Origin: an uncultured delta proteobacterium
Lineage (GTDB): Bacteria > Desulfobacterota > Binatia > Bin18
DNA length: 64,000 nt
NCBI GenBank assembly: GCA_963733195.1
Contig: CAVTCR010000070.1
Coordinates: 49,056-113,055 of the forward strand
Reading direction: 5' to 3'
In this document: piece after piece, positions 1-64,000 of the stretch
Layout: each line of letters begins with the position of its first letter
How positions within the stretch are numbered: position 1 is the first letter of the stretch
Made by a program: the position numbers and the translations under genes
The notes under the pieces: model-generated
Database searches by the model: none
The model's input: only the letters and a program-made list of their open reading frames with translations
What the model was told of the DNA's origin: nothing

Positions 1-1582
1 CACCATCGGTGAGGATAATCATATGCTTCCGTGTGGCTGGTTGTCGTTCCAATTGTCGCTTCGCTTCTTCAAGGGCGGGTAACAAGAATGTCCCTCCAGA
101 GGGTTTGAGTCGCTCTAATCGGCTATCTACGTCGCCTCGCACAGCTCCCATCTGTTGAACCGGAATTACCGGGAATGGTTCGGTATCAAAGCCAATGACG
201 CCAAAAAAATCCCGATCCTTTAGGTTTCGCGCAACCGCACGGACACCTTCTTTGGCATAGAGTAATTTTGATTCCCGACGCATACTGCCTGAGGTGTCAA
301 TGACCAGGACTACTACTGTCGTGTGCTCTTCTTTCTGTGGTGGGGTAACGGTGACAGGTAAAATCTCTTCGATCTCAGAGCCCTTGTAGCCACCGAGACC
401 CAGGCTTTCTTCTCCACCGACCATGATGAGTCCACCGCCTTGGCGGACGTAGGTATCAAGTCCTGAAAGTAATGAGTCGGGTAGCTTGTTTCTGGCGACG
501 TTATTGAGAATGACTGTTCGAAACGACGACAACGACGGGATCGATGCGGGTAGATCGATAGCCGTTGTCCCTAGCCCGTGATTAGCAAGCACGCGTGCCA
601 GATAGCGATTGTCTTGTGTTCGTGCGCTGACGAGCAAAATCTCTTTCTCCTTGGCAGAGACGTGAATCCAGGCCGTCGCTTGATTATCCGGTCGAAGCGA
701 ATCTTCCGCTGATTCACTCGGAGTGAAAACTGCGCGTAAGGGAATCAGCCCATCATTTGTCTCGGGAAACGCAATGGGATGAGTAAAAACTGAGGCTCCA
801 GGAGCGAGTGTTATCGGTTGTTGCCAGACAACTCGATCTTTCTCTGTCACTTTGAGTTCGCCACGTACAGCGCGGGAATTGGTATTCTCCAATGCGATAC
901 GCGCTCGGACCGTTTCCCCACCAGTCGCGGATTGTGGTACACCAAACCGTTGAATGGCGATGTTCGGGACCGTCGCAGGAGGTGGCGGAAGAAAGGGATA
1001 GATTCTTAATTGTCGTTCCTTCAGCAGCGGGAACAATGATCTTGTATCTGTCTCGGGTGTGTCGCTCTTTTCTGTTGAGCTAGAGGCATTTTCGCTGACT
1101 TCCCAACCATCGGTAAACAGATAGACATGGCGATTTTGCGTTTCATCCAACAGCGCGGTGAGTGCATGTTTCAGGCTGGTGGCATTCAGTTGTAACTCTT
1201 CCGGCGGCTTTGTGAGCAACGCCTTTGCCGCACGCCAGTCAACCTGTTTCGCAGTTCCAGCAAAGATCACTGTTGGTGTGTCAGACTCTGGGCGCAATTG
1301 TTGCTCAACGGTTTCTTGTATCCATTGTCGTTGTGGATCAGTTAAACTGCGGGAAAGGTCGATGACAAGAAGCGGGATACTTGCTGCACCTGGGCGCAGA
1401 GTATGGAGTCCGGCGACAGCAAGAATCAATAGAGCTAAGACGAGTGAATGTAACAACAAACTGAGAAACAACGGCAAGCGACGAAACGCGCGCCATTGCC
1501 AGAGCCAGAACAACGGCAAGAGCAAAAAAAGCGAGAGCAGGTGAGGTTGGCTAAAATCGTAGGGAGGCAGTGAAGAGAGCAT
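1..1582 (-). CDS. VWA domain membrane protein with glutamine-amidotransferase-like domain (partial, runs off window)
   Basis: Manual translation from ATG at 1582: N-terminal hydrophobic segments (LSLFLLLPLFWLWQW...), VIDLSRS, YVRQGGGLIMVGGEESLGLGGY, then MIDAS-type LVIDTSGSM...GGT...IILTDG. Absent from the ORF track because no stop lies in the window. Confidence 0.8.
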   Translation of the reverse strand, partial: MLSSLPPYDFSQPHLLSLFLLLPLFWLWQWRAFRRLPLFLSLLLHSLVLALLILAVAGLHTLRPGAASIPLLVIDLSRSLTDPQRQWIQETVEQQLRPESDTPTVIFAGTAKQVDWRAAKALLTKPPEELQLNATSLKHALTALLDETQNRHVYLFTDGWEVSENASSSTEKSDTPETDTRSLFPLLKERQLRIYPFLPPPPATVPNIAIQRFGVPQSATGGETVRARIALENTNSRAVRGELKVTEKDRVVWQQPITLAPGASVFTHPIAFPETNDGLIPLRAVFTPSESAEDSLRPDNQATAWIHVSAKEKEILLVSARTQDNRYLARVLANHGLGTTAIDLPASIPSLSSFRTVILNNVARNKLPDSLLSGLDTYVRQGGGLIMVGGEESLGLGGYKGSEIEEILPVTVTPPQKEEHTTVVVLVIDTSGSMRRESKLLYAKEGVRAVARNLKDRDFFGVIGFDTEPFPVIPVQQMGAVRGDVDSRLERLKPSGGTFLLPALEEAKRQLERQPATRKHMIILTDG

Positions 1583-1681
1583 GAGGCAATCTGTCCGTCA
1601 GCCAAGTACAAATTCAAAAGGCAGCGCACTGCGCTGCCCTTGATCTTACGATGGACGCGGACAGAGAGGAAGCATCCGTGG

Positions 1682-2785
1682 TTAGTTTGCCAGGTTATAC
1701 AACTCGGCGACGTTATCGTGAAGAATGTAGTTTTTCTCTTGCTCGGTGAGATGTGCGGTATGTTTCTGCAACAACTCTTGCGAGTACGGCCAGGTTGAGT
1801 CGCTGTGAGGAAAGTCATTCGCCCACATCAGGCGACGCACGTTGCACATGTCTTTCATTCTGAACGCCACCCAGTCATCCTGGAAGGTCAAATAGATATG
1901 CTCACGGAAGTATTCGCTCGGCATTTTGGAGAGCTTTCCTGCGGTGAGCCAGTAGCGATGGCGATCGTACGCATGATCCATGCGGTACATGTAATGCGGT
2001 GCCCAGCCAGCATCGGCTTCGACACAGACGATTTTCAGTTTGGGATGACGCTCGAAGACGCCGCTGAGAATGAAAGTGCCCATGATGTCCTGGCAGCCGC
2101 GGATAATAGATAGGAACCCATTCATCTTTGGTCCGCGCGGTGGTGCTCCGACCACATCTCCCTTACTGGTAAGGATGTGGAAGCTAAGGGGCATCTGCAT
2201 ATCGATGGCTGCTTCAAAGAAGGGGCCATACATCGGATCATCGTAATCGGCGACTTGCGGGTTGCCGGGCATCATGACGCCACGCAGTCCCAGCGCCTTC
2301 ATTTTGCGCAGATCTTCAATGCCTTCGTCTACCGATCGCATCGCGGTTTGTCCGAGACCGATCAGACGCTCTGGATTGGAAGAAGCATACTCAGCGATCC
2401 ACAGATTGTAGGCATCAAAGCAGGCTTTTTTATAGTCGAAATCAGGATGGTTGCAGAGCAACATGCCGACGGTGGGATAGAGAATCTCTGCGGCGACGCC
2501 GTCGCGATCCTGGTCAGCGAGGCGGGCCTTAGGGTCCCAGCCGCCACGGTGCAGTTCTTCAAATTTGGCACCAAAGGTTTGTAGCTCTTCGGCTTTTTTC
2601 CCGGCTGCAGCAACCAAGCCCATTGGGATCGGTTGATTGAGACCATCGATGATAAAGAGGTCACCTTTCTTTTCATCACGAACGATATGTGGGGCGGTGT
2701 CTTTGTATTTGTGGTCGATACGATCCACGTATGTCCCCGGTGGCTCGGTAATGTGTGAGTCCGAAGAAATGATCGGCTTCAACAT
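1682..2785 (-). CDS. Amidohydrolase family protein (Amidohydro_2-like)
   Basis: ISSDSH metal motif, SFHI, WANDFPHSD; GAGG RBS upstream. Confidence 0.9.
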   Translation of the reverse strand: MLKPIISSDSHITEPPGTYVDRIDHKYKDTAPHIVRDEKKGDLFIIDGLNQPIPMGLVAAAGKKAEELQTFGAKFEELHRGGWDPKARLADQDRDGVAAEILYPTVGMLLCNHPDFDYKKACFDAYNLWIAEYASSNPERLIGLGQTAMRSVDEGIEDLRKMKALGLRGVMMPGNPQVADYDDPMYGPFFEAAIDMQMPLSFHILTSKGDVVGAPPRGPKMNGFLSIIRGCQDIMGTFILSGVFERHPKLKIVCVEADAGWAPHYMYRMDHAYDRHRYWLTAGKLSKMPSEYFREHIYLTFQDDWVAFRMKDMCNVRRLMWANDFPHSDSTWPYSQELLQKHTAHLTEQEKNYILHDNVAELYNLAN

Positions 2786-2956
2786 GCAATCCTCCTGTGT
2801 CGCGTCTGAATTTTTGAGTACGCGCGTTCTCTTAATTGTATAGCTGTGATTTGTTGTGGGGTGAAGAGGGCGACCCGCTCAACTCAGTCGGGCTTTTTAC
2901 TTCCGAAGAGTTCTCATCAGTAAACAGCGAGATGAATCGACGCAAAGAGCCGTTCA

Positions 2957-3378
2957 TTAAGGCTTTTGCGAAGGTTCCACCTGTTCAACAAATTCCTCAG
3001 GATTAAGAACTCTGACCTCCGTTTGTCGGAAGTGCTTTTTGTTCCGAGTGACGATAGTCTCAACGTTTGCTGTCTTTGCGGCTTCGAGTTGCAGAGCATC
3101 TTCAAAATCGGGGAGAGTCGTTGTATATGCCGTCTCGAGCGCTTCCTCAGTCAGAGACACAACAGCAAAGCCCTGAAGGATCCCCTGCACGGCCTGACGC
3201 GCCGCTTTTTCTCCTCGGGTTCTGCGGCGAAAATAGTACAGAATGGGAGGAGTCAACGCAGACACGTACCCACTGGCCTGTCTATTCTTCACACAGTTGA
3301 GGACTGCCAAGCTCGCCTCCCAGCCCTGCCTTTGGCGAAAGACATCCTCGAATATGTTAATGTCCACGAGAATTTCAT
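2957..3378 (-). CDS. PIN domain (VapC-like) toxin
   Basis: ILVDINIF...DFEDALQ...IVTRNKKHF. The probable start ATG at 3378 overlaps the upstream TGA and needs one extra A (ATGAAATT to MKILVD), likely a homopolymer error. Confidence 0.8.
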
Positions 3379-3632
3379 TTGTTGGCAAAGCGGGCAGCAA
3401 TGATGTCACGTCGCTCTCTTTTTTCTTCGGCAAGACTTAACGGAGGATCGCTCCCTACCAGGTTCAACAATTGCGGATCAACGCGGATATGAGGATATTT
3501 GCGCTGAAAGGCGGCTCGTACTGAAGCGGGTTTTGGCTTTTGTAAAGCTGCCGCTTTTCGTTCGACGAGAGACAAGCGGCGTTTGAGTTCTTGAATTTCT
3601 TTGAGGATATTTTCCTGACGCTCAGTCTTCAT
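3375..3632 (-). CDS. Small protein upstream of PIN gene, putative antitoxin
   Basis: About 85 aa, GGAG RBS before MKTERQ, ATGA coupling with the PIN gene. Confidence 0.6.
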   Translation of the reverse strand: MKTERQENILKEIQELKRRLSLVERKAAALQKPKPASVRAAFQRKYPHIRVDPQLLNLVGSDPPLSLAEEKRERRDIIAARFANK

Positions 3633-3685
3633 CGCATGCTCCAAATCTCTCTTTCTTTCGAGAAATGATCCCATGACCCAATCAC

Positions 3686-5383
3686 TTAATGACTCAATTC
3701 TTCAATCAGCGCCTTCGTCTCTTGCAAATCTTTCGTCTCGAACCCCTCAGTAAACCAGTTGTAGACCTCGGACAACAGCTTGTGAGCTTTGGTCCGCTTC
3801 CCTTGTTGTTGCCAGAGACGTGCGAGGCTCGCGGTGGCACGGAGTTCCCAAGATTTAGCTTGTTGCTTCTGGGCGATGTCGATCGCTTTGAGGAAGCAGA
3901 CTTCGGCCTCGGATTGGGTTTTGGGATTTAGGATCGGGGGTCTAGAATCTGAAATTTTTGATTTCTGACTTTTACCCTTTGACCATTCGACTACGCTCAC
4001 CTGTGCCTGCGGCACTGGCGCAGGCAGGATAAACTCCGGCAACGAAGCAATCTCTGTTTCAGGCAAAGATTGCTTCACTACACTCGCAATAACTTGCTCC
4101 TTTGAGTTTTTGGATAGTCCGTAAGTTCTATTCCGACGCCCCAAAGCAAGCTCCAGCTTTTCCAGCTTCTCTTCAGGACTATCGCTATTCTGGAATCCGA
4201 GCCTGTACTGCATGTGTTCAATCACCGGATACAGAGCACTGTTTTGGTGATACGGCGAATAGTGCAATTCCAGGCAGCTCGTACGCTCTTGCGTGAGAGA
4301 TTCTTTGAGCGCCTCGACCAGCCGTGATTTGCCAATGCCTGGCTCGCCGCTGAGCAGTACGACTTGCCCTGCACCATCTTTTACCTGTGTCCAGCGCTCT
4401 TGTAAGAGTCCGTACTCATGTTCGCGCCCGACCAGCGGCGTGAGCCCTTTGCGTGCGATGACCTGAAACCGACTGTGAGCTTCGCCCTCTTTGACTACAC
4501 GATAGAGCGTCAGCGGGGTCGAGATCCCTTTCAGTTCTGGACTGCCCCGGTCTTCGCACTCAATCAACCCTTCGACCAGGCGATACGTGGTTGTGCTGAT
4601 CACTACTTCATCGGGATTGGCCATTCCTTGCACCCGAGCGGCGATGTTCGGCGTCTCGCCCAGTGCGAGCTGCTCATGACGGCTGCCTCCGCCGATCTCT
4701 CCAATCACGACTAACCCGGTATGAATGCCGATGCGAACTTGCAAGAGTGGTGTAAGCGCGGGGTCTGTAGGGGCACGGCGCCGCCTTGCCCCTACGGTGG
4801 CCTGTATCTGATCGTTCAGGCGTGGCAATTCTGCGAAGATCTCTAACCCCGTTCGCACCGCCCGTCGCGCGTCATCTTCATGCGCAACTGGGTAACCGAA
4901 GTACACCAACAATCCATCGCCCAGATACTGCGCAAGGTAACCCTCATGCCGCTGGATGACCTGGGCACAAGTTTGCTGATACCGTTGCACGACGGTCCGG
5001 TAGTCTTCGGGATCAAGTTGTGTTGACAGCGCTGTTGAGCCCACTAGATCACAGAACATTACCGTGAGTTGGCGGCGTTCGGCGGCTGGGGACTGGGTGT
5101 TAGGTGTTGGGTGTTGGGGACTGAGAACTGACAACTGAGAACTGACGACTTCCTTTTCGCCTTTTGCCCCTTTCCCCTTTTCGCCCTCTTCTGCCGTCCC
5201 CACCAAAACCAGTACCTTGCCGTTTTCATCAGTAGCAAGGCGCTTGGCGTCGATGAGTTCGTCTTTCAGGGCGTCGAGTACGTCATCGTTCAGATTGAAT
5301 TCGAGCTTGAGGGCACGGTAGGAGACGCGCCCCTCGCGCTGAAGCCAAGCCATCGTTTGCGCTACGACTTGTGAAAATTTCAT
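3686..5383 (-). CDS. Class III adenylate/guanylate cyclase-AAA (STAND) protein, internally deleted relative to the paralog at 51603
   Basis: TVMFCDLVGST, YLGDG, NIAAR, Walker A GEPGIGKS and C-terminal AKSWELRA helix; Walker B and most TPRs are missing. Confidence 0.85.
   Translation of the reverse strand: MKFSQVVAQTMAWLQREGRVSYRALKLEFNLNDDVLDALKDELIDAKRLATDENGKVLVLVGTAEEGEKGKGAKGEKEVVSSQLSVLSPQHPTPNTQSPAAERRQLTVMFCDLVGSTALSTQLDPEDYRTVVQRYQQTCAQVIQRHEGYLAQYLGDGLLVYFGYPVAHEDDARRAVRTGLEIFAELPRLNDQIQATVGARRRRAPTDPALTPLLQVRIGIHTGLVVIGEIGGGSRHEQLALGETPNIAARVQGMANPDEVVISTTTYRLVEGLIECEDRGSPELKGISTPLTLYRVVKEGEAHSRFQVIARKGLTPLVGREHEYGLLQERWTQVKDGAGQVVLLSGEPGIGKSRLVEALKESLTQERTSCLELHYSPYHQNSALYPVIEHMQYRLGFQNSDSPEEKLEKLELALGRRNRTYGLSKNSKEQVIASVVKQSLPETEIASLPEFILPAPVPQAQVSVVEWSKGKSQKSKISDSRPPILNPKTQSEAEVCFLKAIDIAQKQQAKSWELRATASLARLWQQQGKRTKAHKLLSEVYNWFTEGFETKDLQETKALIEELSH
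3981..4093. repeat. Nested palindromic repeat composite inside the cyclase CDS
   Basis: GAAGCAATCT...AGATTGCTTC...CTCGCAAT family arm, plus a TTCGACTACGCTCA-GGATAAACT element carrying a 27-bp insert at 4000-4026. Confidence 0.75.
4767..4795. repeat. GTAG-type REP palindrome inside the cyclase CDS (degenerate sister at 5432-5460)
   Basis: GTAGGGGCACGGCGCCGCCTTGCCCCTAC, translated as VGARRRRAPT. Confidence 0.7.
5087..5187. repeat. Heptamer/octamer tandem repeats encoding the cyclase N-terminal linker
   Basis: GGGGACT/GGGTGTT/AGGTGTT/GAGAACT/GACAACT units followed by CCTTTTCG-like octamers. Confidence 0.7.
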
Positions 5384-5478
5384 GACTGCTCTCAGTCTGC
5401 GGAAGTTGTTCCACCCTGAGATGTGTTCTCGGTAGGAACATAGTGCCGCCGTGCCCCTACCAAATTGAAACTGCGCGA

Positions 5479-6387
5479 CTATCGAAACGCGGCGAACAAT
5501 TCCTCGAAGGCAACCATTTGATTACCATGGGCTGATGAGGGCACAAGAATGAGCGTGTTTACGCCAGCGTCGTACCACGCTTCGATTCCTTCGCGTACCT
5601 CTTTTGCCGAGCCATACAAAGTGACTTGCGACAACCAGCGGTCAGACAACAGTTGCGGAATTTTCTCTTCTTCTTTGTTGGCGATGGCTTTACGAACGGC
5701 CATCATCTCTTCTTCAAAGCCGGCTTCGATCCAGTACTGTTGATAATTGGGCAGGCGTACGTAACTAGAGAGTGTACGACGATTTACCGCTGCCGCGGCT
5801 GCTTTGTCATCGTCAATGCAGGTCGGCACCATATTGCCAATCATAAATTTGGAATTGTTGCGTTTCTCTGCTGGCAAGGCAGTAATGGAATCGGCCATGT
5901 GTGAACGTGCGGCGTTGGCCCACAAGGCACCCTGTGCGATTTCACCAGCCAGACGAACCATAGGTTTACGAAGTGTTGCCAGCACGATTGGCGGCAACAT
6001 GTCGATATTAGGTACACTCTTTTTCACTTCGCCGATGAAGTTGCGAATATCGCCAAGCGGTTTTCCTGCCTGGAGTCCAAGCCGTTGGTGAATCGGTCCG
6101 TGACTGACGCCAATGCCAAATTGAAACCGGCCACCTGATAACTCATGAATAAACGACGCCGTCTGCGCATAATCAAATGGATGGCGCGTATAAATGTTGG
6201 TGATAGCTGTGCCGAACGGAATCTCTTTCGTCGTTTGCGCCAATAACGCACACCACGTCATGTTATCGATAACGCTAGGGCAATAGATACCGCTGAATCC
6301 GGCACGTTCAACTTGTTGCGCGAGTTCGATGGTTACTCTCCGCCGTCCAGGCATGGGAGCGACACTTACGGCAGGTTTCTTGGTCAT
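5479..6387 (-). CDS. Luciferase-like (LLM class) flavin-dependent oxidoreductase
   Basis: FGTAITNIYTRHP, SGGRFQFGIGVSH; start placed at MTKKP after AAGGAG. Confidence 0.85.
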   Translation of the reverse strand: MTKKPAVSVAPMPGRRRVTIELAQQVERAGFSGIYCPSVIDNMTWCALLAQTTKEIPFGTAITNIYTRHPFDYAQTASFIHELSGGRFQFGIGVSHGPIHQRLGLQAGKPLGDIRNFIGEVKKSVPNIDMLPPIVLATLRKPMVRLAGEIAQGALWANAARSHMADSITALPAEKRNNSKFMIGNMVPTCIDDDKAAAAAVNRRTLSSYVRLPNYQQYWIEAGFEEEMMAVRKAIANKEEEKIPQLLSDRWLSQVTLYGSAKEVREGIEAWYDAGVNTLILVPSSAHGNQMVAFEELFAAFR

Positions 6388-6494
6388 GTGGGTCTCCTTA
6401 CTCATCAAAAAGGCGGTCTTTATTCGAGGCGGGGTCCAGCGGGATTCTGTACAAAACTTTTCCTGGGAGCGGAAGGTCTGGCAAGACAATGTCC

Positions 6495-7853
6495 TTATTG
6501 AGATCTAGTGGTGGAGTCCCGCCTGGTGAGTGGTCCCAGGGTCTCCTCCAATCGGTTGTTCTTGAGCTTAGGAGACTGAGAGGGTGCCACCAATCTGTCT
6601 TTTGCTTTCCCTTGTCCCTTCGTCAAATTTCGGCGTTCCTTTCCGCTAGGGTCACGTTTAGTTACAGGAACTGGAGGGGCTAACTCCAGAGCGGGTGGTC
6701 GGTTCTCAACCAAAGAGAACGAAATAGGAGTTGCCTCTATACCTGGGGCTGCCTGTGCAACCATATTATTATTGCGAAAAAGGTGGGTGAGATTTGGAAG
6801 TATAGTGCTCCAGCCGTTTGTGATTCCGTGTTGAGAGGAGAACAAGAGAAGTGTGGCCGCAACCGCACCAACGCTAGCTGCCCAGAGCTTCTGTGAGTTC
6901 GGTAGTAGGACTGCACGTTGGGGGGGGATCGGTGGGCGTGTAAGCTGTATGCGCGCAACTGGGCGGTTCATCATTGGCAGCGTACGAAACTCACCTATAA
7001 CCTCTAACATCAAAGGGCCTGAAATTGGCTTTTGTCGTCGTGTAGCTCCTGTCCGTAAAGCAGCATTTGCAAGGGTATTGAGGTACTGTGGGTTTCCTTT
7101 TCCGTGACGGGCCAAGAGACGAAGAGCTTCAACCGAAAATATGGGAGATGTAGAACGTGACCCATGTTTTGCTCGTAGCCGCGCGAGGAGGTAGACAAAA
7201 CTCTCTTCGAATGACAGTGACGTGAGCTCACCATGTACGGCGATTCGCTGCTTGAGTAGCTGCAATTGCGGCATTTCGAGTTTAAGCGAAAGTGTGGCAT
7301 TGCCGACGAAGATCGTCTGTAAGAGTTTCCCTTCCGGGGTTTCGAGTAGAGACAGCCAGTGAAAATCCTCTATTGCTTTGACTGGCAAATGATGAGCCTT
7401 GTCAATCACAAGGACAACCGCACCCCCCTGTTGGGTTTGATTAGTAAGCAGTGCCTCATAGAGTGCGCGCATAAGCGGCGCAATCTCCTCTAAGGGTGCT
7501 ATAGGATGAGCCGGTTTTTCCGGTGTTGTAGAGGCATTCGGGAGAGGGTTCTGCTGTTCTACTGTTCTGCCTAGCTCACAAATCACCGTTTTGAGTAGCA
7601 TCGGGAAAGATAATTTCTCGGACGACACCGATATCACTTTTAACTTTTGTGCGGCCAAGCCATCCAAAACGGCGCGAACAAAGGTTGTTTTGCCGCTTCC
7701 TTCCTCGCCAGTCAGTACCAACATTCCTTGTCGCTCGACAAGGGCACGACGAAATAGTGTGGCAAGATCCTGGCGTTTTGCTGTCCAGAACATCGATAAC
7801 GAATCTGTATCTCCAAAAGGGGTTTGGCGGAGGCCAAAGAAGTTAAGATTCAT
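6495..7853 (-). CDS. ExeA/GspA-like AAA ATPase with C-terminal membrane anchor
   Basis: FFGLRQTPF, Walker A GEEGSGKT, QLKQRI-like segment, GNPQYLN, hydrophobic segment near residue 330. Confidence 0.75.
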   Translation of the reverse strand: MNLNFFGLRQTPFGDTDSLSMFWTAKRQDLATLFRRALVERQGMLVLTGEEGSGKTTFVRAVLDGLAAQKLKVISVSSEKLSFPMLLKTVICELGRTVEQQNPLPNASTTPEKPAHPIAPLEEIAPLMRALYEALLTNQTQQGGAVVLVIDKAHHLPVKAIEDFHWLSLLETPEGKLLQTIFVGNATLSLKLEMPQLQLLKQRIAVHGELTSLSFEESFVYLLARLRAKHGSRSTSPIFSVEALRLLARHGKGNPQYLNTLANAALRTGATRRQKPISGPLMLEVIGEFRTLPMMNRPVARIQLTRPPIPPQRAVLLPNSQKLWAASVGAVAATLLLFSSQHGITNGWSTILPNLTHLFRNNNMVAQAAPGIEATPISFSLVENRPPALELAPPVPVTKRDPSGKERRNLTKGQGKAKDRLVAPSQSPKLKNNRLEETLGPLTRRDSTTRSQ

Positions 7854-7897
7854 GATCGGGTACCACCTCTCGGCGTGACTCTCGTCTATAAGCAAAG

Positions 7898-9100
7898 TCA
7901 CAAACTTGGTTCGGTTTGGCGTCCTCTCAACTCGGGAGCAGCAAGGGCTTGGGTTGCCTGTTCTACTGTGAGGCGAGCAAATACTAGCGTCCCGATCATC
8001 CCTACCGCAGCGCCAAAGACAAAAAGAAAACGGAGTCCAAAGAATTCTGCTAACGTTCCTGCCAGTACTGGTCCTAACATCATACCAACACTCATTGCCA
8101 TATTCAGCACCCCCATAACCGAGGCCATGCCACTACTCTGTCCTTCATCTGCAGCCAGCGCAGTAAGCGCGGGCATCGCCACTGCCCCCAACGCTCCGGT
8201 AAGCGTGCCAATAAGAAGGAGATGCACAAATCCTTGTGCATAACACACAGTCAGAAACGCGATCGACCCTAGATAACCACCGAGAGAGACCAAGAAACGG
8301 CGACTCATGCGGTCGGCCCAGCGGCCAGCCGGAACCTGTACGAGAGAGCTAACCAACATGTGGACGGCAATTACGGTCCCAATCTGTGATTTGCTCAGCG
8401 AGAGAACCTCAGATGCCAGCAGGGGAAGAAACGAGAACCACAGTCCCATTTGAATCGAGTTGACCATACGGTACAGTGCTAATCCTTTTACTTTTGGCCG
8501 TTGCAAAAGTTCACGATACGACATTGGCTGTGCCTTGGTTTGTGCATCACTATGCGACTCTGGGAGGAAAAAAAGTACCGCGAAAAATGCAAGAACAGTG
8601 AGCCCACCCATCCAGTAGAAGCTCGCAGCCATCCCGTAACGATCGCTGATCCAGCCTCCAGCCAGAGGTCCCATGCCAAAACTACTAGTGAGAAATAAGT
8701 TAAAAATCCCCATGTATTTCCCACGTTGTTGTGGTGGAACTAAGTCGCCGACATACGCTGTGGCGATGGGCAGTACCAAGGCCATAAGGCCACCTTGAAT
8801 GAAACGCCCGACAATCAGATAGCCGATCGTCGGCGCGTACACGTACCACAGTGAGAGTATGCTGCTCAGGAGCAATCCAATAGCGATGAACCACTTACGT
8901 CCATATTGATCTGACCAGCGACTAATAAGTGGCATGAAGAGCATCTGCGCCAGCGGAAAGCTGGCAAAGAATACGCCGATGGTGATGGCGGTCGCCCCGA
9001 GCGTCTTGGCATAGATCGGCATGAAGGGGATAACAATGCCAATCCCTAGCATGCCGGTAAACACGGCAAAGTTCAGAATGTAAAACGCTTGGTAATTCAC
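7898..9100 (-). CDS. MFS transporter (TetA/DHA1-like)
   Basis: About 12 TM helices; WSDQYGRK and WADRMSRR loop motifs; GPLAGG. Confidence 0.9.
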   Translation of the reverse strand: MNYQAFYILNFAVFTGMLGIGIVIPFMPIYAKTLGATAITIGVFFASFPLAQMLFMPLISRWSDQYGRKWFIAIGLLLSSILSLWYVYAPTIGYLIVGRFIQGGLMALVLPIATAYVGDLVPPQQRGKYMGIFNLFLTSSFGMGPLAGGWISDRYGMAASFYWMGGLTVLAFFAVLFFLPESHSDAQTKAQPMSYRELLQRPKVKGLALYRMVNSIQMGLWFSFLPLLASEVLSLSKSQIGTVIAVHMLVSSLVQVPAGRWADRMSRRFLVSLGGYLGSIAFLTVCYAQGFVHLLLIGTLTGALGAVAMPALTALAADEGQSSGMASVMGVLNMAMSVGMMLGPVLAGTLAEFFGLRFLFVFGAAVGMIGTLVFARLTVEQATQALAAPELRGRQTEPSL

Positions 9101-9271
9101 AATATTTTTATGCTAATCCAGAAGCTACCTACTATACAAGAGAAAAAGAGGCTTGTCGCTGAGCTTCCCAGGCGTGTGCGATTTCTGCTAGATAAGGAGG
9201 GCAAAGCAATTCGCGAAAATTTGAGACAATTGGCCACGCACGCGTGACGCTATTACAGGGAGGACGATCTC

Positions 9272-10420
9272 ATGTTTAATCATCCGGTGATTTCCGCTGA
9301 TGGACATATTGATTTACCGTGGCTGCCACCAACACTTTTTGTTGATAACGCTTCGGCTGTGCTGAAAGACAAAATGCCAAAGGTCGTTGATGCTCCCGAA
9401 GGTAAAATGTGGGTTGCTCATAACGGGACCAACCTCGGACTCGCAGGAGGGATGGGGTCGGCTGGGAGGCCGTATGTTCCTGGCCAGATTTATCGTTCGG
9501 ACCGCATGGCGTCAGAAGGGCTGTACGATGACTACAAGCGTGGCATCTTTCGGACGTCCGATCCGAAATACCGCCTGCTCGATCAAGACCGCGATGGCGT
9601 TGTCGGTGAGGTACTCTACGGCATCCTTGGTGCCTCTTTTCGTTTGCAAGATCCCGAGATCGTTGAGATGGTCGTACGCATCTACAACGATTTCGCCGCA
9701 AGCTTTAGCAAAGCCTGCCCTGAACGATTGGCAACGATTGCCTGTCTACCGACCTTTTCTCCAGGGAAAGCTGCCGAAGAGCTCCGGCGTTGTGCCAAGC
9801 TCGGACTGAAGGGTGCAGAGATTCCCATTTCTCCGGGGATGATGCCGCTGTGGCATGAAGACTGGAACCCCTTGTGGGAAGCGGCACATGAGTGTCGTAT
9901 TCCCATCCACTTTCATACCATCGGTCCCAAGCAGGACATGAGTTGGTTAACCAATCATCGTGCTCGTCGGTTATGGTTGGCGACATTACTCGCAGGATTC
10001 CAGATGTCTATGGTCGAAGCGATGGCTGCGATCATCTACAGCGGTGCGCTTGAACGTTTGCCGCAACTAAAAATTGTCATCGGCGAAGCAGGAATCGGCT
10101 GGATACCGTACGTGCTCGAACGGCTTGATTATGAGTGGGAAGATCAATTCAAGGATCTGGAATTGAAGATGAAGCCTAGCGAATACTGGTATCGGCAAAT
10201 GTATGCAACCTATCAACAAGACCAAGCCGGAATCGACCAAATCGAGAAAGTAGGCGTGAATAACGTCATGTGGGGATCCGACTTTCCTCACCCTGACGGA
10301 GTGTGGCCGGATTCGCAAGAATTCTTGCAAACACAACTCGGCCAAATGCCAGAAGCGATACGGCGGAAAATTGTCTACGAGAATGTGGCAAAGTTGTATG
10401 GGTTTCCGATGAGGCTGTAA
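9272..10420 (+). CDS. Amidohydrolase family protein
   Basis: ISADGH, IHFH, WGSDFPHPD; GGAGG RBS. Confidence 0.9.
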   Translation: MFNHPVISADGHIDLPWLPPTLFVDNASAVLKDKMPKVVDAPEGKMWVAHNGTNLGLAGGMGSAGRPYVPGQIYRSDRMASEGLYDDYKRGIFRTSDPKYRLLDQDRDGVVGEVLYGILGASFRLQDPEIVEMVVRIYNDFAASFSKACPERLATIACLPTFSPGKAAEELRRCAKLGLKGAEIPISPGMMPLWHEDWNPLWEAAHECRIPIHFHTIGPKQDMSWLTNHRARRLWLATLLAGFQMSMVEAMAAIIYSGALERLPQLKIVIGEAGIGWIPYVLERLDYEWEDQFKDLELKMKPSEYWYRQMYATYQQDQAGIDQIEKVGVNNVMWGSDFPHPDGVWPDSQEFLQTQLGQMPEAIRRKIVYENVAKLYGFPMRL

Positions 10421-10575
10421 AAGATACCGCCTGCGATGAGACAAAACTAGTAGTGACAGAAACTCAATTGAGCAGAAAGTGGTAGAGCCCGATGGGGAAT
10501 CCGGGCTTACTGTTCTGGGATATTGCTGTGCCCCTGCTAGACTACGGAATCTGTGCGCAAGAAGTATAGAATCTC

Positions 10576-13500
10576 TTACGACGCAATGGCTCGTTCTAAT
10601 TTCCTCGGCGTTCTTGCCGCATTTGCGACGACGGAAAGCAAGCGCTGAATTTCACTCTCTCGGTTTTTGAACCAATCTGTTGACCAGATGCGGTGAATTT
10701 TCCAACCTTTCGCTTCGAGTATTTCTTGTCGCAACCGATCGCGGTCGCGCACTGATTTTGCGCTGTGGTAGGTTGCGCCGTCACATTCGATACCGAGTAT
10801 GTACGTTCCTGCGTCCTGTGGATCTTTCACTCCAATATCAATGAAAAAGCCCGCCACGCCTACTTGGGCCTCGACCTGGTATCCGTGCGAGATCAGCAGG
10901 GTAGCTACGTCAATCTCGAAGTCGCTGTCAGGAGACCGGCCCGAATCAAGTCCAATCTCTACAATCTGTCCCGTCTCTGCGAAGGCGAGATAGTTACGGA
11001 AAGCAACTACTCCTCGCGACGGATTTTCTCCAAGTACAATGTCGCTTGGCTTGAGCGAAGTAAACAGCTCAATTCTCCGACGCGCGCGTGTGAAGAGTAC
11101 GTTCAGTCGTCGCCAACCTTTGTCTCTCGCAATTGGTCCAAAGCGTTGATAGACACGCTGTGTTTCTGGATCGCGCCCGTAAGTTGTTGAAATGAATATG
11201 ACCTCTCGCTCATCGCCTTGGACGTTTTCAAGGTTCTTGACGAAGAACGGTTCGTCCCGTTCCTCCTGCTGTCGTAACGCTACATCAAACCTTCCATCTG
11301 CCTTCTGTAAGCGTTCAATCTCTGCCAGGATCAGATCTCGTTGCTGAGAATTCATTGTCGCGACACCAAGGGATACCTCAGGTTGCTCACTGAGGTGAGT
11401 GCGAACTGCCTGTGCTACTTGTAATGCTTCCACGAAATTACGTGAGTTCTTGTACGTCGCGTTTTCAATCCAGTGGACCTGAACGCCAAACTCATGATGC
11501 TGAGCATAAGGAGAGGGAAAGAGCAGTAGCTCGTTGTTGTAAAACTGACTGTTAGAAAACGCAATTAAAGAAGGATGCTGCGAACGGTAGTGCCAGAGAA
11601 GGGTGCGATTTGCAAACGTGCGCTGGGCAATCTCTAGGATGGACTCTGTTTCCTCTGCGGCGATGCGTTCCCCGTCGTCCTCTTCTCCATCGGAGAGCTG
11701 CTCAAAGAACGTCGTCGGGGGAAGTTGCTTCGGGTCACCGACAATGACAACTTGTTTTCCTCGCAGAATAGCACCAAGGGCATCCTCGGGTTTCACTTGT
11801 GAGGCTTCATCCATCAGCACCAGATCGAACTCGATCTGGCCCGGCGGCAGATATTGGGCAACGGAAAGTGGACTCATCATAAAGCAGGGCTTAATCGCCT
11901 GGAGTGCTTTTCCGGCCCGACGCACCAATTGTCGAATAGGAATGTGTCTGGTTTTCTTGGACAGCTCGTTCTCAATCAGACCGCGGTTTGTCAACGTACG
12001 TACCGGGCCTGTCCCGATCCCAGCCGGGATCGGTCGTTTTGCGATGTTGCTTGCGATGTACTGACCACGAAGACCATTGAGTTCACGATCAATGCGCTGA
12101 AACTCACGAATCGTTCGCTCGTACGCCACTCGGGTAAAATTGGCAAGCTCTGGATTTGCCTGCACTGCTTGTCGTGCAATTGCTTCATAGGCCAATGCAC
12201 GGAAATATGAGGCAACCCTTTCAGGGGAGAGACTGCGCTTTCGTATCAGCCTCAACAGATCTGTATGTCCATAATCTTGAAGACGCGCAGTGACTCGGCA
12301 GAATTCGCTCCAACGATTGAGAGACGCGGTTGTCGCAAGACACCTTTCGCAGGCATGGATAATGTCTTGGAAAGTATAGCTCGTTTCCTCCTTTGCTATC
12401 CAATTTGCAAGGTCGACTCCGCCCCAACGCTCCAGTTGTTGGAGTGACTCTTCCAAGACGGAAACAAACCTCTTCGTTGTGTTTGCAATATCACCTACCT
12501 CGTGTGTCCTTGGTCCTGCTGGCCCCGAAACAAACCACGAGAGGAGAGCAGGTTCAATTTGCATCGCCTGAATACTGGTGAGCCAGCTAAGCGCTTGTAT
12601 GAGAGAGGATGTATCTGTATCGAGACCTTGCCAATAGGGTCCTAACACCGCAGGTAAATCTTGCATCGCCTCAAGCTCCTGCTTCATATCGAGAAGCTTT
12701 CGCATGGCTGTGGTAGCAATACTGACTTGCTCTACGGTTGTTGGGCGAGGAAGCTGCGCTCTTCTCAATATCGGTAATGTCTCTTCAAGCAAGCGGGCTT
12801 GCTCTAGGAGAAGCTGTTGGATCAATGCAAGGGGAGATTCACTATGAGTTCCTAACCCGCACTCTGCTAGTCTTTCCCGTAAGACTGTAATTGGTTGAGG
12901 CAACTGGCCTCTGAGACGGCTGACTTTTGTTGCTGTTGTTTCTCTGTTTGCGAGGAGGTCTTGAGAGAGAAAGGAGTCTTCTATCGTTTGCGTGAACTTT
13001 CCTGCCCATGAAACGGCAGAGCGAAGAGCGGGCCAGTCAGTGTCTACACCTTTGAAGGCAGTTCCCAGGGCAGCTTTCATGCTTGTGTCCTCCGCGAACC
13101 GCCTTACTTCATCGAGAAGACCTGCCAGTTCCTCAAGACGACCAGCAAGAGCACGATCCTGAACTTCTTTAGGGTTACGAAGAACAGGCAGAAGTTCTTT
13201 GCGTAGAGCGCGATATTCACTGCGCAATCGGCCAAACCACTGTGTATGGATGATCTGCAATCGCTTTGCCATGAGGCGCAACTTTTGTGGCCCCGGAACG
13301 AATTCGGTATCAAATTTTTTCTGCATTTCGCGAAGCCTTGACGCTAACTTCTGCGAGGTCTCTTCTGCCTGATTGAGTTTCTGTATAGCGTCCGGGCGTA
13401 GCCAAGCGGATTCAAAAGCGTGTTCGACCAGTGCTGGCATTTTTTCACAGAGTTCTGCTAGGGCTAGCAACTTCTCAAAGTCATGCAGGTACGATGGCTC

Positions 13501-15570
13501 AGTGCCCAATACCTCCTGGGCTGCTGCACGACAAGATAGTAAGCGTTGGGCGGCGTCATTGCAGCGCACGACACTCTGCTGAAGGACATCGAGTTGGGGC
13601 AAGGTCTTATTGTGAAACTCTTGGTTTCCAAGCCGTGGACAGGCGCTATGCAGCTGTGCAAGAAACTCTTTGTCAAGACAATCTGGAGTCTGTAGAAGCA
13701 CTGACGACGCTTTTGTCAACGCTGGAACTTCTGAAAGGCGGTGGTGTAGCGCTCTGATCTGCGCAGTAGTTGATTCCGAGAGGAAATGGGACCAAAGGTG
13801 TGAGGAAATTTTCGGTGGAGGAGACGTATTGAGGATCTGGTGCAGTGTGATGACCGCCTGCAGTTGGGCTATGCTGCACGAAATCGACGATCCCTCTCCA
13901 AAGAATGAGTCGATAGATTGCTGTCCCTCGGTGGCAGCGGTGTTGAGGCGTTCCAGTATGTGAGGAACACCTCGTAAATCTGCCTCAAAAGCATTGCGTA
14001 GGTCGATGCCATTCCATGCTTGGCAGACCGTTTGGGGGAGTCCCTGCCACAATTCTCCTGCCTCGTGTATCAGTCGTGCTCGTTCTTCAATCTGACTGCG
14101 GGTCAACAACGGAAACTCACCTTGCCGAGGTTCTGGAAACTCGAGATTTGCAAGGGTGCGGTATCGAGATGTACGAAAGGCGGCCTTAAAGAAAGGTTCT
14201 TGATCTGGGCCTATAGGCGTTTGTGCTGCTTCTGTGTACGAAAGAAGACGCGATCTTTCCTGGGTGAGGTTTGCTTCCTGTTCTTTAATATCCCGAGGCT
14301 CTGGAAACCGTTTGTGAAGTCGACGCTCTAGTTGTCGATGAAGTTGTCCTTTGTTTGTCCCCAATGAATGCAGTTCCAGTACGAAATCTCCAAGTCCGCA
14401 CCGGTCCAAGCGGTTTTTGACGACTTCAAGTGCAGCACTTTTCTCTGCTACAAAGAGGAGACTCTTGCCGCTTGCTAAAGCGGCAGCAATAAGATTGGTA
14501 ATCGTTTGGGATTTTCCCGTACCAGGGGGGCCATGAATGACGAGATTCTTCCCCTCCGTCAGGGCATCGATCAGGGCTGAATGCTGTGAGCTATCAGCAT
14601 CCATCACTAACTGGATCTCATGTGCGTGCTGGTGACGATCAACGTTATAGATTTCCGCTAATTGCAAATCGATGTGGTTGTCTGAGCGTGCTTCAGTATC
14701 CCCGAGTAATTTTGACACAAGTGAGTGCTCAACGGGATGCTGAGTTTCTGGTCCGTGGTTTTGGTTGAGCTCGCGATACATCAGCAACTTAGAAAAACTA
14801 AAAAGGTCTATCACCATCTCTCGTACGATGCGCCAACGCGGATAGGGAAGTACTTTCTCGGATACTTGTGAAAAGTACTCTTCTGGATCACATTCTGAAT
14901 CAAACTCAGGCAGGTCAATGCGAAAGTCCTGAGCCATCTTTTCTGCAAGAGACAAATTGGTCTCAATATCCTCTTCACTGTAATTGATCGAGTACTGAAA
15001 CGTATCGGTCCACGGGTCATGATTTCCTTTGTGGATTTCAAGAGGGACAAGAATGAGGGGCGCACGCGACGGTTCAGCGGAATCGTCGGATTCGAACCAC
15101 TCCAAGAACCCGATGGCCAGATGTAGAAAATTTGTTCCTTTCTCCTCAAGGGCAGTCCGTGCTGCGGTATAAATGGTCGAACAGCGTCGTTCGAGTTCTT
15201 TCGGATTGAATGGAGTCTGTAGGAGATCATCCAAATGTTTGGGATCAATGACTTCGCTAGGTCTAGGCAATTCTTGGGAGACATATGTAGAGAGATCTTG
15301 GTCTTCGACAGTTGCGAGTTGCCCTCTACGAGTAGGTATGAGTGCTCGATTCGACGGGTCTTGGGATTCTTCGATGGCAGTCAAGGTGAAGCGGCGGCCA
15401 GCTAACAAAGGGTGAAAGGTTGCAGAAGGAAGTTCATCGATGATTTTGATACTTCGTTTTGGAAACCGGTAGTTTAAGAGTGGATTACGTCTGGAGAGAT
15501 CGAGGAGTCGTCTTCGGAGGCGGTCAAGACTTTCCTTAAGACCTTGCTTACCAGAAACTTGCTCGTTCAT
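10576..15570 (-). CDS. DUF4011 + SF1 helicase + C-terminal Vsr/DUF559-like nuclease (Hhe-like defence protein)
   Basis: LLDLSRRNPLLNY (DUF4011), GPPGTGKSQT, MMSPLSVAQY, DEASQ, HYRS, ENVQGDE, RLNVLFTRAR, GIECDGATYH...RIWSTDW. Confidence 0.9.
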   Translation of the reverse strand: MNEQVSGKQGLKESLDRLRRRLLDLSRRNPLLNYRFPKRSIKIIDELPSATFHPLLAGRRFTLTAIEESQDPSNRALIPTRRGQLATVEDQDLSTYVSQELPRPSEVIDPKHLDDLLQTPFNPKELERRCSTIYTAARTALEEKGTNFLHLAIGFLEWFESDDSAEPSRAPLILVPLEIHKGNHDPWTDTFQYSINYSEEDIETNLSLAEKMAQDFRIDLPEFDSECDPEEYFSQVSEKVLPYPRWRIVREMVIDLFSFSKLLMYRELNQNHGPETQHPVEHSLVSKLLGDTEARSDNHIDLQLAEIYNVDRHQHAHEIQLVMDADSSQHSALIDALTEGKNLVIHGPPGTGKSQTITNLIAAALASGKSLLFVAEKSAALEVVKNRLDRCGLGDFVLELHSLGTNKGQLHRQLERRLHKRFPEPRDIKEQEANLTQERSRLLSYTEAAQTPIGPDQEPFFKAAFRTSRYRTLANLEFPEPRQGEFPLLTRSQIEERARLIHEAGELWQGLPQTVCQAWNGIDLRNAFEADLRGVPHILERLNTAATEGQQSIDSFFGEGSSISCSIAQLQAVITLHQILNTSPPPKISSHLWSHFLSESTTAQIRALHHRLSEVPALTKASSVLLQTPDCLDKEFLAQLHSACPRLGNQEFHNKTLPQLDVLQQSVVRCNDAAQRLLSCRAAAQEVLGTEPSYLHDFEKLLALAELCEKMPALVEHAFESAWLRPDAIQKLNQAEETSQKLASRLREMQKKFDTEFVPGPQKLRLMAKRLQIIHTQWFGRLRSEYRALRKELLPVLRNPKEVQDRALAGRLEELAGLLDEVRRFAEDTSMKAALGTAFKGVDTDWPALRSAVSWAGKFTQTIEDSFLSQDLLANRETTATKVSRLRGQLPQPITVLRERLAECGLGTHSESPLALIQQLLLEQARLLEETLPILRRAQLPRPTTVEQVSIATTAMRKLLDMKQELEAMQDLPAVLGPYWQGLDTDTSSLIQALSWLTSIQAMQIEPALLSWFVSGPAGPRTHEVGDIANTTKRFVSVLEESLQQLERWGGVDLANWIAKEETSYTFQDIIHACERCLATTASLNRWSEFCRVTARLQDYGHTDLLRLIRKRSLSPERVASYFRALAYEAIARQAVQANPELANFTRVAYERTIREFQRIDRELNGLRGQYIASNIAKRPIPAGIGTGPVRTLTNRGLIENELSKKTRHIPIRQLVRRAGKALQAIKPCFMMSPLSVAQYLPPGQIEFDLVLMDEASQVKPEDALGAILRGKQVVIVGDPKQLPPTTFFEQLSDGEEDDGERIAAEETESILEIAQRTFANRTLLWHYRSQHPSLIAFSNSQFYNNELLLFPSPYAQHHEFGVQVHWIENATYKNSRNFVEALQVAQAVRTHLSEQPEVSLGVATMNSQQRDLILAEIERLQKADGRFDVALRQQEERDEPFFVKNLENVQGDEREVIFISTTYGRDPETQRVYQRFGPIARDKGWRRLNVLFTRARRRIELFTSLKPSDIVLGENPSRGVVAFRNYLAFAETGQIVEIGLDSGRSPDSDFEIDVATLLISHGYQVEAQVGVAGFFIDIGVKDPQDAGTYILGIECDGATYHSAKSVRDRDRLRQEILEAKGWKIHRIWSTDWFKNRESEIQRLLSVVANAARTPRKLERAIAS

Positions 15571-15640
15571 TTAGTCCCTGCCCCCAAACAGATTCTCTAT
15601 ACATTCTAGAGCTGCTCCTGGAGCAAAATCTACTTAATAC

Positions 15641-16765
15641 CTCACCTTACGCGACAGGGAGCGAAAAAGGTATAGCCTCGCGCATATGAAACAACAACCG
15701 ATAGCCGATTTGTATTCCGATTACTTGCTGGCCTCGTTTGGGGCGACGACAGCCACGGGGCTGAGCGAACTGCTGGAAGGGGAAGTCAGCCATGATCAAG
15801 TGACCCGGTACTTGGCGGGGACGAAGAAAACCGCGACCGATCTGTGGCAGACCGTCAAGTCCTTTGTTCGGGAGGTACAATCTGCGGAAGGGGTGTTGAT
15901 CCTTGACGACTCGATCGAGGAGAAGCCGTACACCGACGAGAACGAGATTGTCTGTTGGCACTACGATCACTCCAAAGACCGGATGCTCAAAGGGATCAAT
16001 TTCCTGACGGCGCTGTATAGCAGCCAAGGGGTGAGTGTCCCGGTGGGCTTCCACTTGGTGGCCAAGACCAAGACGTATATCGACCCCAAGACACAGAAGG
16101 AGAAGCGGCGCAGTCCCGTGTCCAAGAATACCGTGTGTCAGGAACTGATCAAACAGGCGGTGCGCAATCGCATTCCCTTTCGCTTTGTCCTCTTCGATGT
16201 GTGGTTCGCCTCGGCCGAAACCATGGTCTTCCTCAAACAGCGACAGCGCCGCGACTTTATCTGTCCCCTCAAGACCAATCGCAAGGTCGCCTTGAGTCAG
16301 GCCGATAAGCAGCAGGGCCGCTATGTCAGAGTGGACACCCTGGAGTTGGAAGCGCACGCCACCACGATCGTCTATCTCGAAGGAGTCGACTTTCCGTTGG
16401 TGCTCGTTAAGCAAGTCTTCACAAACGAAGACGGCAGCATCGGCATTCGCTATCTAGTCTCCAGTGATACCACCGTGTCGTTTGCGGATCTGACCACGAC
16501 CTACCACGAACGGTGGGGAGTGGAATGTTATCATAAGTCGCTCAAACAGAACGTCTCGTTAGCCAAGTCGCCGACACAAACGGTTACGACGCAAACTAAT
16601 CACTTCTTCGCCGCTCTGTGCGGCTTTATCAAATTGGAGCGGTTGAAAGGGAAAACCCAGCTCAATCATTTTGCCTTGAAGGCTAAACTCTATCTCAACG
16701 CCCTCCACTCGGCGTTCACTACCTTACGGACACTAACGCCTGTACAGGGCGCCGCGTAAGGTGAG
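15641..16765 (+). mobile_element. Insertion sequence (IS701/IS4-like), 1125 bp
   Basis: 13-bp terminal IRs CTCACCTTACGCG (15641-15653) and CGCGTAAGGTGAG (16753-16765), flanked by direct repeat TTAATAC (15634-15640, 16766-16772). Confidence 0.92.
15686..16759 (+). CDS. DDE transposase (IS701-like)
   Basis: LILDDS, LFDVWF, YHERWGVECYHKSLKQ; stop codon lies in the right IR. Confidence 0.9.
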   Translation: MKQQPIADLYSDYLLASFGATTATGLSELLEGEVSHDQVTRYLAGTKKTATDLWQTVKSFVREVQSAEGVLILDDSIEEKPYTDENEIVCWHYDHSKDRMLKGINFLTALYSSQGVSVPVGFHLVAKTKTYIDPKTQKEKRRSPVSKNTVCQELIKQAVRNRIPFRFVLFDVWFASAETMVFLKQRQRRDFICPLKTNRKVALSQADKQQGRYVRVDTLELEAHATTIVYLEGVDFPLVLVKQVFTNEDGSIGIRYLVSSDTTVSFADLTTTYHERWGVECYHKSLKQNVSLAKSPTQTVTTQTNHFFAALCGFIKLERLKGKTQLNHFALKAKLYLNALHSAFTTLRTLTPVQGAA

Positions 16766-16894
16766 TTAATACTGCCAGTATCGCACAATTGTGATTACCC
16801 TTTAGAAGGCTCGTGTCATTATGTCGGACCTCTTTCTGCGTACTGTTTTCATGTTCCCCTGGTCTCTCTTCTATCCGCATCAGGGTAACCCTAT

Positions 16895-16923
16895 TCGACA
16901 TACACACCTCTAATGCGTATAGT
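16895..16923 (+). promoter_or_regulatory. Putative sigma70 promoter with overlapping operator for the TA operon
   Basis: TCGACA-17bp-TATAGT with imperfect inverted repeat ATACACA/TGCGTAT. Confidence 0.5.
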
Positions 16924-16945
16924 TTTCTACAAGGAGAACGACTGT

Positions 16946-17194
16946 ATGCATGAACGTATCAACATTACTCTACCGGAGGAGACGATCCGACTCCTCGATC
17001 ACGCTGCTCCAAACGGCTCTCGGAGTCGGTTCATTGACCAGGCTATCAAGCATTTTATTAGGACTGAGTCACGCAAACAGTTGAAAGACCGAATCAAGAA
17101 GGGAGCTATCGCCAGAGCCGAGCGGGATCTCGGACTTGTGGAGGAGTGGTTTACGATGGAGGAGGAAGCATGGCAGCCCAAGGGCAAAAAGTAG
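16946..17194 (+). CDS. Ribbon-helix-helix antitoxin (CopG/MazE-like)
   Basis: RINITLPEE...[10 protein letters not shown]; AAGGAG RBS; overlaps the toxin gene. Confidence 0.85.
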
Positions 17195-17547
17195 CTGCAC
17201 CCAGACGCGGCGAGGTGTACCTCGTCAATTTTGATCCGACTCTAGGGGCCGAAATTCAGAAAACGCGGCCTGCGATGATTCTGCAAAACGATATTGCTAA
17301 TCGGCACAGTCCGATCACTATGGTCGCTGCCATTACCTCCAAGTTCGATAACACTCTCTATCCCACCGAAGTCTTGATTCACCCACCGGAAGGGGGGCTC
17401 ACGGTTGCATCGGTCGTGCTGCTCAACCAGGTACGTTCGATCGACAAGCGGCGACTCGTCAAGCGGCTGGGTGCACTGAAGCCAGCTACGATGCGCCAGG
17501 TCGAACAGGCACTGCTTATCAGCTTTGGGATCGTCAAAATATCGTGA
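17170..17547 (+). CDS. mazF: MazF/PemK family endoribonuclease toxin
   Basis: [24 protein letters not shown]...[11 protein letters not shown]. Confidence 0.92.
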
Positions 17548-17591
17548 CGAAAAACAGAGACGGAGCTCGAATCAAATCTGGGCTTCTAGTT

Positions 17592-17622
17592 CCTGGATTT
17601 TGCTACGCTCCATCCAGACTAC
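17592..17622 (-). repeat. GTAG-type REP (another family)
   Basis: Reverse complement reads GTAGTCTGGATGGAGCGTAGCAAAATCCAGG. Confidence 0.6.
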
Positions 17623-17668
17623 AGAACTTGTTGTGATCGAGAGGTGTTAGCTAACTACTTCGCGATGT

Positions 17669-18286
17669 TTACAGAAACAAATCATTCGCCGGCATCGTCC
17701 AACCTGGGACTGCTGGCTCGGCTTCGGCAACTTCGCCACTGTGGTAGATAGTTGGATGCTCGAGGCTACTGGCGCGATAAACTCGTACAACTTCATCACT
17801 CAACAGATCGACATCCCACACAACGAGTGTTCCAGCGGCGAAATAATCCGCTCGTTTTCGTGCGAGTGCTCGCTCTGCCCGCGGTCCATAATCTCGCTCG
17901 CTTCTGACTTCGACAGCAAACACTGGTGCGCCTTCGAAGAATTTCATTCCCGGAGAAGGGCCAACATAAAACGCAGCGTCAGGGCTGAACGATTTCCGAC
18001 GGGGAAGGTTTACTCGAAACGCCTTGTTATCTCCTACCGCATATCCACGTCCGGTACGCCGAGCATATTCTCGTAAAGAGACGAAAATTTCATCTCCAGC
18101 AAATCCAGGCGTTCCACCAGTCGGCGCTAGGTGAAGAATCTTTCCATTTACCAGTTCTGCCTTTCCTGGCGTACGGGAAAGATCCTCAATTGTCGCTTCA
18201 TGAGGAGGTGGAGACGGAGCAGTATACGAGCGGGCTTCTTTCACACGCGACCTCCAGGTGCTTGCATAAACTTGCCGCTTGTTCAC
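17669..18286 (-). CDS. Uma2 (DUF820) family endonuclease
   Basis: KAELVNG, SPDAAF, FAVEVRS, YFAAGTLVVWDVD, EPAVPGW; true start may be downstream. Confidence 0.85.
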   Translation of the reverse strand: MNKRQVYASTWRSRVKEARSYTAPSPPPHEATIEDLSRTPGKAELVNGKILHLAPTGGTPGFAGDEIFVSLREYARRTGRGYAVGDNKAFRVNLPRRKSFSPDAAFYVGPSPGMKFFEGAPVFAVEVRSERDYGPRAERALARKRADYFAAGTLVVWDVDLLSDEVVRVYRASSLEHPTIYHSGEVAEAEPAVPGWTMPANDLFL

Positions 18287-18687
18287 TCCCCATAATACCG
18301 CGCTTCGATTTCATTTCCTTCTGGGTCATGGAAATAGATCGACGTACCATTACCGCGAGCACCCCAGCGGGGAAGGGGGCCCTCGATCGCGACGTGGTGT
18401 GCTTCCAGCCGCGCACAGAGTTTGCTCCATTCGCTCTTCTCTAAGGTTAAACAAAAGTGATTGAGGTTACGTCGTCCCATAGAGCGAGGACTCGTACGCT
18501 CCCACATCGCTTTCGGGGAAATATCGATAAGCGTGTTCTCGTTAATGCGGACAGAGGGAAAGAGCACTTTTCCTTGACGAAACTCTTCGACGCGCTCCGG
18601 CGCCAATTCAACTACATCAGTGTAGAACCGTACCAACGCTTCGACGTCTTCTGCATTGAGAACGATATGATCCATAATGCCTTGCAT
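18283..18687 (-). CDS. VOC/glyoxalase family protein
   Basis: DHIVL...FY, LNHFCL, YFHDPEGNEIE. Confidence 0.85.
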   Translation of the reverse strand: MQGIMDHIVLNAEDVEALVRFYTDVVELAPERVEEFRQGKVLFPSVRINENTLIDISPKAMWERTSPRSMGRRNLNHFCLTLEKSEWSKLCARLEAHHVAIEGPLPRWGARGNGTSIYFHDPEGNEIEARYYGE

Positions 18688-18829
18688 ACTGCGCCTCCCT
18701 GTCGACTGTCGTGTGTTTGTCTTAGCCCACTGCTACAGTTTTCTGCAACTATACTCTGCTTGACCCACGTCAGATCTCTCTTATACAGTACCCTCGCTTT
18801 TACTGAATACACTACGAGAGGAGACGGCA

Positions 18830-19606
18830 ATGAAAATCATTCCGATCCCTGTTTTAGCGGATAATTATGCGTATTTACTGATTGATGAGGCAACTAAAGA
18901 AGCTGGTGTGGTTGATCCTTCAGAAGCTGGTCCAGTGGCAGAAGCGGTCAAACGCGAAGGTGTGAAGTTTACGGCTATCATCAATACGCATCATCATTGG
19001 GATCATGTGGGTGGTAACGAAGAATTGGTCAAGGAATTTCCTGGCCTCAAGGTGTACGGCCATAAACGAGATAAAGACCGTACCCCAGCGATCACCAATC
19101 TCGTCGATGAAGGGGATACGCTCCAGATTGGTAAACTCACTGCGCGTTTTCTCTTTATCCCGTGCCATACCAACGGCCACGTGGCGCTCCATTTTCCGCA
19201 AGAGAAGGCGGTCTTTACTGGCGATACGCTTTTTGTTGCTGGTTGTGGTCGCCTGTTTGAAGGAACCGCGACGGATATGCATAACAACATGGTGAAGCTC
19301 ATGTCCTTGCCGGATGATACTCGTGTGTATTGTGGGCATGAATACACCGTGAAAAATCTGCAATTCGCTCTGACATTAGAGCCGCAGAACGCCAAGATCC
19401 AAGCCAAGCTGCAATGGGCACAGGATCTGCGTGCGAAGAAAACGCCGACCGTGCCATCGACTGTCGCCGAAGAGAAAGAGATCAATCCGTTCGTGCGAGT
19501 CAGTAATGCTGAGTTGCAAGCGAATGTGAAGAAGCAATTCCCTGAGATCACGCTTGATCCAGTGTCGGTGTTGGCGAAAACGCGACACTTGAAGGATAAT
19601 TTCTGA
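18830..19606 (+). CDS. gloB: Hydroxyacylglutathione hydrolase (glyoxalase II)
   Basis: DNYAY, THHHWDHVGGN, PCHTNGH, FTGDTLFVAGCGR, CGHEYT, NPF. Confidence 0.93.
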   Translation: MKIIPIPVLADNYAYLLIDEATKEAGVVDPSEAGPVAEAVKREGVKFTAIINTHHHWDHVGGNEELVKEFPGLKVYGHKRDKDRTPAITNLVDEGDTLQIGKLTARFLFIPCHTNGHVALHFPQEKAVFTGDTLFVAGCGRLFEGTATDMHNNMVKLMSLPDDTRVYCGHEYTVKNLQFALTLEPQNAKIQAKLQWAQDLRAKKTPTVPSTVAEEKEINPFVRVSNAELQANVKKQFPEITLDPVSVLAKTRHLKDNF

Positions 19607-19619
19607 CGAGGAATGTGGT

Positions 19620-19712
19620 TGCGGATCGCGTGTTGCGTGTTACGTGATGCGTGAAACGTGGAGGTAAGACCTGAGACTTTTGTAACACGCAATACGCACC
19701 ACGCAGTATGGT
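19620..19712. repeat. Inverted pair of heptamer arrays
   Basis: CGTGTTG/CGTGTTA/CGTGATG/CGTGAAA facing TAACACG/CAATACG/CACCACG. Confidence 0.7.
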
Positions 19713-19750
19713 CCACGCTTCTGCTCTCCTGACGAACGAAAGGAAATGGC

Positions 19751-20704
19751 ATGTCCGCGACAACGAAATTCGGTATTGGCCTACCGAACGGATTCCCGCG
19801 CAGTGAAGTAAACTCAACCGAGTATCTTGAGGTTGCCACGAAAGCTGAAGAGTATGGATATGACTCTGTATGGGGCGGGGATCACATTGTGTTCCACATT
19901 CCTCGGTTCGAGATTTTTACTACATTAGCAGCGGTAGCCGCACGCACGACACGCATTCATCTTGGCCCAGCAGTGTTGCTTTTGCCGTTGCGGAATCCGG
20001 TGCACGTCGCGCAGGCCGTTGCTACGCTTGATCATATTTCAGGCGGACGGTTCATCTTTGGTGTCGGCGTTGGTGGTGAGCATCCCAAAGAATTTATGGC
20101 ATCGGGCGTACCAGTCAAAGAGCGCGGAGCGCGAACGAATGAAGGCTTAGAAGTCTTGCGCCTACTGTGGACGGGAGAGCCGATCGCATTCACGGGAAAG
20201 TATTACCGCTTTGACGCGATCGCTATGTTGCCCACGCCCTTGCAGCGACCACATCCACCAATTTGGGTCGGGGGGCGAAGCGAGGGCGCCTTGCGACGAA
20301 CCGTAAAGTATGGACAAGCCTGGGCTCCTGCTTTTGTGACGCCAGAGCGTTTTCTGCAAGGGAGAGCGCGACTTGACGAGTTATGTCGTGAAGGTGGACG
20401 TGATCCTAAAGAGGTGGAGTCGGCCGTCTATTGCTTTGCCAATGTAGGAACAAGTCGAGAGGCGGCATGGGCGGAAGCCGGTGCATTCTTAAGCAGCAAT
20501 TACAACATTCCTGCTGCGCCATTTGAACGCCTTGCATCCATGGTACCCCAGAGGACTGTATCACTCACACCCGACGCTTTATTGATGCCGGTGCTGAACA
20601 TATTGTTGATTCGCTTTGCGAGCCCAAACCCAGTGCAACAACTGGAACGATGGACAGAAGGATGTGATGCCAGGGTTACGGTGAAAAAGAACGTAATTCC
20701 GTGA
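19751..20704 (+). CDS. LLM class flavin-dependent oxidoreductase (probable frameshifts in the 3' part)
   Basis: GYDSVWGGDH, ATLDHISGGRFIFGVGVG, PPIWVGG. Confidence 0.85.
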   Translation: MSATTKFGIGLPNGFPRSEVNSTEYLEVATKAEEYGYDSVWGGDHIVFHIPRFEIFTTLAAVAARTTRIHLGPAVLLLPLRNPVHVAQAVATLDHISGGRFIFGVGVGGEHPKEFMASGVPVKERGARTNEGLEVLRLLWTGEPIAFTGKYYRFDAIAMLPTPLQRPHPPIWVGGRSEGALRRTVKYGQAWAPAFVTPERFLQGRARLDELCREGGRDPKEVESAVYCFANVGTSREAAWAEAGAFLSSNYNIPAAPFERLASMVPQRTVSLTPDALLMPVLNILLIRFASPNPVQQLERWTEGCDARVTVKKNVIP

Positions 20705-20733
20705 CGCGTGTTGCGTGGAACCTGGAACGAGTA

Positions 20734-21177
20734 ATGAATCGGAGATTATCTTTCCCTTACTGGCTACTGGTTACTGGTTACTGGCTACTTTTTCCCGTCT
20801 TGCGCGCTTTTCGATAACACAAAACTGGAACAACAAAAGGCTGAAATCGAGCGACTGAAGCAAGAGACCGCGCAGCTCAAGGCTGAAGCAGACGCGTTGC
20901 AGCAGAGCGTGAAAAAGAAGAAAAAGAACGGATTGCATGCAATCAAGCCTTTTCCTCTTTTGACGCGGCACGCAAGGCGACGAATGATGAAGAGGCGATC
21001 TCCCGATATCGCGAGGGACTTGACCTGTGCCCGAGCGATGAAGTTGCGCACAATGAGTTAGGGGAAGTATATTCGCGCGCAGGACGACCTGCGGACGCCC
21101 GTGCCGAGTTTGAAGCGGCACTGAAGCTCAATCCCAACTTTGCCCGAGCGCAGAAGAATTTGGATACGTTGCGGTAA
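20734..21177 (+). CDS. Putative TPR lipoprotein (two frameshifts; not in the ORF track)
   Basis: Stitched frames: MNRRLSFPYWLLVTGYWLL-FPSC, coiled coil EQQKAEIERLKQE, TPR AHNELGEVYSRAGRPADARAEFEAALKLNPNFARAQKNL. Confidence 0.65.
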
Positions 21178-21379
21178 TACACCGCAGAAGTTGCGTAAAT
21201 TGCCGCGGTGAGGATGCGGGAAATGTCGCTATTCGATCTACCGCAATCCACAAACAGGACGTACCGTTACAGTGCTCGTCATCGCGAGATCAAAGACACT
21301 ATCGTTATCACTATATGTGAGAAAATCAACATATCTCGCCCGGAGTGACATGCACGACTGGCCACGCCAGGAGTGACTC

Positions 21380-22147
21380 TTAGCGATGTTGGATTGCAAG
21401 ACCTGGCTCTTCCTTTATTGAGACTATACTGCTTGGGGATGTCTGCTCAGTACGTTCGCCGTTCAACAACAATTTCCCGGAATAAGGAATCGCTCCGGCA
21501 TATTGGGGGAGAGGCGATGGGAGCCCGTTTCCTGCGTGGGCGCGGGATTGCAGCGTGAGTTGTGAGCCCCACAAGCGGGCAAGATTCTTCTCTGTGTTGT
21601 TAAATGTGAAATCATGGCTCGATACTAATCTGGCTAAGCTGGAGTCAAGCAGCCACCCGCCGCTTGGTGCAAAGACGACTCGTCGTTGCACGTCATACAT
21701 GGCAATTTCTTTCCCACTACGAAAACTTTCCGGTTTGGTGAAGTCGCGTGTCGCTTGGGGATCGAAAAAGAAGCGTAACGTCCCTTGGCTTTCGATGAGA
21801 AGGGCGGGGGGATTTTGTTGTATATCGACTACTATTCCTTCGATAACAAAAGTGACGATCGCTGATGACTCATTTTCAGCAGATTGTAGTGTGGTGCGAG
21901 GAAGCGCTTCGATCTCAGACAAGTATCCGTAGGCAAGGAACGGGGCTCCTTCGACTGCACGACCGCCGAACAACACCCATGATGAAAACCGGGCGAGTGC
22001 GGGACTCTCTTGTGTCGTGCTATCCTCGGCCTGAGCCTTCTGCGTTTCCCAACTAGTGAGAAAGAAGAGTGCAACGCTTAATGCCAGGAGTGTGGCAGTA
22101 CGCGGAGTCCTCCGAAGCATCTGTACACGGTTAGAATCTACCCGCAT
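21380..22147 (-). CDS. Hypothetical secreted protein
   Basis: Long ORF with signal-like segment TATLLALSVALFFL...AQA; start uncertain. Confidence 0.55.
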   Translation of the reverse strand: MRVDSNRVQMLRRTPRTATLLALSVALFFLTSWETQKAQAEDSTTQESPALARFSSWVLFGGRAVEGAPFLAYGYLSEIEALPRTTLQSAENESSAIVTFVIEGIVVDIQQNPPALLIESQGTLRFFFDPQATRDFTKPESFRSGKEIAMYDVQRRVVFAPSGGWLLDSSLARLVSSHDFTFNNTEKNLARLWGSQLTLQSRAHAGNGLPSPLPQYAGAIPYSGKLLLNGERTEQTSPSSIVSIKEEPGLAIQHR

Positions 22148-22175
22148 TCGTGCGCAATCCTGTTGTGATCGCTCG

Positions 22176-23157
22176 CTACGAACGGTACAACACACTTTTT
22201 ACCGCGTTTATTACCTTCTCTGTATTCGGAAACACCAAATGTTCTAGATTTTTTGCGTATGGCATCGGTACGTCTTCGCCAGTGACACGCGTTACCGGAG
22301 CATCAAGATAGTCAAATGCGCTACTCATAATGCGGTGCGAGATTTCAGCTCCGGCTCCGGCAAACGGCCAACCTTCTTCAACAATGACACAACGACTGGT
22401 CTTTTTAACAGAACGGAGGATCAGAGCTTCATCCAGTGGACGGATCGTGCGAGGGTCAATAATTTCGACCTCAATTCCGCCTTTTGCCAATTCAGTGGCT
22501 GCTTCTAACGCGACAGCGACCATCTTTGACCACGCAACAATGGTGACATCTTTTCCTTCGCGTTTTACGTCGCCTTTGCCAAGCGGTATCGTATATTCTT
22601 CTTCTGGAACTTGGCCTTTGCGGCCATAGAGCAATTCACCTTCAATGAAAACAATCGGATTCTCATCGCGAATGGCGGATTTCAATAGTCCTTTAGCATC
22701 ATACGGTGTCGCTGGTGCTACAACTTTCAAGCCTGGGACGTACGCGTACAGACTCTCAACTGCTTGTGAATGCTGGGCCGCCAAGTTGATGAGCCGCACC
22801 GCCGGGACCGCGAAAAACGATCGGCAGCGATAACTGCCCACCAGACATATAGCGCAATTTTGCAGCATTATTGACGAGTTGGTCATAGGCGCATAACGAG
22901 AAGTTCCACGTCATGAACTCGATGATTGGCCGCAGGCCAACCATCGCTGCACCAATGCCAATCCCCGCAAATCCGGTTTCAGCGATCGGCGTATCGACTA
23001 CTCGACGCTCACCAAAACGATCAAGCAGACCTTCTGAGACCTTGTAGGCGCCGTTGTAATAGCCAACTTCTTCGCCCATTAAAAACACGCGCTCGTCGCG
23101 TTCCATTTCTTCACTCATTGCTTCACGAAGAGCTTCACGGTAGGTAATTTCGCGCAT
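22176..23157 (-). CDS. pdhB: Pyruvate dehydrogenase E1 beta subunit (frameshift near 22780)
   Basis: [25 protein letters not shown]; second frame QHSQ...DAKGLLK...LDAP. Confidence 0.92.
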
Positions 23158-23301
23158 ACTTAAATCCTCGTAAACCTGGAAACGTACAGCCTGAAAATGG
23201 ACCTCCTATTTCACACCTTACGTGTTACGTGAAAAAGGAATCATGCTCCATTCTTCAGGCCTCGTTACGCACATGACTCATTACTAGTTATTCATTACGA
23301 T

Positions 23302-24315
23302 CTACGCTCGTGCTCGTCGCGGTAAGAGAACGACTTTCTCGGGCCCGCCCTCTTGGGGCGTCTCAGTGTATATGTCATCATACAGCGTTGCCGGATCGGG
23401 GACCGGCGATTCATCGGCAAACTTCACTGCTGCATTCACATCCTGTTTGGCTTGCTCGTCCACTGCTTTCAATTGCGCTTCGCTGGCGACCCCCAGCTGG
23501 TAAATCCGTTCGGCAAGAATACGGATCGGGTCGCGTTTCATCCATTCCTCGACTTCTTCTTTGGTGCGATATTTAGCTGGATCGGACATCGAATGGCCAC
23601 GAAAACGATAGGTTTTTGCCTCTACTAAGATCGGTAAACTCTCGGTCCGTGCCCGCTTGGCAGCACGACGAACAACCTCGCGGACTTCCAACACGTCGTC
23701 CCCGTTCACAATTTCCTGGGCCATGGGATAGCCCTTGGCGCGTACGGCAATATCTTCAACCGCTAGGGTACGATACAGTGGAGTACCCATCGAATACAGG
23801 TTGTTCTCGCAAATGAAGATCACTGGGAGTTTCCACAGCGCCGCCAACGCCATTCCTTCATGAAACGCACCCATGTTGGCTGTTCCGTCACCAAAGAAAC
23901 ACAAGGTGACGTCTGGTTCACCTCGATACTTGGAGGCAAAAGCGATACCGGCAGCAATGGGAACGTGGCTGCCAACAATCGCATGTCCGCCCATGAAGCG
24001 TTTGCTGGTGTCAAAGAAATGCATTGATCCGCCACGGCCTTTGGCACAGCCGGTGGCTTTGCCGAACAATTCTGCCATTGCAGCATTCATATCGCCGACA
24101 CGGGCCAGATAATGCGCATGTTCACGGTAGGTTGCGAGGAGGTAATCGGTTGGTTCAACGGCAGAGATCGCGCCAACCGCGACGCCTTCCTGGCCATTAT
24201 ACAAATGAAGAAATCCACCTATCTTGCCACGGCTATATTGCCGAGCACATTCTTCTTCAAAGCGACGGATACGAATCATGTCACGGTACAACGACAGCAT
24301 TAGATCTTTATCCAT
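23302..24315 (-). CDS. pdhA: Pyruvate dehydrogenase E1 alpha subunit
   Basis: GFLHLYNGQE, TPP motif FFGDG...ENN, TYRFRGHSMSDP. Confidence 0.95.
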   Translation of the reverse strand: MDKDLMLSLYRDMIRIRRFEEECARQYSRGKIGGFLHLYNGQEGVAVGAISAVEPTDYLLATYREHAHYLARVGDMNAAMAELFGKATGCAKGRGGSMHFFDTSKRFMGGHAIVGSHVPIAAGIAFASKYRGEPDVTLCFFGDGTANMGAFHEGMALAALWKLPVIFICENNLYSMGTPLYRTLAVEDIAVRAKGYPMAQEIVNGDDVLEVREVVRRAAKRARTESLPILVEAKTYRFRGHSMSDPAKYRTKEEVEEWMKRDPIRILAERIYQLGVASEAQLKAVDEQAKQDVNAAVKFADESPVPDPATLYDDIYTETPQEGGPEKVVLLPRRARA

Positions 24316-24333
24316 GAGAACTCCCTTCTCTGG

Positions 24334-24455
24334 GAATGAAGAGTGTAGAATGAAAAATGAAGAATGAGCAAAGCCATAGATGTTATACCGTGCGTGGATG
24401 CCTTCTTGCTATATTCTTCATTCTTATATCTTCACTATAATTCTTACATTCTTTT
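24334..24455. repeat. Inverted pair of heptamer arrays
   Basis: GAATGAA-like units facing TTCTTCA/TTCATTC-like units between pdhA and the acyl-CoA dehydrogenase gene. Confidence 0.6.
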
Positions 24456-25649
24456 TCATCTTCCTTTTGGCATTTTTAGCACACGTTCAGCGATAATGTT
24501 GCGCTGGATTTCTGACGTGCCAGCTTCGATCGTATTCGCCCGTGAGCGCATAAAGTGATGCTGCCAGCGTCCACCTTCAATCGCCCACGGAGACTCACGC
24601 ATGAGCTGATTATACGGACCTTCCAACATCATCGCGGTTTCTTGCATACGTTGATTGAGTTCACTCCACCATAATTTCAGAATCGACCCTTCTGGTCCCG
24701 GCGTTCCACCACGTAGAATGCGGGTAAAGTTACGATAGCAGTTATACTTCAAAATCTCGACATCGATGAGATGTTGTGCGAGTTGCTGACGGACCAACGG
24801 GTCTTTCGTTGCATTCTGGCCGTTGACTGACGATTGTTTCGCCAGTGTCACAAGATTCTCATAAAGGATACGAAAACGAGCTTGGGTACCGAATGAGGCT
24901 GTTCCACGTTCGTTCATGAGGGTGGTGAGTGCGACTCCCCAACCGTTGTTCAGTTCTCCGACTAAATTGGTCCGCGGTACGCGGACATCTTCAAAGAAAA
25001 TCTCGTTGAACTCGGATTCGCCGGTCATCTGTCGTAATGGTCGTACCGTAATGCCAGGACTTTTCATATCAACAAGGATATACGAAATGCCACGATGTTT
25101 TGGAGCGTCGGGATCAGTACGAACGAGGAGCATGCACCAGTCGGAGACCTGGGCGAGGGTCGTCCACACTTTTTGTCCGTTGATAATGAACTCATCGCCG
25201 TGCAATTCCGCTTTCGTGCGAATCGAGGCAACATCAGAACCGGAGCCGGGCTCGGAAAACCCTTGGCACCAGATCTCGTCACAGTTGAGGATTTTCTGTA
25301 GATGACGTTTTTTTTGTTCTTCTGTGCCATGGACGATAATCGTTGGTCCAGCCATGCTGAGTCCAAGCACGTTGAGCGGCCCCGGAGCTTCAACTTTGGC
25401 CATCTCTTCATTGAAGATAGCCATTTCGATCATTGATGCGCCACGCCCTCCGTACTCTTTGGGCCAAGATAATCCTACGTAACCACCTTCGTACATCTTT
25501 CGTTGCCAATCGCGCAGGAACGCAAGCCGTCCTTCGCCCTTGGGCGCTTTGTACTCTGCGCTTCCCCACCCAGCAGGGAGGTTCCTTTGCAACCAATCGC
25601 GGAGTTCCTGGCGAAAGTGTTCTTCTTCGGGTGAGAATGAGAAATCCAT
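24456..25649 (-). CDS. Acyl-CoA dehydrogenase
   Basis: WCQGFSEPGSGSD, NGQKVWT, TIEAGTSEIQRNIIAER. Confidence 0.93.
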   Translation of the reverse strand: MDFSFSPEEEHFRQELRDWLQRNLPAGWGSAEYKAPKGEGRLAFLRDWQRKMYEGGYVGLSWPKEYGGRGASMIEMAIFNEEMAKVEAPGPLNVLGLSMAGPTIIVHGTEEQKKRHLQKILNCDEIWCQGFSEPGSGSDVASIRTKAELHGDEFIINGQKVWTTLAQVSDWCMLLVRTDPDAPKHRGISYILVDMKSPGITVRPLRQMTGESEFNEIFFEDVRVPRTNLVGELNNGWGVALTTLMNERGTASFGTQARFRILYENLVTLAKQSSVNGQNATKDPLVRQQLAQHLIDVEILKYNCYRNFTRILRGGTPGPEGSILKLWWSELNQRMQETAMMLEGPYNQLMRESPWAIEGGRWQHHFMRSRANTIEAGTSEIQRNIIAERVLKMPKGR

Positions 25650-25759
25650 CCCTTTTCTCCTTCTTCTATCTTACATGTTCTGAACTTGCGGGGAATACAA
25701 GGGATAAAACGTGAAGCATGAAAAGAAAACTATTCTGCCTTTCCGGGTTCCTTTACGTT

Positions 25760-27499
25760 TTACGCATTACGTATTACGTCACGCGGTCCCCTTCGCGCCC
25801 CTTCCAGCATCTCTCGCGCATGCCGTCGTGCTTCAGTACTAATCTCTACACCGCCGAGCATACGAGCGATTTCTTGGAGTTGTTCACTCTGCGTGAGCTT
25901 TTTTGTAGAGGAAACTGTACGGCCCCGAGTCGTTGTCTTCACTACGGTATACGCATGATCGGCAAAAGCAGCGATCTGGGGCAGGTGGGTGATACACAAC
26001 ACCTGTCGCTGCTTGGCGAGGGTTTTGAGACGACGACCAACAACTTCGGCAATAGCGCCGCCAATCCCAGCATCGACTTCGTCAAAGATCAGTGTTGGTG
26101 CTTCTCCTGCCGCTGCGCTTAAAGCTTTTAAGGCGAGCATCAGACGAGACAGCTCACCACCAGAGGCAACTTGCACCAGCGGACGGAGCGGCTCGCCGAC
26201 ATTGGCAGACAGGTAGAACTCTATCTGATCACACCCTGTTGATCGGAGGTGTTGATGTCCGTGAACGAATGGAGTTCCGGTTGGCTCTCCATTTTCGTTG
26301 GCAGATGCTTCAAGAAAGCGAACGCTGAAGGTTGCACCTTTCATACCGAGTTTAGTCAACTCTTTCTTCATGCTCGCTTCGAGTATCCGAGCGGCGTTCC
26401 GTCGGTGTTGCGACAACTCCTGTGCCCATGTCCATGCGGCGGCCGAGGCGGTTTCTATGTCCTGCCGCAAAGTACCGAGTGCTTCTTCCCCACCCTCGAG
26501 CTGCTGTAATTCTTGTGTGATTGATTCATACAACGCGAGCGCTGCCTCAAGACTGCCACCATATTTGTGTTTGAGGCGCGAGAGTAAGGTGAGTCGTGTA
26601 TCGACCTCTTCCAGTCGATCTGGATTGAGGCGAACGCGGGTTCCGTATTTATGGAGTGACCGGGCGGCTTCTTCGACCTGAGCGACACTACTACTGACCA
26701 GGGCAACAATATCTTCTAGTCCACCATCAATCCGGGCCAATTCACGCAGCCGAGTCAGTAGTCGTCCTAGGCGATCGGTAACAGCTTCTTCTCCTCCGAC
26801 CAACAGCTCTTCTCCAGCAATCACTCCTTGTGCAAGTTTTTCTGCGTTTACGAGGAGCAATTTCTCTTGACGAAGACTTTCATCTTCTCCCAGATGGAGG
26901 TCTGCTCGTTTGATTTCGTCAGCTTGGAAACGGAGAAGCTCCCGTCGTGCCTGCGCAGCCTCTTTGCCTTGGGTGAGGGCCTGAAGCCGAGACCATAGCT
27001 GGCGGAGCGCAGAATAGCGTGTGTCCATCTCTCGGAGCTGCAGCGTGTGGCTGGCAAAGCCATCGAGTAGTCCTAACGCAGCTTCTGCTTGGAGTAAGAC
27101 TTGCTGCTCATGCTGTCCGTAGATGTGCATGAGTTGCTCGCCGAGTTGGCGGAGGACCGCGACGGTTGCGACTGCACCGTTGAGATACACGCGGCCACGC
27201 CCATTCTGTGAGATGATCCGTCGCACGAGCAGTTCGTCATCGGTGGGATATCCGCTTTCCTCTAAAAGGCGCGTGATACGATCGTCATCAATCGTAAATA
27301 CGGCTTCAACGCTGGCTTCTTGGGCCTCGTGACGAATAAGGTCGGACGCTGCGCGGCTGCCAATGGCTAGTCCCAGCGCTTGCATCAGTAAGCTTTTGCC
27401 GGCACCGGTCTCTCCAGTAATGACATTAAAGCCTTCGTCGAATGAGACTTCGAGATCATCGATCAGAGCAAGGTTCTTGATATGAAGATGACGGAGCAT
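25760..27499 (-). CDS. recN: DNA repair protein RecN
   Basis: ITGETGAGKS, GQHEQQ, ASGGELSR, FDEVDAGIGG, ITHLPQIA, EIARMLGG. Confidence 0.96.
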   Translation of the reverse strand: MLRHLHIKNLALIDDLEVSFDEGFNVITGETGAGKSLLMQALGLAIGSRAASDLIRHEAQEASVEAVFTIDDDRITRLLEESGYPTDDELLVRRIISQNGRGRVYLNGAVATVAVLRQLGEQLMHIYGQHEQQVLLQAEAALGLLDGFASHTLQLREMDTRYSALRQLWSRLQALTQGKEAAQARRELLRFQADEIKRADLHLGEDESLRQEKLLLVNAEKLAQGVIAGEELLVGGEEAVTDRLGRLLTRLRELARIDGGLEDIVALVSSSVAQVEEAARSLHKYGTRVRLNPDRLEEVDTRLTLLSRLKHKYGGSLEAALALYESITQELQQLEGGEEALGTLRQDIETASAAAWTWAQELSQHRRNAARILEASMKKELTKLGMKGATFSVRFLEASANENGEPTGTPFVHGHQHLRSTGCDQIEFYLSANVGEPLRPLVQVASGGELSRLMLALKALSAAAGEAPTLIFDEVDAGIGGAIAEVVGRRLKTLAKQRQVLCITHLPQIAAFADHAYTVVKTTTRGRTVSSTKKLTQSEQLQEIARMLGGVEISTEARRHAREMLEGARRGPRDVIRNA

Positions 27500-27583
27500 G
27501 GCGTTTGAGCCGTCAGCAATCAGCCTTCAGCGAAATATCCGCAAATTGTACCTTCTGTAGTTCTTCCAACAAGGCCGGGGGCT

Positions 27584-30376
27584 TTATGGTGCTACGGTCG
27601 GTCGTTGTGCGTCTTGTAGTCGGAGGCTAAGGATCTTGGCCAGATTCAGGAAAATCTTAGCGCCGATACGAGGATAGCGCTTCTGTATGCGATTCAGGAA
27701 ACGATCGTTGACTGCCAGGACTTCGACATCATCGGTGGCAAGTACATCGGCGGTCCGCACATGATCGCCAAGGAGCGCCATCTCGCCCAGGACGTCTCCC
27801 CGTTGCAGTGTCCGTGCCCGGCGTGGTTGGGTGTCAGGATTGATAATCACGTCCGCTGCACCGCTGAGGAGGAGGTACATCTCCTCGCCTTTCTCTCCGT
27901 GCCGGATGATGTGTTGTCCCTTAGCAAACTTTTTCAGTTCGCCCATCAGAGTTACGATACGGGCCTGGAGCGGTCGCAACCCTTGAAACAACTGGATCGT
28001 CTTGTGTGGATCTTTGCCGAGTTTCATATGGAGAAGATCCCACAACGTAATGATGCGTGTTGTCGCCAACATTGCCGGCAAGAGCAAGAATTCGCCAATC
28101 ACGCCGATTACGATCGTCGCGGCGGACAGCAAGCCGAATTCTTGGATCGGGACAAAAGTTGCGGTGCCGAGGGTGAGAAACCCCAGGAACAGCAGTCCAG
28201 AGTAATAAAGTGCCGGTTTGCCCACTGTAGACAACGCTTCGATGAGCGCCTCCCCTTCTTTGTCGGTGTTGCGCACTTCGGAACTCAAACGGTACATGAT
28301 GTGAATGGTATCATCTACTGCCAGCCCAAGAGCGATAGAAGCAATGATATTGGTGCCAAAGTTAAGCGCGACGCCCATCAAACCCATCAAGCCGAAAAAG
28401 ATCATGATGGGAAACAAATTAGGAATCATGGCAATCAGCCCGACCCGCGACGAAAGAAACATCGCCGCCATAAGGATGAAAATGACCACCGCGGTGAGCG
28501 TCAAACTTTGTGCCTGGCCACTGACAATGTCACCAGTAGTTTTTGTCAACAAAATAATACTTCCCGTGGGATGCGCTTTGAGCTCGGGAGGAAGAATCTC
28601 GGCAGCCAGGGCTTGGATTTTTTCCACGGTAGCGGCGAGGTCATTTGAGCGCGACAGCGAGGTGCGTACAAGAATGTTAGTGCGTGAGAACTCGGGGTTC
28701 ACCACCAAGGCGAGGCTTTTCGGTCGCCCTGCAAACAATTGCATAACCCCTTTTAGTTGCTCGGGGTTTTCGAGAAAGGTTGTCTTCTTTCCAGATGCTT
28801 GAACTGTAGGCTCGACCAACTCTCCTTCGGGGGAGACTTCGAGGCTACCGCCTCCCTCTTGCACTCCACGGTCGATGAGTAAACAGTAATCTACGAAGGA
28901 TACTGTCTTATCGACTCCCGGTAAGGCATCGATTGCCTCTTGCAAGGTGCGTAGTCGCCGTAAGGTTTCCCACTGCTTCATCACATCGCGGGTCGTTCCA
29001 TCAACCACGACATTAAACGCCATGCTGCCAGCGAGCTGACGACTGACCACGTCCGTGGCCTGACGAATGGGGTCTGATGGACGGAAGAACGATTGAAAGT
29101 CAGAATTGACCTGAACCTTAGGAATCTGGTAGGCCGCGAGGAGCGCCACAATAGCGCATCCCATGATAACTGCACGCCGCTGCCGAATGACTGCCCTAGT
29201 CAACTGCCGCAGCTTGGTACTGAGCCCTGGGGCAAAGGAGTCCACGCGTCGGTTTGGTAAACGCAACATTGCGAGCAGCGCCGGTACGAGGGTGAGCGAG
29301 AACACGAACGCCAAGGTGATACCGAGCGACGAGTAGATGCCCATTTCGCGAATACTGACGATCGGGTTCAGCGTTTGCGAGAAAAATCCCATAACGGTTG
29401 TCAGGGCGGCCATTAGGGCTGGGGTGTTGATTGTCTGTAATGTCTCCGACACCACTTCCTTGGGCGAGCGGTCAGGTCGTGCGAGTTCATAGTACTCGGC
29501 AACCACATGGAGTGAATAGGCGACGCCGATTACCAGCACCAGCGGTGGCAGCGCGATACTGCCCAGGCTGAGGGCATCCCCATTGAGTACCATGATCCCC
29601 AGAGTCCAAATCAGACTAACGATCACCGTCAAGGTCGGGAGCAGAACACCACGCAGCGAGCGGAAACAAAAAAACAAAACCACGACAATAAACAGCAACA
29701 TCAACGGCACAAAGCGTGACAAGTCACGCTGCATGACATGGGTTGAGTAGACCTTAAAGTGAGGTAAGCCGGTGTAGTACCATCGTTCAGGCCGCTGCTC
29801 TTGAACGGCGGTAGCATTTTCCCGCTCGACGATTTTCTGGATCGTGTCATCAATGCCACGGCGCATGAATTCGTCGTTGCTCATCTCGGCAAAAAAGATA
29901 TTGATGGCCGCCGCCCGCCCGTCGGGAGCCACGAGGATTTTGAGATAAATCGGACGATCGGCCAACTTCTCTTGTAGGGCCGTGGACGCTGCCGGCGTAG
30001 TTGGGATTTGCGGCATGATCAGCGGCGGCTCGGTCACATCGACCACTGGGTCTACCGCATTAGCAAGGCTGAGCACGCTCGCTACCCCTTCAACCTTTTC
30101 AATTTCTTTGGTGAGACGTTGGAGCTTGTTCAACACCTCGGCGGCGTAGATACTGTCGGCGACGACAGCAATGACGCCGACTTCATCGTTCCCGAACAGC
30201 TTACGAACTTCCGCATAGTATTGATTGTCCGGGTCATTTTCCGGCAGTAGCCGATCCATTGAGCCATCGAGCCGGATATGTTGCGCGTGATAACCAAAGA
30301 AACAGGTCAGCGCGAAGATGAACAATAAGACGATCTGGGGTTTGTCCACAATCAGACGGAAGATCCGCTGCATCAC
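27584..30376 (-). CDS. MMPL/RND family transporter with C-terminal cyclic-nucleotide-binding domain
   Basis: Two TM blocks (GVAYSLH; GLAVDDTIH); C-terminal GEKGEEMYLLLSG...LGEMALL...RTADV. Confidence 0.88.
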   Translation of the reverse strand: MMQRIFRLIVDKPQIVLLFIFALTCFFGYHAQHIRLDGSMDRLLPENDPDNQYYAEVRKLFGNDEVGVIAVVADSIYAAEVLNKLQRLTKEIEKVEGVASVLSLANAVDPVVDVTEPPLIMPQIPTTPAASTALQEKLADRPIYLKILVAPDGRAAAINIFFAEMSNDEFMRRGIDDTIQKIVERENATAVQEQRPERWYYTGLPHFKVYSTHVMQRDLSRFVPLMLLFIVVVLFFCFRSLRGVLLPTLTVIVSLIWTLGIMVLNGDALSLGSIALPPLVLVIGVAYSLHVVAEYYELARPDRSPKEVVSETLQTINTPALMAALTTVMGFFSQTLNPIVSIREMGIYSSLGITLAFVFSLTLVPALLAMLRLPNRRVDSFAPGLSTKLRQLTRAVIRQRRAVIMGCAIVALLAAYQIPKVQVNSDFQSFFRPSDPIRQATDVVSRQLAGSMAFNVVVDGTTRDVMKQWETLRRLRTLQEAIDALPGVDKTVSFVDYCLLIDRGVQEGGGSLEVSPEGELVEPTVQASGKKTTFLENPEQLKGVMQLFAGRPKSLALVVNPEFSRTNILVRTSLSRSNDLAATVEKIQALAAEILPPELKAHPTGSIILLTKTTGDIVSGQAQSLTLTAVVIFILMAAMFLSSRVGLIAMIPNLFPIMIFFGLMGLMGVALNFGTNIIASIALGLAVDDTIHIMYRLSSEVRNTDKEGEALIEALSTVGKPALYYSGLLFLGFLTLGTATFVPIQEFGLLSAATIVIGVIGEFLLLPAMLATTRIITLWDLLHMKLGKDPHKTIQLFQGLRPLQARIVTLMGELKKFAKGQHIIRHGEKGEEMYLLLSGAADVIINPDTQPRRARTLQRGDVLGEMALLGDHVRTADVLATDDVEVLAVNDRFLNRIQKRYPRIGAKIFLNLAKILSLRLQDAQRPTVAP

Positions 30377-30665
30377 GCCTCCCCACTATTCGATGATGGA
30401 GCATCCATAATCTGACTGACAGTTATAGCAAGCAAGCTGGGAAGGGAAAGAGGAGCTTAGAAGGCGAAGCAGTTGCTGGATAGAGTATGGTTTCCTCATT
30501 GAAATGTGGATCGGGCATCCGGCACCGAGTGGATAGAGACATCCCGGCAGGGCGTCTCGATAAAATCTCCACAATTCAGATAGGAACTCTTATGGTGAGA
30601 AACCCTCCGGCTTGACCACACGGCATACTCTGCGCTAAGCCAAAAGACAGAGGTGCTGTGAACGC

Positions 30666-31793
30666 GTGGCGGACCTTGGTGGGCTGAATCAACTCATTTG
30701 GAGTATGGGGCTAAAATTTCGTGCTGCGTTAGCTCAACAGTCTCACTCGGCCTATAATCAACCCCTTCACAATCAAGCAATAACGCTTGCGACGACACAT
30801 CTCTTCCTTGCCTTGCCTGATGCCGTGCGGCGGACCCTCAAGCGGACGACACCCGAGGCAATTGCTCAACAAGGAAAATTCTTAGGCTCGTCAGTGTCTC
30901 CACTGGCGATTTGGTTGTTTGGCTACCATTTTTTGGTTGGACGTGAGATTCTTATTGACCTTGGTCAGGTGTCAGCCAACGCCCATGCGGAGGATATTGC
31001 GTTGGTTCTCGATTTCTGGCGCCGACTTGCTTTTGCTCATCGTGGGGATGGACGTCTGGATAATAGCGATGCCGGTGCGACGAATGATTTCTTGCCACCG
31101 GCGACGATACAGCAACTCTATGAAGCGCTGGTTCCGGTCGATACCGCGATTCAGCCTCGGTTAACGCAATTCTTGACGACTACAGATGAGTATCGCATAC
31201 GCTTGCATGCTGGGGCACGGGTCGGTTGTGCTGACTCCGGCCCCTATCCGCTCAATATCGAACGTATACTGATTGTGAGAGATTGTTGTGACCTCAAAGG
31301 AACCTACTATCCTTGGCGAGATCTTGTTGCCGATGTTCCGTATCGTACCTGTGCTCTTGCGATGACATTTGATGCTGAAGATTTTCAGACCCTCGAACTC
31401 AGTGACCATAGCGAGATCCGAGCGATCCCGCCTGAGTATCCGACACTCATACGTGAAATCACTTTTGTAGCCGGGAATGATGGGTCGAACCGTGTTCTTC
31501 CTATTACGGAAATGGATTGGCTAACACGCAGTGTGAAGAAAGTCCAACCTAAGCTTGAGAGATGGTTTAGCCGCCAGACGCGACAGGAGCAGATTATGGC
31601 GTGTGCATTGCCATGGATCGTGTCACCACTTGCTCTTCTGTCAGCGGAGGAAGGACACCGCGCGGGAGACCTTTCTCCGCTAGCGCTGCAACTGCTCCCT
31701 GTATATGAAACAGATGCAACGGTTGCTGCGCGGTGGCGGACGCATCGCTGCTTGGCGCCGGGGAGTACGAGTGCCTTTGTTCCACTGATGTAA
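30666..31793 (+). CDS. Hypothetical protein
   Basis: 375-aa ORF with GAGG RBS; no family confidently recognised. Confidence 0.7.
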   Translation: MADLGGLNQLIWSMGLKFRAALAQQSHSAYNQPLHNQAITLATTHLFLALPDAVRRTLKRTTPEAIAQQGKFLGSSVSPLAIWLFGYHFLVGREILIDLGQVSANAHAEDIALVLDFWRRLAFAHRGDGRLDNSDAGATNDFLPPATIQQLYEALVPVDTAIQPRLTQFLTTTDEYRIRLHAGARVGCADSGPYPLNIERILIVRDCCDLKGTYYPWRDLVADVPYRTCALAMTFDAEDFQTLELSDHSEIRAIPPEYPTLIREITFVAGNDGSNRVLPITEMDWLTRSVKKVQPKLERWFSRQTRQEQIMACALPWIVSPLALLSAEEGHRAGDLSPLALQLLPVYETDATVAARWRTHRCLAPGSTSAFVPLM

Positions 31794-31849
31794 AGTGAAA
31801 CGGCTTCCCCTCGACGCTATCGTTCTCCTATTGTTGCAAGCGATCGTCG

Positions 31850-32000
31850 TTCATGCTTCGATCCTTCGACAAGCTCAGGACAGGCTTGACCCTGAGGGGC
31901 ACGCTCTGCACGAACGGAAGGCGGTAGGAGCTAAAAACCGTTCACCCTGAGCCCTTCGGCTACGCTCAGGATAAACTACGCCCAGCGGATTCGAAGGCGA
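31850..32000. repeat. Composite palindromic repeat with two CCTTCG..GCTCAGGA elements
   Basis: TCCTTCGACAAGCTCAGGACAGGCTT (31862-31887) and CCCTTCGGCTACGCTCAGGATAAACT (31952-31977). Confidence 0.7.
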
Positions 32001-32071
32001 ACTCAGACAAGTCCCGCTACATTATTGCTCCTCGGTTTCTCTTTGCCTGCTACCTGCTATGATCGTTGCGC

Positions 32072-32983
32072 ATGGCCGAAAAAAAGATTGCCCTCCCACC
32101 GTTGTTTACGCCACAGTTTCTTGCGGGGCTCGAAACTTTGCGTGTTCGTGCTCGACGCCAGTTCCTTGGCAATCGGCCCGGAAGTCATCTCTCGCCTCAT
32201 CGTGGAGCAGGCCTCGAATTTGCTGATTATCGCCACTATACGCCTGGTGATGATTTACGGTACATCGACTGGAAGCTCTACAGCCGTACTGATCGCATAT
32301 ACATTAAACTCTTTCAGGAAGAAGAAGAACTCTATACTTCGCTGTTCCTCGACCTGAGCGCGTCGATGGCCTGTCCTGCCACAAGCGGAAAGTATGAAGC
32401 CGCGCGTGACTTGGCGCTAGCCCTGGCGTATGTCGTGCTCGCCAACGATGATGCTGTGAAACTGCACGCTCTGAGCAGCCAAAGCGGTGTCCAGGCCACT
32501 CCGTTTTTTCGCGGACGCTCTCGGATGTTCGATCTTGCGACGTTTCTGCACGCGCGCCCTCCAGTGGGAAAAGTAGAAACTCCTGCTGTGCTTGCACAGC
32601 ACCTACAGATTGTGCGCCGTCCTGGTAAAGCGATCTGGATCTCTGACTTTTTATTCTCTTCGACAGTGTACCAGAGTGGACTCAATCTCTTGCGTGCCGC
32701 GAATTTCGATATCGCAGTCATTCAGGTGCTCGGAGCCAATGAGGTTGATCCTCCTGTCCAGTCTGAGGGAGTCCAGATGGTGGATAGCGAAAGTGGAGAA
32801 TCAGTGCTGGTGCGTTTTGATAGTGTCGCGAAGAAAGAATACCTTCGCCGACTCGACGGGCACAACCGCACGTTACGCAGCTTTTGTCACCAAATGGGTG
32901 TGCACCATGTACTGTTTACAACTGCACAGGATCTGCGAACGTTTGTCCTCCGCGAGTTACCGAGGTTAGGGTTACTCGTATGA
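32072..32983 (+). CDS. DUF58 family protein (MoxR/VWA-associated)
   Basis: GLEFADYRHYTPGDDLRYIDWK, LDLSASM, ISDF. Confidence 0.92.
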   Translation: MAEKKIALPPLFTPQFLAGLETLRVRARRQFLGNRPGSHLSPHRGAGLEFADYRHYTPGDDLRYIDWKLYSRTDRIYIKLFQEEEELYTSLFLDLSASMACPATSGKYEAARDLALALAYVVLANDDAVKLHALSSQSGVQATPFFRGRSRMFDLATFLHARPPVGKVETPAVLAQHLQIVRRPGKAIWISDFLFSSTVYQSGLNLLRAANFDIAVIQVLGANEVDPPVQSEGVQMVDSESGESVLVRFDSVAKKEYLRRLDGHNRTLRSFCHQMGVHHVLFTTAQDLRTFVLRELPRLGLLV

Positions 32984-33010
32984 GGAGTACTCCATAACCG
33001 GTTAGGAAGA

Positions 33011-34828
33011 TTACGCGGACTCGATCGAAGCTGCCAACGCGTGTGGATGTGCGTTGTCATCGACCTGTTGCTCGTCCGTTGTCACAACAAACTGCTCCAC
33101 CAACGCCTTCAGCGTGTACCCGACGGCTTGTAAATTGAGTGCGGCGGTTTCAACTTTGCGAAGTCCCTCGACGCTCTGGGTGCTTGCCTGTCTGATTGAT
33201 CGCATTGCTACGACAACCCGATCCATACCAACTAATTGTTGTTGACTCGATATAGCGATCTGGCTCAGCGCTTGTGCTGACTCGGTGACGTTCTGTGTCA
33301 GTGCGCGAATCGATTCTCCAGCTTGCAGCGAACGTTGAGCGCCGAGATCGGCGGCCTGTGTCCCTTGCCGTGTCACAAGAACCGCCGTGTCTGCAGCACG
33401 ACGAATATCCGTCAAGATCTTCTGGACTTCTGCCGTGGCGCGTTTGGACTGGTCGGCAAGCCCGCGGATTTCTTGGGCGACAACAGCGAATCCTTTCCCA
33501 GCATCCCCGGCTTTTGCGGCTTCGATGGCGGCATTAATCGCTAAGAGATGCGATTGCTCAGCGAGCGTGTTGACGGTCGTAATAATATCGCCAATGGTCT
33601 GCGTCTGGGTGCCGAGCTCGGCAACGCGTTGAGCAATGGATTCCATCTGACTGCGCACGTGATTCATACCGGTGAGCGCTTCTTCAACCGAATGCTGTCC
33701 GTGTTGTGATGTTTCCAGGGTTTGGTGGCTATTCCCCGATACTTCTTGTGCTTTATGATTCGAGACCTGGGCAGTTTGTTTCACTTCCTCTACAGTCGTG
33801 GCGGTCTCAGCAACTGAAGTTGCGGCTTGGGTGGTGGTCGCGACAAGCTGTTGTGTGGAGGACACGATCTTTTCGATAGCAGCCGCCAAGACACGGGTGC
33901 TTTCCTGCATTTGTCCACTCATGTGTCGTAAGGTTTCAACCATCCGCAAAAAACTATGAGAAAGGATGTCGTCTTCCGAGCGGACCCGTAACTGTACCGT
34001 GAGATCTCCTTTACTAATAGCGTCAGCCGCACCAGCAACCGTACGAAAATATTGGATCAGGTCGCGAAATGCAGAGGCAAGGGCACCCATCTCATCCTGG
34101 GACTCGTAGGTGACCTGCTGCTGGACATTCCCTTGGGCAATCTTCACTGCAGCAGCGGTAATCTCTGCAAGCGGTTTAGTGATAGAACGAGCGAGTAAAA
34201 ACCCCGGGGTAAAAATAAGCAGCAGCGTAACGATCAGAACCCTTTGCGCAGTTCGCTTTGCACTTTTGGTGACCTGCATACCTACGACGTTAATCACCGA
34301 GACTTCAGCTGCAAGCATGCTATTGATGGTCTCTAACTTTGCTCGTAACTGTAGGAAGTGTTCTTCAAGATCTTTGAGCATGATACGTGCTTCTTGAGGC
34401 TTGCCGTTGACGGCGGTAGTTACGATCTCCTGCGCTTTGACGACATAAGTATCAACAAGGGGTCGCACCACAGTGAGTGACTGTACAATCTCGGCAGAGA
34501 GCGGGAGGGTGAGACTCTCATCGAAGAGCGTCTTCACCGTCTCGACCGCTTCTTGCAGTTTTGCTTGGACCTCCAGTTTTCCTGTCTCGTCATTTTGCTC
34601 AGCCAGATACACCGCATGATAGCCAAGCATACGTAACCCATCATGCGTGATATCGACCTGCAACGTATTTTGCGCGGCGGTAAAATACTGGTGACTCAAC
34701 TTCAAGTTGTCACTCAGCTGCTCAATTCCTCGATATCCGGCCAGTCCAGTCATTCCGAGCGCGAAGAAAAGCACAATGGCAAAGAGCTGAAGCTTCTCTT
34801 TGATAGGAATATTTTTCAGTCTGGACAT
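33011..34828 (-). CDS. Methyl-accepting chemotaxis protein (4HB sensor, HAMP, MA domain)
   Basis: Two TM helices, [45 protein letters not shown]. Confidence 0.93.
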
Positions 34829-35090
34829 AAAAATTTCTCCGAGTGGGAGATTCACGCTCCTGTGTGCCGGCAAGGAGGATCGCTTATTTGCACAATGCTC
34901 TTCTTGAAATAATGATCCCTGACCTCCTTTTCGTTATCGGATTGCCGAGAAAAACCTTTATTTTTAGAGGAAAACAGCAAAAGCAGATCAGGGAAAGAAT
35001 GTAGATACAGAACGAACGAGAAAAAGTGATTTTTCTCTGGGCTATTGCCCCTTGGTTTCTTCCTCTTTATCAAGAGAAACAACGCACATT

Positions 35091-36912
35091 ATGGATTTTT
35101 CTTTTCTTTCTCCTTCAGCCTGGCAGCTACTCTACGCATTGCCGCTACTCCTGATTCCTTATCTCTTTCGCGAGCGTGGACGTCGCGTGGTGGTGTCTGC
35201 AGTGTTCCTCTATCAAGGTCTCCCGCCGGCGACACAACGCCGTTTGTGGGGCACTCTGCGTCTCTCTCCGTTGTTTTTCCTTCAGCTTCTTATTCTCCTG
35301 TTTTTGATCACAGCGGCTGCTCAACCGTTTCTCCATCGGCGTGGCGAGAAAGTAGCGATTGTGCTTGATACCTCAGCCAGCATGCAAGCGCGTTCTCTCA
35401 CAACGAAAAACAATGTGTTTGTCATAGCTCAGCAGCAAGCTCTAGACCTGATTGCCTCGCTTCCGAGTGAAGATTCGGTAAGCCTTTTTGTCACGACCCC
35501 TTTTCCAACCGTCGTTGCTACTTCAAGCGAGACTGCTTCATGGGTACAAGAACAGGCTGCCGCGGTCAGGGTGACAGACATGCCCGATGTGAGTGATGAG
35601 GTGCTTTCGGCATTCTTCTCTCAGCTTCTCAAAGAGCAAGATTTTCAGCGGATTGTTTTTTTTACTGACCGACCATTGGCCGCAGAGCAAGAGACAAACG
35701 CACTAACCGTGCGAGTACTTGGTTCGCCACAGCCCAATTTATCGATTGCGACGTTCCAAATTGATCGCAGTCCATTTACTCCCGATGATGTCGAGGCGAC
35801 TGTGACGGTCTCGGGACTTGAACGTGGAGTGAGTGGGAGTGTCAGTATTGAAGACGGGGAATCAGGGAAAGTTCTCGTCTCCCAGCCGTTAGTGAAACAC
35901 GAACGATCTGTGATGACATTTGCGCATTTGCCAGTAGCGACAACCTATCGGGCGCGCCTTCTTGTGGATGACGCCTTGGCCGTTGATAATGAAGCCTATG
36001 CAGTGTTGCCGTCCGTAAAGGCGATTTCCATTTTGGTCGTGTCTCCCACAGCCAACGTGGCGAGTAGCCTCGACCAGATTCCTAACCTCCACGTGGAACG
36101 TCTCACTCCCGCAGAATATACTCCAGCCCGTGCGGTTGGGGTTCCACTTGTGATGTTTCACCTCGTGATGCCGGAATCTCTGCCAGAAACTAATGCCGCG
36201 TTTATCTTTCCGCCTGAGGGAAACGCTTTGTTTCCTCTCGGAAAAGCCGCGCAACGACCGCAGGTGACTCAGTGGGCGGCGGCTCATCCATTGACCAGTT
36301 ATGTGACTTTTCCATTACTAACCCCTCGGTATGCTCAGGCGTTACTGCCCGTCGGATGGTGTGCGCCAATTGTGAGTGGTACTGTTGGGACACTCCTCCT
36401 TGCTGGTGAGCGCGACGGCTATCGCTATGCAGCGGTTGGGTTTGATCTCCTCCCATATCTCGGAAAACAGAATCTTCCGACATCTATTCTGACGCTCAAC
36501 TTATTAGGGTGGTTGGCTGCCCGTGCCGGACAGCCACTTGATCTCCATACTGGGTCGTCATTCCCGGTGCTGAACACAGAGACGCAAATTCACCTGGCAA
36601 ACGGTGAACAGATACAGCCGATCGGGAACGCCGTCATTTTAGCAAAACAGGGGATGTATACTAGTCAGTGAGAATGGTCAGGAGCGACGGATTGCGTGAA
36701 TCTCAGTAATACAGAGGAATCCCAACTTGGCCGTCCCTTGCAACTTACCCCGTTGGACTTTGCCGACACCCCTTGCGGCAGAAAAGACCGGCAAACCATT
36801 GTGGCCGTGGCTTCTCCTTAGCGTGGTCATCTTGTTAATGGTCGAGTGGTGGTGGGCGATGCGTAAAGCACGTCGGGGGGTTGAACACTCGACTCGTACT
36901 GTTCCGAGCTGA
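35091..36912 (+). CDS. BatA/VWA domain membrane protein (frameshifts near 36665-36730)
   Basis: N-terminal BatA-like TM pair, VLDTSASM, FTD, DALAVDN; C-terminal PLWPWLL...EWW anchor in another frame. Confidence 0.8.
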
Positions 36913-36924
36913 AGATGAGAGGCT

Positions 36925-37068
36925 GTCATTGCGAGCCCTTCGTCAAGCTCAGGATAAACTGGGCGAAGCAATCTCTGCCTTATTTGTTGCGTTATACGAG
37001 ATTGCTTCGTCGCCGAAGCCTGTCCTGAGCGTAGCGGTAACGAAGTCGCAGGGGTTCCTCGCAATGAC
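36925..37068. repeat. GTCATTGCGAG-type palindromic element with nested inserts
   Basis: GTCATTGCGAG...GAAGCAATCTC / GAGATTGCTTCG...CTCGCAATGAC, with CCCTTCGTCAAGCTCAGGATAAACT in the left arm and a reverse copy in the right arm. Confidence 0.75.
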
Positions 37069-37108
37069 TCCCTTCAGACGTTTTTAGACAACTTTGTAGT
37101 GTCTCGCT

Positions 37109-37999
37109 CTACGACCTTCCCCCGACATGTGTGCCCTGGTTGGCAAACGTGTCCTTTCCATGTGCATAGGCAAAAATATTCTGCCCAGCGTTCCGGTTCA
37201 CCAACTCTCGTCCCCACATCGGATGGAACATACTGCGTACTTCATGTTCGAGCTCACACAGAGTTCTTCCCGAGTCGGGATCAATGATAGTGCGGAATCG
37301 ATATTGATGATTATCACTCTCCTCGCTCACCAGTCCGCGCTCCTTCAGGAACGCATGGGGGGTAGAAAAATTGGCAATATAAATGGCGATGTGGTGGCCA
37401 TCGTATGACGGAATCGGCGCTGTGGTTTCGCGAAACATTAGCTTTTGTGAACGCCCGACTTGGACACAGGCCACCGCACCCTGTTTGCTCGGCGTCCAGG
37501 TCGCTGGTGCTTGCATGATTTCCTTGTAGAACTGCGCGATACCTAATGCGGCGTTCGGTTCGACCGTCAGCTCTATATAAGGAATACCCAGAGTCATATC
37601 GCCAAATTGCGGGCTAGGCGCGTGACAGCGAAACTGATTGCCCCACGGGCAAGTGACTGTAATATGGCCATTCTCTTCTGCACAGCGGAACGCCGTGCCC
37701 GTAAGCTTGGTTTGCGCACGTTCCAAGCGTCTCTTCAGTGAATCGAGATCGGGAACGACCAAGCCGATGTGTCCGCGCAGCACTTGCGGTTGACGAGTCG
37801 GGAGATGGAATTGCTGCTCTCCGACATTGACCCACATATTTTCCGTGCCAACCATCATATACGGGTCGCGTGTGAGTCCGAGTGTCTGGACATAAAATTG
37901 TAACGCGAGTGCTTGATCAGGAACGGTAACGTTGACATGCTCCATCGCTAAGATGTTCCCAACATCCTGCGTCGTACGATCATAATTTTTTTCTGCCAT
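37109..37999 (-). CDS. Glyoxalase/VOC-like hypothetical protein
   Basis: EHVNVTVPD...FY...LGL, GHIGLVVPD, GHHIAIY; GGAGG RBS. Confidence 0.75.
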   Translation of the reverse strand: MAEKNYDRTTQDVGNILAMEHVNVTVPDQALALQFYVQTLGLTRDPYMMVGTENMWVNVGEQQFHLPTRQPQVLRGHIGLVVPDLDSLKRRLERAQTKLTGTAFRCAEENGHITVTCPWGNQFRCHAPSPQFGDMTLGIPYIELTVEPNAALGIAQFYKEIMQAPATWTPSKQGAVACVQVGRSQKLMFRETTAPIPSYDGHHIAIYIANFSTPHAFLKERGLVSEESDNHQYRFRTIIDPDSGRTLCELEHEVRSMFHPMWGRELVNRNAGQNIFAYAHGKDTFANQGTHVGGRS

Positions 38000-38030
38000 G
38001 CTCTCTTCCTCCTTTGCGAGTTGATTTTGC

Positions 38031-38393
38031 TTAGGGGCGTGACTCCAGCTCGATTTTTACCGTGGCGCGCGGTTGGACGATACGTCGTGGCTCCCCTTTC
38101 TTTTCTCTAAAGAAGATCTTGACACTGCGGACACCTGCCACTTGCGCGAGTTTCCGTTGCAATTCAGGATCAGGAGCAACGAAGGTAATCATCTCTAGTT
38201 GATTATTCTCTACAAGCTGCAAGATAAGGCCGTCTAGAAAAGAGAAGGACAGCAACTTTGCACTACTAAGGTCAACTTCTACTATCCCGCTGAGGAGATG
38301 CTCACGAAGCTTCTGGTAGGCCTCCTCCCCGCGAGGCCGGGTTACGGTTTTTGGAGCCAATTGAGTAATTGATACGTAGGTCTCCATTGTCAT
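38031..38393 (-). CDS. STAS-like (DUF4325-like) protein
   Basis: TRPRGE...VEVDLSSAKLLSFSFLDGL; ATGA-coupled to the upstream ATPase gene. Confidence 0.6.
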   Translation of the reverse strand: MTMETYVSITQLAPKTVTRPRGEEAYQKLREHLLSGIVEVDLSSAKLLSFSFLDGLILQLVENNQLEMITFVAPDPELQRKLAQVAGVRSVKIFFREKKGEPRRIVQPRATVKIELESRP

Positions 38394-39223
38394 GGCCTCC
38401 CTGGGAAAATCAATTCGATTTGCACGCCGGTGAGTTCAAACCCCATTTTCTTTGCTGTGTTCTTTCCGGTTTTTCCATGCACGATAATATATTCATCTCC
38501 GGTTGCGATACGAAATTCCCCTTTCAGGTCCGTAACGTAGTCCAACATCTCACTGAATCCCGTCCCACCGCCTCCACGTTTGCTACTCACTCCCGGTTCA
38601 AGAGCTTTCAAAATCGCTTCGTGATGCGGCTGATGTGCAAGATAGGCATATTTTTCAGTGGTGGACAAGCAAGCCCTGATCCCTCTTCCACAATCACCAA
38701 TTGCCATCACAAGTTCTCCAGAAGGTCCGCGGTTGCGATAATACTGGACCATGAAGGCTGCCAGGTTTTGGCCTGAATGCTCGACGAAATTCTGTACAAG
38801 CTCGGCCGTAACTTCAGCAACGACACTTGGACGCAATTTGTCAGCGTTCCTCTCCACGACGTTAGCAACTGCGTCTGCCAGCTCCTCCGCAACATGCTGA
38901 TCTTTTTCTACATCTGCGATGTCGTCGAGAGAGGTAGAAGTCGTAAAGCGACGCAGGTTTTCTGTCTTGATCACTCGCGGGTCAAAATTAAACCGCTCCC
39001 AGAATTGCTGTTGAGCAAGATACTGTCGGGCTTTTTTGTTACTGGGTGGGGCAACGTCGAAGGATCGCTTCTGTGAATTGAAATGGCGGAGAAACATTCC
39101 TAAATACACCAAGGCAAACGGCTCAAAGAAAGTTACGTCAGACAAGTCTATCGTTGGTCTTTGCTTCGCAAAATTGACCTTGCTACAAAACTCTCCAATA
39201 GTGAAAAATGTAAGACTGCTCAT
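38390..39223 (-). CDS. GHKL/HATPase_c ATP-binding protein with STAS-like N-terminus
   Basis: N box ELVQNFVEHS, G1 IGDCGRGI, G2 GVSSKRGGGGTGF. Confidence 0.75.
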   Translation of the reverse strand: MSSLTFFTIGEFCSKVNFAKQRPTIDLSDVTFFEPFALVYLGMFLRHFNSQKRSFDVAPPSNKKARQYLAQQQFWERFNFDPRVIKTENLRRFTTSTSLDDIADVEKDQHVAEELADAVANVVERNADKLRPSVVAEVTAELVQNFVEHSGQNLAAFMVQYYRNRGPSGELVMAIGDCGRGIRACLSTTEKYAYLAHQPHHEAILKALEPGVSSKRGGGGTGFSEMLDYVTDLKGEFRIATGDEYIIVHGKTGKNTAKKMGFELTGVQIELIFPGRP

Positions 39224-39322
39224 AGGAACCTTATTACAACTCCGCCACAGGATGAGAAGGACAACCCAAAGCCTTTTATGCTTAGCGCATTCAGCCGTTA
39301 AAGTGAAAGAGGTATGTTTACT

Positions 39323-40240
39323 TCACCCCAACAACACCAGTGCGATTCCAGCCGTGACCAAAGCCACGCCAGGAAGCTGACGGAGAATCTCACGTTCCCG
39401 CCAGACGACAAGCGCAAGGACAACCGCAAGGATCGCCTCAATTTGGCCCACAGCTTTGGCATAGGCGACAAGAGTCAGCGAATATGACCAGAACCAACAC
39501 AAGCTACCGCCGAAGCCAGCCGCGCCAATGAGTGCCATTCGTCGCCAGTGTACGGGGACGAGGCGAAACTCTTGTGGTTTGTCCAGGCAATGAGCGGAGT
39601 GAGGATAACAACTTCAATCCATACCGTATGAAAGAGTGTATGGGCAGAGGAGACGAACCGCCCAGACCCGACCCAGGGATTGGCTGACAACAAACACTTT
39701 GTTTGCTTCTTTCAACATAAAGCTGGCAATGACGATAAAGAAGGCACACGCTAAGGCCAGCAGGGTGCCCGTGTCGAGATGAAACGCGCGACGCCAACCA
39801 TCCGGTCCAGTTTCTCGCCCAAGGTTCATGAATAACACGCCGAGACTACACACGCCGATGCCAAGCCAGCCAGTCATAGTCGGATATTCACCAAAGAGCA
39901 GGACACCAGTAACAGCAGTGAAAGCAACTTCAAGTTTGTGCAATACGATCGACTGGGCAAAGTTGGCACGGTTAAAGGCCGCGATCAGAGCAATGTTCCC
40001 GAGAATCTGAGTGACGGCAGTTGCAGTACAGTAACCGAAGAACGCCAACGGTAACTGTGGCCAGCCATAACGGTACAGCAATAATGCAGTGAGAGGGAGG
40101 CACAACGGCAAATTGAAAGCGAATCGCGACCAACTATTAAGTAGTGGCGAAACTTTTCCCGCCAGACTGCGGGAAAAGGCGTTTCGGGCAGTTTGCAAAC
40201 ACCCAGCGGTGAAGGCAATCTCAGCCCACATTACTTCCAC
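39323..40240 (-). CDS. DMT/EamA family transporter (frameshifted)
   Basis: Hydrophobic helices across ORFs 39614-40240 and 39323-39538; AVGQIE...W.E motif. Confidence 0.75.
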
Positions 40241-40767
40241 GCTCGGCGGAATTCACACTGAGGGAGGGCTTCTTGAAGGGCGTCGACAGCAGCGGTACTC
40301 ACCAGAGTACTGCGGAGATTGAGAACTCGCAGTCCGGTCAAGCTTCGCAAATGTGCGAGGCCGGCATCGCTAATGGGGGTGTCGTAGAGCCACAACACAC
40401 GGAGGCCGCTGAGTTTGCTCAAATGTGCCAATTGCGCATTTGAGACACGTGTACTGGAAAGCTGGAGATATTGGATGTCGTCAGGTCGAAGTTGACTTAA
40501 CGAGGAAAGGTCGGTTGCGGCTTGTGGGTTAATAATAAGACGTAACTCTTTGTCACTAGGGATGGAGATCATTCCACGTGCTTCACCGATAGGTTCCCAA
40601 AAAGCATAATCTTCAGGACTGAACTCACGATCACGCATCCACAACATGCCGAGTGAACGATCTGAGGGGAAGCGAACTTGGCGAGGCGGAAGGGCATTCG
40701 CAGCCTTGCCTTTACTATTCAATGAGAGCGTCAGTGACCCATGCCGGGGCGGTTTCGCATTGTTCAT
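40231..40767 (-). CDS. Leucine-rich repeat protein
   Basis: LRVLWLYDTPISDAGLAHLRSLTGLRVLNLRST repeats. Confidence 0.8.
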   Translation of the reverse strand: MNNAKPPRHGSLTLSLNSKGKAANALPPRQVRFPSDRSLGMLWMRDREFSPEDYAFWEPIGEARGMISIPSDKELRLIINPQAATDLSSLSQLRPDDIQYLQLSSTRVSNAQLAHLSKLSGLRVLWLYDTPISDAGLAHLRSLTGLRVLNLRSTLVSTAAVDALQEALPQCEFRRAWK

Positions 40768-40839
40768 GAAACGATTATCTCTTGCCTTCCTTATAACCGG
40801 GCTAAGTTAGCGATATGCGAGGGTAAGTCAACCGCTTTC

Positions 40840-40935
40840 GTCATTCCAGCGCAAGCTGGAATCCAGGAAGAATAACCGGCGGCTATTGCTTGAGGCACCT
40901 GGATTCCGGGTCTCGCGCTGCTCGCCCGGAATGAC
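40840..40935. repeat. GTCATTCC-type REP doublet
   Basis: GTCATTCCAGCGCAAGCTGGAATCCAG ... CTGGATTCCGGGTCTCGCGCTGCTCGCCCGGAATGAC. Confidence 0.75.
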
Positions 40936-41165
40936 GAAGAAGAGAACCCGCTCTGTATTTCGTGTGCTGTGTACTGAGCAGATCGATTGTGAAGAGTAGG
41001 GTATACAGATCGAACACAATGACATCGAGATCCTCGTCTGTGGTATACTAAGACATATCGAGAATACGAATCTTAGGGGGGATTTTCTGGGGCTCTTCGT
41101 GTCATCACTATTGCCGAGAATAGTCCTGGGCAGGTGTCACCGTACGTGCTGGGTATGAGGAGAGG

Positions 41166-44100
41166 GTGGAAGTGACAGTCCTCCAGAGCAACTTCGCCCA
41201 ACTCGCAGAGCACGACGAGCAGCTCTTACGTCTGGGGCTGCTTGCGGAACGGTATTTCCCAGAAGATCCAAATACTTCGCTGCTCAAGTTGCGCCAGTTG
41301 ACAGAACTGCTCGCGCAGCATGTCGCGACCAATGTCGGTGCCTATGTGTCGACGGAGGAGGCGCAGTACGACCTCATTCGTCGCCTGCAAGATCAAGGCA
41401 TCCTTCCTCGCGAGATTGCCCAACTCTTCAGTGAAGTGAGGCGAGCAGGCAACGCCGCTAGCCATGCGCTGGTCGGAGATCATCGCACCGCGCTCGCAGC
41501 ACTCAAGATCACCTGGCAAATTGGCGTCTGGTTTCATCGCACCTTCAAGAATCCGGCATTTAAGTCTGGCGCTTTCATTCCACCGCAGGCTCCACGGGAT
41601 GAATCCGACGATCTGCGTGCTGAACTTGCGCGTCTGACCAGGGAGTTGGACGAGCATCGCGCTGCCCATCATGAAGTCGTGCAGCACCTCGAATCCACCG
41701 AAGCCAAGCTGCGCGAGGCTAAAGACGAACAGTCCTTCTGGGAACAGATGGCGGTCGAAGCCGAGAATGCTAAAGCCACGCTCGCCCAGCAGCTAGCGCA
41801 GCAGCAGGCGTTGACCGCCACGCAGTCAAAAGAAACTGTGGCTACGTTCGTTGCGGCTGCGAACACTGCTGCGACAGCAGTACATCTTGATGAGGCCGAG
41901 ACCCGTACACTCATCGACCAACAACTCCGCCAGGCAGGGTGGGAAGCCGACTCCGCGACCATCAGATACTCGACCGGTGCACGCCCCGAGAAGGGGAAGA
42001 ACCTGGCGATCGCCGAGTGGCCTACTGCGAGCGGCCCGGCTGATTACGTCCTCTTCGTTGGCCTCACGCCGATGGCTGCGGTCGAGGCCAAACGCAAGAA
42101 CACCGACGTCTCCGGCGCCTTACAACAAGCCAAGCGCTACAGCCGTGGATTCACTCCTAGTGAAGAGACAGCGTTGCATCCGGAGAACTGGGGTGCTGAA
42201 AACACTTACCGTTTGCCTTTTGTCTTCTCGTCCAACGGCCGCCCGTATCTGCGTCAACTCGCTACCAAAAGTGGTATCTGGTTTTGTGACGTGCGCCGTA
42301 CCGACAACCTCGGCCACGCGCTCGATGGCTGGTACACACCCGAAGGTTTGACCACCCTACTCAAGCGTGACGAGCAACGCGCGCACGACCAGCTTAAAAC
42401 CGAACCATTCAACTACGGCTTCTTGCTGCGCCACTACCAACAAGCCGCCATCCAAGCCGCAGAATCCGCCATCGCCCAGGGGCGACGCGAGATGTTGCTC
42501 GCCATGGCCACTGGCACCGGCAAGACTAAGACTTGTATCGCACTGATCTATCGCTTGCTCAAAGTGCAACGCTTCCGCCGCGTGCTCTTTCTCGTGGATC
42601 GTTCTGCACTCGGCGAACAAGCCGCCAACGCGTTCAAGGACACGCGAATGGAGAGCCTGCAGACCTTCGCCGACATCTTCGGCATCAAGGAACTCGACGA
42701 GCAGAAGCCCGACACTGACACCGCCGTGCATATCGCCACGGTGCAAGGTATGGTTCAACGCACGCTCTATCCAGGCGAGGATACGGCGCCGCCGGCCGTC
42801 GATCAGTACGACTGCATTGTCGTCGACGAGTGTCATCGCGGCTATCTACTCGATCGTGAACTGTCTGATACTGAACTCGGCTTCCGCAGCTTCGAAGACT
42901 ACATCTCGAAATATCGCCGCGTGCTGGATTACTTTGACGCCTACAAGATCGGTCTCACTGCCACTCCAGCCTTACATACCACGCAAATCTTCGGCACGCC
43001 GATCTATACTTACAGCTATCGCGAAGCAGTGATTGACGGTTATCTCGTTGACCATGAGCCACCGGTGCAGATCAACACTGAGCTGTCCACCGACGGTATC
43101 AAGTGGAGAGTCGGTGAAACAGTCTCTGTTTTCGACCCGCACCGCAACCAGATCGATCTCTTTACCACGCCCGATGAGATCAAGCTCGATATCGAGGACT
43201 TTAACCGTAAGGTCATTACCAGGCCATTCAACGAGGTCATCTGCAATTACCTGGCACAAGAACTCGACCCTGCTTCGCGTCAGAAAACTTTGATCTTCTG
43301 CGCCACTGACGCGCACGCGGATCTCGTTGTCGACTTGCTCAAGCAAGCGTTTAAGAACCACTACGGCACAGTCGACGACGATGCTGTTATCAAGATCACC
43401 GGCGCCGCCGATAAGCCGCTGCAACTGATCCGCCGCTACAAGAACGAGCGCAACCCGAACGTCGCTGTCACAGTGGACCTGTTGACCACCGGCGTGGATG
43501 TGCCCGAAATCTGTAACCTCGTCTTCCTACGCCGGGTCAATAGTCGCATCCTGTTCGACCAGATGCTTGGCCGCGCGACGCGTCTGTGCGAGGAGATTGG
43601 TAAAGAGACCTTCCGCATCTTCGATGCAGTGAAGATCTACGAAGCCCTGAAGGGCCTCACCGCAATGCAACCCGTGGTCATCAACCCAGCCATCAGCTTC
43701 ACCCAACTCGCCCGCGAGCTGACGCAGGTGACCAGCGACAAGGAACGCGCGCTCGTGCGCGACCAATTCGTCGCTAAACTCCAGCGCAAGAAGCGCCACT
43801 TGAGTGAAGCCAACACTCGCGACTTCGAAACCCGTGCCGGCATGCCGCCCGATGCCTTTCTTCGGAAGCTCCGCACTATGCCATTGACGGACATCGCGGC
43901 CTGGTTCACGCAGCATCCTGACCTTGGCGAAATCCTCGACCGCAAGGGAGAAGGGCGTGCGACCCCGGTCTTCATCTCCGAGCATCCTGACCAGTTGCTC
44001 AGCACCGAACGTGGCTATGGCAAGGCCAAGAAGCCGGACGACTACCTCAAGGAGTTCACCGCTTTCATCAATAGCCACCGCAACGACATCCCGGCGCTAC

Positions 44101-44548
44101 TCACCGTGCTCACCCGTCCGCGTGAACTCACTCGCAAACAATTGCGCGAACTCGCACTTAGAGCTGGACCAAGGCTGGTTACAGCGAGGTCAATCTCGCC
44201 ATCGCCTGGCGCGAGAAGACCAATCAAGACATTGCCGCACGTATCATCGGTTACATCCGTCAGGCTGCCATCGGTGATCCACTGTTGCCCTATGAGCAAC
44301 GGGTGGACAACGCTTTGCAGAAAATGCTCGCCTCGCGCGCCTGGTCCACGCCGCAGCGTCAGTGGTTACAGAAGATCGCCGCCCAGACCAAGGCCAACCT
44401 CATCGTCGATCGCGCTGCGCTCGATGACCCGGACCTCGTCTTCAAGCGCGAAGGTGGCGGCTTCACCCGGCTCGACCGTATCTTCGGTGGCGAACTCACG
44501 CAGGTACTCGAAACATTCAACGATGCTCTGTGGGAAGATGCAGCCTGA
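41166..44548 (+). CDS. hsdR: Type I restriction enzyme R subunit (EcoKI-like), frameshift near 44160
   Basis: ADYVLF...VEAKR nuclease, MATGTGKT, DECHR, TATP, LLTTGVD, QMLGRATR; C-terminus in ORF 44285-44548. Confidence 0.93.
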
Positions 44549-44557
44549 GTCAGAACT

Positions 44558-44672
44558 GTGAGGCTGGAATAAGCGGAGCGTTTCGGCGAGGAAAAGGATA
44601 CCGCCAGGAACGTTGTGGCATCCTGGCCTACGATGAGAGATCGTAGGCCGGAATAAGCGCAGCGTTTCCGGC
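44558..44672. repeat. REP array, left flank of RAYT
   Basis: Forward REPs at 44558-44587 and 44643-44672 (GTAGGCCGGAATAAGCGCAGCGTTTCCGGC); reverse arm 44603-44631 ending CCTAC. Confidence 0.88.
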
Positions 44673-44686
44673 AGTAGGATGTGCTC

Positions 44687-45206
44687 ATGAGTGACTATCG
44701 AAGGCTTTATATTCCTGGCGGCTCTTATTTCTTCACCGTAGTCACATATGAACGGCAGTATTTATTCACTACTGCGCAACGGGTGAAAGAGCTGCGTCAA
44801 GCATTTAGCTACGTCAAAATGCGCCGTCCCTTTGCTATTGTTGCAGCCGTCGTGCTCCCGGATCATCTTCACTGCTTGTGGCAATTACCGGATGGTGACT
44901 GCGATTTCTCGACTCGCTGGCAAATGATTAAGACGGAATTTTCACGACGCATTCCTTCGCCGGCAGGAAAGGATGGGGCAAAGACGATTTGGCAACCTCG
45001 CTTTTGGGAACATCGTGATTCGCGACGAAGAGGATTTTCGCCGTCATCTCGACTACATCCACTACAATCCAGTGAAGCATGGATTGGTGTCCGCTCCTGC
45101 AGCATGGCCGTACAGCTCTTTTCGGAAATTCGTCAGGATGCACTGGTATGACGTGGATTGGGGTGCTACAGAACCCAAAACTCTCGCTAACCTGGAATAC
45201 GAGTAG
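44687..45206 (+). mobile_element. REP-associated tyrosine transposase (RAYT, Y1 HUH), frameshift near 45015
   Basis: YRR..PGGSYFFTVVT, HUH LPDHLHCLW, WQPRFWEH; second frame IRDEEDF..HLDYIHYNPVKHGLV...WPYSSF. Confidence 0.92.
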
Positions 45207-45212
45207 AAGAGT

Positions 45213-45428
45213 GCCAGGACACGGCCTGCGATGAGAGAGCTGTAGGCCGGAATAAGCGCAGCGTTATCCGGCACGACGGGATGCCAGGAACGGCCGTGGC
45301 CTTATCCTGGCCTACGATGAAATGTAGGCCGGAATAAGCGGAGCGTTTCCGGCACTCGAGAGAGCAAGACGCTGGGCCTAACCGGCTACGATGAAGAGGT
45401 AGGCCGGAATAAGCGCAGCGTTTCCGGC
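45213..45428. repeat. REP/BIME-like array, right flank of RAYT
   Basis: Forward REPs at 45242, 45324, 45399 alternate with reverse arms (45213, 45283, 45368) and GATGA linkers. Confidence 0.9.
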
Positions 45429-45444
45429 AACAAGAGACGAAACC

Positions 45445-46917
45445 ATGAGCACCATCACCCACGACATCGTCGCCAAACTGTGGAACCTCTGTAACGTCCT
45501 CAAGGACGACGGGGTCACCTATCACCAGTACGTCACCGAGCTGACCTATCTCTTGTTCCTCAAGATGGCCAAAGAGACCGGCACCGAGGAGCAGATTCCC
45601 ACCGGCCATCGTTGGGACGACCTCGAAGCCAAGGCTGCACCGGACCGTCTCGAAGCCTACAAACTCACCTTGATCCATCTCGGCAGCCACGGTTCCACGC
45701 TGGTGAAGGAGATCTTCGGCAACGCCAGTTCCTTCATCAAGAAACCCGCCACCCTCTCCACCCTCGTCGCCGAGATCGACAAACTCGACTGGTACAGCGC
45801 ACGGCAGGAAGGGCTGGGCGATCTCTACGAAGGCCTGCTGGAGAAGAACGCCAACGAGAAGAAATCTGGCGCCGGTCAGTACTTCACGCCCCGGCCGTTG
45901 ATCGACTGCATGGTGGCGGTGATGAAGCCGATGTTGCAAGACATCATCCAAGACCCTGCCGCTGGCACTGGTGGTTTTCTCATCGCCTCCAATCGGTACA
46001 TCCGTGAACACAGTGACCCCGATGCGTGGACGGAAGCGGAGCAGCGTAAATACCGCCGCAACACTTTCTTCGGCATGGAGCACGTACAGGACGCGCACCG
46101 CCTGGCGTTGATGAACCTGATGTTGCACGGGCTGGACTCCGACCCGCACGCTTCCGGCATTCGCTATGGAGATACACTCTCACCCGAAGGGCAAGCGCTG
46201 CCCAAGGCAACGCTCGTTCTCACCAATCCGCCGTTTGGCACCAAGAAAGGCGGCGGGTTGCCATCGCGCGATGACTTCACCTTTCCGACCAGCAACAAGC
46301 AGTTCTGCTTCCTCCAGCATATCTACCGTGCGCTCCTGCCCGGCGGTCGCGCGGAGTTGATTTTGCCCGACAACGTGCTGTTCGAGGGCAACGTCGGCAA
46401 ACAGATCCGTGCCGATCTCATGGACAAGTGCAACCTGCACACCATCCTGCGCCTGCCCACCGGCATCTTCTACGCCCAGGGCGTGAAGACCAACGTACTG
46501 TTCTTCACTCGTGGTGAGACGGACAAGGGCAACACCAAGGAAGTGTGGGTCTACGACCTGCGCGCCAACATGCCGCAGTTCGGTAAGCGCACCATGCTCA
46601 CGCGCCAGCACTTCGCCGAGTTCGAAGAGGCCTTCGGTGACGATCCGCTCGGCAGTCGCAACAGAGTCTGAAGAAACGCAAGGACACCGGCGAGGCTGGC
46701 CGCTTCCGTCGCTTCACCCGCGAATGGATCGCCGAACGTGGCGACAGTCTCGACATCGAGTTGGCTCAAGGACGAGAGCGACGGCGGCACGGACGAACTG
46801 CCGGAACCGGCCGCGCTCGCGCAGGAGGCGATGGGCGAACTCGAAGGCGCGATGGAAGAACTGCGCGGGATTCTGGAGGAGTTAGGTGAGGAGATAGATG
46901 AGGAGGTAGCGGCGTGA
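45445..46917 (+). CDS. hsdM: Type I R-M methyltransferase subunit (frameshifts in the 3' end)
   Basis: KLWNLCNVLKDDG, GQYFTPR, DPAAGTGGFL, NPPF, LRLPTGIFYAQGVKTN; stop overlaps the hsdS GTG. Confidence 0.93.
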
Positions 46918-48393
46918 GTGAGCTGCCTGCCGGATGGACATTGCGCTTGCGTATCGGCGACATTGCACGATGCGGTTCGGTGAATGTCCGATGCACTGCA
47001 CTCAGGGTGAGACTTCGGACGACTCGGAGTTCTACAGATTGCGACATTCGGATCTGTAGACTGAAGCAGAGCTGTGCGCAACTTCGCAGATGCGTGAGGA
47101 TATGTTGCGCAAGCAGTCGCACCGAGCTTACAAGACGGTGAAGCCGGTATTGCCTGCGCGACAGTGTACGCTAAGTTGGCGCAGCGATTACGCTGAATCG
47201 ACGTATGCTCAAGTCGGTTGAAGCTGCTCTTGACCGACACCAACTCATTCGGTCAAGTCGATCTCGATGAGTCGATACCGTCTTCGACATGCTTCTTACG
47301 TATGCGGACCTCACGAAGCTATGCGTACGAGCTGGACAACAGTCGCGCACGCTCGACACTCGGATGTCATCGAAGTCGTTCGAGGTTCCGCTTACCCCCG
47401 CTCAACGAACAGAAGCGCATCGCCGACAAGCTCGACGCGGTCCTCGCGCGGGTCGACGCCTGCCGCGAACGCCTCGACCGCGTCCCCGCCATCCTCAAAC
47501 GCTTCCGCCAATCCGTCCTCGCCGCCGCCACCTCCGGCAAGCTGACGGAGGAGTGGCGAGGACAGAGCATACGTGACTACAGCTATTGGAGTATGCACTC
47601 GTTGGCGAAGTTGCATCAAGGTCTCAATCGAGGGAAATCCTTATGCGGCTTCCAGAGTTGGCAATGGATGGCGCTCGCGATATCCAAGTGATTGGCAGGC
47701 ATACTGAGTGCCGCAATGCGCTATCGGACAATGAGCAAATGCTTACCGTACAGAGACTATGGATGCGTTGTGGCGTTATCGGGTTCGACGTACTGTGGAA
47801 GCGTGAATATTTACTCGCCTGCAGAGGATGGCAAAATTAGTCGTGGATCAGACAACGCGCTAATAGTACCGACACTGGATGAATCATCTTGACTGCAAAT
47901 CAGCTATATAGTATCTTAATGCATGGAAGCGAGTTAATCCTTCGAGCTCAAGTCGACTTCATCAACGGAATAGACCAGTCAAATTTACCGAGGTGAAAAT
48001 ATATCCGCATTCCCGATTCCAGTTGCCGCTCATTGGCCAGAGCAACACGAAATCGTCCGCCGTGTCGAAGCCCTCTTCGCCTACGCCGACCGCCTCGAAG
48101 CTCGCTACACCGCCGCCCGCGCCCAGGTCGAACGCCTGACACCTGCGCTGCTCGCCAAGGCCTTTCGCGGCGAACTGGTCCCCCAGGACCCGAACGACGA
48201 ACCCGCGTCGGTGTTGTTGGAACGTATCCACGCGCTTGGAGTAGGCCGGAATAAGCGTAGCGTTTCCGGCACGGAGGCAACCGCCGGGAACGGCCTGGGG
48301 CTCCTTCGACTGGGCTCACCTGTGCCTGCGGCACTGGCGCAGGCAGGACAGGCTTATCCCGGCCTACGAAAAAAGACTCGTGGAAAGACGTAG
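46914..48393 (+). CDS. hsdS: Type I R-M specificity subunit; conserved segments intact, both TRDs out of frame or garbled
   Basis: MSELPAGW; [14 protein letters not shown]...[19 protein letters not shown]; [13 protein letters not shown]...[23 protein letters not shown]. Confidence 0.85.
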
Positions 48394-48419
48394 GTCGGAA
48401 TAAGCGGAGCGTTTCCGGC
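48241..48419. repeat. REP doublet with 51-bp nested insert, followed by a forward REP
   Basis: Forward REP 48241-48270, reverse arm 48283-48367 (insert 48302-48352), forward REP 48390-48419. Confidence 0.88.
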
Positions 48420-48439
48420 AATGGCGCTGTGCCCAGGAT

Positions 48440-48787
48440 TTAAGCAGCTTTCCGTACGCTACGCTTCTTCCCACCTCGATGCTTTCCTTTCGCTCCCGGA
48501 GTTATTTGGATCTTTACCGTTCCCCCCAAGGCTGAGACGGCACGCACAAGAGTTTTTAACTCGATGTTCTTCGCTTTGCCTGATTCGAGCTTGGCAATAG
48601 CTGGCTGACTCACTCCCAGTGCTTGCGCTAATTGCGTCTGAGACACACCCTGCGATTCTCTTAACGCAATCAGATCTTGCTCTAATCTCATCGTACTGAG
48701 GGTTGCCTCAATTTGCTGGTGAAACGCAGGGTTCGTTGAGAGCTGCCCGGCAAACCAATCCATGAATGGCTCTTTTTTCTTCATCAT
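48440..48787 (-). CDS. XRE-family HTH protein (HigA-like), no adjacent toxin
   Basis: LRESQGVSQTQLAQALGVSQPAIAKLESG. Confidence 0.88.
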   Translation of the reverse strand: MMKKKEPFMDWFAGQLSTNPAFHQQIEATLSTMRLEQDLIALRESQGVSQTQLAQALGVSQPAIAKLESGKAKNIELKTLVRAVSALGGTVKIQITPGAKGKHRGGKKRSVRKAA

Positions 48788-48811
48788 TTCACGTCTCGTT
48801 GTAGGGCAGAT

Positions 48812-48845
48812 GCCGGGAACGGCCTGCGGCCTTATCCCGGCCTAC
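48812..48845 (-). repeat. Reverse REP arm overlapping the thiolase stop codon
   Basis: GCCGGGAACGGCCTGCGGCCTTATCCCGGCCTAC. Confidence 0.85.
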
Positions 48846-50029
48846 GACGGTGCCTTGGTCACAACCAGTCCACTGCCACGCAACATCGGTGAGCCGTCGA
48901 TTGCACACGCAACCTCTGCGCCAGGAATTTGTCGTTTTTCCGCACGTCCGGTGACTTGGAACACGGCTTCGGCAATATGCCCCATGCCGTGTAACCGTCC
49001 TTCGCTGAGGCTACCGCCAAAGGTGTTCACTGGTAGTTCGCCTTCGAGGGCGATGCGTCCATCTTGAATGAATGCGTATGCTTCTCCGCGTGGGCAGAAT
49101 CCAGCCGCTTCAATCCAGTATATGGTTGAGGGGCTAAAGCCGTCGTACAATTCTGCTGCATCCATATCCTTGGGTCCAAAACCAGACGATGACCAGAGCT
49201 TCTGCGCGAGCGAGCCGCCACAGGCTATGTAGTCATCAAGTGCGTAATGAAATAAGGTGCGGCGTGGACTGGTATTCTGTCCGTACCCGGCAATGTACGC
49301 TGGTGGATTACGCAGGTCACGAGCGCGTTCTGCGGTCGTTAACACCAACGCGACACAGCCTTCGACCGGAATATCGCAATCGAACAAACATAACGGTTCT
49401 GCAATCCACCGTGACGCGAGATAATCGTCTCGTGTCATCGGTGTGGTGTAGAAAAACGCACGTGGGTTGAGGTTAGCGTTCCGGCGACTGTTGGTAACAA
49501 ATGTCGCTAGATGCTCTCGTGTCGCGCCATATTGATGCATATAGCGTCGCCACTGCATGGCATGCCATTGGAAAATACTCGTGCTCCCATACGGCGCGAT
49601 AAACTGCGCTTCACCCGCAGCACGCGTACCTGACCACGCACCATAGCGGCCGCGTGGATTATGCATGGCACGCCAGACTAACACGTAGTCACAGGCACCA
49701 ACGAGCAGGGCATGGATCGCTTCAATGACCGGGCTGGCGATCATGCCAGTTTCAATCTGCGCGTACCAGCGAATATCCGGCGCGAGCGGCAGATGATTGA
49801 CCAGGTACATGACACTGACAATATCCTCGCCGTCGCGACTGCCAGCACCAAGGGCAGGCAATTCGGGATAAGTTGCGAGCCCATCGACTTGTTCTGGTCG
49901 CACGCCAGCATCTGTAAGGGCTGCATGACAGGCATCAATGGCGAGAAGCCCAAGCGGTTTCTGCGAATGTCGTGTCAATTCGGAGTAGCCAATGCCGACG
50001 ATTGCAGTTTTTCCTTTGCCTGACCACAT
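48842..50029 (-). CDS. Thiolase-like protein (SCP-x/Ltp2 type)
   Basis: TAIVGIGYS, PLCLFDCD, ELYDGFS, PVNTFGGSLSEG. Confidence 0.88.
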   Translation of the reverse strand: MWSGKGKTAIVGIGYSELTRHSQKPLGLLAIDACHAALTDAGVRPEQVDGLATYPELPALGAGSRDGEDIVSVMYLVNHLPLAPDIRWYAQIETGMIASPVIEAIHALLVGACDYVLVWRAMHNPRGRYGAWSGTRAAGEAQFIAPYGSTSIFQWHAMQWRRYMHQYGATREHLATFVTNSRRNANLNPRAFFYTTPMTRDDYLASRWIAEPLCLFDCDIPVEGCVALVLTTAERARDLRNPPAYIAGYGQNTSPRRTLFHYALDDYIACGGSLAQKLWSSSGFGPKDMDAAELYDGFSPSTIYWIEAAGFCPRGEAYAFIQDGRIALEGELPVNTFGGSLSEGRLHGMGHIAEAVFQVTGRAEKRQIPGAEVACAIDGSPMLRGSGLVVTKAPS

Positions 50030-50171
50030 AGGAAATGTCCTTTCCTGCCTTTCCTGTCAAAGGTGCCCTGGCGCGGTATGGTAATGCCTTGTATCAGAAT
50101 GCTCGACAGAAGAAAGAGCACGGACGCGGTACGGAGGAGAATATGAAAACTGACGGAAGCTTCAAGGAACG

Positions 50172-51035
50172 ATGAAGTTCAAACACTATTACGCAAACCT
50201 CAAAGATGTTCGCCTCCATTATGTGACCCTCGGACAGGGCACGCCAGTCGTTCTGCTGCATGGCTGGCCACAGACCTGGTACGAGTGGCGTCTGGTAATG
50301 CCGCTACTGGCGGATCAGTTTTGTCTGATTGCGCCGGACCTGCGTGGCCTCGGTGCTTCATCGCGTCCGATCGGTGGCTATGACAAGAAAACGGTGGCGC
50401 ATGACATCTGGCAGCTTATGCACGATCATCTGAAATATGATCGCTTTGCGGTGGTCGGCCATGATGTCGGCGCAGTTGTCGCCTTTCGTCTGGCAGCAGA
50501 TCACGCAGAAGCCGTTTCCCATCTAGTGCTCCTGGATGTTCCAGTGATTGGTCTCCAAGCAGAGGCTATGGGTGGATTGATACCTCCTGGGCAAATGCCA
50601 CGTTGGCATCATCTGTTTCATCAAGTGCCGGATCTTCCTGAAGCGCTGACGTTTGGTCGTGAGCGAATCTATCTGGAATGGTTTTTTAATTGGGGAACCG
50701 ATCAAGCTGGAGTCTTCAGTGATGCCGACATCAGCGAGTACGTACGGGCCTATGCGCAAGCAGGGGCGATGCGCGCGGGGTTCAACATGTATCGCGCGCT
50801 CGGGCAAGATATTACTGATAATCAGGCAACATTTGCGACAGGGTTCAAACTACCGATGCCAACATTAGGGCTTGGTGGCGGTGGTTCGCGTGGGCGTGGG
50901 AATCTGGTTGTGGAATCACTCAAGCGTGCAGCACTTCACGCGGAAGGAGGTTCCGTGGCTGATTGCGGGCATTTTATTCCCGAAGAGAAGCCGCAGGAAC
51001 TGGCCGAAGAGCTACAGAGGTTTTTGAAGAAGTAG
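50172..51035 (+). CDS. Alpha/beta hydrolase (epoxide hydrolase/dehalogenase-like)
   Basis: LLHGWPQ, PDLRGLG, GHDVG nucleophile Asp, CGHFIPEE. Confidence 0.9.
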   Translation: MKFKHYYANLKDVRLHYVTLGQGTPVVLLHGWPQTWYEWRLVMPLLADQFCLIAPDLRGLGASSRPIGGYDKKTVAHDIWQLMHDHLKYDRFAVVGHDVGAVVAFRLAADHAEAVSHLVLLDVPVIGLQAEAMGGLIPPGQMPRWHHLFHQVPDLPEALTFGRERIYLEWFFNWGTDQAGVFSDADISEYVRAYAQAGAMRAGFNMYRALGQDITDNQATFATGFKLPMPTLGLGGGGSRGRGNLVVESLKRAALHAEGGSVADCGHFIPEEKPQELAEELQRFLKK

Positions 51036-51043
51036 AGCGAGAG

Positions 51044-51475
51044 CTACACCAAGCGGAACTGTGGCAAGGTGATCTCGTCATCGATCTTCTCAAACGTCAC
51101 TTCGACGCGTCCGCCGATGCGAATCTTGTCGTGCTCTGCCATTGGCAAGTATGACACCATGAATAGTCGTGGTTGTTCGTCGAGTTCGACTAAGATGTTG
51201 ATGTAGGGAATTTCTTTCTCAAAGCCAGCGACGTTGGGTTGATACATGACCGTGTAGCTGTAAATCGTGCCGCAGCCACTCACGGGTGCAAATTCGAGAC
51301 GTTGAGAAAGACAGGCGTCACACACAGGTCGTGGCGGATGGTTGAGGTAGCCGCACTCCTGGCAGCATTGAATCATCAATTGGTGCCGTGCGGCTGCTTG
51401 CCAGAAGGGGCGGGTGAGATCGTCGATCGCTGGCAAGGGTTTGAGGGAATTCCCTACTTGTGGGTTTGCGGGCAT
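51044..51475 (-). CDS. DUF35 Zn-ribbon/OB-fold protein
   Basis: PFW...CQECG..HPPRPVCDAC, GTIYSYTV, VELDE. Confidence 0.88.
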   Translation of the reverse strand: MPANPQVGNSLKPLPAIDDLTRPFWQAAARHQLMIQCCQECGYLNHPPRPVCDACLSQRLEFAPVSGCGTIYSYTVMYQPNVAGFEKEIPYINILVELDEQPRLFMVSYLPMAEHDKIRIGGRVEVTFEKIDDEITLPQFRLV

Positions 51476-51602
51476 CTTTTTCCTCTCTTGTTCTCTGTCT
51501 CTGTCTTTCTATGCCAGATAGCAAAATCTTAGCACTCTTGGCAACGCCGACTTGCGCTGTATGAAATTTTCCGATCTAACCTGACTGTAGGAGGCATGTG
51601 CG

Positions 51603-54600
51603 GTGCAGTGTACAGCGTGTGGTGCAGATAACCCTTCGGGAATGGTCTTCTGTGGACAGTGTGCCTGTCCCCTCCTTCAACTCTGTCAGCCGTGTGGATT
51701 TCAGAATCCAGGGCAAACGAAATTCTGTGGGCGGTGTGGAAGCCCCCTCACTGGTAGTGTGATCCTTGGGCGTGAACAGCAAACTCCACCGCAACGACAA
51801 AATGTTCCGGTGGAGAATGAGGAACAATTCCCAGTTGACGTTCGATTGCAAGCGCAAAGAATAGCGCTACGGCAGGGATTAGGGAGGCGCCAGTTAACGG
51901 TCATGTTCTGTGACCTGGTAGGATCAACCGCCCTCTCTCAGCAGGTGGAGCTTGAAGAGTTGCGCCAAGTGATCCAGGCCTATCATGATCTCTGTGCTGA
52001 GGTCATCGCTCGCTTTGACGGGTACCTCGCACGGTATCTCGGCGACGGAGCGTTAGTCTATTTTGGTTTCCCTGTTGCACATGAGGGAGATGCCTATCGA
52101 GCTGTCCGTGCAGGGTTGGAAATCATTGCTGCGTTACCACGACTCAATGCACGTTTGCAGAAGACTGTGGATAAGTTACGTACATTCCCTCTCCAGGTGC
52201 GTATCGGTATTCATACGGGGACAGTGGTGGCTGGAGAGGTCAAAACCGAAGGTGCGCGGGATCTTGTTGAAGTAGTCGGCGAGCCGCTCAACCTCTCTGC
52301 CCGTCTGCAGGAGATTGCCGAACCAAACAGTGTCGTTGTTTGTGCGACGACATTCCGACTTATCCAAGGGTTCTTCACCTGTCGTGCTCTAGGCACGCCC
52401 CCCCTCAAAGATGTTTCTGCGCCTCTGGCGGTTTATCAGGTGGTGGAAGAAAGTGAGGCACGTAGCCGCCTCGAAGTTGCGGCGACGAAAGGGCTGACGC
52501 CGTTGGTCGGAAGAGCGCAGCAATTAGCGACCTTGCTCGACCGTTGGCAACAGGCAAAATCAGGCGCTGGGCATGTAGTGTTACTAAGTGGTGAAGCAGG
52601 TATTGGAAAGTCTCGCCTTGTACAAGCATTGCGGGAACACGTGAGCGGGGAGTCTCAGACGTGGCTCGAATGTCATTGTTTCCCTTATCATCAGCACAGC
52701 GCGTTATACCCTGCTATCGACCTCTTGTGGCGTGGGCTCCGCTTAAAACGTTCCGATATTCCAGCCCAACAGTTAGAGAAACTTGAACGAGCGATCTCTG
52801 CGTATGGCTTATCACTGCCGGAAACTGTCCCGATTTTTGCTAACTGGCTTGGTCTACCGCTCCCACCAGATCGCTATGCCCCGTTTTCACTTCCACCACA
52901 GCAACAGCGCAGAGGGGTGCTCAATGGTCTACGGTTATGGTTGAGCAAAGCTGCTGAACGTGGGCCAGTGATCGGTGTGGTTGAGGATCTACAGTGGGCC
53001 GATCCCTCAACGTTAGAATCCCTCACGTTGTTTATGGAGCAAGTCCCGCTTGCGCCGATCTTGTTGGTGTTCACTTTTCGCCCTGATTTTCATGTCCCGT
53101 GGCGCTTCTCCTCGTATATGACACATCTGCCACTCAGCCGATTAGCGGACATAGAGGTTGAAGCAATGATTGCGCACGTCGCGCAGGGACGGGCGCTGTC
53201 ACCCGATACTCAAGCCCGATTAGTGAAAAAAGCTGATGGCGTCCCGCTGTTCGTCGAAGAATTGACCAAGATGGTGGCTGAGAGCGGCGCATTTGCGGCT
53301 CCCACTGCTGGGCAATCATCGCGATCTCCGGCTATCCCGACCACGCTGAACGATGTCCTCATGGCGCGACTTGATCGTTCGCAAGCGGCTAAGGAGATCG
53401 CGCAGCTTGGGGCAACGATCGGACGCGAGTTTTCCTATGAGTTGCTGCAAGCCGTGTCCTCGGTTGATGAGGACACGTTACAACGCGCACTAACAACACT
53501 CGTCGATGCCGAACTCTTGCATCAGCGTGGGGTGCCACCACGAGCGAGCTATTTTTTCAAGCACGCATTGATTCAGGACGTTGCGTATCAATCCCTGCTG
53601 AAACGAACCCAACGCCAATATCATCACCGTATCGCGCAGACATTAGAGGCGCGTTCTGTGGAACCCAGGGAGGCACAGCCAGAGGTCGTTGCCCATCACT
53701 ATACTGAGGCGCGTCTCCCTGAGCATGCCATTCGCTATTGGCAGTTAGCTGGGCAGAACGCGACTGAGCGATCTGCCCTTGCTGAAGCGACGCATCATTT
53801 TATGAAAGGCTTGGAACTTCTTCGTGGTCTTCCAGAAACGAACGAACGTAATCAGCAAGAGTTAACTTTACAGATGGCGCTTGGAGGACCATTGATTGCG
53901 ACTCACGGCTATGGGGCAGCGGGGGTTGAGCAGTGTTATGCACGAGCACTGGTGCTTTGCCGGCAGATCGGTGAGACCCCACGGTTGTTGCGGACCCTAC
54001 TCGGGATGGAAGCCTTCTATTTTATTCGCGCGCAACTGCGCACTGCCCAACAATTAGCCGAGCAGTGTTTTGGGCTTGCACAACAACAACAGCAGCCAGG
54101 GCCGCTTGTTCAAGCGCATTGGACGCTAGGACAGGCTCTCTTTCATCGAGGAAGATTTGTCGAGGCTCAATCGCATGTCGAGCGGGGCATTGCGCTGTAC
54201 ACGCCTGAACTGCATCAACCACGAGCGCTGCAAGACCCTGGCGTCATGTGTCTGGCGTACGCTGCGTTCACACAGTGGTGCTTAGGCTATCCTGAGCAAG
54301 CTTTCCACCGCAGCCAGCAAATGTTGGCGCTGGCGCGATCGCTTACGCATCGATTTAGTCTCGCATTTGCTTTGAATATTGCGGCGACTATACGGGTCTT
54401 ACGAGGAGAGATTACCGAGGCGGAGACGTTGACAACAGAAGGTATTGCGCTTTGCCAAGAGTACGGGTTCCCGGTGTGGATGGCATACGGGAAAGTGCTG
54501 CGCGGATGGATACACGGGCAGCGTGGCGCGCGCAGGCCGGCATGGGAGGAGTTACAGCGGGGGATCACAGAGTGGGAAGCCACCGGGGCGGAGGTTACGC

Positions 54601-55076
54601 GTACTGCATTTCTGGCGCTGTTAGGACATGCTTATGCGCGTATCGGTCAAGGAGACAAAGCACGAAAAACCATTGACCAGGCGTTGGCACTCGCTGAGCA
54701 GAATGAAGAGTTCTATGGAGTCACCGAACTATGGCGACTCAAAGGAGAACTGATTTTAAGAAAGTTCAAAGTTCAAAGTTCAAAGTTCAAAGTTGACAAT
54801 CTGCAATCTGCAATCTGTCTGCCCCCTCCGTCGGGGGGCAATCTGCAATTAGAAGCTGAGGAATGTTTTCATCGCGCGCTTGCCATTGCTCGCCAACAGC
54901 AGGCCAAAGCATTTGAACTACGGGCCGCACTGAGCTTGAGTCGTTTATGGAAGCGACAGGGGAAACGTGAACCGGCACAGCAACTCCTGTCGTCAGCCTA
55001 TGCGAAATTCACTGAAGGATTTACCATGCCGGATCTTCGTAGAGCACAGGTATTGTTAGCTCAACTTGATCATTAG
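51603..55076 (+). CDS. Double zinc ribbon + class III cyclase + AAA (STAND) + TPR protein
   Basis: CTACG...FCGQC, TVMFCDLVGST, YLGDG, GEAGIGKS, VEDLQWAD, GVPLFVEEL, FKHALIQD, ELRAALSLSRLW. Confidence 0.92.
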   Translation: MQCTACGADNPSGMVFCGQCACPLLQLCQPCGFQNPGQTKFCGRCGSPLTGSVILGREQQTPPQRQNVPVENEEQFPVDVRLQAQRIALRQGLGRRQLTVMFCDLVGSTALSQQVELEELRQVIQAYHDLCAEVIARFDGYLARYLGDGALVYFGFPVAHEGDAYRAVRAGLEIIAALPRLNARLQKTVDKLRTFPLQVRIGIHTGTVVAGEVKTEGARDLVEVVGEPLNLSARLQEIAEPNSVVVCATTFRLIQGFFTCRALGTPPLKDVSAPLAVYQVVEESEARSRLEVAATKGLTPLVGRAQQLATLLDRWQQAKSGAGHVVLLSGEAGIGKSRLVQALREHVSGESQTWLECHCFPYHQHSALYPAIDLLWRGLRLKRSDIPAQQLEKLERAISAYGLSLPETVPIFANWLGLPLPPDRYAPFSLPPQQQRRGVLNGLRLWLSKAAERGPVIGVVEDLQWADPSTLESLTLFMEQVPLAPILLVFTFRPDFHVPWRFSSYMTHLPLSRLADIEVEAMIAHVAQGRALSPDTQARLVKKADGVPLFVEELTKMVAESGAFAAPTAGQSSRSPAIPTTLNDVLMARLDRSQAAKEIAQLGATIGREFSYELLQAVSSVDEDTLQRALTTLVDAELLHQRGVPPRASYFFKHALIQDVAYQSLLKRTQRQYHHRIAQTLEARSVEPREAQPEVVAHHYTEARLPEHAIRYWQLAGQNATERSALAEATHHFMKGLELLRGLPETNERNQQELTLQMALGGPLIATHGYGAAGVEQCYARALVLCRQIGETPRLLRTLLGMEAFYFIRAQLRTAQQLAEQCFGLAQQQQQPGPLVQAHWTLGQALFHRGRFVEAQSHVERGIALYTPELHQPRALQDPGVMCLAYAAFTQWCLGYPEQAFHRSQQMLALARSLTHRFSLAFALNIAATIRVLRGEITEAETLTTEGIALCQEYGFPVWMAYGKVLRGWIHGQRGARRPAWEELQRGITEWEATGAEVTRTAFLALLGHAYARIGQGDKARKTIDQALALAEQNEEFYGVTELWRLKGELILRKFKVQSSKFKVDNLQSAICLPPPSGGNLQLEAEECFHRALAIARQQQAKAFELRAALSLSRLWKRQGKREPAQQLLSSAYAKFTEGFTMPDLRRAQVLLAQLDH
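54761..54850 (+). repeat. Heptamer arrays plus a 21-bp hairpin insert inside the cyclase CDS
   Basis: (AAAGTTC)x4, GCAATCT-type units, insert GTCTGCCCCCTCCGTCGGGGG at 54817-54837. Confidence 0.75.
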
Positions 55077-55127
55077 AGAGGCTGAGTCGTTGAACTGTTG
55101 AAAAATTGACTCAATGAAACAGTTCTT

Positions 55128-56249
55128 CTACTGTCGCAATCCAGCCTGTCGCATCAGAGGCATCACACGTTCGCCAAAATACTTAATTTCTTCATTGTAA
55201 TCGAGCCAACAGAGGATCACACCTTCAAGGCCAATGTTGGAGAGTTTGATCAACTCGTCAGTAACTTGTTCTGGTGTCCCGACCATCGGATAGCCGCCCC
55301 AGCCAGCGATGAAGTGTTCAGCATATTTCGTGAGGTGCTCTTCAGTGAAGGAACCGCTTTCGATGCCGAGCAGTCGCAGAATGCTTCGCGTCGCTTCCCA
55401 ATCCCCTTTTTCGACAATGTAATCGTACATCTGCCGTGCTTCTTTTTCGGTATCGCGACAGACGACTAAGCCATAGCTCATCATGCCGATCTCACGGTTG
55501 TAGTTTTTCCGCGCGAGCCCTTTGACATCGTCGATGATCTCCTTGCCATGTTCAAGGGTGTCAATGGCGATAAAATTAAAATCAACCTCACGAGCTGAAA
55601 AGTCTTTTCCTGCTGGTGAGAACCCAGCATTGATGAGGACCGGGTAGGGTTTCTGCACCGGCTTGGGAAGCATGTATCCATCTTTGATGTGGAAAAACTC
55701 ACCGTGATGATTGAAGTGCTGCTCTGACCACAAGCGTTTGATGACGTGAATCCATTCGCTGGCCTGACGATAGCGCTCATCATGCGGCATTTGTGGTGCA
55801 CCAAACATTTCCATCTCCGGGCTAAACCAGCCGCAAACGATATTCAGTCCCCACCGTCCTTCGGAGATATTATCGATCGTTGATCCCTGTTTCGCGGCGA
55901 CGATCGGGTGCATAGTTGGCACGTGCGAAGTGGAAAAGAGCATGATGTTGCTGGTTTGCGTTGCCATTGCTGTGGCCCACGTGTAAGTCTCCATGCAGTC
56001 GCCGTTGAAGTCGGTCGTGCCACCGAACCCCCGCCAACGGCCCACCGGAACGAGCAACTCGAATCCGAGGTTGTCCGCTTTCTGAGAGATCTCCACATTA
56101 TGCTTATACGTGGGTTTGAAGGTGGTCTCCGCATGGGTAATCGTACAGCCGTTACTGCAATTCTGACCAAAGATGCCCAACTTGAGCTTGTTCGCGTTGT
56201 AGACAGGGATGTGCTTCCAGCGGTATTCCTGGAGTTCGGTTGCGTTCAT
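55128..56249 (-). CDS. LLM class flavin-dependent monooxygenase (RutA/SsuD-like)
   Basis: GRWRGFGG, HPIVAAKQ.STID.IS.GRWGLNIVCGW, NAGFSPAG. Confidence 0.88.
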   Translation of the reverse strand: MNATELQEYRWKHIPVYNANKLKLGIFGQNCSNGCTITHAETTFKPTYKHNVEISQKADNLGFELLVPVGRWRGFGGTTDFNGDCMETYTWATAMATQTSNIMLFSTSHVPTMHPIVAAKQGSTIDNISEGRWGLNIVCGWFSPEMEMFGAPQMPHDERYRQASEWIHVIKRLWSEQHFNHHGEFFHIKDGYMLPKPVQKPYPVLINAGFSPAGKDFSAREVDFNFIAIDTLEHGKEIIDDVKGLARKNYNREIGMMSYGLVVCRDTEKEARQMYDYIVEKGDWEATRSILRLLGIESGSFTEEHLTKYAEHFIAGWGGYPMVGTPEQVTDELIKLSNIGLEGVILCWLDYNEEIKYFGERVMPLMRQAGLRQ

Positions 56250-56277
56250 AGGTCTCTTTCCTTTATTGTCTCGATCT

Positions 56278-56634
56278 ATGTCCCAGCTCGACATCTATGT
56301 CTGTACGAAAAGCAAATGTACGGCGAAACGCGTTCAGGTCAAGGTGTCTGTAACAGATGGCGAATCTGGTTCTTATAATGGTCCTGCACTGCTTGAGGCA
56401 ATCCGTGGGTTGGTAGAGAAAAAACACTTCCAGGAGCAAGTCCGCATTCACGAGGTCGCCTGTATGGCAGGTTGCCCGGTTGGTCCGCGTGTGGATATGA
56501 TCTGTGGCGGCAAGCGTGTGATGTATTTCAACCGTCAAAGATCGACAGGGAGATCCGATTTGGTGACTTGGCAGTCTGTTGAGAGTGTAGAGGCTGTGAT
56601 TAAGCATCATCTTCTTCATAGCCAAAGTGATTGA
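56278..56634 (+). CDS. Thioredoxin-like (2Fe-2S) ferredoxin domain protein
   Basis: IYVCTKSKC...CMAGCPVGP. Confidence 0.65.
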   Translation: MSQLDIYVCTKSKCTAKRVQVKVSVTDGESGSYNGPALLEAIRGLVEKKHFQEQVRIHEVACMAGCPVGPRVDMICGGKRVMYFNRQRSTGRSDLVTWQSVESVEAVIKHHLLHSQSD

Positions 56635-56636
56635 AA

Positions 56637-56665
56637 TTGACATAATTGCATACAGAATGTATGAC
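56637..56665 (+). promoter_or_regulatory. Putative promoter/operator of the second TA operon
   Basis: TTGACA at 56637 and inverted repeat CATACA-gaa-TGTATG (56649-56663). Confidence 0.5.
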
Positions 56666-56672
56666 ATTAAGT

Positions 56673-56907
56673 ATGGCAAAAACTATTTCTATTCGTATAG
56701 ACGAAGAACTGCTCCACGCGGTTGATGTGGCAGGTGAAGCAGATCAGCGTGGACGTTCAGAGGTGATCCGCGAAGCGCTGGAAGCATGGCTAAAGCATCG
56801 GGTCCTAGCGGAGAAAGTGCAGCGTCATCGTGAAGGTTATGCCCGACATCCTATCTGCCCCTGACGAGTTTGCTCCTATCCTTAGGTCGCAAGTATGGCC
56901 GAAGTAA
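56673..56907 (+). CDS. Ribbon-helix-helix antitoxin (probable frameshift near 56860)
   Basis: KTISIRIDEELL...RSEVIREAL...HREGYARHP. Confidence 0.8.
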
Positions 56908-57220
56908 ATCGTGGCGAAATTTGGCAGTTTGAATTTGCTCGTCCCAATAAACGTCGTCCGGTATTGATTCTCACTCGACAGGATATCCTTGGACATCTTC
57001 ATAGCGTTACTGTCGCTCCTATTACGACTACTATTCGAGGTATTCCTTCCGAAGTCATTATCGGGCCAGAAAGTGGATTAAAGACGACTTCAGCGATTAA
57101 CCTTGACAATTAGCAACCGTCCCCAAAGATGGGCTACGCTCATTCGTTGGAACAGTTTCCCCTCAAACGCTTCACACGATTCGTGAGGCACTCTTATTTG
57201 CACTTGGCTTTGAGGATTGA
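56895..57220 (+). CDS. mazF: MazF/PemK toxin (frameshift near 57110)
   Basis: RGEIW...KRRPVLILTR...VAPITTTIRGIPSEV...INLDN, then ATVPK...ALLFALG in the next frame. Confidence 0.85.
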
Positions 57221-57267
57221 GGGAGAATGCATCATGTTGAAATTATACTTTAAGGAGGGCGTTAGAG

Positions 57268-58477
57268 ATGATCGATGCACCAAATCAATGGCGGTTAGAA
57301 ACCCCTGGACACACAGGCTGGGAGCGCACGGCCCGGCCCAATGATCCGAACAAGTATTTCATGGTCTCGTGCGACAGCCACATGAACGAGCCTGCAAACC
57401 TGTGGAAGGAGCGCCTGGATGCGAAGTACAGTGACCGTTTGCCCCGTATTGAGGTAGACGAAAAGGGCGTGAAGTGGACTGTCTCAGAGGGTTTTCAACG
57501 ATCGCGGTTGCATGATTCTGTTTTCCAAGGGGAAGATCTGGAGCGGCAGAAATCCGGCGCCGACCCGGAGCAACGTCTCAAGGATATGGCGCGCGACGGA
57601 GTGGATGCCGAGATCATTTTCCCCAACAAAGGGCTGGCGATGTGGGCAACGCCGGATCCGCAATTCGCTATGGCGCAGTGTCGCATTTATAACGACTGGG
57701 CTTGGGAGGTCTTTGGCAAATACAACGATCGCATGTCGCCCATGGCCTGCCTTGCTACCGGCGATCTGGAAGTCTCAATTGCTGAGGTGAAGCGTGTCGC
57801 CAAGATGGGCTACCGTGGTTTGACGCTGCCGTGCAAACCGATCTTCGGCGCGCACGATGCACGACACCCTAACTATAACCTGCCTATGTTCGATCCTCTG
57901 TGGGGATGATTCAGGAGACACGGGTCTGCCGATCACGTTTCATATTTCCACTGGACGCGACCCGCGCGCCGCGCGCAAAGATGGCGGGGCGGTGATCAAT
58001 TATGTGTCACATTCGTTCGCGCCGACCGTGGAGCCGATCGCAAACATGTGCGCTTCGGGTGTTTTAGAGCGGTTTCCGCAGTTGCGGTTTGCCGCCATTG
58101 AGTGCGGCATCGGTTGGGTCGCGTGGGCGATCAACGCGATGGACGAGGCCTACAAGAAACATCACATGTGGAGATGGCCGACGTTGAAGAAGTTGCCGAG
58201 TGACTATTTCCGCGAACATGGTTATGCGTCTTTCCAAGAAGATCAGGTTGGTATTGACCTCGCGGTGAAATACAACTTGGTTGAGAACTGCCTCTGGGCG
58301 AACGACTATCCGCATCATGAAGGGTCATGGCCACATTCGGCTGAGGCGATTGAGCGACAGATGGGTGATCTCTCTGATAAACATCGTGCAAAAATTCTCG
58401 GCCTCAATGCGGCGAAACTCTTCAAGTTCGAGGTGCCGAAAACCTATCTCGCCAATTACGGTGAGACGTTGCATTGA
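57268..58477 (+). CDS. Amidohydrolase family protein (frameshift near 57905)
   Basis: VSCDSHMNEP; TFHISTG; WANDYPHHEG. Confidence 0.88.
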
Positions 58478-58818
58478 CCCTCAGAGAAAAGTCGCCTTTT
58501 TTCTCTACGTGAGCGCAGGTATTAGGGTAAGGGCTACCAAATAGCACTAATGGGTTGGTTCAATAGTCGGCAGTTCTTACCCTTCTCTCAATCTCAGGGC
58601 AGGGGAAGGTGGAGCAAAAAAATCATTCTTCAGCAATGCCGATCATTGTTGGTGGGGTTGGTCGTGGACATTCTTTCCGCTTCGCGATGGGGCCTGGGCT
58701 ATTTGCAAACGCGACCGTTTTGCTCTTTGCTCTTTCAGGGTCTCAACGTCTAGCGCTCGGATGAGAGGAACGCAGGTATCTGACTGTCTCGAATTGGTCC
58801 ACGAAAGACAGGGGAGAT

Positions 58819-60691
58819 ATGATGACGTTTAAGGGAACAATTCAGCGCTGTACGTTGACCGCATTAGTGCTCACGATCTTGCTGTTGGCTGCTGGCGTTG
58901 GCAAGGCCGCTGGCCCAGCCGACACGAACTGGATGACCTACAATGGTACAGTGAACGGTCAGCGCTACTCGTCGCTTGATCAAATCAACGTGCAGAACGT
59001 GGCGTCACTGGCTGAAGTCTGCCGACTGAAAGTTGACGATTCAGGGGCGTTCCAGGCTGGCCTCTTACAGATCGACGGCACGCTCTATATGACCAACGCA
59101 CACGACACTCTAGCGGTCGATGCGACGAACTGTACAGTGCGCTGGCGCAATGTCTACAAGTCTGAGCAGGAAGATATCTTCCAGGTTAATCGTGGCGTGG
59201 CCTTCGCGAATGGCAAACTATTTCGCGGGACACCGGATAGTCGCATGCTGGCGATCGATGCCGCTACTGGTAAGACACTATGGAAGCAGCAAGTCGGCGA
59301 TCCGCAGCAAGGGGAGTTCTTCAGCTCCGTGCCTGCGGTTTGGCAAGGGCTGTTGATCACGGGCTCGGCTGGGAGCGACTGGGGTATTCGCGGACGCATC
59401 ATGGCCTACGAGCAGGAGAGTGGACGCGAGGTGTGGCGGTTCTACACAATCCCGCGCGGCAAGGAGACAGGTGCCGAGACTTGGACTGAGCGGGATAGTG
59501 CGCGCTACGGTGGCGGTGGTAGTTGGACTACCTATACGCTCGATATGTCGAGCGGGGAAGTGTTTGTGCCAGTCGGCAATCCTGCACCCGACTTTGTACC
59601 GAGCCATCGGCCGGGGGCAAACCTCTTTACCGACAGTATGGTGGTGCTTGACGCGCGCACCGGTGCACTCAAATGGTGGTATCAGATGTCACCGAATGAC
59701 GGCCTTGATCTCGACCTTGCTGCCGCGCCGATGCTGTACTGGAACAGCAAAGGTCACCCCATGGTCGCGATTGGCAGTAAGGACGGGTATCTCTACGGGG
59801 TCAACCGTGAAACCAAGAAACAGGTGTTCAAGACCCCGGTGACGACCATAAAGATCCCAGAACAGGCACCGCACGCGAGAGGCGTCTTTAGCTGCCCAGG
59901 GCCAGTGGGTGGCGTCGAATGGAATGGTCCCGCCTACGATCAGCTAACGAAACAGATCGTAGTGGGCGCTGTCGACTGGTGTGCAACCATCAAATCCGAC
60001 GAGGTAGAGTTTCAACCTGGTAAGTTTTTGCTCGGCGGGAGTTGGGAGTGGGATTCTGCCAAGACTGGTTGGGTGACCGCCGTCGATCCGGATTCCGGCG
60101 CTGTGCGATGGAAGTATCACGCCGACGCGCCCGTTGTTGCTGCTATCACTCCTACTGCGGGTGGCGTGACCTTCACCGGCGACATGGATGGCAATTTCTT
60201 CGCGTTCGAATCTACCACCGGTAAACTACTGTTCAAGACGGCGACCAACGGGGCACTGGCGGGTGGCGTGATCACCTATGCGCTCGGCGGCACGCAGTAC
60301 GTCGCCATCACCTCGGGTAATGTGTCGCGATTGTCCTTCGGCGAGAGCGGCAAGCCGTCGCTTGTTATCTATGCACTGCCAGAACACGCCAAGTCAGTAG
60401 CACCAGCACCTCAGGCTGCGGCGACGGCTCCGACCACAGTAGCGGCTGCGGCTACTGCTCCAGACGCTGGACGCGGGAAAGAGCTGTACAGCAAGAACTG
60501 TGCAGCGTGCCATGGAAACCAGGGAGAGGGCGGCTCCGGTCCAGCTTTGAAAGGCTATACGCTCGCGTCTTGATTTCAACGCAACCGTCAATTGGATCGA
60601 GAATCCCTCGGAGAAGATGCCACGTCTCTATCCCTCCATTCTCGATGCGCAGGCGGTGGTCGATGTCGCGTCGTATGTCCAGGGGTTCTGA
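58819..60691 (+). CDS. PQQ-dependent dehydrogenase with C-terminal cytochrome c (quinohemoprotein-like), frameshifted near 60555
   Basis: Signal peptide, RYSSLDQINVQNV, VNRGVA, Trp-docking propeller repeats, GTQYVA, CAACH. Confidence 0.88.
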
Positions 60692-60699
60692 GGGTGACG

Positions 60700-60980
60700 A
60701 TGTGTAAAAATCACGTTTCAAAAGATCGTCACGATAAATAATGTGGCGAAAATGGGGCCAACTTAATTGTCTAGACACTGTCTGGACAATTGATCTCGTC
60801 AGAGTAGACCTCAGCAAACCGCACCATGTGGAAGAGATTCGTGCGAGTGAAACCCTGCCCGTGGTCAGCTACTAATTGTGCAGACACTGTTTGCACAATC
60901 TCCTGGCCAGACTCAGCACGCTTCTGTTTAAGGATGTCGCGTCGGATACGGTTACCGATACTCCAGTACAAAAGTACAAT
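60700..60980 (-). pseudogene. DUF1016 (YhcG-like) N-terminal fragment
   Basis: YWSIGNRI...GQGFTRTNLFHMVRFAEVY...LSWPHF...RDFY; no start codon and no nuclease domain. Confidence 0.75.
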
Positions 60981-60998
60981 TCACCATCTGAATCATAT

Positions 60999-61196
60999 CT
61001 ATAATCGAGAATTCTTTAGGGTTGTACGCTGTTCAAACGGCGTACGGCAGCCTGCGAGGATCTCGAATACGGAGATAACAGAACACAAGATTGTCGATCT
61101 TGCCTCAGCACGACGCCAAAAGTCGAGAGCCCGAGGCTGCTTTCTTGTCACGTCGATGAGAATGTCGGTATCAACGAAGGTTCGCTGTTCTGTCAC
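60999..61196 (-). pseudogene. Truncated PIN (VapC) toxin
   Basis: FVDTDILID...SVISVFEILAG; ends after about 65 aa. Confidence 0.7.
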
Positions 61197-61469
61197 CCCG
61201 AGTCTCCAGCTGCCGCCTTAGGGTTCTGGCGAAAGATTGGCCATCGATAATATCAGTCCGGTCTGCCCACATCCCACAGAAAGGGGTATCGAGGAGGCTC
61301 TTTTTCTTCGCCTTCCTTCGCTTAGGTGCAGAGGTGCTTTTCGCTCCGGGGTCAGCGAGCGCCTCAGCCACATCACGGACGATCCGCAGCCGAGTTTTGG
61401 GTACGCGCTTGAGAGTTTCGAAAATCTCATCAGGGTTACCCTTTTAGATTCTGCTTTCGCAAGTTTCAT
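61171..61469 (-). CDS. Putative antitoxin (frameshifted)
   Basis: AAGGAG RBS; C-terminal PFCGMWADRTDI..G..FARTLR of the kind found upstream of PIN genes. Confidence 0.6.
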
Positions 61470-61543
61470 GAATCTTTACTCCTTCCCTGCGCACATTCAG
61501 AAGCAGGGGACTGCCCTGAGCTGTTCGGGAATCAAACTGCTAC

Positions 61544-61933
61544 TCACGGTTCTAACGGTGCACGGAGACCTCGACGAACTGCTTCTCGCAGTGCTTGCGC
61601 TTTCCTCAGAAGACCTTCTTGGTAGACCTGCATGAGAGCGAGAAGTTCTGCAGGTTCTGAGTCGGTAAGAGTTCCTGCCTGCTGTTTGTCAAGCAAATTG
61701 CTGAGACGTTGGTCCTGCGCTGGTGGCATTTGCAGATCAGCCAGTGCTAAGACTTTCTGGTCGGCTAGTTCTGTAATTGGCTGCTCTTTTTGTGCATGTG
61801 GGGTGAGTGACGGCAGCGCAAGTGTGATGGTGTCTGCTAGCAAGTCAGAGACATTACGACTCACTACCTGAGCGAGCCGTTCAGCTCGATGGTAGACTTC
61901 GTCTGGTAAGGTAATCTCAACTCGGGTGCTCAT
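61544..61933 (-). CDS. Putative antitoxin-like protein (RHH-like N-terminus)
   Basis: VEITLPDEVYHRAE...RLSNLLDKQQAGTLT...LLRKAQALREAVRRG. Confidence 0.65.
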   Translation of the reverse strand: MSTRVEITLPDEVYHRAERLAQVVSRNVSDLLADTITLALPSLTPHAQKEQPITELADQKVLALADLQMPPAQDQRLSNLLDKQQAGTLTDSEPAELLALMQVYQEGLLRKAQALREAVRRGLRAPLEP

Positions 61934-62051
61934 AGTGACTTGTTCCTACAACAAAATTGCCTCAACCAAGCTTAGCAAATCGCAAAAGAATTACGAGCCT
62001 TTGTTTGTAGATAGATGCATGAAAATTTCTTGACTACCAATTGAGCAGTGA

Positions 62052-62135
62052 GTAGGCCGGAATAAGCGAAGCGTTTCCGGCGCGGGCAAACCCAGTGAAT
62101 GCCAGGAACGGCCTGTGACCCTATCCCGGCTTACC
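62052..62135. repeat. Dispersed REP doublet of the RAYT-associated family
   Basis: GTAGGCCGGAATAAGCGAAGCGTTTCCGGC + 19 nt + GCCAGGAACGGCCTGTGACCCTATCCCGGCTTAC. Confidence 0.85.
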
Positions 62136-62187
62136 TGTGCGCCAAAGGAAGCCAGGATTGTGTCATGTACCTCCTACGACTCCGGGA

Positions 62188-62216
62188 TTGACAGCAAAAA
62201 GGACTGTTGGTTAAGT
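62188..62216 (+). promoter_or_regulatory. Putative sigma70 promoter of tRNA-Leu
   Basis: TTGACA-17bp-TTAAGT, 12 nt before the tRNA. Confidence 0.45.
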
Positions 62217-62228
62217 AGCCGCTCACTT

Positions 62229-62313
<85 letters not shown>

Positions 62314-62324
62314 TAACTACTGTA

Positions 62325-62368
62325 AGAAAGGGGGTTCTGCCTGAACGAAGTGGGTAGAACCCCTTTCT
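62325..62368. terminator. Strong hairpin between tRNA and valS
   Basis: AGAAAGGGGGTTCTGCC ... GGTAGAACCCCTTTCT. Confidence 0.5.
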
Positions 62369-62377
62369 CATTTGCTT

Positions 62378-64000
62378 ATGGCACTCGATAAAACATACGA
62401 CCCAAGTTTGGTGGAGAACCGCTGGGCTCATGCCTGGATCGACAAGGGTTTCTTTCGTCCGGAACAAAACCCCGCTGGTCAACCGTTCTCGATGGTGATT
62501 CCTCCACCCAATGTCACCGGCTCGCTGCATATGGGCCATGCGCTCAATAATACGCTGCAAGACATTTTGGCACGCTATAAGCGCATGGATGGCTACCAGG
62601 TCCTGTGGGTACCGGGGACGGATCATGCTGGCATTGCGACACAAAACGTCGTTGAACGCCTCCTGCTGCAAGAAGGAACTGACCGCTGGGCGCTGGGGCG
62701 CGAGAAGTTTGTCGAACGGGCGTGGACCTGGAAAGCGGAATCCGGCGGACAGATTGTCAATCAGCTCAAAGTTCTCGGAGCGTCGTGTGACTGGTCCCGC
62801 GAACGTTTCACAATGGACGCCGGATTGTCACGCGCTGTGCGCGAAGTCTTTGTTCGCCTCTATGAAGAAGGATTAATTTACCGTGGTCGCTATCTCATTA
62901 ATTGGTGTCCACGCTGCGAGACGGCGCTGTCTGACTTGGAAGTCGAACCAAAAGAGAGCGAAGGTTATCTGTATCATCTGTCCTATCCGCGTACTGATGG
63001 CACAGGAGCAGTGACGATCGCGACAACCCGCCCTGAAACGATGCTGGGCGATACGGCTGTTGCAGTCCACCCCGAAGATGAACGGTATAGTGAGCTGGAT
63101 TGGTAAAACACTGACGTTGCCCATTTTAGGACGTGAAATTCCAGTGATCGCTGACGAGCATGTGGATAAAGAATTCGGCACTGGCGCACTGAAAGTGACC
63201 CCAGCACACGACTTTACCGACTTTGACATCGGTAGAACGCATAGTCTGCCCTCCATCTCTATCCTTGACGAAAAAGCGCGAATGACGAGCGAAGCTGGAC
63301 CTTATGTCGGCATGGATCGCTATGAGTGCCGGAAGCAACTGGTCGAAGAGCTGCAGCAATCCGGGGTGCTGATCAAAACCGAGCCGTACAAAATCATGCT
63401 CGGTCACTGCTATCGGTGTCAGACCGTGGTCGAGCCGTTCTTGTCTAACCAATGGTTCGTCAAGATTAAGCCGCTCGCGGATGTCGCTATTGCTGCAGTG
63501 AAAGATGGCCGAACGCAATTTTCCCGACACACTGGGAGAAGACCTATTTCGCCTCGATGGAAAATATCCGTGACTGGTGTATCTCGCGTCAACTGTGGTG
63601 GGGCCATCGTATCCCTGCATGGTACTGTGGCAACTGTGGTGAGATGACCGTCTCACGAGAAGACGTCACAAGCTGTCCAAAGTCAATCAGCGAAACTGAC
63701 ACAAGAAACAGACGTCCTTGATACGTGGTTCAGCTCAGGACTGTGGCCGTTTTCTACGCTCGGCTGGCCGGACCAAACCGCGGACCTCAAGACATTTTAT
63801 CCAACATCAGTATTAGTCACTGGCTTTGACATCATTTTCTTCTGGGTTGCCCGCATGATGATGCTTGGACTGAAGTTCATGGGCGAGGTGCCGTTCCGTC
63901 ACATCTATATTCACGCCCTTGTCCGTGACGAGCGTGGACAGAAGATGTCGAAGTCGAAAGGCAATGTAGTTGATCCGCTTAGAACTGATGTCAACGTTTG
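62378..64000 (+). CDS. valS: Valine--tRNA ligase (partial, several frameshifts)
   Basis: [69 protein letters not shown]. Confidence 0.96.

Follow-up and report, generated by a model that had tools for sequence, protein, structure and literature searches.

A recently active 27-nucleotide insertion element that favours one exact site of another small repeat

Introduction

Within the 64,000-nt stretch of bacterial DNA analysed here (the window), the same 27-nt hairpin stands twice, both times at the same position of another small repeat. This raises the question of whether the two copies are independent insertions of one tiny element and, if so, where it came from and how a sequence of this size is moved. 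Elhai et al. 2008 reportedly described small dispersed repeats (SDR1-8) of 21-27 nt in Nostocaceae. The movement of 20-30-nt repeats has been a standing question since these cyanobacterial SDRs, and SDR-like repeats have been thought to occur in Nostocaceae only (passages on SDRs in PMC5861425). A preliminary description of the window had taken the two hairpins for independent, site-specific insertions of a non-autonomous element, reminiscent of the Nostoc-type SDRs.

Results

Structure and copies of the 27-nt element

Both copies proved to be exact and on the + strand, copy 1 at 4000..4026 and copy 2 at 48319..48345, as had been described. When the window was searched with up to three mismatches allowed, there were 2 matches to the 27-mer, whereas no match was obtained in 100 dinucleotide shuffles. 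The element is made up of a CCTG tag and an 8-bp stem (TGCCTGCG/CGCAGGCA) around the 7-nt loop GCACTGG. Folded as DNA it reaches -12 kcal/mol (z = -3.6; 1 of 200 shuffles was equally stable), in agreement with the hairpin seen earlier. The sequence is not terminator-like, no Rfam family matched the region, and copy 1 is not associated with a tandem array. This copy belongs to a mosaic of repeats located where an internal deletion of ~625 aa joins the two parts of a cyclase/AAA_16 gene (3686-5383, - strand).

The genome-wide search and flank table that the preliminary description had proposed returned 37 copies on 25 contigs of the genome from which the window comes (the source genome); 30 are exact and 7 have one mismatch, i.e. 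there are 7 substitutions in 999 nt. The reversed pattern, used as a control, gave 0 matches. CTCA stands directly before the element in 36 of the 37 copies and GG directly after it in 35. The doubts voiced with the original claim, that only two copies might exist or that the flanks might show no target preference, are thus removed.

All 37 copies, which are mostly intergenic, have the same orientation relative to the host, and a single loop-flipped 27-mer was seen among 96 copies in other genomes. Because CA stands before the insert and also at its end, the boundary of the insert is ambiguous by two bases, and the element may alternatively be defined as 25 nt with a duplicated CA. Imperfect 8-nt inverted ends are possible, as is a CA duplication. 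The length of the element is 3 x 9 nt and stop codons are absent from all six frames, so that the reading frame stays open in genes that carry it. Left and right halves standing apart, as expected of a split-end parent element, were not found in the source genome, and neither this genome nor any of the other loci contained a head-to-tail dimer or a circle junction. Close pairs in the source genome are either direct (C59) or lie within a 216-bp duplicated composite.

The host repeat H

The host repeat, H, is 22-24 nt long and has the form CCTTCGAC-N3-4-GCTCA|GGACAGGC. Around copy 1 its left half (TTCGACTACGCTCA) occupies 3986..3999 and its right half (GGATAAACT subtype) 4027..4035; around copy 2 the left half (TTCGACTGGGCTCA) lies at 48305..48318 and the right half (GGACAGGCT subtype) at 48346..48354, all on the + strand, the last overlapping the start of an inverted GTAG-REP. 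Insertion at GCTCA^GGA in two host subtypes, TTCGACTACGCTCA|GGATAAACT and TTCGACTGGGCTCA|GGACAGGCT, is as first described. The three empty hosts reported with them are also present, likewise on the + strand: 31863..31886 (CCTTCGACAAGCTCA|GGACAGGCT; from 31865, TTCGACAAGCTCA|GGACAGGCT), 31953..31977 (CCTTCGGCTACGCTCA|GGATAAACT; from 31955, TTCGGCTACGCTCA|GGATAAACT) and 36937..36960 (CCTTCGTCAAGCTCA|GGATAAACT; from 36939, TTCGTCAAGCTCA|GGATAAACT).

H-like flanks surround all 37 copies in the source genome, 36 of which are placed at the CTCA^GG junction of H. These flanks are diverse: the left 14-mer exists in 23 versions and the right 9-mer in 9. At H of the GGACAGGC subtype, 19 of 42 sites are filled. 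Matches to H were found in 16 of the 24 genomes of the same family, and micro-repeats also occur nested in one another (G002 L121; H within H). H is older than the 27-mer and is itself an insertion. Targeting of hairpin loops at H hosts was not supported: with RNA-parameter folding, 9 of the 37 junctions fell into a loop, compared with a background of 20%.

Target sites outside H

Among the foreign copies, 51 of the 80 that are non-redundant have H-like flanks. A second, unrelated host is the palindrome CCCCATTTC-GAAGTTCA-GAAATGGGG, which is entered at TTCA^G; it is filled in L054, L060, L007, L063 and L081, and empty copies are present in four genomes (G401, G403, G407 and G408). Real genes, e.g. 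mutS, are also entered, in frame. One further context is a tRNA-like T-loop, although ARAGORN found no tRNA on the loci concerned (L045, L068 and L080). When the 23 non-H contexts were aligned on the junction, position -2 was C in 23/23, -1 was A in 20/23, -3 was T in 15, -4 was C or T in 21 and -5 was G in 17, and the +1 position was a purine in 22/23, A as often as G, with nothing conserved further 3'. The target of the 27-mer is G-Y-T-C-A^R, with insertion directly 3' of G-Y-T-C-A; the core of H, GCTCA^GG, is preferred.

For cyanobacterial small dispersed repeats, an RNA intermediate of insertion has been proposed. Applied to the 27-mer, this scheme would have a transcript of the hairpin inserted or reverse-spliced into RNA or DNA, after which reverse transcription and recombination would fix the insert. 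The SDR-like behaviour, the strictly constant orientation and the tRNA-like T-loop would all fit such a route, as would the T-G wobble pairs kept in several stem variants. However, other variants have A-C mismatches on the same strand, i.e. there is no consistent RNA-type covariation, and the missing RNA family match and the mostly intergenic position of the source genome's copies also speak against it. We consider an RNA intermediate improbable.

Filled and empty sites

The flanks of the 37 copies fall into 26-36 clusters, i.e. at least 26 unrelated contexts. Gap-free empty paralogues were found for 26 of the 37 copies, the best extending over 68 nt at 97% identity. The filled and empty orthologous sites called for in the preliminary description were obtained in two cases. 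The first is a 398-nt public contig with 6 differences, from a ~98.5% identical strain, which covers L108 717-1142 except for exactly 27 nt at L108 1036. The second is the gene mutS, whose orthologues show three states (alignment A1): two are empty, one contains H only (+24 nt) and one contains H with the 27-mer (+51 nt). For the two window copies themselves, no orthologous empty sites were recovered in genomes of the same genus, where the flanks are not conserved. A 4466-nt contig also lacks 27 nt at L108 7054, but extends only 26 letters past the gap and was therefore not counted.

The copies might instead have multiplied passively, as duplicates of one composite, or represent a conserved motif with a function; in neither case would there have been any insertion. 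A few duplicated composites do exist, e.g. the C84 pair, which lies within a 216-bp inverted repeat of 97% identity, and the C14/C51 and C7/C86 pairs, whose members have flanks in common. However, such readings are contradicted by the number of flank clusters, the empty paralogues and orthologue, and the stepwise mutS series, and the sequence resembles neither a terminator nor any Rfam family. We regard these explanations as so improbable that they can be set aside. The flank clusters, the empty sites and the mutS series, together with a second host repeat seen both filled and empty, make it highly likely that the copies are independent, precise and site-specific insertions, and on this central point the preliminary description was right. 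With the 27-mer we have a genuine micro-insertion element, which is non-autonomous and has recently been active.

Distribution and host organisms

Within the class, the 27-mer was present in 3 of 401 sampled genomes, the source genome included, and was found only in its genus and one other genome; it was found in 0 of 300 genomes sampled from the rest of the phylum. Named records contain it in 96 or more stretches, and among the matches listed (80 rows, 40 assemblies) 37 assemblies have Chloroflexota-type labels and three have others. Each of five counted Chloroflexota-labelled genomes contains 9-16 copies, whereas the copies in G002-like genomes have all decayed. Chloroflexota form the main reservoir of the 27-mer, and the source organism probably acquired it horizontally. 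The viral contigs searched gave 0 matches, and the plasmids searched gave matches at chance level only. The same unaltered sequence is shared by Chloroflexota species between which MutS is only 76-79% identical, and by two phyla; some constraint or drive is therefore needed. Neither the core of the 27-mer nor that of H was found in the main texts of the literature searched, and the literature on SDRs, REPINs and nested hairpin repeats yielded no such elements for Chloroflexota.

On C59, a copy and an Omp85 gene are 1.1 kb apart, and the source genome also encodes LpxC; to judge from these genes, the host of the contigs is a diderm, LPS-bearing bacterium with an outer membrane. HIP1 occurs only 255 times. 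The likeness to Nostoc-type SDRs that had been suggested thus holds for the behaviour of the element, but not for its host, which is not Nostoc-type, nor for its reservoir.

Search for a mobilising enzyme

No mobilising enzyme had been evident in the window at first. A REP-associated tyrosine transposase (RAYT) is in fact encoded at 44681-45151 (NF047646, 131.7 bits), 3.2 kb from copy 2, although it is flanked by its own GTAG-REPs and not by the 27-mer; a second RAYT of the source genome lies on C57. Copy 2 is itself bracketed by a GTAG-tagged REP at 48241..48271 (+) and an inverted REP at 48352-48369 (-), which are part of its context and not of the element. Neither RAYT nor IS200/IS605 genes are associated with the 27-mer: the window RAYT, like three further RAYT-like loci, has different REPs of its own in its flanks, and the six IS200/IS605 copies in the source genome have ends unrelated to the element. 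None of 7 PF01797 loci and 3 further RAYT-like loci in this genome is flanked by the 27-mer, and no sequence within six edits of it was found within 1.5 kb of the 17 Y1 genes examined. A recombinase flanked by the same hairpin, which the preliminary description had suggested looking for, was therefore absent from all of the RAYT-like loci, IS200/IS605 copies and Y1 genes covered.

In the 96 foreign loci (676 kb), a tblastn search with the source genome's Y1 proteins found no Y1 gene. Clustering of 2326 open frames from these loci revealed no recurrent mobile gene near the 27-mer; the largest cluster of neighbouring frames comprised 13 frames from 11 loci, and the one member scanned was an ABC exporter. 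Of 41 relatives, 18 have RAYT-type genes that score above the cut-off, and the 27-mer is missing from most of these relatives. A receiver-Y1 fusion is encoded in the Chloroflexota genomes (L134).

These results bear on the suggestion that the 27-mer is a REP of the ordinary kind, which a RAYT moves and which lands in H by chance. The layout would suit this, with a tetranucleotide in front of a GC-rich hairpin the size of a REP, as would the two RAYTs encoded in the source genome and the position of copy 2 between two inverted GTAG-REPs; REPs inside small palindromes and in frame in genes are also on record (passages of PMC3733652). On the other hand, the tag is CCTG, which is neither GTAG nor CGTC, 0 of 4 RAYT-like loci are flanked by the 27-mer, there are no inverted doublets, and RAYTs are widespread in relatives without the element. 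Its identity across species and phyla is also at odds with the vertical inheritance of REPs and RAYTs, as stated in parts of 10.1101/2022.05.22.493013. We think this explanation very improbable.

Discussion

Proposed mechanism

The best explanation as a whole, which we see about as much reason to accept as to doubt, is a recently active non-autonomous micro-element that was acquired horizontally and moved as a single strand. The 27-mer would have arrived from a Chloroflexota-dominated pool and then multiplied to at least 37 copies. It would move as a single strand by means of a trans-acting nuclease and strand-transferase, which would cut after CA both at the 3' end of the element and at the target, with a chemistry like that of IS200/IS605 transposases or RAYTs; the hairpin and the CCTG tag would together form the recognition module. 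Double-strand transposition is disfavoured by the length of the element, as 25-27 bp are too few for a duplex to circularise or for its ends to pair.

For the single-strand enzymatic route taken by itself our confidence falls a little short of even. Searches of the source genome and of the 96 loci found no mobilising gene, and the 27-mer has one hairpin with no separate left and right. Known single-strand transposons are biased in orientation, towards the lagging-strand template, whereas the strand of the 27-mer agrees with local GC skew in 19 of 37 copies, i.e. shows no bias in what is a crude test on contigs. Furthermore, all copies in the source genome lie in H even though G-Y-T-C-A-R sites are estimated to be far commoner, a pattern that would also be expected from a homology-driven process.

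Such a process would require no dedicated enzyme. During replication or repair, a nascent strand would switch to an H that bears the 27-mer by pairing at GCTCA, copy the hairpin and return via the terminal CA or the right half of H; the element would then spread among H by biased gene conversion. The failure to find an enzyme is what this homology- or microhomology-directed copying predicts, and 37/37 copies in the source genome and 51/80 non-redundant foreign copies do lie in donor-like H flanks. It also agrees with the absence of replication-strand bias, with flank conservation that is strongest beside the junction and with the CA ambiguity, which is consistent with a 2-nt return microhomology, and ongoing conversion would also preserve the identity of the copies. 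However, the adjoining host bases have not been co-converted (the 23 left 14-mers and 9 right 9-mers), and the same 27-nt boundaries recur in unrelated hosts, i.e. the palindrome, the tRNA-like T-loop and coding genes. In the non-H contexts the +1 purine (22/23) is A as often as G, which means that there is no homology to the GG of the donor; exact and repeated events would have to rely on 5 + 2 nt of homology, which is very little, and the identity of the 27-mer across Chloroflexota species and two phyla is a further difficulty. We therefore consider copying by homology somewhat unlikely.

Returning to movement by an enzyme, a broader reading can be put forward more tentatively. H and the 27-mer may represent a widespread and so far undescribed class of micro-elements of length 3n and free of stops, which spread horizontally between phyla, nest at a GCTCA^G hotspot and reside in core genes (mutS, mutS2 and comEC), and whose mover might be an enzyme encoded elsewhere, possibly a housekeeping or domesticated nuclease. 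If this is true, the 27-mer would be a parasite of a parasite and among the smallest horizontally spreading mobile elements known.

The 27-mer is one of the smallest mobile DNA elements on record, and SDR-like behaviour has now been found in two unrelated phyla. The data contain natural experiments, i.e. filled and empty alleles in one population, a single-copy gene in three states, and dozens of genomes with and without the element, which make both phylogenetic profiling for the mobilising function and oligonucleotide tests feasible. Micro-insertions lengthen MutS and other conserved proteins by 8-17 residues, which bears on annotation and on protein evolution, and the exact 27-nt sequence is a sensitive marker of DNA exchange between phyla.

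Comparison with known systems

Like the cyanobacterial SDRs, the 27-mer is within 21-27 nt, is present in dispersed copies, takes part in nested insertions and has no mover assigned to it. It also inserts within another short repeat at one exact position; SDR5 likewise enters HIP1 precisely between nucleotides 3 and 4 (passages citing SDRs in PMC4390886 and PMC5861425). Its hosts, in contrast, are not cyanobacteria (LpxC, Omp85, few HIP1), its host repeat is H and not HIP1, it is often in frame within genes, and the identical 27 nt are shared by an unrelated diderm genus and at least 37 assemblies with Chloroflexota labels, whereas no SDR-like repeats outside Nostocaceae had been found according to the passages of PMC5861425 on the subject. 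The likeness drawn here is one of behaviour.

With REPs and REPINs moved by RAYTs, the element shares a short tag with a GC-rich hairpin, the lack of autonomy, a copy number in the tens and an occurrence in palindromes and genes (passages of PMC3733652). REPs have a GTAG or CGTC tag beside the palindrome, according to the same passages, whereas the 27-mer has CCTG, forms no inverted doublets, flanks no RAYT and is not lineage-specific. IS200/IS605 elements and their gene-less derivatives (PATEs) resemble it in inserting 3' of a fixed 4-5-nt motif with little 3' constraint, and in having a hairpin and a fixed polarity. Target duplication is a less certain parallel: none is clear for the 27-mer, but its CA ambiguity also allows one of 2 nt. 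IS200/IS605 elements differ in having separate left-end and right-end hairpins where the 27-mer has one, and at 27 nt the latter is several-fold smaller, has no cognate TnpA sharing its ends and shows no GC-skew strand bias. A DDE-type MITE would not be expected to have the fixed orientation seen in 37/37 copies, and would need both ends of a duplex to pair, for which 25 bp is presumably too short. Rickettsia palindromic elements are protein-coding palindromes (cited as refs 13 and 14 in the part of PMC3733652 concerned); the 27-mer is likewise palindromic and inserted in frame in real genes without breaking them, but it is much shorter, is nested in another micro-repeat and belongs to other phyla.

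Copies of the 27-mer and their host repeat

The hairpin element CCTGTGCCTGCGGCACTGGCGCAGGCA (the 27-mer) is present in the window as two identical copies (4000-4026 and 48319-48345), as the preliminary description had claimed; these were the only matches at up to three mismatches, and none of 100 shuffled sequences contained one. Folded as single-stranded DNA, it gives a hairpin of 8 bp with a 7-nt loop (-12 kcal/mol, z = -3.6), and the boundary of the insert is ambiguous by two bases because CA stands both before the insert and at its end. We carried out the proposed genome-wide search with tabulation of flanks on the genome containing the window (G000; 6.95 Mb, 87 contigs), where the window spans C70:49056-113055. 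This gave 37 copies at up to three mismatches, 30 of them exact and 7 with one mismatch (i.e. 7 substitutions in 999 nt), while the reversed pattern gave none; a few decayed copies with indels exist beyond the 37. Most copies are intergenic. The element is 9 codons long and has no stop codon in any of the six frames.

In both window copies the element splits a TTCG..GCTCAGGA repeat (H) at GCTCA^GGA; the two hosts are of different subtype, and the three empty hosts described in the window (31862, 31952 and 36936) are all real. Across the genome CTCA^GG flanks prevail: CTCA lies directly 5' of the element in 36 of the 37 copies (GCTCA in 31) and GG directly 3' in 35, with TTCG upstream in 36. 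The near-identical inserts are flanked by 23 distinct left 14-mers and 9 distinct right 9-mers of host sequence, so the insert is far more uniform than its hosts. Of the occurrences of the host 9-mer GGACAGGC[TC], 23 follow GCTCA (empty) and 19 follow the element end (filled), i.e. ∼45% of this host subtype is occupied.

H, with the consensus CCTTCG-R-Y-N3-4-GCTCA^GG-R-Y-A-R-R-C, was found in 20 of 40 relatives and, within the same family, in 16 of 24 genomes (reversed control 0), reaching 119 copies in one genome. In one relative it is arrayed in tandem at a 24-nt period (G025:C2:43528-43743 and C37:404504-404718), and an inverted H interrupts H at the same position, GCTCA^G, in two others (G003:C278:9489-9535, G003:C406:70-116 and G013:C335:1980-2026). 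The arrays, the inverted interruptions and the spread in relatives thus indicate that this micro-repeat, too, is mobile or able to expand and has long been present in the lineage.

Independence of the insertions

The claim that the insertions are independent and site-specific was upheld by flank clustering, by empty paralogues and by an empty orthologous allele. The 60 + 60 nt flanks of the 37 copies fall into 26 clusters under the loosest criterion and 36 under the strictest, and duplicated composites are few, e.g. the pair on contig C84 in a 216-bp inverted repeat. When the 27-mer was removed in silico, 26 of the 37 sites had one or more matches elsewhere in the genome, gap-free across the junction (best cases 68 nt at 97% and 94 nt at 94.7% identity). 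The proposed comparison of filled and empty orthologous sites was made with contigs of four public runs against G000:C9:69300-77400, a stretch of this genome holding two copies. The first site is spanned by a 398-nt contig (6 differences) that omits exactly 27 nt. A 4466-nt contig omits 27 nt at the second site as well, but we did not count it, as the 26 letters it has past the gap are too few to bridge it.

The two arms of the C84 inverted repeat (L106 1205-1420 and 5786-6001; 97% identity) contain H and the 27-mer and bracket 4.4 kb of monooxygenase genes, an arrangement resembling a composite cassette.

Distribution

The 27-mer occurs in 2 of 40 relatives. A same-genus relative with a fragmented, 84%-complete assembly has one exact copy and G010 has one with two mismatches; in a scan of 401 genomes of the class only these two and the genome studied here contained it, and it was absent from 300 other genomes of the phylum spread over 112 families. 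A second same-genus genome, the 100% complete G002, holds decayed copies only, one being a 26-nt remnant and another having its loop split by 25 extra nt. In the latter (L121, G002:C102:14300-14750) the first of the 25 nt are CCTG and the last resemble the right half of H; the split reflects another nested insertion or else a rearrangement.

Scanning named species genomes with the 23-nt hairpin core gave at least 96 stretches. Among the matches listed, 80 rows come from 40 assemblies, which by manual count carry 37 Chloroflexota-type labels and one each of Deltaproteobacteria, Verrucomicrobia and 'bacterium'; five of these genomes have 10, 9, 16, 9 and 16 copies. The genome studied here is not from Chloroflexota, and the contigs bearing its copies are not contaminants: LpxC is encoded, as are Omp85-family proteins at four loci, of which one lies 1.1 kb from a copy on contig C59. 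No copy was found in viral contigs, and plasmids gave chance-level matches only. The simplest reading is that the element entered the genus horizontally and then multiplied in a burst in this species.

Targets and genes in other genomes

For 82 non-redundant foreign copies among the matches listed, the five bases 5' of the CCTG tag are G (65), C (63), T (69), C (81) and A (77), and the element is followed by G (64) and G (56). The 23 listed contexts that do not resemble H retain C at -2 (23), A at -1 (20), T at -3 (15), C or T at -4 (21) and G at -5 (17), with a purine at +1 in 22 and no conservation further 3'. A second host, unrelated to H, is the palindrome CCCCATTTC-GAAGTTCA-GAAATGGGG, filled at TTCA^G or TACA^G at five loci and empty in four genomes (G401, G403, G407 and G408). 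A third context is a tRNA-like 3' fragment with the element in its T-loop (TTCA^AGT), present at three loci (L045, L068 and L080) in two Chloroflexota assemblies, where ARAGORN called no tRNA. Orientation relative to the flanks is constant, and one copy, in L067, has a flipped loop.

Open frames of at least 250 codons contain 38 of the 96 foreign copies among the matches listed. All eight of the bearing frames scanned are recognisable genes, encoding ComEC, MutS2, a beta-CASP nuclease, a DUF1616 protein, MutS, an ABC exporter, a heparinase-like protein and a molybdopterin oxidoreductase. We compared the mutS site among orthologues of 76-79% protein identity from four Chloroflexota genomes (L067:4745-4846, L136:2335-2412, L135:2317-2370 and L137:2374-2427). 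Two orthologues are empty, with ELTET running directly into LRGE (one of these frames has two stop codons); one has gained 24 nt, i.e. H, read as LRQGSGQA; and L067 has gained 51 nt, i.e. H plus the 27-mer, read as LRQSS-PVPAPVPQA-GQA. The inserts are in frame in all states, and the three states record nested insertion in steps at a single orthologous position.

Window copy 1 is no clean in-frame insertion of this kind. It lies in a repeat mosaic at the deletion junction of a 565-aa frame (3686-5383, minus strand) that aligns to residues 95-431 and 1057-1157 of a 1157-aa paralogue. This cyclase/AAA_16 gene lacks ∼625 internal residues relative to the paralogue at 51603-55076, and its reading frame remains open through the mosaic.

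Search for a mobilising gene and possible mechanisms

The preliminary description had seen no mobilising enzyme in the window. That does not stand as worded, as a REP-associated tyrosine transposase (RAYT) is encoded at 44681-45151 (NF047646, 131.7 bits; cut-off 80), between the type I restriction genes hsdR (41166-44561) and hsdM (45445-46671); it is, however, flanked by GTAG-tagged REPs (44643, 45242, 45324 and 45399; region 44643-45420) and not by the 27-mer. There are 10 such REPs in the genome, 8 of them on the window's contig, and the H at window copy 2 sits between two inverted ones. Three further RAYT-like loci (G000:C57:30168-30629, C62:139132-139584 and C26:75616-75792) each have their own REP type, and the genome therefore contains several separate REP/RAYT systems. 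The 27-mer as an ordinary REP moved by a RAYT fails its defining tests: the proposed search for Y1 (IS200-type) genes flanked by the same hairpin found nothing within 6 edits of it in the 1.5 kb on either side of 17 Y1 genes from six genomes, and RAYT genes are common among relatives without the 27-mer. The ends of six IS200/IS605 copies are unrelated to it. Among the 96 foreign loci in the matches listed, tblastn with this genome's Y1 proteins found no Y1 gene, and the element has no recurrent neighbouring gene family.

Downstream of hsdM, the region 46700-48420 looks decayed, with a REP cluster after a 157-aa frame (47218-47691) that has no Pfam match and reads like a putative specificity-subunit fragment. 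Five Chloroflexota genomes (L134:1462-2931, minus strand; G401, G402, G404 and G405) have one long gene each, with frames of 492-603 codons; in the L134 ORF (489 aa) a weak receiver-like N-terminus is fused to an IS200-like Y1 transposase domain at the C-terminus. No long Y1 frame of this type exists in the genome studied here.

The 27-mer is thus gained as exactly 27 nt at defined sites, with fixed polarity and the asymmetric target G-Y-T-C-A^R, in several unrelated hosts, with empty and filled alleles and with nesting. A 25-27-bp duplex is too stiff to circularise or to join its two ends, and the element would therefore have to move as a single strand (DNA or RNA) or be copied from another copy. 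We found no split parent element in this genome and no dimer or circle junction, no GC-skew bias of orientation (19 of 37 copies) and no preference of the H junction for predicted loops. We tentatively favour, at somewhat less than even odds, a trans-acting single-strand enzyme, which would cut after CA both at the element end and at the target, because the boundaries are the same in unrelated hosts, the +1 base is a purine rather than a match to the donor, and the sequence is invariant in deeply diverged species. Microhomology-templated copying would account for the preference for H and for the missing enzyme, but not for the absence of co-converted host bases or the cross-species identity of the element, and we regard it as less likely. 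An RNA route is more doubtful still.

Comparison with known elements

Insertion of REPs in palindromes and in genes is on record (PMC3733652), and the core of neither the 27-mer nor H appeared in any paper found in our literature search. The closest known elements in terms of behaviour are the small dispersed repeats (SDRs) of cyanobacteria. The resemblance to Nostoc-type repeats noted earlier holds in this sense, i.e. precise insertion inside another repeat, as SDR5 inserts inside HIP1 (PMC4390886); HIP1 itself has 255 copies in this genome, with no cyanobacteria-like enrichment. According to PMC5861425, SDR-like repeats had not been reported outside Nostocaceae. The 27-mer shares the behaviour of the SDRs, but it is found in other phyla, is identical across phyla, sits inside a second micro-repeat and often forms in-frame insertions in genes.
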